A stretch of 64,000 bases of DNA from Octopus vulgaris (taxonomy: Eukaryota), in assembly GCA_951406725.2 (NCBI GenBank), contig OX597826.1, positions 70,432,001-70,496,000 of the forward strand, written 5' to 3'. Below, piece by piece: positions 1-64,000 of this stretch. The stretch's first letter is position 1. Each line of letters begins with the position of its first letter. The position numbers and the translations under genes were made by a program. A model generated the notes under the pieces. It made no database searches. It saw only the letters and a list, made by a program, of their open reading frames with translations, and had not been told where the DNA came from.

Positions 1-33
1 GTACCTTGTATATATATATATATATAATGTGTG

Positions 34-68
<35 letters not shown>

Positions 69-799
69 TAGTCATAAAATACAGTGTACATTTAAACACA
101 TGAGGAATCCACTCGGATTCAACACGCTGGAAAGAACAGCTAGGTTCTATAACCACAAAATTAGGGATAAAAATTTGACAGGAACAAAATGTGTTTAAAT
201 GTACACTGTATTTTATGACTAATACATAGTCTTTGGACTAAATTTTTACACGTTAGGCCACTGGAAGTGAAAATTTTAATTAATTTCCATTTCCCTTTGA
301 TATGATTAAATATTAGATATATATATATATATACAGACATATATACACACATTTATATACACATACATATGTATTATATACATGCTGTATGTATGTATAT
401 AAAAATGATAATACATAGATAAACACACACACTTAAATGCTTAAATATATATATACATGTATATATATAGGTATTATTTGGTATTGAGGTATTGATAGTC
501 AACTTGTAGAAATCAAAAGAAAATTTTTAAAAAACATTTATTCACAGTGGGACACAACCTAGTTTTGTAGAGAATAATTTGCTATTAATAGTGAGCTGAT
601 TGAGACCTACGTTGCCACTTTTTGGCTGGTTCAGTAAGCCTTCTAAAGTAAAACTTAAGGTCCCAATCAACTCCATATATATATATAGACATATATAAAT
701 GTGTACAAGTATATATATGGGGAGAATTCACAAAAGACGAAGACAGGTGGTACAGACAACAAACAGATGTATTAGTATAGTGCTCAGGAAGTGAAAAAG

Positions 800-837
800 T
801 CTTTAACGTTTCGAGCCTACGCTCTTCTACAGAAAGA
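800..837 (-). ncRNA. Atypical hammerhead-like motif in a dispersed repeat (related copies near 58910 and 60670)
   Basis: TCTTT-CTGTAGAA-GAGC gtag GCTC-GAA-AC|GT-T-AAAGA; core position 6 is U rather than A. Confidence 0.4.
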
Positions 838-875
838 ATAAAGAATGTGTAGTGGCTAGCGATCTATCATGGCGA

Positions 876-920
<45 letters not shown>

Positions 921-2051
921 GCACATATATATACACACAGACAAATATACTTCTCTTGGCCTGAGTATGTGTGTACATGTATGTATGTGTATATATACAT
1001 ACATACAACAGAAGGAACATGCAGCTAACAAAATTTATAATCAGTTTAACTCTTAAGCATTCAGGTTTCTCTGTCAAATGTAATGCTTATTTATCCACAT
1101 TGTTTTGAATTAACCATGGATTATCTTGTAGATCTGACATTTCAATGATCTGATTATTTGTTTTTTTAGAATAGAACAACATTGGAGGATAGGTGTGAAA
1201 GGCAAGGTATGGCCAGTTAGAATATAAAACAGAAGCTATGTTTTGGCCGGATATGGCAGGTTTAAACACCAAAGAATCAATATATATGTTTTTAGTCCCC
1301 AGGAATATCACTGAGAGGAATTTTAATGAAATGTTGCTTAGATAGAAAACAATGCATTCAAGAATGGTAGCAGGAAAGGTTTACCGTGCTTTCCACAAGA
1401 CGTGCCTCACACAACCTGATTGCGTGTTATTTTCCGCATGAGTAATGTTTATTAGATAAATTATTTTAAGGACCTGTCTTAGAATTCAACAGAACTTTGG
1501 TTGAATAGTATTCCTGGGTGTCTTGAACATTGATTTAGCTTTATTTACTTCAACATTAAGTTCTTTCAAGCAACTGTTTTAAGTTCATTGACCAATGTAT
1601 GTATACGTTTGTGTGTGGATATATATATATGTATATATATATATAGAAGAAATATGTTACAAAAAGAAAATAGAAAATACACATGGAAATGTAAGGGGAA
1701 AATAAGAAAAATCAACGACAATGCACATTGTAAATAAAAAAAGAAGAAAAGGCTTTTTATGAAAGGTAACAACAGATATATACATTTAGATGGACCGAGG
1801 TTGTAGTAAAAGTCATAAAAGTCATTATTATGAGATGATTAAATATATATAGATATAGATATATTTATACAAACATATGTATGCACTATTCCCTGTCTGA
1901 GGAACCAGTAATACTTTCAAGGAAATCTAAAGGAACAACACAGTGAAAAGGTTCAATGAATATATATATATATGTCTACAAACATACGCATGTGTATGCA
2001 TAAATGCATGTATAACTGTGTACATAAATGTGTGTGTGTATATATATAGAC

Positions 2052-2086
<35 letters not shown>

Positions 2087-2914
2087 GATATATGCATAGA
2101 TATATATATGTGTATATACAAGTATACACACATACATATATATAGATATATATATATATATAGATATTATATTCATCTGTATATACATGTATGTATATAA
2201 ATATATTTAAATATATATATAAACCTATATATACAGATATATATTGCTCTAAGACTATGTATGTATATGTGAGTGTGTTTGTATGTATGTAGATATATAT
2301 GTGTGTGTGTGTGTGTGCACATATTTGTATATATGTATGTCAGAATTTACAAACAACAGAAGAAAATTATTCAATACATGTCGCTTAATCCATGTAGTGG
2401 TGGCATTTATTCATTTACGTCTAAATCGAGGCATTGCTACTGTTAGTTTCACCTTTCTCTTATTTCTGCTCGTTTATCCTGAAGAGCAGAAATAGGGGAA
2501 ACTCTGTATCACGAGTGAGTAAGCGAAGCCACAAACATGGAATATATATATCAATGTATGCATATGAAAGTGTGCATTTCTCTCTTTGTGTATGTGTGTT
2601 TATATGCGCTTGTGCAAATGTGGACGCATGAAGTTCGATGCAGGGCGAGATTGAGAAAATGGTCTTTTGTAGAATTTTAAACCAATAAAAGATAATAAAA
2701 AACCAAAAAACAAATAAAAATTTTGAAATGCCTATTGTTGCTCTCCTGTGCTCTTATATGTCTTGTTGACTAATGTAATCCCCTGTATCCATGTTATATC
2801 ATGATGGGTTTGTCATTTCTCAGGAGATGAAAAATTTATACGTATACATATATAAATATATATATATATATATACAAATATATATATATATATACAAATG
2901 TATATATGTATATA

Positions 2915-2974
<60 letters not shown>

Positions 2975-3076
2975 TATACAAATATATATATGTATATATA
3001 TATACATATATATACAAATATATATATATATGTATATATATATATACATATATATACATATATATGTGTACATATA

Positions 3077-3132
<56 letters not shown>

Positions 3133-3308
3133 CTGTTTTATTATTCTGTTTTTATTTCCCCTCAGTTTATCATATATTTTATTTTTATTTCTATCGTTAT
3201 TATTATTATTATCATTATCATTATTATTATCATTATCATTATTATGATTATTATTATTGTTATCACCATTGCTACTACTGCTACTACATCTACGACGACG
3301 ACTATTAC

Positions 3309-3341
<33 letters not shown>

Positions 3342-6149
3342 TGTTACAATTATTTTGGTTTAAGATTATGAAAACAAAAAAACATTTTGTGTGATTATCT
3401 GTGTATATAAATATATATATGTATGCATGTTATATGAATATGCGTGTTTGCTTGTGCACATATATATATATATATATGTATATATATTCGTGCGTAGTTT
3501 CTTGTATATATATACTTAGAGGCGTGTATGTGTGTATATCCATGGATGAGTGCATGTGTATGTATGTTTGTGTGAGTCTGCATACTTAAATACTTACGTA
3601 AGAGTGTGTATAGATAAATAAAATAAACACTGACCTCCTTATATTTATACACACCAGTACGCCTATGTGTGTGTATATATATATATATATGTGTATGTAT
3701 GTGTATATACATGTATATATAATCTCCATAAGTATGCATGCTCCTCTGCATGTAAGTGTATGTGTGTATGGGTCTATGTTACCCCAGCCCACCTCCACAA
3801 AAATTGGAAAAAAATATGAAATGAAAATTATAAAAATAAATTTTAAGCAATTTATAACAATTATCTTTTTTTCCTCTTATTATTTCATTTCATTTCACAT
3901 CTCAGCAATATTTCTTTCTTCTTTTATTTATTTTTTGAAATAAAGATGTTCATTTTTTCTTTCTTTTTCTTTTCTTTTTTCCCTTTTTTTTTCCTTGAAA
4001 ATTCTAAGTTTTTCACTTTTACAAATGCATACACACATACATATACCCATGTATCTATAACCTTACGGATGATACAAATACAGTTTTTTTAAGTGGCCCC
4101 TCATGGACCTGTAACCATTACATTTCATCACATGTCAAAGGATATCTATTTCTTTACTACCCACAAGGGGCTGAACACAGAGAAGATAAACAAGGACAGA
4201 CAAATGGATTAAGTTGGTTATATCGACCCCAGTGCTTATTTTATCGACCCCAAAAGGATGAAAGGCAAAATCGACCTCGGCGGAATTTGAACTCAGAACG
4301 TAGCAGCAGACGAAATACCTATTTCTTTACTACCCACAAGGGGCTAAACACAGAGAGGACAAACAAGGACAGAGAAACGGATTAAGTCGATTATATCGAC
4401 CCCAGTGCATAACTGGTACTTATTTTATCGACCCCAAAAGGATGAAAGGCAAAAATCGACCTCGGCGGAATTTGAACTCAGAACATAGCTGTAGACGAAA
4501 TACCACTAAGCACTTCACACTGCATGCTAACGTTTCTGCCAGCTTGCCGCCTATGTCAAAGGATACCACCATCATCATCATTATCATTTAACATCTGTTA
4601 TCCATGGGTTGGATGGTTTGGCTAGGGCTGGTAAGCTGAGGGGCTGCATCAGACTCCAGTCTGATTTAGCATGGTTTTCTACAGCTGGATGCCCTTTCTA
4701 ACGCCAACCACTCCAAGAGCGTAATGGGAGCTTTTACATGTCACCTGTGCTGCTGGCACAGGTGCCAGTTGGATGACACCAGTATCTGCCATGACTACGA
4801 TTTCATTTGGCTTGATGGGTCTTCTACCCAAGTGCAGCATTTCATCAAGGGTCTCAGTCATTTGTCATTCCCTCCATGAGGCCCAACACTCAAATCATGC
4901 TTTTTACGTGCCACTGGCACAGGTGCAAGTTACGTGACACCAGTATTGGCCATGACAAAACAACACCGAACCCTTAAAACCTCCAAGATTTGGCTGAAAT
5001 TGACAAATATCTTCTATCTTTTACTTGCTTCAGTCATTAGACTGTGGCCATTCTGGAGCACTGCCTTGAAGAATTCTTTAAGTCGAATGAATTGAGTCCA
5101 TTACTTGTTTTTTTTTTAAGCCTGGCACTTATTCTATCAATCTCTTTTACTGAACTACTAAGTTGAGGGCACCTACACTATCTGTCAAGTGGTGGTGGAA
5201 GAATCAACGCAGACACACACTCACATATATGTATATATATATATATATATACACACACACAATGGGTTTCTTTCAGTTTCCTACTTTCAAATTCGCTCAC
5301 AAGGCTTTGGTAAAAGACACTTACCCAAGGTGCCATGTGCTAGAACTGAACCTGGAATGATGTGGTTGGGAAGCTAACTTCTTATTTCTTTATTCCCTAC
5401 AAGGGGCTAAACATAGAGGGGACAGACAAAGGGATTAAGCCGATTACATCAACCTCAGTGCATAACTGGTACTTTATTTATCGAACCCAAAAGGATGAAA
5501 GGCAAAATCGACCTCGGTGGAATTTGAAATCGGAGCATAACAGCAGACGAAATACTGCTAAGCATTTCGGCCGGCATGCTAACGTTTTGGCCAGCTCGCT
5601 ACCTTATATTTGTACACACAGGTACGCTTATGTGTGTGTGTGTATATATATACACACTCTCACTTCTTACCACACCTGCACCTGTAAGTATGTCATATTT
5701 CTGTGTAAGAAATTATTCACATGATCAGCATTTGCCCCAAAATACCTATTTCTTTACTACTCACAAGGGGCTAAACGCAGAGGGGACAGACAAACAGATT
5801 AAGTCGATTATATCGACCCCAGTGCATAACTGGTACTTATTTAATCGACCCCGAAAGGATGAAAGGCAAAGTCGACCTCGGCGGAATTTGAACTCAGAAC
5901 TTAACAGCAGACGAAATACGGCTACACATTTCGGAATTTGAACTCAGAACGCAGCAGCGGATGAAATACCACAAAGCATTTTGTCCGGCGTGCTAACGTT
6001 TCTACCAGCTCACCTCCAAAATACCTTTAAGATTTTACTTTCCAATGAAGTGTTTTCTTGTTGCTGTTGATAAAACAATACTCAATGCTAACCATAATTT
6101 AAACAGACTGCCTTGGGATAGATATGGAGGAAACCCCTGTTATTGACTA

Positions 6150-6646
6150 CCGTAAATCCTCAAGTATATCCACATTTTTTCCCCAAATTTAAAGGTCAAA
6201 ATCCCCAGTGCGTGCGTACCATATACGAAGTTTAAAAGGAAAATTATTTTCTAAGCAATGTCCGAGTCTCTATTTGCTGTCCAGCAATGTTTATTCAGAT
6301 GCATTTTGTGATGTTGGACACTAAAATACCTTAAGCTAAGCCTGAAAGCAATGAAGTCATAAAAGAATCATCCATAACTTGCAGTAAGCGACAGTTATTA
6401 AACGTTATTACTATTATTTCTTTATTTTCTGCAAACAAAATGCACAAAAAAGCTACATGTTTGCATTATGTTATATATACAATAATAATAAAGGACGTTA
6501 CCATATACGGTTTTACAAACGAAGGACGTTATAGAGACCTCCTTGACTCAAATTAGAGAAGGGGTGTGTATTATACACAAGGTCTAGATTTTTCAGAGGT
6601 ACAGCCCCTTAAAGATCCTCTGCGTATTATACTCGAGGATTTACAG
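6150..6646. mobile_element. Tc1/mariner-superfamily MITE
   Basis: TA|CCGTAAATCCTCAAGTAT...ATACTCGAGGATTTACAG|TA terminal inverted repeats with TA duplication; truncated second copy 19819-20243. Confidence 0.82.
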
Positions 6647-7340
6647 TACATATATAAACTCAGGTGCATGACCAAGGGGTAAACATTGCACTAACAGTCA
6701 CAAGATCATGGCTTTGATTGCTGGACCAAGCAATGCACTATGTTCTTGAACAAGACACTTCATTTCACATTGCTCTGCAATCACTTCAACTATCAGACCT
6801 GTGGTACACCATGCACCTGTACAGGTAGTGTCAATTTGATGGAAGGAATGAACTAATGTACATCACAAATATTTGATCAATGTAAACAAATTATCAGAAC
6901 ATGTTGTTCAGCAAAAAATTTGCAAAGCTCAGGAGTGGCTGTGCGATAAGTAGCATGCTTACCAACTACATGGTCCTGGGGGTCAGTCCCACTGCATGGC
7001 ACCTTGGGCATGTGCCTTCTATTATAGCCTCAGGCCAACCGAAGCCATGTGAGTGGATTTTCATAGAGGGAAACTGAAAGAAGCCCAATGTATATATATA
7101 TATATATATGTATCAGTTTGTGTGTCTGTATTTGTACTCCACCATTGTTTGACAACCGATGTTGGTGTGCTTATGTCCCTGTAACTTAGCAGTTCAGCAA
7201 AAGAGACTGATATGTATATATATATATGGATATAGATATATATATATATCGATATATATATAAATAAGTATATATATATGGATATATATATATAGATAGA
7301 TAGATAGATATATATGTATATATATATATATATATAAATA

Positions 7341-7682
7341 TCTATATATATAAACGACAAAATGTCTGTGTGTGTGTCCTTTATACAAATCCACAATTTT
7401 TCAGTTAGAGGGCTCGCACTTTCTATGGTTATTCAAAACCATCCAAAGATGGTCGTGCACATCTTTACATTTCCCCAGTCACCCCGCAAAGCCATTAAAA
7501 AATCAACAGAAGTGAATTTTTTGTGAATTTTCTATCCAAAACCCAATCAAAATGCCCGAAACTTGATACGCCAGTTGAATGCCAGCCAACTGTATGTGAT
7601 TGGTCGGAGATTTGGACATTAATTGCGTGTATGTGTGCATGCATGCAGCTGTATATGCATGCACTAGCACTATGACCCGGCG
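7341..7682. mobile_element. Non-autonomous Helitron-like fragment
   Basis: Starts TCTATATATATAAA..gtctgtgtgtg; ends with an inverted ...cgccgggtcatagtgCTAG-type terminus. Confidence 0.5.
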
Positions 7683-7713
<31 letters not shown>

Positions 7714-8224
7714 TTGTATATATATATATATGTATGTATATATATATGTATGTATATATATATTTATATGTATGTATATATATATGTATGTATACATATA
7801 TATGTATATAGATATATATGTATGTTTGTATATATATATATATATATATATATGGACATCAATTCAAGGAATATTCTCTTCAAAATCTTGGTATAAAAAT
7901 AGAAAGGTTTAATTATAGCTGTTTGAAAGAGAAAAACAAAAATTGTGTACAGTCGTAGAAACCAACTGCTTTACAGATGTGAGCATTGTTTAAAACCATG
8001 CTGATGATCATCATTTACCATCATTGTGTTAATTTCCACTCTTCCATGTTTGCATGCATCAGAAGACATTCATTGAGGCAGATATTCTACAACTGGATGC
8101 CCTTCCTGTCGCCAATCCTCACTTGTTTCCAGGCAAGCTAATATATTCCCATCACCAAATATGTTTGGAAGGAAAATTAAGAAAGTAGGTGGCGCTACTT
8201 TATCACTTCCACACTTTGTTAAAT

Positions 8225-8600
8225 GGAAATGGAAGCACTCCGTCGGTTACGACGATGAGGGTTCCGGTTGACCCGAATCAAAGGAACAGCCTGCTCGTGA
8301 AATTAACGTGTAAGTGGCTGAGCACTCCACAGACACGTGTACCCTTAACGTAGTTCTCGGGGATATTCAGCGTGACACAGAGAGTGACAAAGCCGGCCCT
8401 TTGAAATACAGGTACAACAGAAACAGGAAGTAAGAGTGAGAGAAAGTTGTGGTGAAAGAGTACAGCAGGGATCACCACCATCCCCTGCCGGAGCCTTGTG
8501 GAGCTTTAGGTGTTTTCGCTCAATAAACACTCACAACGCCCGGTCTGGGAATCGAAACCGCGAGTCCGCTGCCCTAACCACTGGGCCATTGCGCCTCCAC
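8225..8600 (-). mobile_element. tRNA-derived SINE family C
   Basis: Minus strand ggaggcgcaatggcccagtggttagggcagcggactcgcgg..ttcgattcc head; 8-bp flank ctttgtta repeated on both sides; partial copies 21110-21278, 55210-55360. Confidence 0.85.
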
Positions 8601-9051
8601 ACTTTGTTAAAACAAGAAAGTTCAAACACATCTCACTGGATTCCTTTCAGTTCTGTCTTCAAAATCCACTCACAAGGCTTTGAGGGGCCCAGAACTATTA
8701 CAGAAGACACTTGCCTACAGTGGCATACAGTGAGACTGAACCCAGAACCGTGTGGTTGCATAGCAAGATGCTTAAGATAATATTTGCATACAGCTGTTTC
8801 GAAACATAAACATTTCTATCCTGATTATAAATACACATTTGTACCAATAATTTTTGGTACACCTGGTTATGCTAGTAAATGTCAAAATGCCATCTCTAAA
8901 TGCTAGAGTATTCAAATAAATAAAGCAACTGACTAACATACACCTTGCAAATATTATTTGTAAGTGGAACAATATAAAGTTCACTACGTAATATGCACTG
9001 TGGTTTTTATCCAATTCCAGTGGTTTCTCGCTCATAAGGGGTTTAGCCTTA

Positions 9052-9450
9052 TGGCATATCTTCAGACCCCAAACACTAATGGCCTAATACCTCTTTAAAA
9101 ATTGGAGGGATAAAAGCCTCGTTTTTAAGGGTAAAACCATAGGTGATTATCTCCCTTTGCAATTGTCCATTGATCTTCAGCTGTGCTGCCATCTTGGTGG
9201 TCACCAAAGCACCACGAAGGTAAGCGATTGTCTCCCTTCAGCTTTGGTTATTGGCTTCCAGCTGTGGTGCTGCCATGTAGATTCCAAAAAGGGATTCCAA
9301 TGGCAAAGGGAGATAATCACCTAGGGTTTTACCCTTTAAAACGAGGCTTTTCCTCCTCCTTATTTTATAGAGGTCTCAGACCATCAGTGTTTGGGGTCTG
9401 AAGATATGCCACATGGCATATCTTGTGAGTGATAAGCCCTGGGTAACCCC
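9052..9450. repeat. Inverted repeat with decayed hammerhead halves
   Basis: tggcatatcttcagacccc...ctccctttgc mirrored at about 9300-9412; GGGGT-CTGAAGA...GGGT-A-ACCCC on the right arm. Confidence 0.75.
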
Positions 9451-11059
9451 ATAAACTGGCCTGTCCCACTATAATATACATATATATATATTTGAACAGT
9501 GAAGCTCAAATCAAATAGAATCTCTGACTTTTCTCATCCAAAGTTTTTTTTAACCCAATATTTACACAGTTTCCATCTGCGAAGTAATTCTCAACATAGG
9601 TGCAGGAGTGGCTTTGTGGTAAGTAGCTTGCTTACAAACCACATGGTTCCGGGTTCAGTCCCACTGTGTGGCATCTTGGGCAAGTGTCTTCTACTATAGC
9701 CTCGGGCCGACCAAAGCCTTATCAGGGGATTTGGTAGATGGAAACTCAAAGAAGCCCATCATATATATGTATATATATATGCGTGTGTATGTTTGTGTGT
9801 CTGTGTTTGTCCCCCTAGCATTGCTTGACAACCGATGCTGGTGTGTTTATGTCCCCGTCACTTAGCGGTTCGGCAAGAGAGACCAATTGAATAAGTACTG
9901 GGCTTACAAAGAATAAGTCCCGGGGTCGATTTGTTCGACTAAAAGCGGTGCTCCAGCGTGGCCACAGTCAAATAACTGAAACAAGTAAAAGAGTAAAAGA
10001 ATATTGATTAACCTGAGGATATAGTAGAGGACTCTTGATTCAAAGTGCTGCACAGTGGGACTGAACCAGAAACCAAGTGATTGCAAAGCAAGCTTCTTAA
10101 CCACACAACCAAGCTTGCAGTTTTTCTTTCATTTTTTTTCTTTTTTTTTTAGACATTAATTTTTTTCTCTTATGGTCAGGTGTGATTTGAAAGAGATTTT
10201 CTTGCTACTATCGCTAGGAACTACAAAGAGTTTCTATGGTGGTAGTCACCATTAAGCACAGGTAAACTTCCTCAGAAAACCAAAACAACATCACAGTTTC
10301 AATACCACGTTACGGCCACTTCACTTCGCGGCATTAACCCTCAAATGGTAAGGTATAATAGTCAATTAATCTTAAGCAAGTGAATCAACAATACATCCTC
10401 ATGACCAATACTGATGTTATAGCGACCCTGGTGGATTGATCGACAAGATTGGTTTCATCTGGATTTGAACTCAAAATCAAACGGTGTTTCAGTGAAATAA
10501 ATATTTTCTTCTTTTTAAGAAAATGAAAAGAAAAGATGAAATAAAAAAGGAAAAAATATTGGTTTAATAAAAATGGGGAAAATATTTGATTTATTATTAT
10601 TATTATTATTATTATCATTATTATTATTATTATTGACAATAATGTTTTCTGACTTTGGTATGAGGCCACAAATGTGGAAGAGTATAGTTCGTTTGGTGGA
10701 TTTTAGGTTCTTGACTGGTAAATACATAGGCACACATTATACATACGTATCTCATGTACACATATATCTATTATGTATGTATATGGTTTATATATATATG
10801 TGTGTGTGTATGATATTTATTTATTGATACATACATTATATATATGACAGAAGGTCAAAGAGGAAGTATACCTTGGTGTGGGTTTTGATGCAGAAAATAT
10901 TTTTGAAAATGAGGATATATTTAAGAATAAAGGGAACACAACTAGCATAACAAATTAATAATGATTTAGTAAGGTAGGATAGGAGTTAGTCACCTGCTTA
11001 TTATTATTTAATACAAATGTACTTGTGCAACAGAGAGCTAGTGTTTGAGAAAGAAGTTA

Positions 11060-11290
11060 AGCATAAAAGGAATTAGATGCAGTGAGCTGGTTTGGTTATG
11101 TGATGCAGATGGATACCAACATCTCCATAAAGAAGTACCGATCTCTCCAAGTGGATGGAACTTGTGGAAGATGGAGATCCAGGAAGACATGGGATGAAGT
11201 ACTGAAAGGTGACCTTAGAATACTGACAAGATGACAAAGGACTGAGAAACTTGGTGCCTTGCTGTATTTAAGGAGATTTGCCCACCACAG
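11060..11290 (+). mobile_element. RTE-clade LINE 3' ORF remnant
   Basis: WFGYVMQMD...LQVDGTCGRWRSRKTWDEVLKGDL resembles the RTE C-terminal WFGHV..M / GRPRKTW motifs. Confidence 0.72.
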
Positions 11291-11998
11291 CAGAAGTGTT
11301 AAGACTGCATCTACAGGTGAGGAGGAGGGGCCTACAAGGGTCCTCCTGTGCACAGGTGTAAAATTAGAAAGTACATCAGAGTAAAACCTTCACACTCTCT
11401 TACCTCTTACATATATGTATGTGTATGTGCATGTATATGTATGCATGTGTTATGTGTGTGTGAATGTATGTGTGCATATGAATGTATATGTATGTGTGTG
11501 TGTTTATATGTGTGTGTGTATATGTGCATGTATATATGTGTGTATATATGTGTCTGCATGCACATGTATATGTATGTGTGTTGTGTATGTATGTGTGCGT
11601 GTATATGTATGTGTGTGTTGTGCGTGTGCATGTCTATGTGTGTATATATGTGTGTGTGCATGTGCATGTATATGTATGTGCGTGTTGTGTGTGTATGTGT
11701 GTGTGTATGCAAGCATGTATATGTGCGTGTGTGCATGTGTGTATATATATATCTGTATGTATGTGTGCATATGTGTGTATATGCATGTGTATGTTTATAT
11801 GTGTGTGTGTGTTGGGTTGTGTGTAGCTGTGTGGTAAGAAGCTTGCTTCCCAACCACATAGTTCCGGATTCAGTCACATTGAATGGCACCTTGGACAAGT
11901 TTCTTCTGCTATAACCCCAGGCCCACCAAAATGAGGGCCACATCAACATTTCCCAGAAGTCATGTATCTTATAAGCTTACTAATAATTCTAAGAATAT

Positions 11999-12184
11999 TT
12001 AGACACTTCTGCTAGATTTATCCTTTGTGAGTGTGATGTAGGCACTTTGAATGGTAATGAATTGTTTACTAGCAATTTCCTTCATTTTGGGGTCTTGGTG
12101 TCTGTCAGGGTGCCATTCCTTGACCAGTTTTCTGTAACTGCTTTTGATTTCTTGCAAAGAGGCGTTATGATGTAAACCAAGTAC
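11999..12184 (-). CDS. DNAJC22: DNAJC22/Wurst-like, coding exon 3 (J domain)
   Basis: Acceptor ttttggaacag|GTA; VLGLHHNASLQEIKSSYRKLVKEWHPDRH...QFITIQSAYITL contains the HPD motif; TAA stop; spliced CDS 1044 nt = 347 aa. Confidence 0.93.
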   Translation of the reverse strand, partial: VLGLHHNASLQEIKSSYRKLVKEWHPDRHQDPKMKEIASKQFITIQSAYITLTKDKSSRSV

Positions 12185-12250
12185 CTGTTCCAAAAGTAAA
12201 AAAATAAATAAATAAGCAAGTATATAAACATGTATGGATGTGTGCATGTA

Positions 12251-12353
<103 letters not shown>

Positions 12354-13933
12354 CATATAATATATGTGTCTGTTTTAATTCTTATACTTTGAAAGATACA
12401 CAGAGATCGACATAAAGTCGGACAAATCAACTGAAGTCGAGGATTCCCCACCCCAAGCTCGAAACAAAGGCAGATAGGCACATATTTTTAGAGTGGTTAG
12501 ATGTGATTATTTCATTTCTGGTAGTTCACCGGTTCTTGAATTTACGGTATTCTAAAAGATAGAAATCTCTAAACGTCAGAGTTGAAATTTAAAAAGTAAT
12601 GGGAGATAACTAAGGGATGAATCTTTCTCAAAGATTAGACAACTCTTGTCTTACGACATGAATTTATTCGAGTTGAATTGTGATTTGAACATGACTGTAC
12701 TTCTAAACTTTGAAGTATTTCATCCATTTATTGTTTTGTGGTTTTATACAAGCGTATAATGCTTCTTAACACGTTTGACTCAGTTGTTTTTCCATTTTTA
12801 ATTAATGTGGGACTTTGTTGTATTCAAAGAAACATTTTACAAAACAATCTTTCGTTTAGAGTTGTTTCCCATGTCCTAGTTAGGTGTTTTTTTTTCTTTT
12901 TAAATCGTTCACTATTCACATTTCTATTTTTACAAAATTCTTGATGTGAATGGTACTATTTCACTTCTATCATTATCAGTCAAGTAATTTACCATGTGTG
13001 GAGGCGCGTGGCTTAGTGGCTAGGGTGTCAGCATCATGACCGTAAGATTGTGGTTTCGATTCCTGGACCGGGCGACGCGTTGTGTTCTTGAGCAAAACAC
13101 TTCATTTCGTGTTGCTCAAGTCCACTCAGCTGGCATAAATGAGTAACGCTGCGATGGACTGGTGTCCCGTCCAACTGGGGAACACATACGCCATAGAAAC
13201 CGGGAAACCGGGCCCATGAGCCTGGCTAGGCTTTAAAAGGGCGCATTTATTATTTTTAATTTGCCATGTAACCAATTAAATAATAGATCGTTTGATTGAT
13301 CGCTCGATCCATCATCGATCAGTCAGCTAAATTTGTAAAAGTCGTTTCGATCAGGGCATATTTAACAAGATAGCTGATCGGTCTCTCATATAAAATGTTT
13401 CGGAATCTTTATGACTATTGTTTTGTCCTTTCTTTTTCTTTTTCTTTTTTTCTATACTTCCTTTCCGCATTTTTTTATTCTTTCTTTTGTAAAAACTTAT
13501 ATTATGAAAGAATCATGTCTATTGTTTAGGATTTATATTATTACTCATAAATAATATACATACGTTTTGTATATGTAATTAAAGTCAGAATTGAAGAAAT
13601 GAACCACCGTACGGTCAAGGTGCTCAGCCTGCTAGAAATAGCAGCTAGATTTAACCTTCCGAGCAAAAATATAAATCATGAATAATGCTATAACATACTG
13701 CAACATAACTATCTTACTATTTTCTATACTTCCGTTATATAATGTATTGTACACACCCCCACTTTGTACTCATTCTGCTTTGTGCAATATGTAATAAAAC
13801 GATTATCTTATAGGCGTGTATCTGTGACACAGATACATACTTATAAGATAATAGCATTATTCCTTTGTCATCTCCGTTCTTATACAGTAGAACTTCGGTT
13901 TATGAACGACTCTGATCACAAATAATTTGTGCT

Positions 13934-13977
<44 letters not shown>

Positions 13978-13988
13978 ATGTATATATG

Positions 13989-14065
<77 letters not shown>

Positions 14066-14070
14066 TATAT

Positions 14071-14326
14071 AAACAATTGCAGGGTGGAAGGTGTTTGTAA
14101 GCCATTTAAGAAACACACAAAAGCCGTTCGATTCACTTCAACATTTAAGTTTAATTTGTCAAAATATTTTCGTCGCTATAAGACCGCGACCTGTTCACTG
14201 ACAAGAACAGGTCGCGGTCTTATAGTGACGAAAATATTTTGACAAATTAAACTTAAATGTTGAAGTGAATCGAACGGCTTTTGTGTGTTTCTTAAATGGC
14301 TTACAAACACCTTCCACCCTGCAATT

Positions 14327-14330
<4 letters not shown>
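14071..14330. repeat. About 260-bp near-perfect palindrome embedded in (TA)n
   Basis: aaacaattgcagggtgg...ccaccctgcaattgttt; arms about 125 bp; same family at 59613-59850. Confidence 0.92.
14158..14202 (-). ncRNA. Minimal hammerhead, G3-C8 variant
   Basis: GTCA-GTGAACA-G-GTCGC ggtcttata GCGAC-GAA-AAT|ATT-T-TGAC. Confidence 0.62.
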
Positions 14331-14391
<61 letters not shown>

Positions 14392-14467
14392 TATATAAAA
14401 GCGCACAATTTAATCGTGATCAGAGTTGTTCAAAAACTGTGGTGCTACTGTTTATATAAATGTGTAC

Positions 14468-14499
<32 letters not shown>

Positions 14500-15260
14500 G
14501 TGCGTGCGTGTGCGCACGTGTGGTTGATCTGCTTCGCTACAGCCCTGACCTGGCATATTTTCAAGTAATATTTTGCTGAAATACGATATGCTATTCCAGC
14601 AGTGGAGATTATGCTGTGTCTCATCGTCGTCCAATGACCAGCTGATTAGGGATGCTAGGCTCACGATCATTAGGTCATGGATTCGATTACCGGGTCGAAA
14701 GCATTTTGTATAGTTGGATAAAACACTTCATTTCACCTTTGACACACCTTTGGGGAGAACAATGCGATCGGCAGGAGTCCTTTTAGAAGGAGAGGTATCT
14801 TGCATTCTGAGTCTGAATACCTTCAAAAAATGCCTCATGATTTTGTTGAGTCAAGGTGGACTATATTATTTAAACGGACATTCGACTGTAACTAATAAAA
14901 GAGTGAATTAACACTTGACTGTGGCCACGCTGGAGTTCGATTATTTCGACAAGACCCTTCAAATGAGGCTGTACATATGTGTACTGCCTCATTTGAAGGG
15001 TATTGTCTTGCGAGTTATACACACACACATATATACATATTTATATTATATTCCACACGCTAGGAGGGACTCTTAAAGTTAAAACTACCAAAACGACCAA
15101 ATTAATTTTGGTAGTTTTGACTTTAAGAGTCCCTCCTAGCATGTGGCATTTATGTATAGTAATGCCCTCTATATATTATAAATAAATATATTTAAGTGAA
15201 AAAATTGGTGGATTTTTTTCTCTTATGAGGTTTTCACACACACATATATGTATGTATATA

Positions 15261-15343
<83 letters not shown>

Positions 15344-15463
15344 ATGTGTGTATGTATGTATATATATATATGTAGAAGGTTGAAAAGGAACATATGAGTT
15401 GATATATATATGGAAAGAAAAGTCAAGGTAGATAATGCTAAAATAATTTTATAAAAAACATTT

Positions 15464-15499
15464 CAGTACCGGTTTCAGTCATTGAGACTTTTTCAACTC
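15464..15499 (-). ncRNA. Mirror copy of the U3-A8 hammerhead
   Basis: Reverse complement of 16062-16097 with one stem I mismatch. Confidence 0.62.
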
Positions 15500-16061
15500 T
15501 AAGTACGGAAAACAATTAAATTTTGGAAAAATTAAAAGAAAAGTTATTTTAAAAGAATATTTGCATAGTATTCAAATACAAGGGGCAAGAAGAAGAAGAA
15601 TGCATGAGTGCCATGATAGTAGTATGTTAAATGGTCAAGTGCCCTGAAAGTGACTCGTTGTAGGTGGTAGTAGTGATTGAATTCTTGAGACATCTCTTTT
15701 GAATGTTTTACTTATAAAATTTGCATAAAGACATATAGTGGTAAAGTTAGGAAGGAGGTGGCAAAGAGGAAGAAAACCAAGAAGAAGAAGGAGAAAGAAA
15801 AGGGAGAATAAGAAGGAATGTTGGTAGTATGATATTAGTAGGATGTTAAATGGTCTTCTTCTTCTTCTTCTTCTTCTTCTTCTTCTTCTTCTTCTTCTCT
15901 GCCAAGAATTCACAACGACCTTGAACCCACAAAGTAAACAAAGAGACAGAGACAGGCAGAAACAAGGAAAATGCCTCTTGTATTTGAATACTATGCAAAT
16001 ATTCTTTTTAAAAAAAACTTTTCTTTTAATTTTTCCAAAGTTTAATTGTTTTCCACACTTA

Positions 16062-16097
16062 CAGTTGAAAAAGTCTCAATGACTGAAACCGGTACTG
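16062..16097 (+). ncRNA. Minimal hammerhead, U3-A8 variant
   Basis: CAG-TTGAAAA-AGTC tcaat GACT-GAA-ACC|GGT-A-CTG. Confidence 0.72.
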
Positions 16098-16191
16098 AAA
16101 TGTTTTTTTATAAAATTATTTTAGCATTTTCTACCTTGACTTTTCTATGCAAATTTGTATGTAGATAGAAGCTTTCTCACACACCTACACA

Positions 16192-16225
<34 letters not shown>

Positions 16226-16273
16226 ATGATACACATACACACACACACACACACACATTGAAGAGAGGAATAC

Positions 16274-16743
16274 CTTGTAAGCGTTGTGCATGCCGTCGGA
16301 GTCAAATATCTTCCATACAGCTTCAGCCAGATTGTACCAACCGTATTGTGTACCATACTCAAAGAGAAACCAGATCGATTCTTTCGTTTCTTCCCATGCT
16401 GGTGACGCGAAAAACGTAGAGATTACTTCGGACAATTTTCGTTCTTCTCCGTTGATGTTTGTGACCGTAGCATTGTGACAAATAACCGAGACCCACAATG
16501 TAAGGTAGATAGAGCAGAATAATGTTATTCTTAAAGTTCGTTTCGGGCAACTGGTCCGAGAAGGACGAGGTGTTGTTTTGGTCCATTTGTTGCCCTTGTA
16601 GTTGAGAAGAGCCGTAGAAATCAGCGAAGAGTATATGATTTGGGTTGGATTGTTCCAATAGAAAGGAACTCCAAGAAAGGAACCAATGAGTGAGAGTTTC
16701 AAGTCGCCCTCTTGGTCACCAATGTTGGCTACCAGCATTACAC
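16274..16743 (-). CDS. DNAJC22: DNAJC22/Wurst-like, coding exon 2
   Basis: Acceptor ttttgctatattacag|GT joins in frame (YG-VMLVANIG...); open to ...DSDGMHNAYK|GTATTC donor; 470 nt, ends phase 0. Confidence 0.93.
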
Positions 16744-19700
16744 CTGTAATATAGCAAAAAAAATCAAGATGTAACTACCAAAAGACTGACCCATAACATT
16801 AACCAATAGAGTGACATCATATATAACGTTAAATATAACAGTTTGTCAGGGAAAATTTCAAGGATGCTGGTCTGTCTGAGTTCTCATGAGGAGCAGAATG
16901 CATAACCAGAATTAGATTAAGATTTTGTAACTCCCTAAGTTACAGCTATTGCCAGCCAATCGCCGTTGTCGTCATCAGTATCATTATCCTCATTGTCATC
17001 GTCCTCATCATCTCCGTCGTTATCATCATCGTCGTCGTCATGGTCATCACGTCCACTTTTCCATGTGTGCATGGGTTGGACGAAATTTGTCAAGGCAGAA
17101 ATGAATAAAAAAGGGGACAGAAAGCCACAGTAAGTCAAGCATGACAGCAATGAAAGCCAAAAGTACTTGATACAGGACACAGGATAAAACACAAAAACAC
17201 ACACACAAAAAAAAAGAGAAAAGTTAAAAGACCCTACAGAAAAAAATGAAAGGAAAGGGATCACAAGCATGTCAAGAGTAGGGTTGGCGAATATCAGGAA
17301 GCATGGAATTTCTGCTCTCAAAATTCAAATCCTGCTATGGTCAACTTTAACTTAGATCCTTTTGGGTTCCAGTCCCCAAAAGTTCCAATTAAGGGTGGTG
17401 TTGGTGGTGGTGGTGGTGGTGGTGGATTGGCAAAATTTTTAGAGTATCAGCTTGTGGTATCTATTTTGTCTCTGTACATTCTGAGTTCAAATTCTGCCCT
17501 GTTACTAAAAAACATTAACACTTCTGGCTGTGTGGTAAGTAGCTTGCTTACTAACCACATGGTTCCGGGTTCAGTCCCACTGCATAGCACCTTAGGCAAC
17601 TGTCTTCTACTATAGCCTCGGGTCGACCAAAGCCTTGTGAGTGAATTTGGTAGATGGAAACTGAAAGAAGCCTGTCGTATATATGTATATATATATGTAT
17701 GTGTTTATGTTTGTGTGTCTGTGCTTGTTCCCCCACTATCGCTTGACAACCGATGCTGGTGTGTTTACGTCCCCTTAACTTAGCAGTTCGGCAAAAAGAA
17801 ACCGATAGAATAAGTACTAGGCTTACAAAGAATAAGTCCTGGGGTTGATTTGCTCGACTAAAGGCGGTGCTCCAGCACGGCTGCAGTCAAATGACTGAAA
17901 CAAGTAAAAGAGATGAATATTAGCAATTTGAAAAACTTAAGGAAACGTGGTTTGGATTCGAAGATTTATGATCAAAGACTTTCTGCCTGTTTATCCACTG
18001 TATCCTTCATTTATCTAAGACAATAGGGCATAATTAGAGGAAGAATTTGCAGTTATTTCTAACATATTGAGCAACTTTTTAGAGGCTTTCTGTCCTTGGT
18101 CACCTATTTTTGATTCAGCTGTTTGCAGTTTGACGATTAAAATGTGTCTCAGCTTGCTGGAAATAGCAGCCAAATCTTCCTCAAATAAGGAAGGATACTC
18201 TTTTACTTGTTTCAGTCATTTGACTGTGGCCAATGCTGGAGCACTGCCTTTAGTCGAGCAAATCACCCCCTGGACTTATTCTTTGTAAGCCTGGTACTTA
18301 TTTTATCGGTCTCTTTTGCTGAACCACTAAGTTACAGGGACGTAAACACACCAGCATCGGTTGTCAAGCGATGTTGGGGGGACAAGCACAGACACACAAC
18401 ACACATACATATATATATATACATATATACGACGGGCTTCTTTCAGTTTCCATCTACAAAATCCACTCACAAGGCTGTGGTCAGCCCGAGTTTATAGTAG
18501 AAGACACTTGCCCAAGGTACCATGCAGTGGGACTGAACCCGGAACCATGTGGTTCATAAGCAAGCTACTTACCACACAGCCACTCCTGCGCCTATAGTCT
18601 TACATATATAAAGAGGTGTGATGGCCATAGCTGGAACATCTTCCATCATAGATCTTGGGTTGACTAAGGCAACAAAATACTATGCATCTCAATGAGGGAC
18701 CCTCTATACAATCTCTCGGCCTGCTAGAAATAACAGTCAAATCACACATGATCTTCACTAAAATGTGTTGAATATGTAAGATGACTCAATTTTCTGCTCT
18801 GCCCAAGAAAAGGTAGAATGGTCATGGCTAGAACGTCTGTCAGAAGATAATGATTTATCACAAGAAACCATAACTGATACAGAGATGTGGATCCATAGAT
18901 CAAATTTGGCTGTTTGAAAACTAGGCACAGGAGTGGCTATGTGGTAAGTAGCTTACTTACAAACCACATGGTTCCGAGTTCAGTCCCACTGTGTGGCACC
19001 TTGGGCAACTGTCTTCTACTATAGCCTTGGGTCGACCAAAGCCTTGTGAAATGGATTTGGTAGACGAAAACTGAAAGAAGCCTGTCATATATATATGTAT
19101 GTATTTGTGTTTATGTTTGTTTTTGTCCCTGCCCCCCACCATTGCTTGACAACCAAGGCTGGTGTGTTTATGTCTCCATAACTTAGCGGTTTGGCAAAAG
19201 AGACCGATAGAATAAGTACTAGGCTTACAAAGATTAAGTCCTGGAGTCAATTTGCTCGACTAGAGGTGGTGCTCCAGCATGGCTACAGTCAAAGAATAAA
19301 AGAATACATCAATTAGGGAATCTCTATGTGGTGGCTGATCCACTAAAAATAGCAGCTAAATCTCTCTCAAATTGCACTCTACCATCCAAGAGAAAAAAAT
19401 GACACCTTTGATAGGTTCCTTGCATATGGGATGGTCATTGCTGGAATACCTTTGATCACAAGGCCTACTCAGTCAACGTTTAGCCAAAGCTAAACAACAT
19501 TAACTGACTAATGACATAGGTCATTCTCGACCGAGGATGACCACCTACACAATTAAATTCATGCTATTGGTCATCAAATAGAGGTCACTAGAACCACATC
19601 TAAAACAGTTAACAACAAAAATTTTCACTGAATTTAGCACTAATTAATTATTATGGTACAGCAACTAATTATTATATTGAACCAATGACAGAAGGCATCT

Positions 19701-21301
19701 GACAGCAAAATCTGCCGCCTCTTAAAACCTTACAAAGCATGGCTGGAATGTTTTATTGTTTTATTTTTTGATTACAGGTCTATTAAATCAGTATTGACCT
19801 GGAACTAAACAACACCTACCATAAATCCTTGAGTATAATCTGCATTTTTCCCCGCAAAATTTAAAGATCAAAATCCCTGGTGCATACTGTATACGAGGTT
19901 AAAAATGAAAATTATTTTCTAAGCAATGTCCGAGTCTCTATTTGCTGTCCGGCAATGTTTATTCAGATGCATTATGTGATGTCGGGCGCAAAAAATGCCT
20001 TAAGCTAAGCCTGAAAGCAATGAAGTCATAAAAGAATCATCCATAACTTGCAGTAAGCAACATTTATTAAACATTATTACTGTTATTTTCTGCAAACAAA
20101 ATGCACAAAAAAGCTACACGTTTGCATTATGTTATATATACAATAATAATAAAGGATGTTACCGTATACAATTTTACAGGCCAAGGACGTTATATAGACC
20201 TCCTTGACTCAAGTTAGAGAAAGGGTGCATATTATACACAAGGTAGGTAGGTAGGTAGGTATGTAGGTAGGTGGGTAGGTAGGTAGATTGGTAGGTGGGT
20301 AGGTACGTAAGGCTGTAAACTGAAGTCTCAGTACTCTATCACTTGGTTGTTCTGCTTTTACTGGGGGTTTAAATCCAGCCAATGTGATAATTGGGACAGA
20401 GAGAAAATCAACAGAATAAATCTCTAAATCCTGTTTAAATAAAACATTTTAACATGTTTTACTGTCAACATAACAGAAGAGTTAAGAACTGACATGTCTG
20501 TCATGATCAAAGACTATCTTTGGATATGGATATATATATATACACACACGGAATTTAATAGGTCAGTATATTTTGTACATAAGTGCATAAATAGGCGTAG
20601 GAGTGAGACCCCAGGACTTATTCTTTGTAAGGCTAGTACTTATTCTATTGGTCTCTTTTGCTGAACTGCTAAGTTACGAGGACAGAAACACACCAGCATC
20701 GCTTGTCAAGTGATGTTGGGGGGACAAACACAGACACACAAGCATATACACACACATACATATATACATATATACGGCAGGCTTCTTTCAGTTTCTGTCT
20801 ACCAAATCCCCTCACAAGCTTTTGGTCAGCTCCAGGCTATAGTAGAAGACACTTCCCCAAGGTGCCACGCAATGGGAGTGAACCTGGAACCAAGTGGTTC
20901 GTAAGCAAGCTACTTGCCATACAGCCACTCATATATATGTATATCTATATGTACATGTGTGTGTGTGCATATGTATATATATATATCATGTGACCACATG
21001 ACCGACCAGTCCATCAGATGTAGTTACACATCGCTGGTCACAATACGTTCGCATTGTTTTAGCCTTCGAATGACGCCACCCCGCTGGCTAAGCGAGCAGG
21101 CCAACAGAAGAAAGAGTGGTGAAAGAGTACAGCAGGGATCACCACCCCCTGCCGGAGCCTTGTGGTGCTTTTAGGTGTTTTCACTCAATAAACACTCACA
21201 ATGCCCGGTCTGGGAATTGAAACCGCGATCCTACAATCACGAGTCCACTGCCCTAATCACTGGGCCATTGCACCTCCATGTATATATATATTTATACATA
21301 T

Positions 21302-21344
<43 letters not shown>

Positions 21345-21808
21345 AATATATATATGTGTATATATGTATGTGTGTGTGTGTGTGTGTGTGTGTATAATAC
21401 AAATAAAAAATGGAGAAACACATTAGTTGGTTTATCAGCTTTAGGATATTAGAATGTTGACTTTATTTATTCATTTAACAAAAACGACAACCTTAATCAC
21501 ATACATATATACATTATAATTCAATACATATAAGATAAGAATACAACTATAAAAACCTTTATATAAATTATTGGAATCATTATATATATATATAATGGTA
21601 TGTATTTACTTTTCTACACAAAAATTTATATAACTTTTCTATGAACCTTTCTACCAACCTCCCTACCTGACTACCAAGCAATTTTCCCACCTAACTACTT
21701 GCCTACTTAGAAATCCACCTTGCTACCTACCTACCTAACTACCAATCTGTGTACTTACATACTTTCCTACTCACCTAACAATATACCAACCTATGTATGT
21801 ATATATGC

Positions 21809-21839
<31 letters not shown>

Positions 21840-21950
21840 TGTATGTATGTATGTATGTATGTATGTATGTATGTATGTATGTATGCATGTATGCATGTGT
21901 GTGTATGCATGCAAGCATACAGGTTAGCAGGTAGATAGGTAGATAAATAG

Positions 21951-21987
<37 letters not shown>

Positions 21988-22197
21988 TTCCCAATTTATA
22001 TTCATGTTTGTTATTTTGTAATAATTACTGGTACCCTTATATATTACTATATATTATATCTTATATGTAGAACATAATATGTTATATGTATGTATATTAT
22101 TGTAATTATCAGTTTAGTAAATAAATAAATAAGTTAACATAATATAATGTCTAAAAGTTGATGAACCACCTATTGATCCCCTCCATTTTCTTATTGC

Positions 22198-22281
<84 letters not shown>

Positions 22282-22914
22282 GGGAGAATAAAAAAAACTC
22301 AGAAATAAACAAGGAGAGAAAATAAAGAGTGGCTAGTGGTCTCTCATGGCAAATGCTGGTCAGAGTGGTCACACAGTAGAGCTAGGAAGAAGGGGAGATA
22401 ATAAAATAGTGGTTATCCCAAAATGAAGATGGCATGCGTGTGTATAAGAGAGCATGTATGTGTGTGTGGAAGAGGGCTGGTGACCTTGACATGAGTGTGT
22501 GTATGTGTAGGTGTGTAGATGATGGTGTGGGGCTGGGAAGTGGTCATTGCTAGTGTGTGATGTGTATGGTGTGGTGATGTATGGTGTGGGTGGTGGTGTT
22601 GGGATGTGGGGGAGGCGAGAGTGGGGAAAGCAAGGGGGTGTGTGGGTTAGTCTGAGGGTGGGGTATGTGGGATATGTGGGATATATATGTATAAATATGT
22701 GTATATATATGTATATATATATATATGTATATATATAATAATAAATATTAGGGAAAAAATCCAAATTTACAGGGAAAAAATCAGATTTAGGATTAAATCC
22801 AATTTTATAGTAAAATATTATAAAATATTATTAGAGACAAAACCACTATTTTGCAAAACAAACAAGGAAAGACTTAATCAATACATAAAATTTTAATAAA
22901 TAGTCAAAAAACCG

Positions 22915-22957
22915 CCACTACAATTGTTTCTTGTCTTGATCGACAATCTTCAGGTGG
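22915..22957 (-). ncRNA. Mirror copy of the canonical hammerhead (sense to the DNAJC22 pre-mRNA)
   Basis: Exact reverse complement of 23880-23922 in the other arm of the fold-back. Confidence 0.78.
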
Positions 22958-23879
22958 ACTTCAATCTAAAATATCAATATTTTAAAATATAAAAATAATA
23001 ATTTTAAAATAATTGAAGTATGAATGAAAAAATATAAATATATAATCCATATATAACCTATATATAATCCATATATAATCAATATATAAACAATATATAA
23101 ACTAAAATAAACCTATCAACAATTAAATATGAAATATAAAATATAAAATATAAAATATAAAATATAAAATATAAAACAAAACAAAAAAATAATAATAATA
23201 TAATAATAAACTATATATACACCCATACACATATACCTAATTATATATAACCATATCTAACTACATACACTAAATCACACACCTATATATATATCCCTAT
23301 ACATACACATAAAAACGTCTAGGCAACTATAAATAAATAAAATAGCTAAATACTTCAACACAATACTTATTCATACTCCCACACACACACACATACAACC
23401 CACATTCACGCTCTAGAAAACGGACATCACTTAAAATTATGAACGGAGAAATGGAATAAATGGAATTAAAAATTATATTCACTTGGTAAAACGAACACTA
23501 CTTAAAAATTTGCCTAGACGTTTTTATGTGTATGTATAGGGATATATATATAGGTGTGTGATTTAGTGTATGTAGTTAGATATGGTTATATATAATTAGG
23601 TATATGTGTATGGGTGTATATATAGTTTATTATTATATTATTATTATTTTTTTGTTTTGTTTTATATTTTATATTTTATATTTTATATTTTATATTTTAT
23701 ATTTTATATTTAATTGTTGATAGGTTTATTTTAGTTTATATATTGTTTATATATTGATTATATATGGATTATATATAGGTTATATATGGATTATATATTT
23801 ATATTTTTTCATTCATACTTTAATTATTTTAAAATTATTATTTTTATATTTTAAAATATTGATATTTTAGATTGGAAGT

Positions 23880-23922
23880 CCACCTGAAGATTGTCGATCA
23901 AGACAAGAAACAATTGTAGTGG
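23880..23922 (+). ncRNA. Minimal type-I hammerhead ribozyme, canonical core
   Basis: CCAC-CTGAAGA-TTGTC gatcaa GACAA-GAA-ACAA|TTGT-A-GTGG; predicted cleavage after A23918. Confidence 0.8.
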
Positions 23923-24182
23923 CGGTTTTTTTGACTATTTATTAAAATTTTATGTATTGATTAAGTCTTTCCTTGTTTGTTTTGCAAAATAGTGGTTTTG
24001 TCTCTAATAATATTTTATATGTATATATATATATACATATATATATACATATATATATATATATAAATATATGGTTATCAGTAACAATATAGGGTGAAAT
24101 TAATTAATTTGGAATAATTATTAATTACACCAAGTAGATTTTGGCATGTAAAAGCCTCATTCGAGGAAAATTTAAGTAATAC

Positions 24183-24418
24183 TAAGCAATTAAGGGTTTA
24201 GCAACGAATTGCCTCACCACACACCGAATTTAGAAATAGCAGTCAAAGAGTTATAGCTATTCTTTCTACTAAAAGAGAGATCTCAGTAAAAACACAGCAA
24301 GTGCTGTGTTTTTACTGAGATCTCCTTTTAGTAGAAAGAATAGCTATAACTCTTTGACTGCTATTTCTAAATTCGGTGTGTGGTGAGGCAATTCGTTGCT
24401 AAACCCTTAATTGCTTAT
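24183..24418. repeat. About 235-bp near-perfect palindrome
   Basis: taagcaattaagggtttagc...cacagcaagtgctgtg...gctaaacccttaattgctta; diverged single arm near 38820-38930. Confidence 0.9.
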
Positions 24419-24614
24419 ATATAAATATATATATATATATATATCCCACATATCCCACATACCCCACCCTCAGCCTAACCCACACCCCACCCTTGCTTTC
24501 CCCACTCTCGCCTCCCCCACATCCCAACATCCCAACACCACCACCCACACCATACATCACCACACCACACATATATATGGATATATATACATACATACAT
24601 ACATATATACATAT

Positions 24615-24696
<82 letters not shown>

Positions 24697-24840
24697 TGAT
24701 GGATGGATGGGTAGATTGCAATATAGACAGAGAGAGAGAAAAAGAAAAAGAGTGAGGGTTTGAGAGAGGTATAGAAATATATGTTGATATATACAAAGAT
24801 AAGTATATGGGCAAATGGCTGGTGATATATATGTATGTAC

Positions 24841-24871
<31 letters not shown>

Positions 24872-24955
24872 TGTATGTATGTATGTGTGTGTATATATGT
24901 GTGTGTATGTATATGTGTGAATATATATGTGTGTGTGTAAATATGTGTATGTATG

Positions 24956-24998
<43 letters not shown>

Positions 24999-26061
24999 TT
25001 ATATATGTGTGTGTGTATTTATATCTCTATGTGTGTGTGTATGTATATATATATATATATATATATACATAGATATTTTCATATGTATATTAGAGATGGA
25101 TGTATGTATGTATGTATGTATACAGGTAAGTAGGTAAGTTGGTTGATAAGTAAGGTTGGTAAGTAGATGGATGGGTGGATGGATGGATGGATGGGTGGAT
25201 AGGGTTGAAGACATCATGGAGACAAATAGAGAGAACATATTGTGCTTGGGTCAATAGAGTGATGGTGAGAGAGTAGGAGAGACAGAAAGAGAGAAAGAGG
25301 AAAAGAAAGGAATGAAAGAGAGGGAGAGAGAGAGGGGGAGTGGTGTAGTAAAGGGGAGCAAGGTTGTAATGGCCAGGATGGAGTAATTGAGATGGATTAT
25401 TTAAAAATCGATTTATTTGCTTGGTTTTCCAGTCTTGCAAAATTTCCAGCTGTCTGACATGTCCAAACTTGTTACTGACTTAACAACAACAACAACAACA
25501 ATGACTCTGATGACAGCAACAATGACTTTGATGACAGCAACCACTACAACAACAATTTAGTCAGCAAAGTAGGTTCTGTGTGTTTGCTTGACCCGCAAGC
25601 AATAGGTGTCAAATCTCCAATGAAAAGGAATTAATAGATGATGTGGTCCTGCTGAGTTCCCTGAACATAAAAATGACACGGTGGTCACGGTTGGCATGCC
25701 TTTGATCATAGGTTTGTTCAACTAGGGTTAACCTGAGGCTACACACTACACCACTACACAGTGCTGGATTAGCCATTAAACAAATAAGCAGTCAGAGCAT
25801 CAAGGGAAGACGGGGCATGACAAAAATGGTAAATGGCTCAATAGTTAGGGTATTGCATTTATGATAATTGGCCCTCAAATAGTGGTTCTGGTTCAGCGGT
25901 CTAGTGGTGTGTTAAGTTCACAAGCATGTGCCCACAGTGGAGCCATGTGGCTCAGTGGGTAGAGTATTGAACTTATGATCGTACGATTGTGGTTTCGATT
26001 CCTGGATCAGGCGATGTATTGTGTTAATAAGCAAAACATTTCATTCCCTGTTGCTCTAGTC

Positions 26062-26227
26062 CAGTGGTTGCCAACCTCTTCACTACCAAGGACCCCTTTT
26101 ATTTAAAAGAGTTTTCCCACAGACCCCCAGAATATTGAAAGGTCTGTCAGCTCAGCATATTCACGGACCCTCAGTACTACCTTTGTGGATCACCAGGCAT
26201 CTGTGGACCAGAGGTTGGGAACCACTG
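26062..26227. mobile_element. hAT-type MITE inserted into a SINE
   Basis: CAGTGGTTGCCAACCT...AGGTTGGGAACCACTG with imperfect 8-bp duplication ctctagtc/ctccagtt. Confidence 0.75.
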
Positions 26228-26902
26228 CTCCAGTTCACTCTGATTGCAAAAATGAGTAATCCTGTGAGGGGTCAGCATCCCATCCAGGTGGGTAATTTAT
26301 ACACCATAAAATCAGGAAACCAGCCTTCATGATTTAGCATGACTCAAGAGGATAACTTTACCTTTACCACATGTTCATGAACAAAACACTTCATTTCAAA
26401 TTAGACCAGTCCATCTAGCTGCAAATGAGTTTCAACAATGGCTGGGAAGTTAACCCTGAAAACAGATTAGCATCCTGTGCAGGGGTGGTGAGTGTTGAAA
26501 TCTCAGCCACTTGTATACTATGGAAAACAGGTTACTAATAAACTATGGGTCCTAGGGTTCATAACAGGCCATTACTGTAACAGTGGTTGATGTTGTAGCT
26601 GATGTTATTGTTTGTGTTGTTGTTGAGGTAGTGTTGGTTACTATTACTGGATTAAGACCCATTGATTTTGGTGCCCCAATATATATATATATATATTGAT
26701 AAAAATGGTAAGACGACAAAAGAATGAAAGAGACCTTGATATTATGTAAATAGAGGGATTTATCTGTAAATATAATATGTGACAATTATTCGGTAGCCAT
26801 GATAAAACTCATTCAAATAGCGCTTTTGTCTTAATAATGGTCAATCACACACTGATTTCCCTTTGTATAACGGTCATTTTTCATAGTATTCTTCCAATGG
26901 CC

Positions 26903-26965
26903 TGATAACTGAAGAGATGGCGGCATGGATTTCCACCTCGGCATCTGAAACTCGGAGTTTTATCA
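26903..26965 (+). ncRNA. Hammerhead ribozyme-like motif
   Basis: TGATAA-CTGAAGA-GATG...CATC-T-GAA-ACTC g GAGT-T-TTATCA; 6-bp stem I. Confidence 0.68.
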
Positions 26966-28858
26966 TGGCTACCGAATAATTGTCGCGTATTACCCCAAAA
27001 GGATGAAAGGCGAAGTGGACCTCGGTGGAATTTGAACTCAGAACGTAAAGACAGATGAAATACTGCTAAGTATTTCACCCGGTATGCTAATGTTTCTGCC
27101 AGCTCACTACCTTAATAATCTTTTCTACTCTAGGCACAAGGCCCGAAATTTTGGGGGAGGGAGAGGCCAGTCGATTAGATTAACCCCCAGTATGCAACTG
27201 GTACTTAATTTATCGACCCTGAAAGGATGAAAGGTAAAGTCAACCTCAGCGGAATTGGAACTCAGAACGTAAAGACAGATGAAATGCCACTAAGCATTTC
27301 ACCCAGCATGCTAAGATTTCTTATTTCTTTACTGCCCACAAGGGGCTACACATAGAGGGGACAGACAAATGGATTAAGTCGATTATATCGACCCCAGTGT
27401 GTAACTGGTACTTATTTAATTGATCCCGAAAGGATGAAAGGCAAAGTCGAACTCAGCAGAATTTGAACTCAGAACGTAGCGACAGGCGAAATACCTATTT
27501 CTTTACTACCCACAAGGGGCTAAACACAGAGAGGACAAACAAGTACAGACATAAGTATTAAGTTGATTACATCGAACCCAGTGCGTAACTGGTACTTATT
27601 TAATCGACCCCGAAAGGATGAAAGGCAAAGTCGAACTCAGCAGAATTTGAACTCAGAATGTAGCGGCAGACAAAATACCGCTAAGCATTTTGCCCGGCGT
27701 GCTAACGTTTCTGCCAGCTCGACACCATACTGCGACAATAACAGTTGCCACTTAAATGATAGCAACAATAGCTACCACCACAACTGCTATGACAGCCACA
27801 ACAACAACAACAAGTTTTATACTCTAGGCACAAGGCCTGAAATCTTTGGGAAGGGGCCCAGTCGATTAGATCAACCCCAGTACACAACTGGTACTTAATT
27901 TATCTACCCCAAAAGGATGAATGGCGAAGTTGACATTGGCAGAATTTGAACTCGGAACGTAAAGACAGACGAAATAACTGCCACCATAATGATGATGATG
28001 ATGATGATGATGGATGATGATGGTGGTGGTGATGACGATAACAGGTACATCAACAAATAATAGCCATAATTAGAATAAGAGCCACAGCAATAGCTACATC
28101 GATAGCAACAATAACAGCAACAATATTGATATTGACGACGACAACAACAATAACCACCACCAACAATAACACCAACACCACCACCACCACCATCACCACT
28201 ACCACTACCAGCAGCACCACTACCACCACAATCCCTACCTCTTCCACCAATATCATCATTCCTACCACTACCATCGTTACCACCACAACTCCCACTACCA
28301 CAACCACCGCCACCATCGCCACCATCGCCACCACCACCATCAATAAATGTAAAGTTATTTAATGTATTTCTCTACATGATTCCTAGATAAACACTCGGTA
28401 AAGTCAGCTGGTGTATATACCACACTGATAACGAGTTAACAAGTTAACGAGAAAGCACTTACATGGTCGCTTGGCCTGCTTGAAACAACAGCCAAATCTC
28501 CTTCAAATTACAGACTATCATCTTAGTAATGGACACGACAGATAATGTGATCCTAAGTTCATAGCAACAAGACTAATGGAAGGGTCATGGCTGGAGTGTC
28601 TTTGATCATAAGTTTGCTCTATCAGATTGACCAATGTCTAAATAACAATAACAACAACAACTATCACTACTACACTGATAAAATAGTTAAAGCCCACCCT
28701 GTGGCCCTACCCTTTCTACCCTGTCTACCCTTCTATTATGTTTCACTCATGGTTTATCTTGATATTGGGAATAACATATGTTTTACATCAGTGGTTCTCA
28801 GCATTTTTTTTTCATCTATAGGTAAAAAAGGTAAAATGACCTCCTCATGTCATTCTGG

Positions 28859-29429
28859 TGGAGGCACATGGCCTAGTGGTTAGAGCAGCAGACTCACGGT
28901 CAAGGGATCGCAGGTTCGAATCTCAGACCAGGCGATATATGTGTTTATGAGCGAAAACACCTAAGCTCCACGCGGCTCCGGCAGAAGGTAATGGCGAACC
29001 TCTGCTGACTCTTTCGCCACAACTTTCTCTCACTCTTTCCTCCTGTATCTTGCAGCTCCCGTGCGACGGACCAGTGTCCTGTCCAGGTGGGGAACCTATA
29101 CGCCAAGGAAACCGGGAATCTGGTCCTTATGAGCCAGGTGTGGCTCGAGAAGGAACAACATGGCCTAGTGGTTAGAGCAGCAGACTTGCAGTCGAGAGAT
29201 CGCAGGTTCGAATCTCAGACCGGGCGATATGTATGTTTATGAGTGAAACACCTAAGCTCCACGCAGCTCCAGCAGAAGGTAATGGCAAAACTTCAGCTGA
29301 CTATTTTGCCACAACTTCCTCTCACTCTATCCTCCTGCATCTTGCAGCTCATCTGTGACAGACCTGCATCCCATCTAGGTGGGGAACCTATACGCCAAGG
29401 AAACCTGAAAACCGGCCCTTATGAGCCAG
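28859..29429 (+). mobile_element. Head-to-tail dimer of tRNA-derived SINE family D; second unit truncated at the exon-copy junction
   Basis: catggcctagtggttagagcagcagact..ggttcgaatctc occurs twice; full monomer at 62838-63143; related element 12998-13250. Confidence 0.87.
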
Positions 29430-29594
29430 ACAGTCACTCCAAAATGGCCAAAGTTGTGATAGCCTACATTGTGGTTTTTTGGTGGACTGTTTGGTATTCA
29501 TCATATTTATTTGAACAGAGATAACCAGGCTCTGGTGTGGTGGGCAACTCTGGCAGGCTGTGGAATTGGTTGGTTTAGGGACCTCTGGAGAATT
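29428..29594 (+). pseudogene. Inverted partial copy of DNAJC22 exon 1 (16 nt of 5' flank plus about 50 codons) inside intron 1
   Basis: Reverse complement of 30422-30590 with 2 substitutions and a 2-nt deletion (ATTCTGTGG to ATTGTGG, frameshift). Confidence 0.92.
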
Positions 29595-29601
29595 TCCAAG
29601 A

Positions 29602-29638
29602 CTATTGAAAAGGTTGCAAGATGCAACGAAAATTTTAG
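29602..29638 (+). ncRNA. Minimal hammerhead ribozyme-like motif (U3-A8 core variant)
   Basis: CTA-TTGAAAA-G-GTTGCA aga TGCAAC-GAA-AA|TT-T-TAG: stems I and II pair, stem III palindromic. Confidence 0.6.
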
Positions 29639-29737
29639 GAAAATAAAAATAAGAAATAAGGGGAAATTTTACTGGTGAGTGTATTACATTATAAGGCACA
29701 AAAAGAAAATGACTCTCCCCAGACACAACAGTGTACA

Positions 29738-30136
29738 CTCTCTTTTACTCTTTTACTTGTTTCAGTCATTTGACTGTGGCCATGCTGGAGCACCACCTTT
29801 AGTCGAGGAAATCGACCCCAGGACTTATTCTTTGTAAGCCTAGTACTTATTCTATTGGTCTCTTTTGTCAAATCACTAAGTTACGGGGACGTAAACACAC
29901 CAGCATCGGTTGTCAAGCGATGTTGGGGGGAACAAACACAGACACACAAACATATACACACACATACATATATATACATATATACGACGGGCTTCTTTCA
30001 GTTTCTGTCTACCAAATCCACTCACAAGGCTTTGGTCGGCCCGAGGCTATAGTAGAAGACACTTGCCTAAGGTGCCACGTAGTGGGACTGAACCCGGAAC
30101 CAAGTGGTTCGTAAGCAAGCTACTTACCACACAGCC
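29738..30136 (-). mobile_element. SINE family A copy between exon 1 and its inverted copy
   Basis: Reverse complement of the family A sequence; explains the spurious C-terminus of ORF 30047..30574. Confidence 0.9.
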
Positions 30137-30186
30137 AAAATTTATATTATGTGTTTGTGAGAGAAAGTCTAGAAGAATAAGCTTAC

Positions 30187-30574
30187 CATAAGCAGCAACA
30201 ATTGGTGTGAAAACAGCCACTACCAAAATCTTGAGACTTCCATAAGATTCCAGGAGTTCCGACGGCCAAGCAGAATAAAACAGATAAGCAAAGAGTGCCG
30301 AGATGAAGATCTGGCTTATGATTCTTTCATAAGTGATTGGTGGATGAGAATAAATCCGCTTCCGGTCTTTCATTTCTTCCACATAAAACTGGTCATTATT
30401 GGCACGGCGTACATAAAATGGAATTCTCCAGAGGTCCCTAAACCAACCAATTCCACAGCCTGCCAGAGTTGCCCACCACACTAGAGCCTGGTTATCTCTG
30501 TTCAAATAAATATGATGAATACCAAACAGTCCACCAAAAAACCACAGAATGTAGGCTATCACAACTTTGGCCAT
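30187..30574 (-). CDS. DNAJC22: DNAJC22/Wurst-like, coding exon 1 (TM2-like domain and TM helices)
   Basis: ATG at 30574; MAKVVIAYILWFFGGLFGIHHIYLNRDNQALVWWATLAGCGIGWFRDLWRIP matches the DNAJC22 N-terminus as I recall it; ends TAT G|GTAAGC donor; 388 nt, phase 1. Confidence 0.93.
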
Positions 30575-30599
30575 TTTGGAGTGACCGTCTCTGGTGGTT

Positions 30600-31460
<861 letters not shown>

Positions 31461-32779
31461 CGATAAGGGTGGTACGAGGTTAATAGATGTTACCGCCAAT
31501 GACAGTAATACAAACGAATGTATCCAAAGGAACAGTTTTCAGCAACATATGTCAGTGCTAGAAATTATCTCTGTTGTCTGGCACAAAGGGTAGACAGGTA
31601 CCCTGAATTAAACCATAATTATTTCTTGTCTGTCTGTCTGTCTGTGTGTCTCCCTGATTTTGCAGAATCTGTTGACATCATGAGCTTGCATTGTGTTCTT
31701 CATGTTCTGGTAGTAAGAAACAAAAAAAAAAAAAAAATTATAAAAAGAAGAAAATAAAGAAAAGAGAAAGATCACTTTGTTTTGACCCCTAGAAAGAAAC
31801 CCTAATTACTTACAGCTAGAAAAATACTAAAAGACAAATGAATTCAAAGACAAGTGTGGTAAGTAGCTTGCTTACCAACCACATAATTCCGGGTTCAGTC
31901 CCACTGCATGGCACCTTGGGCAAGTGTCTTCTACTATAGCCTTGGGCCGACCAAAGCCTTGCGAGTGAATGTGGTAGAGGGAAACTGAAAAGAAGCCCGT
32001 CGTATATATGTGTGTGTGTTTGTCCCCCCAGCACCGCTTGACAACCGATGCTGGTGTGTTTACGTCACAGTAACTTAGCGGTTCGGCAAAAAGTCACTGA
32101 ATAAGACCTGGGGTTGATTTGCTCAACTAAAAGGTGGTGCTCCAGCATGGCTGCAGTCAAATGACTGAAACAAGTGAAAGAGTAAAGAGTATTCAGCGAT
32201 AACATTAGACTTAACTACTGTTAAAGAAATGTAGTACAACTCAATCCAAAGGCACAGTATATTTAGTGATTTATCCTCTTCCTTGAAACCAATATCTTCT
32301 CAGTGTTTAAGGCAGTGACCTGCTAGAATCATCAGCACGCCGGCATTTGGGCCGTTTTGAGTTCAAATTACGTTGAAGTCAACTTTGTCTTTTATCCTTT
32401 AGGGGTCGATAAAATAAGTATCAGTACACCCTTAGAATCGACCTAACCCACTTCTCCACTCACCCGAAAATTGCCGACCTTCTACACAAACTTTGAAACC
32501 AATATTCTCTATAAGGGTTGTTTAATAACTTTGTTTTGACCCCTAGAAAGGGTTACTCTCTCTCATTCTCTTTTTTACTCGTTTCAGTCATATGACTGTG
32601 GCCATGCTGGAGCACCGCCTTTAGTCAAGCAAATCGACCCAAGGACTTATTCTTTGTAAGCCTAGTACTTATTCTATTGGTCTCTTATACCTAACTACTG
32701 TTAAAGGAACCTGGTACAAATGGATCCAAAGACACAGTATTCAGCGATGTGATATTACTAACAATAAATCGCCACCATA

Positions 32780-33550
32780 GTAAAAAGGCCACACTCTACC
32801 CTACTATGCTAAGTACCACTCAACACTGCACTACAGCATATTCTACTTCACTCCACCCCATCACATCAGATTTAACTCTACTAACATCTACTCCACTCCA
32901 CAGCTCAACTCCACATCCTACCCCAGCACATTCCATTTCACTTTACTTTGTACTAAACCACACCATACTCCACCATTCTCTACACTCCACACAACTACAC
33001 CAAATCCTCATTATATACTAGTACACTACACCATACTACATAATACCACACTCCACTCCAATTAACCACATTTTCTCTAATACACCACATCCCACCCCTA
33101 ACCACTAAGCTATGTTCCACTCAACACTCCTCCACTCAACCCTCCTCTATTCAACCCCTCTACACACTCATCCCTCCTCTACTCAACCCTCCTCCACTCT
33201 CAACCCTCCTCTACTTGACCCTCCTCCACTCGACCCTCCTCCACTCGACCCTCCTTCACTCAAACCTCCTCTACTCAGTCCTCCTTTACTCATCCCTCCT
33301 CCACTCAACCACTCTCAATATTCCACTCCACTATACTTCATCACTCAGCACCATGCCAAACCACACTCCACTCCATTCCATATAACTACACTCTACTCCA
33401 ATGCACCACATATACTCCCTGTCACTTTGATACACTCTACTCAATACTCCCTCTACTCAGTCCTACTCAATCCTCCCCCTCCATTCAACTACACTCCACA
33501 CTTCATTAGACAATGCCACATCACATTACAGTCTATCCACTCTACACCAC
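32780..33550. repeat. Degenerate pentamer/15-mer low-complexity tract (CTCCA/CTACT)
   Basis: Direct inspection; produces the Pro-rich ORF 33112..33600. Confidence 0.8.
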
Positions 33551-33552
33551 AC

Positions 33553-33893
33553 CTTGCCCATACTAGCAAAATATACATCAGTTTGCCCATTCTAACATAA
33601 CATATATCAGTTTGCCCATACTAACATAATATACATCAGTTTTCCCATTCTAGCATAACATACATCAGTTTGCCCTTACTAGCATAATATGCACCAGTTT
33701 GCCCTTACTATCATAGTATACCCCAGTTTGCCCATACTAGCATAACATACATCAGTTTGCCCATTATAGCATAACATACATCAGTTTGCCCATTATAGCA
33801 TAACATACATCAGTTTGCCCATTCTAGCATAACATACATCAGTTTGCCCATACTAACATTAAGGAATATCAATTTGCCCATACCAGCATAACA
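33553..33893. repeat. 29-bp minisatellite, about 11-12 copies
   Basis: Unit acatcagtttgcccattctagcataacat; starts spaced 29 bp apart (33581, 33610, 33639). Confidence 0.92.
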
Positions 33894-34469
33894 TAATATG
33901 GAGTATCTGCAGACGTCAGGATTTTTTCTTGTATGTATGCAACTGGATATATATGTATGTGTGTCTGTGTGCACATGTGCACAGATATGGCTGGATGTTT
34001 AAAATATCCACTTCGCAATCATGAGATTCTAGGTTCCGTTCTACTACCAGGCACTTCAGAGAAATATATATTTTTTTTTTTTTTTTGTGGTCCTCGAGAT
34101 GATTTTAGACACGTGAGAGAGACTAGGCAGATGGAAACTGTGTTGAAGGCCTCTGGAAGGATTTTACTTCTAATTTGGAAAAAAAAAAAGAAAAACAGCT
34201 GTGTCGTGTTGATTCTTTTATATATAATTTGAATGATACAAACGCCTATGGTGTATTCAACCACTTACAGTATTATACAATAAGTGTAATTGATTGATTA
34301 ACTGAAAACACGTCGTGGAAACCAGCATGTGGGTGTGCGTGTATGTGTGTGTGTGCATGTGTATGTGCATTTGTGTATATGTGTGTGTGTGTGTGTAACT
34401 GGAGTCTCATTGAGTTGTTAGTTTTCTTTGTAAGGGAGAAATAATTTGTTAAGAATCTATTCAATTTTT

Positions 34470-34975
34470 CATACAAACGTGTGTGTATATGTATATATAT
34501 GTGTGTGTATGTGTGTGTTTGTTTGTTTGTGTGTGTGCATGTGTGTGTCTATATGTATGTATGTATCTATGTATGTATGTATGTATGTATGTATGTATGC
34601 ATGCATGCATGCATGTATGTATGTATGTATGTATGTATGTATGTATGTATGTATGTATGTATGTATGTATGTATGTATGTATGCATGCATGCATGTATGT
34701 TTGTATGTATGTATGTATGTATGTATGTATGTATGTATGCATGCATGCATGTATGTTTGTATGTATGTATGTATGTATGCATGCATGTATGTATGTATGT
34801 ATGTATGTATGTATGTATGTATGTATGTATGTATGTATGTATGTATGTATGTATGTATGCATGCATGCATGCATGCATGCATGTATGTATGTATGTATGT
34901 ATGTATGCATGAATGCATGTATGTATGTATGTATGTATGTATGTATGAATGCATGTATGTATGTATGTATGTATA
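34470..34975. repeat. (TATG)n/(CATG)n microsatellite
   Basis: Direct inspection. Confidence 0.95.
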
Positions 34976-35046
34976 CAGTGGTTTTGTAGAACAAACAGGG
35001 TAAGTAGAACTCATTAGATAAGTATAATAGTTTATTATTATTATTA

Positions 35047-35602
35047 TTGAGTGAGAGAGCAGTGTATGCCATCAAAGTGACACTGGGGTAAAATATACGA
35101 AGCCCAATATACCCATCATGACTACCCGTCTGATAAAGGTACACCAGGCACATGCATCACAACCATATGTGCGCGACATGGTGATCTCATATCATGATAA
35201 ACAGCACATGACCTTGCAGGTGGTACCCAGTTAGAAATTTCTTCAGGTTGAGTAGCCCATCCCACTCAAACGGTCCCTGAATAAGGGTTGTTTAAGGATG
35301 TTGAAAGAACCACCCATGTTTCCAGAGGTGAACTATTCAAACCCCAAAGAATCCCTCTCAACACATGGCTATGATGCTCCCCCACTACTTCTGCTCGTGA
35401 TCAGAGATGCACATATCGTCAGCCACTAAGGGACATGCTCAACTGGTTAAGGTCAAACAACTGACAAGCAAATCTGTGGTATTGAGCAGAATATTTGCTG
35501 TAGCCCATCTTTTATACCAAGACAAAACAATGTACATGATAACACTTCCAATCAGTTAAGATCAGAAGCCATGAGAGCCACTGCCTGGTACTGCATCAAG
35601 GC

Positions 35603-35608
<6 letters not shown>
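35047..35608. mobile_element. About 560-bp unclassified insertion within an (ATT)n tract
   Basis: GC-richer block sharply bounded by (ATT)n on both sides; no ORF. Confidence 0.5.
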
Positions 35609-35646
<38 letters not shown>

Positions 35647-36015
35647 GTCCCCAAAAGGGATTCAGTCCCAAAGGTTTTGTGCATGGTACTACCAAACTCT
35701 TCAATAACTTTTGTAACTTATGTCACTTGAAAATACTAAAGAAATATATATATGTAACTATGTGATGTATAGTATATATATACGTGTGTATATGCTTACA
35801 AAAAAACATACATATATATATTGTTATAATATGTATGTGTGTGTAATGTGTGCCATACAGGGCTAAACACAGAAGGGACAACATACAAAGTAGAGCTTTT
35901 CGTTTTGGGAAGAAGAGAAGGGGAAAAAAGTGGGGGTCGAATTCCGATCAAAAGGGATCATGAAAAAAAAATGGGGTCAATCAATAGGGATCGTGTATCA
36001 CAGAAATGTCAAGAC

Positions 36016-36093
<78 letters not shown>

Positions 36094-36096
<3 letters not shown>

Positions 36097-36276
36097 TTAC
36101 ATACACATAAGAGGAATGATCACTAGGTTGACTCCTAATATGCTAAATGTAGACCCTGTATGGTCTGACCACTAAGAAAAATTGTCCTCAAGAAAATTCT
36201 TGAGAACAATTTTTCTTAGTGGTCAAACCATATGGGGTCTACATTTAGCATATTCCTCTTATATGTATGTAATATA
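36094..36276. repeat. Fold-back element between (GATA)n tracts
   Basis: aatatgctaaatgtagaccc...ttgtcctcaagaaaattcttgagaacaa...ggggtctacatttagcatatt. Confidence 0.82.
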
Positions 36277-36369
36277 ATTTTCTGAATCTTCAGATTTTTT
36301 TAAAATATGCTAGGCCACTGGTTTAATTGATATTAATCTAATTAATATCAATTTTTACCCTTACTATTT

Positions 36370-36436
36370 AGATAGATAGATAGATAGATAGATATATAGA
36401 TAGATAGACAGACAGATAGATAGATAGGTAGGTAGA

Positions 36437-36468
<32 letters not shown>

Positions 36469-36555
36469 TAGATAGATAGATAGATAGATAGAAGATAGAT
36501 AGATAGATAGGTAGATAGATAGAAGATAGATAGATAGATAGATAGATAGACAGAC

Positions 36556-36606
<51 letters not shown>

Positions 36607-36633
36607 AGATAGATAGATAGGTAGGTAGATAGA

Positions 36634-36708
<75 letters not shown>

Positions 36709-36735
36709 GTAGATAGATAGATAGATAGATAGATA
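36370..36735. repeat. (GATA)n microsatellite
   Basis: Direct inspection. Confidence 0.95.
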
Positions 36736-37686
36736 TACATACATGCACACAAATGTACATATACATATACATATAAATATGCTTATATATCTATATGTAT
36801 ATGCATTTGTTCTTTTATTCTTTTACTTGTTTCTGTCATTTGACTGCAGCCATGCTGGAGCACTGCCTTAAGGGGTTTTTTTAATCAAAGAATTCGACTC
36901 CAGGACTTATTGTTTGTAAGCCTACTACTTATTTTATCTGTCTCTTTTGTCAAACTGCTAAGTTACGGGGGACATAAACATTCCAACATCAGTTGTCAAG
37001 TCATGGTGGTGGGGGAGAAACAAAGACGCAAAGACACATACACACACACACATACACATGCACGCACCCACCCACCTACACACATACACACACACACACT
37101 CACACATACCCCCCACACACACACACTCACACACACATATATGATGGGCTTCTTCCAGTTTCCGTCTACCAAATCCATTCACAAGACCTTGGTTGGCCCG
37201 AGGCTATAGCAGAAAACACTTGCCCAAGGTGCCATGCAGTGGGAACGAACCCGGAACCAAGTGATTGGGAATCAAGCTTCTTACCACACAGCCATACCTG
37301 CACCTATATATATATATATATATATGCATGCATGGGTCGTTGCCAGTGCCGCCTGACTGGCTCCCCATGCAGGTGACATGTAAAAAGCACCATCTGAACA
37401 TGGTTGATGCCAGCCTCCCCACCCTGACTGACTCTTGTGCCAGTGGCATGAAAAAAAGCATTATCAGAACATGGCCAATGCCAGTGCCATCTGACTTGCT
37501 CCTGTGGCAGGAACACGTAAAATGCACCCATAACACTCTAGGAGTGGTTGGCATTAAGAAGGGCATCCAGCTGTAGAAACACTGCCAGATCAGATTGGGG
37601 CCTGGTGTAGCCTCCTGGCTTGCCAGTCCCCAGTCAAACCGTCCAACCAATGCCAGCATGGAAAAACGAGCATTAAATGATGATGA

Positions 37687-37749
<63 letters not shown>

Positions 37750-37753
<4 letters not shown>

Positions 37754-37930
37754 GTTGGTGCATAATTATTGTGGCCTTTTTACAACAAATTTTATTCAAC
37801 AAAAACAATAACAACATGTAACTAAAACATCTTTAAATGATTATTCTGGAGCATATTCACCATCTACTTCAATTACTGCTTCCCCTTTGCTTGGCAGATG
37901 GTCAGACCATCATTTAAAGATGTTTTTGCT
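37750..37930. mobile_element. Mariner-like terminal fragment
   Basis: TA|TTAGGTTGGTGCATAA end directly after a (TA)n tract. Confidence 0.5.
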
Positions 37931-37946
37931 AAATATTGTTATTGTG

Positions 37947-37981
<35 letters not shown>

Positions 37982-38948
37982 GTGTGTGTGTGTTGTGTGT
38001 ATGTGTGTGTCTATATATATATATATAAATATATATATATATGTGTGTGTATATGTATGTATCTATGTATGTTTGTATGTATGTATATAGATGCATGTGT
38101 GAGTGGTTAAGAAATTTTACTTGCATTCAATCCTACCAGTAGGCAACTTGGGCCAGTGCCATTTTTGCCATTTCTCAGACTTTCCCAAGCCTAGTGAGTG
38201 GGACAGACCGAACAAAAAAAAGAAAAAAGAAAAGAAAAAAAAAGATTGTACCCATAATTCAAAAGGGTCTGCCCTTTTCCCCACCCCGTACCACACTGAT
38301 TCTACCTGAGAGATCCATGAAGGCTGGACGTGTCTATGGAATATTCAACCACATGTGCTATAATGCAATTAGTAGATAGCTCAGTGGTTGTATAACTGGA
38401 ATACCCATTCTGGAAACATACAGTGTATTCCTTTACTCCATATGTCTCTATGTATGTATTTATGTATGTATGTGTATATGTATGTATATATACGTTTATA
38501 TATATATATATATACATATATACATTTTGTGAATTCTCCCCCTATGTACATATATATATGTATATATATATTTCTTTATTGCCCACAATGGGCTAAACAC
38601 AGAGGGGACAAACACGGACAGACAAAGGGATTAAGTCAATTACATCGACCCCAGTGCGAAACTGGTACTTTATTTATCGACCCTGAAAGGATGAAAGGCA
38701 AAGTCGACCTCGGCGGAATTTGAACTCAGAATGTAAAGATGGACGAAATGCTAAGCATTTCACCCGGCGTGCTAACGATTCTGCCACCTCATATATATAT
38801 ATAGATATATATATACTAATATTGAGGGGTCAGCAAAAGAAATGCATCACCACATACCGAAGTTCAGAAATAGCAGCCAAAATCTAAGCCATTTCTTCTA
38901 CTTAAAAAAAAGGGTCTACCAGAGAAACCATAATACTTGAATCTTATA

Positions 38949-38984
<36 letters not shown>

Positions 38985-39036
38985 TGTATGTATGTATGTA
39001 TGTATGTATGTATGTATGTATGTATGTATATGTATG

Positions 39037-39068
<32 letters not shown>

Positions 39069-39076
39069 TATGTATG

Positions 39077-39108
<32 letters not shown>

Positions 39109-39128
39109 TGTATAGTGGTGAGCAGAGT

Positions 39129-39172
<44 letters not shown>

Positions 39173-39735
39173 TGTTGTTGTTGTTGTTGTTGTGTAATTG
39201 TTTTTCTTACATTTATCCATGTTTTTCTTTCTTTTGTGGCGAAAACTCATCATCTCTGATGCCTTTTGCCACCCCCACCCCCACTACATACCTGAAGCAT
39301 GCATGCATGTATTGTGGGTATTTACTACGGGATGCTGGTAGATATATATATATATATATTAAGCAAAGATACTCACCACTCACTCTCTCGTTTGGTCTTG
39401 CTGGTCAAGTCCATGTTGCTTGTGTCTGTCTGTCTGTCTGTCCTGTGTGTGTCTGAGTGTGAGAACCATGTTCGTCCTCTCCCGCCTATTGTTGTCAGGC
39501 ACAACAATCAATAACCACATCACACAGCCCTCTGCGATCACTACTGACACCGCTACTCTTGCAATTTATCTCTTTCCCTCCTACTCTCATTACTTATCTC
39601 AAGTTTTCCTCTGTGTGTCTCTGCGTGCATGTGTGTGTATGTGTGTGCGTGTATGTGTGTGTATATGTGTGTGTGTGTGTACAGCTCTCCCTCTCTCTCT
39701 TTCTCTTTCTCCAACACACACACATACATACACAT

Positions 39736-39773
<38 letters not shown>

Positions 39774-39854
39774 ACATACATTCTCTTCTGTCCGCAATCC
39801 AGCTTTGTTATCACACATCCGCACTCTCATGTAGAACTCCTATTGCCTTCTCCT

Positions 39855-40133
39855 CCACCACCACACCACCACACCACCACCAGCTCACACACACACGCAC
39901 ACACACACGCATACGCACACACACACACACGCACACACACACACATACACACACACAGACACTACTATCACCACTACCACCAACATCGCTACCACCACCA
40001 CTGGCCTCCACTACCACCACCACCACCACCACCAGCTCACATACGCACGCACACACACACACACATACACACACACACTACTATCACCACTACCACCAAC
40101 ATCGCCACCACCACCACCACCAGCTCACATACG

Positions 40134-40186
<53 letters not shown>

Positions 40187-40267
40187 CTATCACCACTACC
40201 ACCAACATCGCCACCACCACCACTGGCTCCTCCACTACAAACACCACCACCACCAGCTTGCACACAC

Positions 40268-40299
<32 letters not shown>

Positions 40300-40410
40300 T
40301 ACTATCACCACTACCACTGACATCGCTGCCACCACCACTAGCTCCTCCACTACCAACACCACCACCACCACCATCACTACAGCCACCTCCACACCACCAC
40401 ACACACAATG
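39855..40410. repeat. Compound tandem repeat, about 110-bp units of (CA)n plus (ACC)n
   Basis: actactatcaccactaccacc recurs near 39961, 40078, 40183, 40298. Confidence 0.85.
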
Positions 40411-40512
40411 ATGCTATCACCTTAACCACCACCATCACCAGTAACAAACTTACCCCAACACCATCGCCAACATCACCACCATGTATGAAACCACTTCCCC
40501 CTCTGTCTTTCT

Positions 40513-40566
<54 letters not shown>

Positions 40567-40842
40567 ATCTATCTGTCTATCAATCTCTTTATCTATTTAT
40601 TTATCTGTCTATTTCTCTCTACTTTTTGACTCTTTTACTTGTTTCAGTCATTTGACTGTGGCCATGCTGGAGCACCGCCTTTTAGTCTAGCAAATCGACC
40701 CCGGGACTTATTCTTTGTAACCCTTGTACTTATTCTATTGGTCTCTTTTGCCGAACTGCTAAGTTATGGGGATGTAAACACACAAGCATCGGTTATCAAG
40801 CGATGGTGGGTGACAAAAACAGACACACAAAAATATATACAC

Positions 40843-40876
<34 letters not shown>

Positions 40877-40884
40877 CATCATCA

Positions 40885-40918
<34 letters not shown>

Positions 40919-41792
40919 GACGGGCTTCTTTCAGTTTCTGTCAACCAAATCCACTCCCAAGGCTTTGGTCAGCCCGAGGCTATGATAAAAGACACTTGCC
41001 CAAGGTGCCACACAATGGGACTGAACCAGGAAGCATGTGGTTGGTAAGCAAGCTACTTACCACACAGCCACTCCTATGCCTATATCTCTCTCTGTAACTA
41101 TTTTACATCTCTATGTCTCTAAGTGCAAGGTCTTATCATTGTTGTTGTTGTCAAGCTTAATTGAGTAGACCTATTGTCAAAGTCATTCCAGATGTGACCA
41201 TCCTGTCTTTATCCTATGAGTACCAAGATATGCATACACTCACATTACATACTTACAGAGTTGTACATATACACATAGATATGCATATTTGCAAACACGT
41301 ACATGTTCACGCATAGATATGCATGCATAAAAACATATAGACACACATACACACATATACACATACATACATAACCTTGCATGAAAGAGTTAATGAGGAG
41401 GCACCTTAGTGGCTGCTCAACCTGCAAGAAACAGCAGTCAAGTCTCCCTCAAATTGTGCCCTGCTATCTTAAATCTTGGCAGGTTAGATAAGGTGCTCCC
41501 TGGTTTACAGTATACAGTATATAGGGAAAATGAAATGAACATGGCAATAAGGTATTTGATTAAAGATTTGCTTGATCAGGATTGATTTGGAGCTAAAAAA
41601 ACAATACCATAATTTTACAGACACTCCTAGAGACTTAATATAGTTTCAAAGAGAGAGAGAGTAAGTGAAAGAGATAGACAGAGACAGAGACAAAGACAGG
41701 ATGTAGTGATAGTGTGCATATATGCATGTGTGACTATGTTCTCATCCCTTGCTACTTTTTATCAAACTTTTTTGGTATAGTGTGTGCGTGCA

Positions 41793-41830
<38 letters not shown>

Positions 41831-41919
41831 TGTGTGAGTGTGTGTGTATCATGCAAAAGGGGTTCAACTTCAGTGAAAGCATCAACTACATTGAATCTAC
41901 CCAATCAAACCTAAAAGAC

Positions 41920-42300
41920 ATTGGTATGGAGAAAAATCCTGTGGTTCAATCCACCGTTTAGAATGAATGTGGCAACAAATATTGCTAGATTTTTCATTAT
42001 ACTAATTAATACTCACTTTCTGAAATATTAATTGCTATCCAAACAATGGTTCACAAATTTTTACAGGCCTCTCTTGCAAATAAAAATAAATCCAAGTGAC
42101 ACTCAACAGATTCATCAAAAATCTCCTCTAGACAAGAAATGCCTTGTGAAAGAATTTGTATCTAGAACCAACATATTCAATTGAAACAGCACCAAAAAGA
42201 TTTTTGAGAAACACATTTAAGGAAAGATACATACAGCCGCAGTTTCTCTCCAAGACAAAAAGCAAGTGTAAGGTTACATCACTTTCTAAGTTTGTACGTT
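41920..42300 (+). mobile_element. Decayed Penelope-like element ORF fragment (RT-to-GIY-YIG linker region)
   Basis: Translates WRKILWFNPPFRMNVATNIAR, later SPLDKKCLVK and TFKERY across frameshifts; motifs recalled from PLE ORFs. Confidence 0.65.
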
Positions 42301-42547
42301 TTTTTAAAGTAGATTGAGGATATCAATCTACCAATAAACTACACTATGAATGCTAAAGCTAACAAACAGAAAGAGAGAGCGGCAGATGATGCAATCTATG
42401 TTTAACAGAGAAGTTATATATACTGACCTTACCAGTGAATGCATTTAATGTAAAGGAAGAAACATTTACACTTTGCCCACATGGTGATGGCAGGGGGAGG
42501 GGGAGAAAGGGAGGAAGAGGAGGCGGAGGAGGAGGAGGATATACATA

Positions 42548-42730
42548 TCTATTATATAAAATCCGTTCTGTCTGTCTGTGTGTGTGTCTTCTAGGATCTC
42601 AGGCATCCTCCATCTGATTGCGCTCAAGTTTGATATGTAGATACCAACGGTATCAGGGCATGTATAAGTCTTGAAAAAATTACAAAAATCGATTCCAGGT
42701 GAGAATGTGATCGATAAAGCCGTGGGAAGG
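42548..42730 (+). mobile_element. Helitron-like 5' fragment
   Basis: TCTATTATATAAAA..ctgtctgtctgtg start typical of non-autonomous Helitrons. Confidence 0.45.
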
Positions 42731-42922
42731 TGCATTTTTCTTTGGAATAGAAAAAAAAGTGTATCTTTATTTCTTCTTTTGCTGGTGTCTCAAATTTAGG
42801 TTAAACTGCCTATGGGACAGTTGGACAAGTTGTTTTGAGAAAATTTGGTTTAAATGTTTGACAACTCAGCACTGTCCATTGGATGGGGAGGGGTGTGTTT
42901 TGCTCATAAATATATATATACA

Positions 42923-43135
42923 CAGGGTGGGCCAAAAGTAGATTTACATTTATCACGTAGACACTTGAAATTTCTTTTAAAACATTTTATTACATTTTAA
43001 TTTTCTATCTTACAATTAACTAAATTAGCATAGAATAATGGTCTCATATGTTTTTATAATTAAGATCTAAACTGTTAATATATGAACACAAAAGAGATAA
43101 TTGAATAATTGTAAACCTACTTTTGGGCCACCCTG
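42923..43135. mobile_element. Tc1/mariner-type MITE
   Basis: CAGGGTGGGCCAAAAGTAG...CTACTTTTGGGCCACCCTG|TA; diverged inverted copy 63290-63525. Confidence 0.8.
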
Positions 43136-44544
43136 TATATATACATATATAAATCCTGTATAAGATAACTATTATACTACAACAATGGTTTTCTGCACAA
43201 ATTAAATTATAAAACTACAAAATAAAGCTTAAGCATAACCCGCCCAACCACTGTAATTACTATAATTATAATTGAAATACTGGACTAAGTTGATACAAGC
43301 CATACTTTTTGTGTCATCTCAGCCGTTAAAAAGCATCAACACATTCACTCTATGATTACTTTTAGTTTGATGTAATGGCTCAATCATCAAATTTGTGTAT
43401 GCATGTGTGCATGTGTGTGTGTGTATGTGCATATGTGTGTGTGTATGTGCATGTGTGTGTGTGTTTGTCTCCCATCACTGCTTAACCACTGATGCTGGTG
43501 CATTTATGTCGCCATAACAATGTCGACAAAAGACATTTATAGAATAAGTACCGTGTTTAAATAATAAACAAGTGCACTCAGAAAATGTAAACTTCCGCCA
43601 AGACAATCCCAGCGTCCTCTCAACAATTGGCTGGAGATGATTTTTAAAATGAGAATATCGGAAATAAACTCAACTGCTCTCACAAACAAGAATACTAAAA
43701 AAATGAACCCGACCACTCTCAAAAATTAAGTAAAAAAACAAAAAATGGAAAAATAATCCAGAATCCTTGTCCAGTACTGGATCGATCCCAAAATCTAATC
43801 ATCTCATACTAGTCATGAAGCCAAACATCCCTGAAAGTTTCATCTGAATCCATCCAGCAGTTCTTGAGATATCTTGTCCATGGACAAGCAAACAGACAAA
43901 CACAACTGAAAACAATACCTCTACCTTCGCTAAGGCAAAGGTAATAAGTACAGTGTGTGTATGCGTATGTTTGTGGGGAGCAATTCTTTTGACAAGATTT
44001 TCTTCAAGGTGGTACTCCAGTATGGCCCAGTCAAATGACTGAAAGAATTAAAAGAAAAAGAAAGGAAAAAAGATACATTTTTTATTCTTTTACTTGTTTC
44101 AGTCTTTCGACTGCGGCCATGCTGGAGCACCCACCTTGAAGGACTTTTTTAGTCAAAGAATTCAACCCCAGGACTTATTCTTTGTAAGCCTAGTACTTAT
44201 TCTATTGGTCACTTTTGCTGAACCACTAAGTTACAGGGATGTAAACACACCAGCATCAGTTGTCGAGCGATAGGGGCAGGGGTGTCAGACACACACTCAC
44301 ACATACACACATACACATATATATATATATATATTATATATATGTGTGTGTTCTGTCAACCAAATCCGCTCACAAGGCTTTGGTAAAAGACTCAGTGCTA
44401 TAGTAAAAGACTCTTGCCCAAGATGCCACACAGTGGGACTGAACTCGAAACCATGAGGGTGGGAAGCAAGATTCATACCACACAGCCATGCCTGTGCCTA
44501 ATAATAACCATTATTTTTTTTATATATATTATATACATAGATTT

Positions 44545-45692
44545 CAAATTTTGGCACAAGGCCAGTAATTTCAGGGATGGGGGCTAGTCAGTTACATCAA
44601 CCCCAGTGCACAACTGGTACTTATTTTATCAATCCTAAAAGGAATTTGAACTCAGAATGTAAGGATGGATAAAATACCACAAAGTATTTTTCCCAGGGTG
44701 CAAATGGTTCTGCCAGCTTGCCACCTTAGTCATAATATTGGTTTCAAATTTTGACAGAAGACCAGCTATTTGAGGGGTGGGGACTAGTCGATTATATCGA
44801 CCCAGGTGCTCAACTGGTGCTTATTTCATTGACCCCGAAAGGATGAAAAGACAAAGTTGACCTCAGCAGAATTTGAACTCAGAATGTAAAGGCAGACGGA
44901 GTGCTGCTATGTATTGAACCCAGCTCAGTGATGCTTCTGCTAGCTTGCCACCTTTGAAGTGTATCAATATTCTTTTCTACTCTAGACACAAGGCCCGAAA
45001 TTTTGGGGGAAGGGGCCAGTTGATTAGATTGACCCCAGTACACAACTAGCACTTAATTTATTGACCCCGAAAGGATGAAGAGCAAAGTCGACTTTGGTGG
45101 AATTTGAACTCAGAGCATAAAGACAAGCGAAATACTGCTAAGCATTTCACCCAGTGTGCTAAGATTCCTGCCATCTTGCCACCCTTCAAATATTCTTTTC
45201 TACTCTAGGCACAAAGCCTGTAATTTTGGGGGAGTGGGTGGAATTTGAACTCAGAACGTAGCTGCAGACAAAATGCCTATTTCTTTACTACCCACAAGGG
45301 GCTAAACACAGAGAGGACAAACAAGGGAAGACGAAGGGATTAAATCGATTATATCGACCGCAGTGCATAACTGGTACTTATTTAATCGACCCCGTAAGGA
45401 TGAAAGGCAAAGTCGATCTCAGCGGAATTTGAACTCAGAACATAGCGGCAGACGAAATATGTATTTCTTTACTACCCACAAGGGGCTAAACACAGAGAGG
45501 ACAAACAAGGACAGACAAACAGATTAAGTCGATTACATTGACCCCAGTGTGTAACTGGTACTTATTTAATCGACCCCGAAAGGATGAAAGGCAAAGTCGA
45601 CCTCAGTGGAATTTGAACTCAGAATGCAACGAAATACTGCAGATGAAATACTGCTAAGCATTTCGCCCGACATGCTAACGCTTCTGCCAGCT
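44545..45692 (-). mobile_element. Tandem cluster of SINE family B (Meta-domain-like core)
   Basis: Repeated atcgaccccgaaaggatgaaaggcaaagtcgacctcggcggaatttgaactcagaac; other clusters 4145-4553, 5380-5600, 5743-6015, 26993-27970, 38570-38790, 53428-53663. Confidence 0.85.
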
Positions 45693-46439
45693 TTGAAGTG
45701 TATCAATATTATTGTAATAACAGTATTGACAGACTAGTTTGGAACAGGTTGCTATAAATTCTTATGTTAGTGAATATTCCAGTTATTAATACACGCAAAA
45801 AACAAACAAAGATACACATTTACTTAGCTAACGAACAGCTTACTTAAAAAGAATCAAAGGAAAATATTGATTACAATAGATAATAAGTATTGCATTTATG
45901 CAGTTACTGTTTTCAATTACATCCAACTTATCTGTCATTCCCTCCCCCTTCATCTTTGTATCATCCTCTTCTGCCTTCCTCTTCCTTTGTTCTCCTTAAA
46001 ATCCCCCTCTTCCTTCACTCATCTTCTTTTTCTTGTTTTTCAATATCCTCCTCCTCCATCATCCCACATCCTCCTCCTTCTCCCCTTCTTCCTCTGTCCC
46101 TGATACTTTCTCTCTCACTGTGAGAGTGTGTGTGTGTGTTATATACATACTCACAAACACATCCTGCTTACACTTTAGGTGATTCTTACTGAAATCCTGG
46201 GACCCACAAGCTGACTGGGTGGGTTCCAGATAGTAGTCAAAGGGAGACAATCCCCTATGCTTGACCTTTGTGGGTTCTAAAACTAACCACAAGGCTTTTT
46301 CTCTCTCCACTTGGAAGAGAGGTTTTAGGCCCCCCAGCCATTAGGGTTTGGTGAGACATATGTAAAACCAAGTGCTTTATGGACACAAAACTATGGGTAA
46401 CTATCTTTTTCTGAATATATATATATATGTATATAAAAT

Positions 46440-46850
46440 AGGCGCAGGAGTGGTTGTGTGGTAAGTAGCTTGCTTACCAACCACATGGCTCCGGGTTCAA
46501 TCCCACTGCGTGGCACTTTGGACAAGTGTCTTCTACTATAGCCACGGGCCGACCAAAGCCTTGTGAGTGGATTTGGTAGACGGAAACTGAAAGAAGCCTG
46601 TCATATATATGTATATGTATATATATATGTGTGTGTGTTTGTGTGTCTGTGTTTGTCCCCCCCAACATCATCGCTTGACAACCGATGCTGGTGTGTTTAC
46701 GTCCCCGTAACTTAGCGGTTCGGCAAAGAGACCGATAGAATAAGTACTAGGCTTACAAAGAATAAGTCCTGGGGTCGATTTGCTCAACTAAAGGCAGTGC
46801 TCCAGCATGGCCACAGTCAAATGACTGAAACAAGTTAAAGAGTAAAATAG
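46440..46850 (+). mobile_element. tRNA-derived SINE family A, full-length copy (most abundant family)
   Basis: A-box tggtaag / B-box gggttcaatccc head, internal (TA/TG)n, tail gctccagcatggccacagtcaaatgactgaaacaag; about 20 copies, e.g. 9598-10000, 17525-17912, 18197-18593(-), 18923-19305, 29738-30136(-), 31854-32190, 36812-37303(-), 40628-41081(-), 50698-51091, 57560-57971(-), 58358-58785. Confidence 0.9.
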
Positions 46851-47455
46851 TATATATATATATGTATGTATATATCATAAGGATATGTTATAATACTATT
46901 CCACATATACAAAACCAGCCATACCAACAATCCAACATAACTCCATCATCAGCTGCCCCCCGGATTTCATTATGGTTTTGACACCTGGGCAGTACCATTC
47001 AATCCGATGGTGTCAACAGCACTAAAATAAGTTTTGTTTGGGAATAAACATACCAGAGAAACCACAACTTTCAAACACATTTACCCTATTTACAACAGTA
47101 TTGTATTATCCAGGGATCGAGATATTTGAAGAAAGTTAACTTTGAGCAATCCATAGTAAATATAAAAAAGACATTGTACAAGAACTACAGTGGTTTATTG
47201 AGATAGAAGGCTGCAGATTATTTTTCCGTGTAAAAGTACCAACCGATCGTGGCCGTTTGCCAGCCTCATCTGGCCCCTGTGCCGGTGGCATGTAAAAAAA
47301 GCATCCACTACACTCATGGAGTGGTTGGCGTTAGGAAGGGCATCCGGCTGTAGAAACACTGCCAGATCAAGATTGGAGCCTGGTGCAGCCTCCGGGCCTC
47401 CCAGACCCCAGTCGAACTGTCCAACCCATGCTAGCATGGAAAACGGACGTTAAAC

Positions 47456-47512
<57 letters not shown>

Positions 47513-47705
47513 GAAGAAGAAGAAGAAGAAGAAGAAGAAGAAGAAGAAGAAGAAGAAGAAGAAGAAGAAGAAGAAGAAGAAGAAGAAGAAGAAGAAGAAT
47601 GATGAGCAGAAAAAATTTCTTTTTATATTCCATGGTAGGCAACTAGGGTTATTTGGGTGTGTGAAAAAGAATACAGGATTTACAGAATGGAATAGGAAAA
47701 ATCCG

Positions 47706-47789
47706 GGTTACATATGTTTCATATTGAATGGAGCCTTAGCAGTGGTAAAATCCAAGCGGGGTGTATACCCCCCAGCTATTCTTCAGGCC
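47706..47789 (-). ncRNA. Degenerate hammerhead-like motif with long stem II
   Basis: GGC-CTGAAGA-ATA...TAT-GAA-ACAT|ATGT-A-ACC; stem I has a mismatch next to the core. Confidence 0.4.
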
Positions 47790-48369
47790 AAAGATATCTT
47801 GTTTAGATTAAAGCTTACAATTGTTGCAAGGAGGTGCATGTTTATGCAAAGAAGATTCAATTGGAATATGTGGAGGGCACAGTATGAGAGGGGTGTATAA
47901 ATGTAGGGAGAAATAACTATTAGAAGATAGGAAGAAAGAAGGAAAAAAGTATAAGGAAGTGAGAGGAAGGAGGAATTGGGTGAGGTCAGTTTACTGGTAG
48001 TACATAATATATTAATTTTGGCTGACTCACAGAATTTAGAAGTGGGATTGGTACTTGAAGAAAAGATAAATTGGAGGAGAGAGGGGGAGGAAACATTTTT
48101 GGTGATGGGGAAAATATATGTAACCCGGATCTTTTCTACTTCATTCCATTATTCTTGTATATACAAACAGGAAGCATTTCTACCACTTCTACCCACCACT
48201 TTCCTTGGATAATGGAACTGCAGTTATAACATCTTTACATATTCTTATTTTTATCTTTATTTCTACATTCATTCTTCTATTTCCCTACATACTCCATATT
48301 TCCTTCCTTTTCCAAAATAACTCCTTATATTGAACTCTAATATTTCCCTCTATTTAACCATCTCACATT

Positions 48370-48417
48370 GTCTTTGATGAAGGGATATCCGTAATATCCC
48401 AGAAACAGCTGTAAGGC
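48370..48417 (+). ncRNA. Hammerhead ribozyme-like motif (C3 replaced by U)
   Basis: GTCT-TTGATGA-A-GGGATAT ccgta ATATCCC-A-GAA-ACAG|CTGT-A-AGGC. Confidence 0.62.
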
Positions 48418-48485
48418 TAATTTCATCTTTATAAATGTTCTGAAAATCCCATACAGCCTTGGCTTTGTTATCTCATTTTATTTAA

Positions 48486-48685
48486 CCCTTTAGCATTTAA
48501 ACCGAGCATATCTGGCCAAAAGTATCCTGCCAGATCTGGTCTCTCACACCAACCCTACAATATCATTTTAAAAATGAACAGCTACCTCATCAAAATCTCA
48601 TAGCTACAAGATAATGCATGATCAATTCAAAACAATGTGGATGAAGAAGCATTAATTTTGGCAGAATAATGCGAACACTAAAGGG
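48486..48685. mobile_element. piggyBac-type MITE
   Basis: TTAA|CCCTTTAG...CTAAAGGG|TTAA. Confidence 0.78.
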
Positions 48686-49839
48686 TTAACGTATACAAGC
48701 AGTACTACCTGACTGGCCCTCATGCCAGTGGCACATAAAAGCACCCACTACACTCTCGGAGTGGTTGGCGCTAGGAAGGGCATCCAGCTGTAGAAACTCT
48801 GCCAGATCAGATTGGGGTTTGGTGCAGCCATCTGGTTCGCTAGACCGCAGTCAAATCGTCCAACTCATGCTAGCATGGAAAGCAGATGTTAAACGATGAT
48901 GATGATGATGATGATGCTTATACAAGACCTGTATTAGACTCCTCACTCGTATCATCATGGAACCAAGCGTTTAACTACAGTCCTTACATAGCACTTACAC
49001 GGCCTTACCTACCAACTTTGGTCTTGTGGATATCAATACCTCTCATTAGATATCATCATCATCATTGTTTAACGTCTGATTTCCATGCTGGCATGGGTTG
49101 GACGGTTTGACTGGGAGCTAGCAAGCCAGGAGGTTGCACCAGGCTCCACTCTGATCTGGCAGTGTTTCTACAGCTGGATGCCCTTCACAATGCAGAGCTA
49201 CTCCGAGAGTGTAGTGGGTGCGTTTTACATGCCACCGGCATGGGAGCTTGTCAGATGACACTGGCATCGGCCACATTCAGATGGTGCTTTTTACATGCTA
49301 CCAGCACAGGGGCCAGTCGGGGCGGGGAAGAGGGGGCTGGCATTGACCACGTTCAGATCGTGCATTTTACATGCCACCGGCATGGGGAGCTAGTCAAGCC
49401 ATTTTAAACGAATGTGATGACTATGTATATGATGAAGAGAATGCTGGCAAGTTGTCATCATCATCATCATCATCATTATCATTTAACGTCTGCTTTCCAT
49501 GCTAGCATGGGTTGGACGATTTGACTGAGGTCTGGCGAACCAGATGGCTGCACCAGACTCCAATCTGAACTGGCAGGGTTTCTACGGCAATCCATTAATA
49601 GATTTCCATGCCTTTAAGCTTTATTCCCATTCGTCTATCACACTACCTTTCTTCACTCTTGGTTTTCTGCTATTTTCCTTCTTTCTCCTCCTTCTCTTTC
49701 TCTAAATTGCATTTGACGTTGAATCTATTAACAGTTTGTTTTTCTTCTTTAAATAACTTGCCAGTGTTCCCTTCATCATATAAGCAGTCATCACATTTGG
49801 TTAAAATTGCTTATTGATGTTGTTTCTCTTTTTTTTTTT

Positions 49840-49925
49840 TTTCCTGATGAGAAGATCGCATTGTTTTATATCATTTTATTCCTTCTGGAATAATACCAAT
49901 GTTTTCTTCGAAACATATGTTGGAA
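49840..49925 (+). ncRNA. Hammerhead ribozyme with extended stem II
   Basis: TTTC-CTGATGA-GAAGA...(about 50 nt incl. TATTCC/GGAATA hairpin)...TCTTC-GAA-ACAT|ATGT-T-GGAA. Confidence 0.68.
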
Positions 49926-50131
49926 GTATAGAAATTTCAATAACAACTGCGTTTAACCCCATTTCTTTATTTACCTGTTACACAAACTCATTTCACTAAA
50001 CCCTGGAATTTCTATCTTTTAAGTAGGCTGTAACATCCTTGGTACTTATGTGAATTTTTTGCTACCCTGGTAACTATTTATTTTTTTCGTGTTATTTGTA
50101 CACATTGAAAAAATCTACGTACATTTATATG

Positions 50132-50188
<57 letters not shown>

Positions 50189-53100
50189 TTATGTGTGTGT
50201 GTATACGTTTGTGTGTCTGTGTTTGTCCCCTCCCCCCAACATCGCTTGATAACCGATGCTGGTGTGTTTATATCCCCGTAACTTAGCGGTTTGGCAAAAG
50301 TGACCGATAAAATAAGTACCAGGCTTACAAAGAATGACTGAAACAAGTAAAAGAGTTACCAATTTTTGTGAGACTCGCATTAAGTTTTACACATGGGGGC
50401 CTTCAAGGTTTATATAGCTTAGAAGCTCACAGTAGCATAACCTGGGAGAGGAGGGTGGCGACGTGCTCTGGGTGGTGGCACTTTTATGGGCATTTCGGGT
50501 CTGCTGCATATGCCTGTCTAGGCTTCAGAATCTGAGAAGGAGAATGGTGAATTCAAGAACTATCTTGGGTTGCACACATTCAAGCTACACCACCAGGATT
50601 TCATCAACCCTAAATCCGTTACTAGTCAAGACACTGAACTGGAGAAGAGCCATCCAATTCATGAAAGGATAGAAAAGGGGACGTTGCACTTTTTTTTGAG
50701 TGGCTGTGTGGTAAGTAGCTTGTTTACCAACCACATGGTTCCGGATTCAGTCCCACTGCGTGGCACCTTAGGCAAGTGTCTTCTACTATAGCCTCGGGCC
50801 GATCAAAGCCTTGTGAGTGGATTTGGTAGACGGAAACTGAAAGAAGCCCGTCGTATATATGTATATATATGTATGTGTGTGTATATGTTTGTGTGTCTGT
50901 GTTTGTCCCCCCAACATCGATTGACAACCGATGCTGGTGTGTTTATGTCCCCGTTTCTTAGCGGTTCGGCAAAAGAGACCGATAGAATAAGTACTGGGCT
51001 TACAAAAGAATAAGTCCCGGGGTCGAGTTGCTCGATTAAAGGCGGTGCTCCAGCATGACCGCAGTCAAATGACTGAAACAAATAAAAGAGTATGTGGCTT
51101 GAGTAAGGAGCAAGTGCTTATGGCTTTTAGAGGTCCTTAGGTACTTATGAGAATAATGTCATTAATATTTTGTTTAAACAGTTGCAAGTCAACAACTGCA
51201 GTAAGGATATTAATGAGTAGGAGATTCCGGAGGACCGACGTTCGGGGAGGGGGTGGCGGATATAGAAGGACTGGGTGGAGTGGTGTTCTGCTCTGGAAAT
51301 CGGACAAAAATTGCGTAAGGAAAGGAAGAGTGCCGTACGAGCGCAGAAAGTACTAAAGCTATACAACCCCGAGGAACAGTAGTAATAGAAAGCGCTGAGA
51401 CAGCATGATTGTGGGGCCAAGGACTGGAGTGTTTCTGTGTAACGCAGAATGTCGACAGCGAGGTTGTGATGATGATGATAATATGTTTGTATTGATGCTT
51501 AGTTACTAATTAAAGTCTTGTGTGTTTGTGTGTGTGAATTTGCATATATGAGTGTGAATATACACACACGCATTAGTGACTATAGAATACATATACACCG
51601 TTTCTAAACGTAGATAACAAGTATATCAACGTTTCTTTGTCGTCTTGCCAAGAATATTGATTGAAATAAAAAGTATACAAAGAAGTTTATCCTATATAAA
51701 CTTCACAAGGTCATCTTTGATGTATTGTATTATATTATATGATTATAATATTAAATACTATTTAATTATCTGTCCACCGTATCTATACATTTATCCATCT
51801 ATTCGATTAAGCTAGCTAACAGTTTAACTACCTGTTTGTGTATCTGACAATCATTGTGTATCTATCCGACTACCCGATCGTGTCTACCTACCTTCTGTTT
51901 AGATATATATATATATACATATGTATATATATGTATGTGCATAATTTGCTGTCTATTTATATATCTGTTTCTTTGTCGATCTATCTATCTACGTCCGTAT
52001 TTATATCCGTTTTGCCTTCCCTAACGAATTGAAACTACGAAAAGGGGGAACACACAAGGTACATTATTTCATTGAACACCGAATCACCAAGAATGACATC
52101 ATTAATAGCGCACCGGCTTTAGTCGCTCCACATTCGCCCCCCCACCCATCCACATTCACATTCACGCACACACACACACACACACCCAGATACAAAATAT
52201 ATACACTCGTTCACATCACTACACACACACATTCACCAAGTGTCACAAACACCCATCCTCAGCCTGGTTACAATCAGACCTCACATCCTCTGTCCGTGCA
52301 CATGACACACACTTATTCTAATAACCTCTTGTTTTTGTGACTTCAACCAGACCCGCCCAGCAACATCGGCAGTAAAGCAATTTTTTGAAAAACCCATCAT
52401 ATTCCTCACATTGAAAGTTCTGACAGATGTCGACCAAACAATGTAAGTAGAGAACAATTATTATTATGATTATCATTATTACCCTCTCTATTATTCTCAT
52501 TGTTTCATAATCGTTTTGTCTTTTTTTTCTCTCAAACTATTCTTCTCTTTCTCTCTCTTATTTTAATTTCATATGTTATTGGTAGTTTGTGTGTATGTGA
52601 TATCCCTTTGTTAAACCAATAGATGCCACAGTCATATACATACATAGAGACCATCACTCTTATATATCAGTATATATATATATATATATTTATATAGACA
52701 CTCGTGTGTATTTGTACGTACGTACATAAATGTTTGTATATGTACGTACGTACACATGTGTATTTGTACGTACGTACATATGTATGTTGCTTCAGCATGG
52801 CCTTACTCGTGATCGCTAGAATAAACTAAACAGTCTTCGGCATGTATAGAAACTTATGTTCACATAGATATCTAAATACCCATTCAACCATGTCTGTGCG
52901 CGCGCACTCAATATTTAACATACCTTTATCCTTTTCTTCGCCCCTCTCTCTCACTCTCTCTATTTATTCTGCTGTTAATCGACTTACTCATTTAGCATTG
53001 ATCTCACCCATATATAGGCACTCCCTAATATATATATATAAATTTCCAGCGATTGAAATGGGCATCAGGAACCATCACTATCATAACTTCCGAGAGGCTG

Positions 53101-55675
53101 GACCACACACTCTTAACCGTTATCCACACCTTCGTAAGCCGAAAAGTATAGACAAGAACGTCGTGTCCCCTGAAAACTACCCCTTCATTTCTCTCACTCC
53201 ATAAACGTCCTCTCTAACACAACTTTCTTTTCATCTCACAATTATTCACTGGCAAACATGTTCTCTACTCACACCTACACTTACATTTATACACTCATAT
53301 ACATACACATAACTTTATAATTACCGAAACTATTGTTCCTGACTCACCATCATTTCCGTTTTTTTTTTTTACTTTTCCCGTATCTGTACATTCATCACAC
53401 ACGCTTTGATCATCACTAACTTATATATATTTCTTTACTACCCACAAGGGGCTAAACATAGAGGGGACAAACAAAGACAGACAAACGGATTAAGTCGATT
53501 ACATCGACCCCAGTGCATAACTTGTACTTAATTTATCGACCCCGAAAGGATGAAAGGCAAAGTCGACCTCGGCGGAATTTGAACTCAGAACGCAGAGGCG
53601 GACGAAATAAATTACCCAAAGCATTTCGTCCAGCGTGCTAACCTTTCTGCCAGCTCGCCGCCTCTATCATCACTAACTTATATATTTCATCCTTTTTTTT
53701 TTACTTATCTTTTATGAGTGACTGGCAGACGAAATTGTTCAAAGCGTATACATAGACGTATGTCAATTAATTAATGATGCATTTCTCAGCGTTTATTCAA
53801 TAATCTGAACTTTGATGTTAGGCACACCTACAAGTTTTATTATCAGCGAATTGTAAACAAATATGTCTCTGTGAGCAGAAACACTGGCGATTATCCTAGC
53901 CAGTTTCATCACTGTTTGGTGACTCGTTAGCGAACCTGAATATTCTAGCCACAGGATGAGTGATAGCATCATTTATATCAAACTGAAACCAGGACTCGAC
54001 TGAAACATCAAGCCTAATTTGCATAACAATTAATAATGTACTAAAGCCTAATTTGCATAACAGTGCTTTCATCGGCAACCTGACTGATCAATTAATAATG
54101 TACTAAACAGTATTTATTGAATAATTTGAAATTTATTGAGGTCTGGCGAACCAGATGGCTGCACCAGGCTCCAGTCTTGATCTGGCAGTTTCTACAGCTG
54201 GATGCCCTTCCTAACGCCAGCCACTCCGAGAGTGTAGTGGGTGCTTTTACGTGCCACCGGCACGAGCACCAGTCAGGCGGTACTGGCAATGGCCATGCTC
54301 AAATGGTGCTTTTTATGTGCCACCTGCTCAGGAGCCAGTCCAGCGGCACTGGCAACGACCTCGCTCAAATGTTTTTTCATGTGCAGGCAGCACAAGTGCT
54401 AGTAAGGTGACACAGGTAATGATCATGCTCGAATGGTGTTTTTAACATGCCATCGGCATGGAGGCCAGCTTGTTGCTCTGGCAACGATCTCACTTGTATG
54501 GTACTCTTAGTGCTCCACTAGCACGGATGCCAGTCATCGAACTTGATTTTGATTTTGATTTCGATTTCTCTTGCCTCAACAGGTCTTCGCAAGTAGAGTT
54601 TAGTATCCAATGAAAGAAAGGCACTCGTAAGTGGACTGGTTACACCCATGGCATAGGCCACAAGGTTATGGTCTCACTTGCGCTTGTCGAGTCTTCTCAA
54701 GCACGTATACATTAATAGAATAAACTCTCAGTTTTCCAAATAGTGAATGAAAACTTAAAAGAGAAAGTAAGAGACTTTACAAATGAGAATGGAATGGTCC
54801 GCAGTGAATGCAATGAATATTTAAATTTGCGAGAAATTGGAGTTAAAAAATATTCAAGAAACTCGAGAAATCAAAATTATAGAAAATTTCTTAGAACATG
54901 AATTTATAAAAATATTTCCAGATGGTCAACTCTTTGATAGTTGCTTTCTTTTATTAATTATTACATACCTAATTGATAAGCAGCTTTCTCCGTTATAGTA
55001 TAGATGTGCATGTATAAAGAAAAGCCGTTAGAAAACCGATTATAGCAGTGACTCCATCTAAGAATATCCGAAGTCGGAATATTATTCTGAAATATCATAT
55101 CAGCCTATGGGTGACTAAATTACAACAGGTATATTTTTTTTTTTTTTTTTTTTTTTGTACTTGTTTCAGTCATTTGACTGCGGCCATGCTGGAGCACCGC
55201 CTTTTGAGTAAAGCAGGGATCACCACCACCTGCCGGAGCCTCGTGGAGCTTTTAGGTGTTTTCGCTCAATAAACACACACAACGCCCGGTCTGGGAATCG
55301 AAACCGCGATCCTCCGACCGCAAGTCCGCTGCCCTAACCACTACGCCATTGCGCCTCCACGCAATGAACCCATTGTCTATGTTATAGTGCATTGTTGTGC
55401 AATTCAAAACTTTTTATTCTTTACAGACAATACACAATGCTTCAAGCAAACTACAATCCCTCTCTCTCTCTCTCTCTCTCTTTCGGAGAGGCACTGAGCA
55501 GCTATACGCCCACATACACACACGGCAGTAACTTCCACCTACCGAATTCAATCACAAAGCTTCGGTCGACTCGGGGCTATAGCGGAAGACACCTACCCAA
55601 AGTGCCACGCAGTGGGACTGAACCCGAAACCATGTAGTTGGGAAGCAAGCTCCCTCCTCTATATATATATAATCA

Positions 55676-56134
55676 ATCCGTGCTGATGACTGGCATCCAT
55701 GCTAGTGGAGCGCTAAGAGTACCATACAAACGTGATCGTTGCCAGAGCAACAGGCTGGCCTCTGTGCTGGTGGCACGTAAAAAGCACCATTCGAGCGTGA
55801 TCGTTACCTGTGTCGCCTTACTGGCACTTGTGCTGGTGGCACATAAAAAAAACATTTGAGCAAGGTCGTTGCTAGTGCCGCTGGACTGGCTCCAGTGCAG
55901 GTGGCACATAAAAAGCACCATTTGAGCATGGCCGCTGTCAGTACTGCCTGCCTGGCCCTCGTGCCGGTGGCAAGTAAAAGCACCCACTACACTCTCAGAG
56001 TGGTTGGCGTTAGGAAGGGCATCCAGCTGTAGAAACTCTGCCAGATCAGACTGGGGTCTGGTGCAGCCCTCAGTCAAATCATCTAACCCATGCTAGCATG
56101 GAAAACGGACGTTAAATGATGATGATGATGATGA
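55676..56134 (+). mobile_element. LINE-tail-like repeat with tandem about 55-60 nt units and (GAT)n tail
   Basis: Repeated gtgcNggtggcacRtaaaaagcacc units, then ggttggcgttaggaagggcatccagc...cccatgctagcatggaaa..(gat)n; also near 4570-4950, 37330-37690, 47230-47510, 48710-48915, 49050-49390, 54135-54560, 60830-61265, 61460-61705. Confidence 0.75.
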
Positions 56135-56389
56135 TTTAATGTCTGTTTTCCATGCTGGCATGGGTTGGACAGTTTGACAGAATGCTGACCAAGATTCATG
56201 TCTATTTTGGCATGGTTTCTATGGCTGGATGCCCTTCCTAATGCCAACCACTTTACAGAGTGTATTGGGTGCTTTTACACAACACCAGTATGGGTGCTTT
56301 TTATGTGGCACCAGGACTTGCGAGCCTGTGAGATTTGGGAAGCTCAGCTGGAGAGGGTTGCAAGGGATAAGCTTCTGTTCAAGGGCAGC

Positions 56390-56543
56390 CAAGCTTTTAC
56401 CTAGCTTGACATGTCCTTTCAAGCACAGCAAACTGCCAGGAGTCTTAATCGCCTGTCATCCCGTCTGTGAGGCCCAACATTTGTAGATCCTTTCTCACCA
56501 CTTTGTCTTACATCTTCCGAGGCCTACCCCTTCCACACATTCC

Positions 56544-56588
<45 letters not shown>

Positions 56589-57290
56589 CATACACACAAT
56601 GGGCTTCTTTCAGTTTCCATCTACCGTTATACATGTACATATATATATATATACATATATACGACAGGCTTCTTTCAGTTTCCGTCTACCAAATCCACTG
56701 ACAAGGCATTGGTTGGCCTGAGGCTATAGTAGAAGACACTTGCCCAAGGTGCCACATAGTGGGACTGAACCCGGAACCATGTGGTTCGTAAGCAAGCTAC
56801 TTACCGCATCTTGATGCAACTGTCTTCATTCATATGCATTACATGGCCAAACCGGTGCAGTTTTCTCTTTTGCACACTACATCTAATGCTACATATACCC
56901 AGTTTTTTCTCAAATCACTAACACCCTGTTGTATATGCACACTGACATTAGCCATCCAGTGAAGCATGTCCTCAGTACTCACAGCCATGTAGCATAGCTC
57001 TCTGTACACAGGCGCCATACAAACTGCCTTTCACTCTGAGGGAGAGGCCCTTTGTTACTAACAAAGGTGTTGGCACATAAAAAGCACCCACTACACTCAC
57101 GGAGTAGTTGGCGTTAGGAAGGGCTGTAGAAACACTGCCAGATCAGACTGGAGCCTGGTGCAGCCACCTGGCTTCCCAGACCCCAGTCGAACCGTCCAAC
57201 CCATGCTAGCATGGAAAGCGGACGTAAAACAGAAAGACAAAGACAAAGGTAGAAGCTCTCTGAACTCCGCCCAGCTTTTTCCTATTCTAG
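56390..57290 (-). mobile_element. RTE-clade LINE remnant interrupted by SINE and other repeats
   Basis: Minus strand gives ...VQKRKLHRFGHVMHMNEDSCIK (near 56850) and VEGMCGRGRPRK (near 56530). Confidence 0.68.
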
Positions 57291-58281
57291 TCTAGGGGTC
57301 GCCAAAGGGGATCAAAGGGGCCCCCTAAGGGTCAGTGAGGAATTAAAGGGAGTCGATGATAGCCAAAGTGTTGACTGTGGGGTAGGCGTACAAAAGGCCA
57401 GCTCACCCAGATGATCTACTTGAAATACTTAGCGCCAACCTCATCCCTCGCATTGATGCTGCCAATTCCAGTAAAAGATATTCCAGCAATTTGATGCATT
57501 TTTTACATTTTCTAACCATGAAAAGAATTTCATAAAAATTGAAACCTTAATACTGTATACTCTTTACTATTTTACTCTCTTTAACTTGTTACAGTCATTT
57601 GACTGTGGCCATGCTGGAGCACTGCCTTTAGTCGACTAAATCGACCCCGGGACTTATTCTTTGTAAGCCCAGTACTTATTCTATCGGTCTCTTCTGCCAA
57701 ACAGCTAAGCTACGGGGACGTAAACACACCGGCATCGGTTGTCAAGCGATGTTGAGGTGACAAACACACACACACACACATACATATAAATATATATATA
57801 CATATATACAACGGGCTTCTTCCAGTTTCCATGTACCAAATCCACTCACAAGGATTTGGTCGGCCCGAGGCTATAGTAGAAGACACTTGCCCAAGGTGCC
57901 ACGCAGTGGGACTGAACCCGGAACCATGTGGTTGGTAAGCAAGCTACTTACCACACAGCCACTCCTACACCTTGTATACTCGTATACTCGCACAAGTAGT
58001 TTTAAATTTAAAAAGTGTTTCATTTTCAATAGAATTTCTCAATATTTGTTGTATATGTGTATTTTAGCTAACATTTTAATCGCGAGCATCAGTATTTAAG
58101 ATATGGTGTGGTAGGTTAGGGTATTTAGATGTTTTAAATGAGGAGGATGGTCGATGCAGAGGAAGAAGTGGCTGAAGAGGGTCGATGGTTAAAAAAGTTT
58201 AGTGACCTCTGTTCTAGTAACTACACTTTCAGAACAACCACCCCCACTACTAACGTAGTCACCTAAGTAACAGAAACTATG

Positions 58282-58360
<79 letters not shown>

Positions 58361-58841
58361 CACAGGAGTGGCTGTGTGGTAAGAAGCTTGCTTCCTAACC
58401 ACACGGTACCTGGTTCAGTTCCACTGCTTGGCACCTTGGACTAGTGTCTTCTATAGCCTCAGGCTGACCAAAGCCTTGCGAATGGATTTGGTAGACGGTA
58501 GACGGAAACTGAAAGAAGCCCATCGTGTATATATATATATATATGTGTGTGTGTGTATATATATATGTATGTATTGTGTGTTTCTGTTTGTCCCTCCCCC
58601 CATCACTTGACAACTGATGTTGGTGTATTTATGTCTCCGTAAACTTAGCAGTTTGGCAAAAGAGACTGATAGAATAAATACTAAGCTTACAAAGAATCAG
58701 TCCTGATGTCGATTTGTGCAGCTAAAGGCGGTGCTCTAGCATGGCCACAGTCAAATAACTGAAACAAGTAAAAGAATAAAAGAAAGACTATGTATGTATG
58801 TGTGTGTGTGTATATATATATGTATGTATGTATATATATTG

Positions 58842-58872
<31 letters not shown>

Positions 58873-59347
58873 TTCTTTTTAATTCTCTTTCTGTTTATTT
58901 TCCCGTGTCCCTTCCTGTTGAAGAGCGTAGGATTGAAACATAAAAGACTTCCTCACCTTTCTGAACGTTAAACTAATGCACCTGTTTGTTGTTTACACAC
59001 CTGTCTTCATCTTTTATTCTTCTGTAAATCACAACTATCTGTGTCATATGCATTTATACAGACCCACACATGAGAAATTATGAGCAAAGCAAGTTTATAT
59101 TCACTTGTTTATATCACTGGGAACAAAAAACATAAACTTGTTTATCCTGATTTCCCCCCTACTTTTACTTTGCGTTTCATAACTAGTAGTGCTACCGAGT
59201 ACTAACCAAACCACTGCACTGGCAGTAAGCTGTGCAGTGATCCACATCGATCTCTAAACTCAACAGTAGCAGTTGTACACTTGTCTGTACACCCAAGATA
59301 TACTGTATTTTAATGTTATAAAGTGCCCCCTAATTTTTTTGGCTTAA

Positions 59348-59567
59348 CCCTTTCGTTACTGTATTTATTTTGAGATGCTCTGTGTTTCTTTCAATTATTT
59401 TAAATATGACAAAGAATTTAGTAAAATAACTTAGTTATCTTTCAGCTGGTGTTAGGAACATAAATTGTGACTAAGGTTTAGTGGAAGATTTTAATTCAAA
59501 ACTTATGAAAACAAGACATTTTACCACAGAGCCAGAGCCGGTTTTGGCCGGGTTAGTAACAAAATGG
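59348..59567. mobile_element. piggyBac-type MITE, second family
   Basis: TTAA|CCCTTTCGTTAC...GTAACAAAATGG|TTAA. Confidence 0.72.
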
Positions 59568-59612
59568 TTAAATTTGGAAAAAAAAGGTTTTGTAAGGGAT
59601 TATGATACTATC

Positions 59613-59850
59613 AAAAGCTGTTCGATTCACTTCAACATTTAAGTTTAATTTGTCGAAATATTTTCGTCGCTTTAAGACCGCGACCTGTTCACTGACAAAA
59701 ATCTGTGCTGCATTTTTGTCAGTGAACAGGTTGCGGTCTTAAAGCGACGAAAATATTTTGACAAATTAAACTTAAATGTTGAAGTGAATCGAACGGCTTT
59801 TGTGTGTTTCTTAAATGGCTTACAAACACCTCCCACGCTGCAATTGTTTT
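59613..59850. repeat. Second fold-back copy of the 14071-14330 family
   Basis: gttcgattcacttcaacattt...aaatgttgaagtgaatcgaac; different fold-back point from the first copy. Confidence 0.9.
59718..59762 (+). ncRNA. Minimal hammerhead, G3-C8 variant (same family as 14158-14202; mirror copy at 59652-59696)
   Basis: GTCA-GTGAACA-G-GTTGC ggtcttaaa GCGAC-GAA-AATATT-T-TGAC; stem II change is a G.U wobble. Confidence 0.62.
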
Positions 59851-60528
59851 CGTTTCAGCACACGATCTCAGATCAAATCACTTGCTATGCAAGTACATCT
59901 CCGTAATATGATACTATCCATGTATAAGAAACGCCCATATTTTATTTTTGACAAAAATGTGTTCCTTACACATGTTAAAATACAGTATATCATCATTGTC
60001 ATCATTAAATGTTCATCTTTCATGTTGGCATGGGTTAAATGGATTGACACATGCTGGCAATCTAGAGGACCACCCCAAACTCCACTGTCTGTTTTGGCAT
60101 AATTTTTACAGCTGGATGCTCTTCCTGATGCCAACCAACCACATTACAGAGTGAACTAAAGGCTACTAATATTCTCTTGCTGTTAAGACATGGTTAAGTA
60201 GTTTTTTATAACGTGCTTACAGCGATCTAGCAATCTTGATCTTGAAAATTGCTTGGAGTCACAGGGTGCATTATAAAACCTGACTAACCACATTTCTCAA
60301 TGGCAAGAAAATATTAAATAGCTCTTATTGTAATACAGTGTATATTCAGTGATATTTGTGGTTCACTGGATGTAGTACTTATTTTTGTTGATCTTTGCTT
60401 ACCAACCACATAGTTCTAGGTTCAGTCCCACTGTGTGGTACCTTAGGTAAGTGTCTTCTACTATAGCCTAAGGCCAACCAAATCCTTGTGAGTGGATTTG
60501 GTAAATGGAAACTGAAAGAAGCCTGTCG

Positions 60529-60562
<34 letters not shown>

Positions 60563-60796
60563 TATATCATCATCGTTTAACGTCCGTTTTCCATGCTAGC
60601 ATAGATATATATATGATAGATCGCTAGCCACTACACATTCTTTATTTTCTCTCCTTGTTTCTCTCTGTGTTCCTTTCTGTGGAAGAGCGTAGACTTAAAA
60701 CGTTAAAGACTTCACTTCCCAAGCGTTATACTAATACATCTGTTTGTTGTCTACACCACCTCTCTTCGTCCTTTTTTTCTTTTTTGTGAATTATCC

Positions 60797-60834
<38 letters not shown>

Positions 60835-63800
60835 CCAAATCAAAATAGATGAACATCAATGGAATTTGTATGTTTGTGGTACCAGTGCCGATGGCATATA
60901 AGAAAGCCATCCGAACGTGGCCGTAGCCAGTACCGCATCGACTGGCCTCCGTGCTGTGGGCACATAACAAACACCATCCGATCGTGGCTGTTGGCCAGCC
61001 TCGTCTGGCACCTGTGTCGGTGGCACATAAAAAACACCATCCGAGCGTGGCCGTCTGCCAGCCTCGTCTGGCACCTGTGTCGGTGGCACATAAAATCACC
61101 CACTACACTCTCAGAGTGGTTGGCGTTAGGAAGGACATCCAGCTGTAGAAACACCGCCAGATCTGACTGGCCTGGTGCAGCCTTCGGGCTCCCCAGACCC
61201 CAGTTGAACCGTCCAACCCATGCTAGCATGGAAAGCGGACGTTAAACGATGATGATGATGATGATATAGCCTTTCATGAAAAGCATGTCTGGCCATAAGA
61301 GAAATATCACCTTGCTTGGAAATAAACGAAGGTTGGTGATAGGAAGAGCACCTGCCAACATAAAATCTGCCTCAGCAAATTGTCACTCACCCATGCAAAC
61401 ATGGAAAAGTGGACATTGATGATGATGTTCATAATGTATATATGTATATATATGTAAAATGGCACATAAAAAGCGCCATCTGAACATGGTCAATGCTGGT
61501 GCCTCCTGAATGGCTCCCATGCCGGTGGCACGTAAAAATACACCTGCTAGACTCTCGGAGTAGTTGGCATTAGGAAGGGTATCCAGCTGTAGAAACCTTG
61601 CCAGATCAGATTGGGGCCTGGTGCTGCCTACTGGTTCGCCAGTCCTCAGTCAAACCGTCCATCCCATGCCAGCATGGAAAGTGGACGTTAAATGATGATG
61701 ATGATGTCTCCCTTGTCTATGCCACCAATGTAAAAAGTTGGCAAGAAGCAGCACAGCTTGAAACCAGTGCCATTGCAAGCTTGTCATCAGAATGCAATGA
61801 ACCAGATGGTCTGGCTCTGGGTTGGTGAAAGGACAAATTTGACCAAAGTAAGATCGAAATTCAGTGCATAGAGCATCAGAGTAAGTCTAGCCAAGTCATT
61901 TAACCTGTTACTTTAAGTAAAGGTCAAGTTACCTTCGCGAGTCATGTTGACTAATAAGGGCTGGTCTCCCAGTATAAATTTCCCACCTGGACAGGATACC
62001 AGTCTATCACAGGATTACTCATATTTCCCAGCTGACTGGACTGGAACAACATGAAATGAAGGGTTGCCCGGTCCAGGTAAGATACCATAATCTTATGGTA
62101 ATGAGTCCAACACCCTAAACACTAAGCCTCGTGCCTCCACTCTGTTACTTTAAGGGTTAGTCCACGTTAGTCTGTAAGGAACATAGGGCCTGTTTCCTGT
62201 TTTCTCTCATGTGTATATATTCCTCCCTGGATGGGACGCTAGTCCATCATGAGATAACTCATTTTTACTGGAGCGCTGTGAAACGCAATGTTTTGCTTGA
62301 GAACACAACGCACCGCCCAGTCCAGCATTTGAAACTACAATTTTACGATCGTGAGTTCACCACCCTAACCACTAATCCACACAGCTAATTGCTTTAATGA
62401 CTCAGCTACAAAGTACGCACACACACACACACACATGCACACACTGCAAAAAATCACCACTTCTTTCAAAACAGAAACTACTTCAGTTCCAATCAGTTGT
62501 TGACCCCTGTACAAAGTTCAAGTGTGTTCCATACTGGAAGGCTGCTCATGCTTCAGAGATAGCGACTTTTCAAATGTGTTTTAAAATGCCAACCCGAGCT
62601 TTGCGAGCGAGTACTTCGTTGTCTCCCACACTTGATCTTTGTTGAGGAAGGGAGGAGGCCCGGTAGCTTATTATTGTAGCTGAAGTAGTTCATTCTTGTT
62701 TTGAAGGTGTTGGTAATGACTGTTTGATTTAAGAAGTTTATATTGCAACTGTGTGGTTTATGGTTCAATTCCACTGCATGGCACATTGGACAACTTGTTT
62801 TCTGCTATGGTCTCAGATTGACCAAAATTTTGTTAGTGGAAGCACATGGCCTAGTGGTTAGAGCAGCAGACTCACGGTCGAGGGATCGTGGGTTCGAATC
62901 TCAGACCGGGCTATGTGTGTTTTTATGAGCAATACACCTAAGCTCCACGTGGTTCCGGCAGAAGGTAATGGCGAACTTCTGCTGACTCTTTCGCCATAAC
63001 TTTCTCTCACTCTTTCCTCCTCACCTGCATTTTGCAGCTCACCTTCGACGGACCGGCATCCCGTCCAGGTGGGGAACCTATACGCCAATGAAACCTGGAA
63101 ACCGGTCCTTATGAGCCAGGCATGGCTCGAGAAGGAACAAACAAAAATTTTGTTAGTGAATTCTGGTTGGTAGAAATTATACAGAAGCCTAGTTGCATGC
63201 GCACGTGTGTGTGTCTGTCTGTCTGTCTATCTCTGTGCTTCAACATTGACACTTTTGATGACAGTAATGTCTGTCTCGCATAAATTGTACAGAGTAGCCC
63301 AAAAGTAGGTTTGTAGTTATTCAACTATCTCTTTCGCATTCATATATTAACAATTTAGATCTTAATTATAAAAAAAATATGAAACCATTATTCTATGCTA
63401 ATTTAGTTTAATTTTGTCAGCGTCCCTTTTCAGTTTGTAAGACAGAAATTTAGATGTAATAAAACGTTTTAAAAGAAATTTAAAGTGCTTACATGATAAC
63501 TGTAAACTTATTTTGGGCCACCTTGCATGTTCCATAACTTGGCGGCCCAACATATGAGGACTAGTGGAGTTAAATATCTAACATGTAAACAAGCATGGAA
63601 AAAATGAACGTACAGACGATGATGTGAACGAAAACTGTTGCTAGACTTTCTCTCTCTCTCTGTCCCTCACACACACAACAACAACCAGCTTCTTTCAGTT
63701 TCCATCTACGGAACTCACTCACAAGGCTTTGGTCATCCTGGGGTTATAGTTGAAGAATCTTACCGAAAGTGTCACACAGTGAGACGGAATCTGAAACCAT

Positions 63801-64000
63801 GCAGTTGTGGGTTGTGAAGTGAACTTGGGAACCACACAGTTTGTGTCAACGGATTTAATGCGGAGAGCATCCAAAAACGTGTTTGGAAAAAATATGCCAT
63901 GAGGAAGAGATAACATTAGTTCCATGATTAATATTATTTTAATTATTTTGATGACACCCTCAGACAAAGCATAGACTACACTGCATACTTGTCAAAGAGA

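Follow-up and report, generated by a model that had tools for sequence, protein, structure and literature searches.

Inverted copy of a DNAJC22 exon piece in intron 1

The window (the whole stretch of 64,000 nt of Octopus vulgaris DNA that was analysed) contains the chaperone gene DNAJC22 on its minus strand. The first coding exon, at 30187-30700, was identified from its TM2 domain (E 2.4e-13), an RNA contig and its splice sites; its ATG lies at 30574 and its donor after 30187, it extends at least 81 nt past 30700, and it is 96% identical to DNAJC22 of Octopus bimaculoides. Exon 2 lies at 16274-16743 (minus strand; tblastn and splice sites), and the last coding exon, which holds the end of the J domain region, lies at 12002-12184 (minus strand; tblastn and acceptor). 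Intron 1 spans 16744-30186 (13.4 kb) and hosts the insertion described here. A contig from run X14 (organism A) covers 30185-30700 without a break and continues for 81 nt more; guessed to be RNA, it departs from the genome at the splice donor and is therefore a spliced transcript, reaching at least 190 nt beyond the end of the copied stretch.

The plus strand at 29428-29594 is the reverse complement of 30422-30590, a part of DNAJC22 exon 1 that covers the beginning of its coding sequence, with 165 of 169 positions identical. Two substitutions, at 29432 and 29534, and one 2-nt deletion separate the copy from its source, and the substitution at 29432 corresponds to decay of the only CpG in the copied segment. 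A genome search with the copy as the query matched only the copy and its source. The copy reads in the sense of the gene on the plus strand, and hence lies antisense inside the DNAJC22 pre-mRNA. The original prediction described it as an inverted copy of the exon lying next to a hammerhead ribozyme motif. The inverted orientation, the intronic position and the adjacency are borne out, with 7 nt (29595-29601) separating the copy from the motif at 29602-29638 on the same strand, but the copy is an internal piece rather than the whole exon, as 30422 lies mid-exon and 30590 is neither an exon boundary nor the 5' end of the transcript.

On the left, the copy abuts the second of two tandem SINE-like repeats (29159-29429, plus strand), labelled as such from its sequence appearance rather than from a library match and 86% identical to 28866-29137 and 85% identical to 62838-63122. 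A comparison of tails showed that this repeat is without the last ~20 nt present in the first tandem copy (28858-29158). Of the microhomology proposed for this junction, AG is exact, whereas CCAG requires a 2-nt offset. The inner junction (29595-29598, plus strand) consists of one extra T followed by a CA/CCA overlap between source and element. The source begins ~690 nt beyond the right end of the insertion, a span that includes an unrelated and very abundant SINE-like repeat of ~400 nt (29739-30137, minus strand; from repeat searches), which is possibly older or younger than the insertion. The host piece most likely came with the insertion of the adjoining Penelope-like element; foreign DNA is found at this junction in further members of the family as well.

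The Penelope-like element family and its hammerhead

The sequence at 29597-29731 (plus strand) is a terminal repeat (pLTR) of a Penelope-like element. It starts 5 nt upstream of the hammerhead, is 135 nt long, ends at the shorter of the two 3' end points of the family (+135) and lacks a target-site duplication. The predicted AATAAA in its tail is present at 29642-29647; the host gene runs on the other strand. The repeat is multicopy, with 803 candidates in the genome and 94-98% identity among the 40 that were scored, and a 34-nt hammerhead pattern gave 1,998 exact genome matches and none for the reversed control. Its long copies carry a reverse transcriptase (RT) and a GIY-YIG endonuclease (EN), in agreement with the Penelope-type terminus that had been proposed.

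The motif at 29602-29638 (plus strand) is a minimal type I hammerhead of the U3-A8 variant with a predicted cut after 29635, recognised by sequence, fold and descriptor. It is laid out as a stem I of 3 bp, the U3-A8 core, one unpaired base, a 6-bp stem II, GAAA, a palindromic AATT and the closing strand of stem I. In its U3-A8 core, its palindromic stem III and the single base left unpaired ahead of stem II, it matches the definition of minimal hammerheads in the available part of PMC4209133. Folding recovers stem II and, in a 51-nt context, stem I as well (z -2.2). A descriptor scan gave one match in the window and one in 40 shuffles, and Rfam at its gathering threshold gave no match anywhere in the window. 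The same source ascribes low activity to such minimal hammerheads (PMC4209133), and Penelope insertion in vitro is described as proceeding without a need for hammerhead cleavage (PMC11167929, in part).

In longer copies the region upstream of the repeat holds a CA-rich untranslated stretch of ~700 nt and then, further upstream, the GIY-YIG, a Cys-rich linker and the RT, so that in element order a frame with the YVDD RT motif is followed by a GIY-YIG ~700 nt upstream of the terminal repeat, with a Cys-rich CxxxxCxxC stretch preceding the GIY-YIG motif. The Pfam match to GIY-YIG (E 0.0026) falls short of the curated cut-off, Pfam gave no match for two frames of the copy L145 and weak matches only for two of five relatives, and GIY-YIG or RVT_1 annotations occur in a minority of the members of the protein atlas neighbours at 0.95. 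Every long copy that was read has stops or frameshifts. The family is an EN+ Penelope-like element with the Neptune/Nematis-type layout and, on that layout, a probable member of the clade; a zinc-finger-like motif between RT and EN is given as a trait of the Neptune/Nematis clade in part of PMC8557442.

Most insertions carry a second, inverted arm arranged head-to-head with the main arm (90 of 155 copies, and 55 of 80 further copies), and a target-site duplication of at least 7 nt, with a mode of 12, was found in 63 of the 155. In 77 of 80 classified pairs, and in 51 of 55 pairs of the second set, the two arms differ in their 3' end point, which lies at +135 or +191 counted from the hammerhead. 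In the more frequent class, 56 nt of the inverted arm are absent from the main arm, so that the former cannot be a fold-back copy of the latter, which suggests that each DNA end primes separately. Priming would thus occur at each of the DNA ends and start from two fixed sites in the RNA, a reading with apparent support at genome scale from these arm ends and consistent with the extension of both strands by purified Penelope protein (PMC11167929, in part). The main arms of 158 of the 235 copies begin no more than 12 nt upstream of the hammerhead, in a sample biased toward intact hammerheads, which places the window junction at the preferred 5' end of the family.

The hammerhead had been given a part in the mechanism, and the arm ends do not bear this out. 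The junction with the exon copy lies 39 nt upstream of the predicted cut, and among 138 inverted arms only three end within 2 nt of that cut, with no pile-up there; 16 stop just before it, in the palindromic stem III region, and 50 extend beyond the start of the hammerhead. With the junction away from the cut and few arm ends at it, the hammerhead is a mark of the element and a passenger without a part in shaping the exon-copy junction.

Several further features of the family were observed. The 5' ends of main arms are concentrated 10 nt upstream of the hammerhead, with an extra G there in 21 of 34 cases (for example L097, L105 and L117), which suggests a capped RNA start inside the pLTR. Two copies, L325 and L328, run on into a next unit. 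Perfect tandem arrays with units of 37 nt and 90 nt stand at or beside Penelope junctions (L018 1611-1984 and L017 1749-2065), suggesting repeated slippage or jumping during synthesis. Intronless host-like frames adjoin insertions of the family in L328 (turned; 1250-1738) and L166 (turned as fetched; 3-905), and by eye we take these to be fumarylacetoacetate-hydrolase-like and sulfotransferase-like. The family ORF contains a long asparagine-rich stretch before the RT (L324 1941-3019 and L325 2098-2878), which recalls the N-rich inserts of rotifer Penelope elements (PMC3846280, in part).

Foreign DNA at the junctions of other copies

A total of 235 other loci (L002-L030, L081-L140, L171-L236 and L241-L320) was surveyed for local host DNA at the element junction. 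The copies were picked by hammerhead patterns or by similarity to the window copy, which favours short copies with intact ends, and lie mostly on contigs C1-C8. Flanks were scanned over 5 kb per side at 96 loci, 3 kb at 80 loci and 1.5 kb at 59 loci, so that sources farther away are missed. The first 155 loci were scanned at an identity of at least 90% and then rescanned at 80%, and the 80 new loci were scanned at 83%. The first scan at 90% or more returned only the window and the ambiguous locus L103, and L128 appeared at 80%.

A clear inverted local host copy at the junction was found in none of the 235 other copies (one-sided 95% upper bound 1.3%), which speaks against the proposal that the element offers a general route to inverted exon copies. 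Two copies hold local host DNA in direct orientation between two element arms. L128 contains 64 nt with 58 of 66 positions identical to a source 690 nt beyond its left end (at about 5977-6042), and L244 contains 31 nt with 28 of 32 positions identical to a source 641 nt beyond, 882-913 nt upstream of the hammerhead. The source in L244 follows an acceptor-like motif and that in L128 precedes a donor-like motif; a frame over the L128 source gave no protein match, which is a weak test, and no gene evidence was found there. Capture distances are alike, at 690 nt in L128, 641 nt in L244 and ~690 nt in the window, where the distance spans the ~400-nt SINE-like repeat, and this likeness may reflect chance or resection length. 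Random anchors gave no local capture in 450, and 2 of 235 against 0 of 450 is not significant (Fisher p 0.12); the bracketing of host DNA by element arms is a stronger argument than the count.

Other inserts have sources of a different kind. L261 contains 124 nt of the family's own ORF between its arms. L204 (G000:C1:168769843-168769904) carries ~60 nt of the 5' flank of the L240 copy, which lies 795 kb away on the same contig (donor at G000:C1:169565433-169565494), and the pair probably represents a Penelope 5' transduction whose donor can be traced. The inserts of L261 and L204 point to RNA templates, indicating that RNA jumps or transductions also occur in the family. Neither was counted as a local capture, nor was L304, which has a SINE inside.

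L103 has a direct duplication of 100-125 nt (95-97% identity) at the 5' junction of a longer copy, with its sources upstream of the hammerhead at distances of 2446 and 679 nt; it was also left out of the count, as either copy may be the source. Other candidates set aside were L243 (an inverted match of 26 nt at 88%, next to a TA repeat), L084 and L187 (weak matches of 29-36 nt), the 3'-side matches of L083, L135, L002 and L204, and L211 and L217, which look like decayed element sequence. L088 was rejected as a parallel to the window, being an older hairpin split by a SINE. In a background of 0.96 Mb, inverted local duplications without a hammerhead junction were found at five loci, some of which are likely transposon ends.

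Origin and possible consequences of the exon copy

The template named in the original prediction was either the host transcript or neighbouring DNA; capture together with the insertion stands, and the evidence leans to DNA. The explanation towards which the analysis inclines, as probable by a little, is a single integration event: the completed cDNA would have used resected genomic DNA close by as a template, priming on it and copying the exon piece. The element endonuclease would cut at about 29732, and reverse transcription from the right DNA end would copy the 135-nt repeat nearly to the usual 5' end of the RNA. Resection would have bared the DNA strand to which the cDNA is attached, and at ~30420 on that strand the free 3' end of the cDNA would anneal over 2-3 nt, after which the element RT or a host repair polymerase would lengthen it by 169 nt. 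The extended cDNA would join the left end at the AG inside the SINE tail, with the loss of ~20 nt of target and of the usual 12-nt duplication, and the host piece would replace the second, inverted element arm that is typical of most insertions.

This DNA-templated capture is favoured because L128 and L244 hold foreign DNA bracketed by two element arms at similar source distances and because, if the main-arm cDNA was the primer, these two copies and the window all used the strand exposed by resection. In templated insertions, priming on the other end gives direct copies and priming on the own end gives inverted copies (PMC7165422, in part). The absence of an RNA hallmark and the position of the source 0.7 kb from the insertion in a 2.8-Gb genome also favour it, as do precedents in R2 and L1. 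R2 is described as snapping back onto its cDNA or nearby rDNA before 5' joining in part of PMC11371274, and three L1 insertions with DNA templated near the site are described in part of PMC11702581. Against it stand the equal polarity that a jump onto the DNAJC22 pre-mRNA would give, the RNA-type jumps to which L261 and L204/L240 point, and the direct rather than inverted captures of L128 and L244, whose sources are possibly transcribed. Polymerase-theta inserts are typically 3-30 bp and close to the break (PMC7165422, in part), and the window insert is longer and farther away.

The choice of DNA or RNA as the template was assessed further from the copy itself. The G at 29534 had been proposed as the possible record of an already edited RNA. 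The facing source base, 30482, is a C on the plus strand in contigs of organism B (X5, 49.7 of 98.2 depth) and organism C (X16, 4.83 of 13.1 depth), both of which extend past the copied stretch; X5 is guessed to be DNA and the kind of X16 is unrecorded. The G matches this genomic allele and is therefore no evidence of an edited template. Both alleles occur at about equal depth at 30251, 30380 and 30482 in contigs of organism B, and at 30380 and 30482 also in organism C, making a shared polymorphism in DNAJC22 exon 1 possible. The copy shows no RNA hallmark in the form of a splice junction or an end at the transcript 5' end, although a short copy of nascent RNA is still compatible. Polarity does not decide, as the minus strand is both the strand of the mRNA and the DNA strand attached to the cDNA.

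Divergence was compared between the two parts of the insertion. In the element, 5 of 136 positions depart from the family majority and 3 of 136 from the nearest sampled copies, and the exon copy differs from its source by one or two substitutions in 165 together with one small deletion. The age comparison gave P=0.46-0.73 on the rate of the nearest copies and P=0.016-0.06 on that of the family majority, so that the ages fit one event on the former and are in mild tension with it on the latter, a tension eased by CpG decay.

The alternative is that the element's reverse transcriptase, on reaching the 5' end of its RNA template, switched to nascent DNAJC22 pre-mRNA tethered at the locus and copied 169 nt of it; this is considered unlikely, yet it has several points in its favour. 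Its polarity fits (exon sense, then element sense), such a jump is expected at the template's 5' end, where the window junction sits, RNA-type captures occur in the family (L261 and L204), and same-orientation L1 chimeras arise via template switching (PMC13174262, in part). The source is moreover a coding exon, which makes up a small share of the neighbourhood, but the window was chosen for its exon source and so this status weighs little. The copy has no splice junction and does not stop at the transcript 5' end, its sole A-to-G difference matches a DNA allele, and nothing points to an exonic source for the local captures in L128 and L244. A two-step history, judged somewhat less likely again, would comprise an ordinary insertion, perhaps head-to-head, followed by a break at the palindromic centre, the loss of the left arm and a templated insertion of the exon piece. 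Head-to-head pairs are common in both sets of copies and their centre lies at the same position, there is no duplication and the end of the SINE is missing, comparison with the family majority makes the exon copy seem a little younger than the element, and the background contains inverted local duplications at five loci without a hammerhead junction. However, the captured DNA of L128 and L244 still lies between two arms, indicating that capture at integration does happen, while CpG decay is alike in both parts of the window insertion and two events would be required.

A further single-event version is improbable. In it, instead of a second element arm being made, the 3' end at the left DNA end would enter the exon region, use the other strand as its template and then be connected to the cDNA. 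The differing 3' points of paired arms (77/80; 51/55) imply that each end primes alone, purified Penelope protein extends both strands (PMC11167929, in part) and the AG overlap at the left junction fits, but strand invasion would have to reach across the break into duplex DNA. Sequence cannot separate this version from cDNA priming on resected DNA, and an mRNA template is impossible for it, having the wrong polarity. An assembly artefact, or a mis-joined sequence private to the assembled haplotype, is very improbable. Depth is 0 over 29446-29543 in all four runs compared, a hole that proves nothing: two of the runs are from other organisms (B and C), one is RNA, and one (the DNA run X24 of 2026) was read to 3%, too thin for single-copy DNA. 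Three further DNA runs of organism A, outside the four compared, contain 0.78-0.82 of the words. Against an artefact, the junctions are typical of the family, and of the two substitutions that, with a deletion, set the copy apart from its source, one matches a natural allele and the other is a CpG decay. In organisms B and C the single-copy exon DNA is covered and the copy interior has zero depth, which hints that the copy is young or private. The idea of a donor copy once inside exon 1, giving a 5' transduction as in L204, was rejected because it needs a gene-breaking insertion that was later lost tracelessly.

ADAR edits long duplexes, and does so heavily in coleoid cephalopods. In the predicted minimum-energy fold of the DNAJC22 pre-mRNA, 166 pairs form between exon and copy, with the 5' splice site in a loop, and this predicted, near-perfect exon-intron duplex of 166 bp is a candidate editing substrate. 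It would contain 33 coding adenosines, of which 25 are non-synonymous if edited. One RNA contig (X14) shows no T-to-C difference across 30422-30590, which is a weak negative, and contigs drop minority variants. The window contains 14 inverted pairs of at least 100 nt within 3 kb, mostly repeats, and the predicted exon-copy duplex differs from these in that one of its arms is coding. Intron 1 also contains a young hairpin at 22819-24019, with arms of ~510 nt that are 99% complementary and 183 nt apart; its ends resemble a dispersed repeat, and it would form long dsRNA in the DNAJC22 pre-mRNA.

Capture as a genome-wide source of editing sites appears minor. The analysis nonetheless provides evidence for something new, namely that a Penelope family performs locally templated capture in the germline, with two clear cases in 235 copies in addition to the window, and such capture constrains the poorly known last steps of Penelope integration. 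A broader and tentative proposal, considered unlikely, is that octopus Penelope insertions pick up nearby host sequence rarely but recurrently, possibly from nascent transcript, that an exon source yields editing-complementary sequence in an intron in one step, and that clusters of new recoding sites in the TM2 domain of DNAJC22 would be seen in carriers of the young allele. Should the insertion be polymorphic, a comparison of carriers and non-carriers would be a direct test of whether a new duplex suffices to create recoding or to disturb splicing, and if the proposal is true, the locus would be a natural experiment on the birth of cephalopod recoding sites. A literature search of incomplete coverage turned up nothing published on Penelope elements capturing local sequence, nor on editing sites arising in this way.

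Neither the element nor its hammerhead is unusual, and retro-insertion junctions with templated DNA are already known for L1 and R2. As far as the available parts of PMC8557442 and PMC4209133 describe them, Neptune/Nematis-type EN+ Penelope elements share with the octopus family the order of RT then GIY-YIG, the CxxC linker, 5' truncation, the head-to-head arm, a tail at one end and the minimal U3-A8 hammerhead with an unpaired base, whereas in the window the inverted arm is replaced by host DNA, and the octopus tail is ~56 nt rather than 30-40 nt. R2 snap-back and L1 local templating, in the parts of PMC11371274 and PMC11702581 available, share near-site DNA at the 5' junction, short microhomology and the lack of a normal duplication; the octopus case differs in belonging to another class of retroelement, in being germline and fixed in the assembly, and in its coding source 0.7 kb off. 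Templated insertions of microhomology-mediated repair share the direct and inverted classes, made by the other and the same resected end, respectively, but are mostly 3-30 bp or less than 100 bp from the break in the portions of PMC7165422 and PMC8421209 available, whereas the octopus captures are 31-167 nt long and 640-690 nt away. Chimeras of L1 with cellular RNAs (PMC13174262, in part) share host sequence, in sense, at the 5' end of the element, and Adineta Penelope elements (PMC3846280, in part) share the capture of host sequence by Penelope machinery; in these two systems RNA from elsewhere or whole genes between pLTRs are captured, whereas the octopus source is local and its copy without an RNA hallmark.
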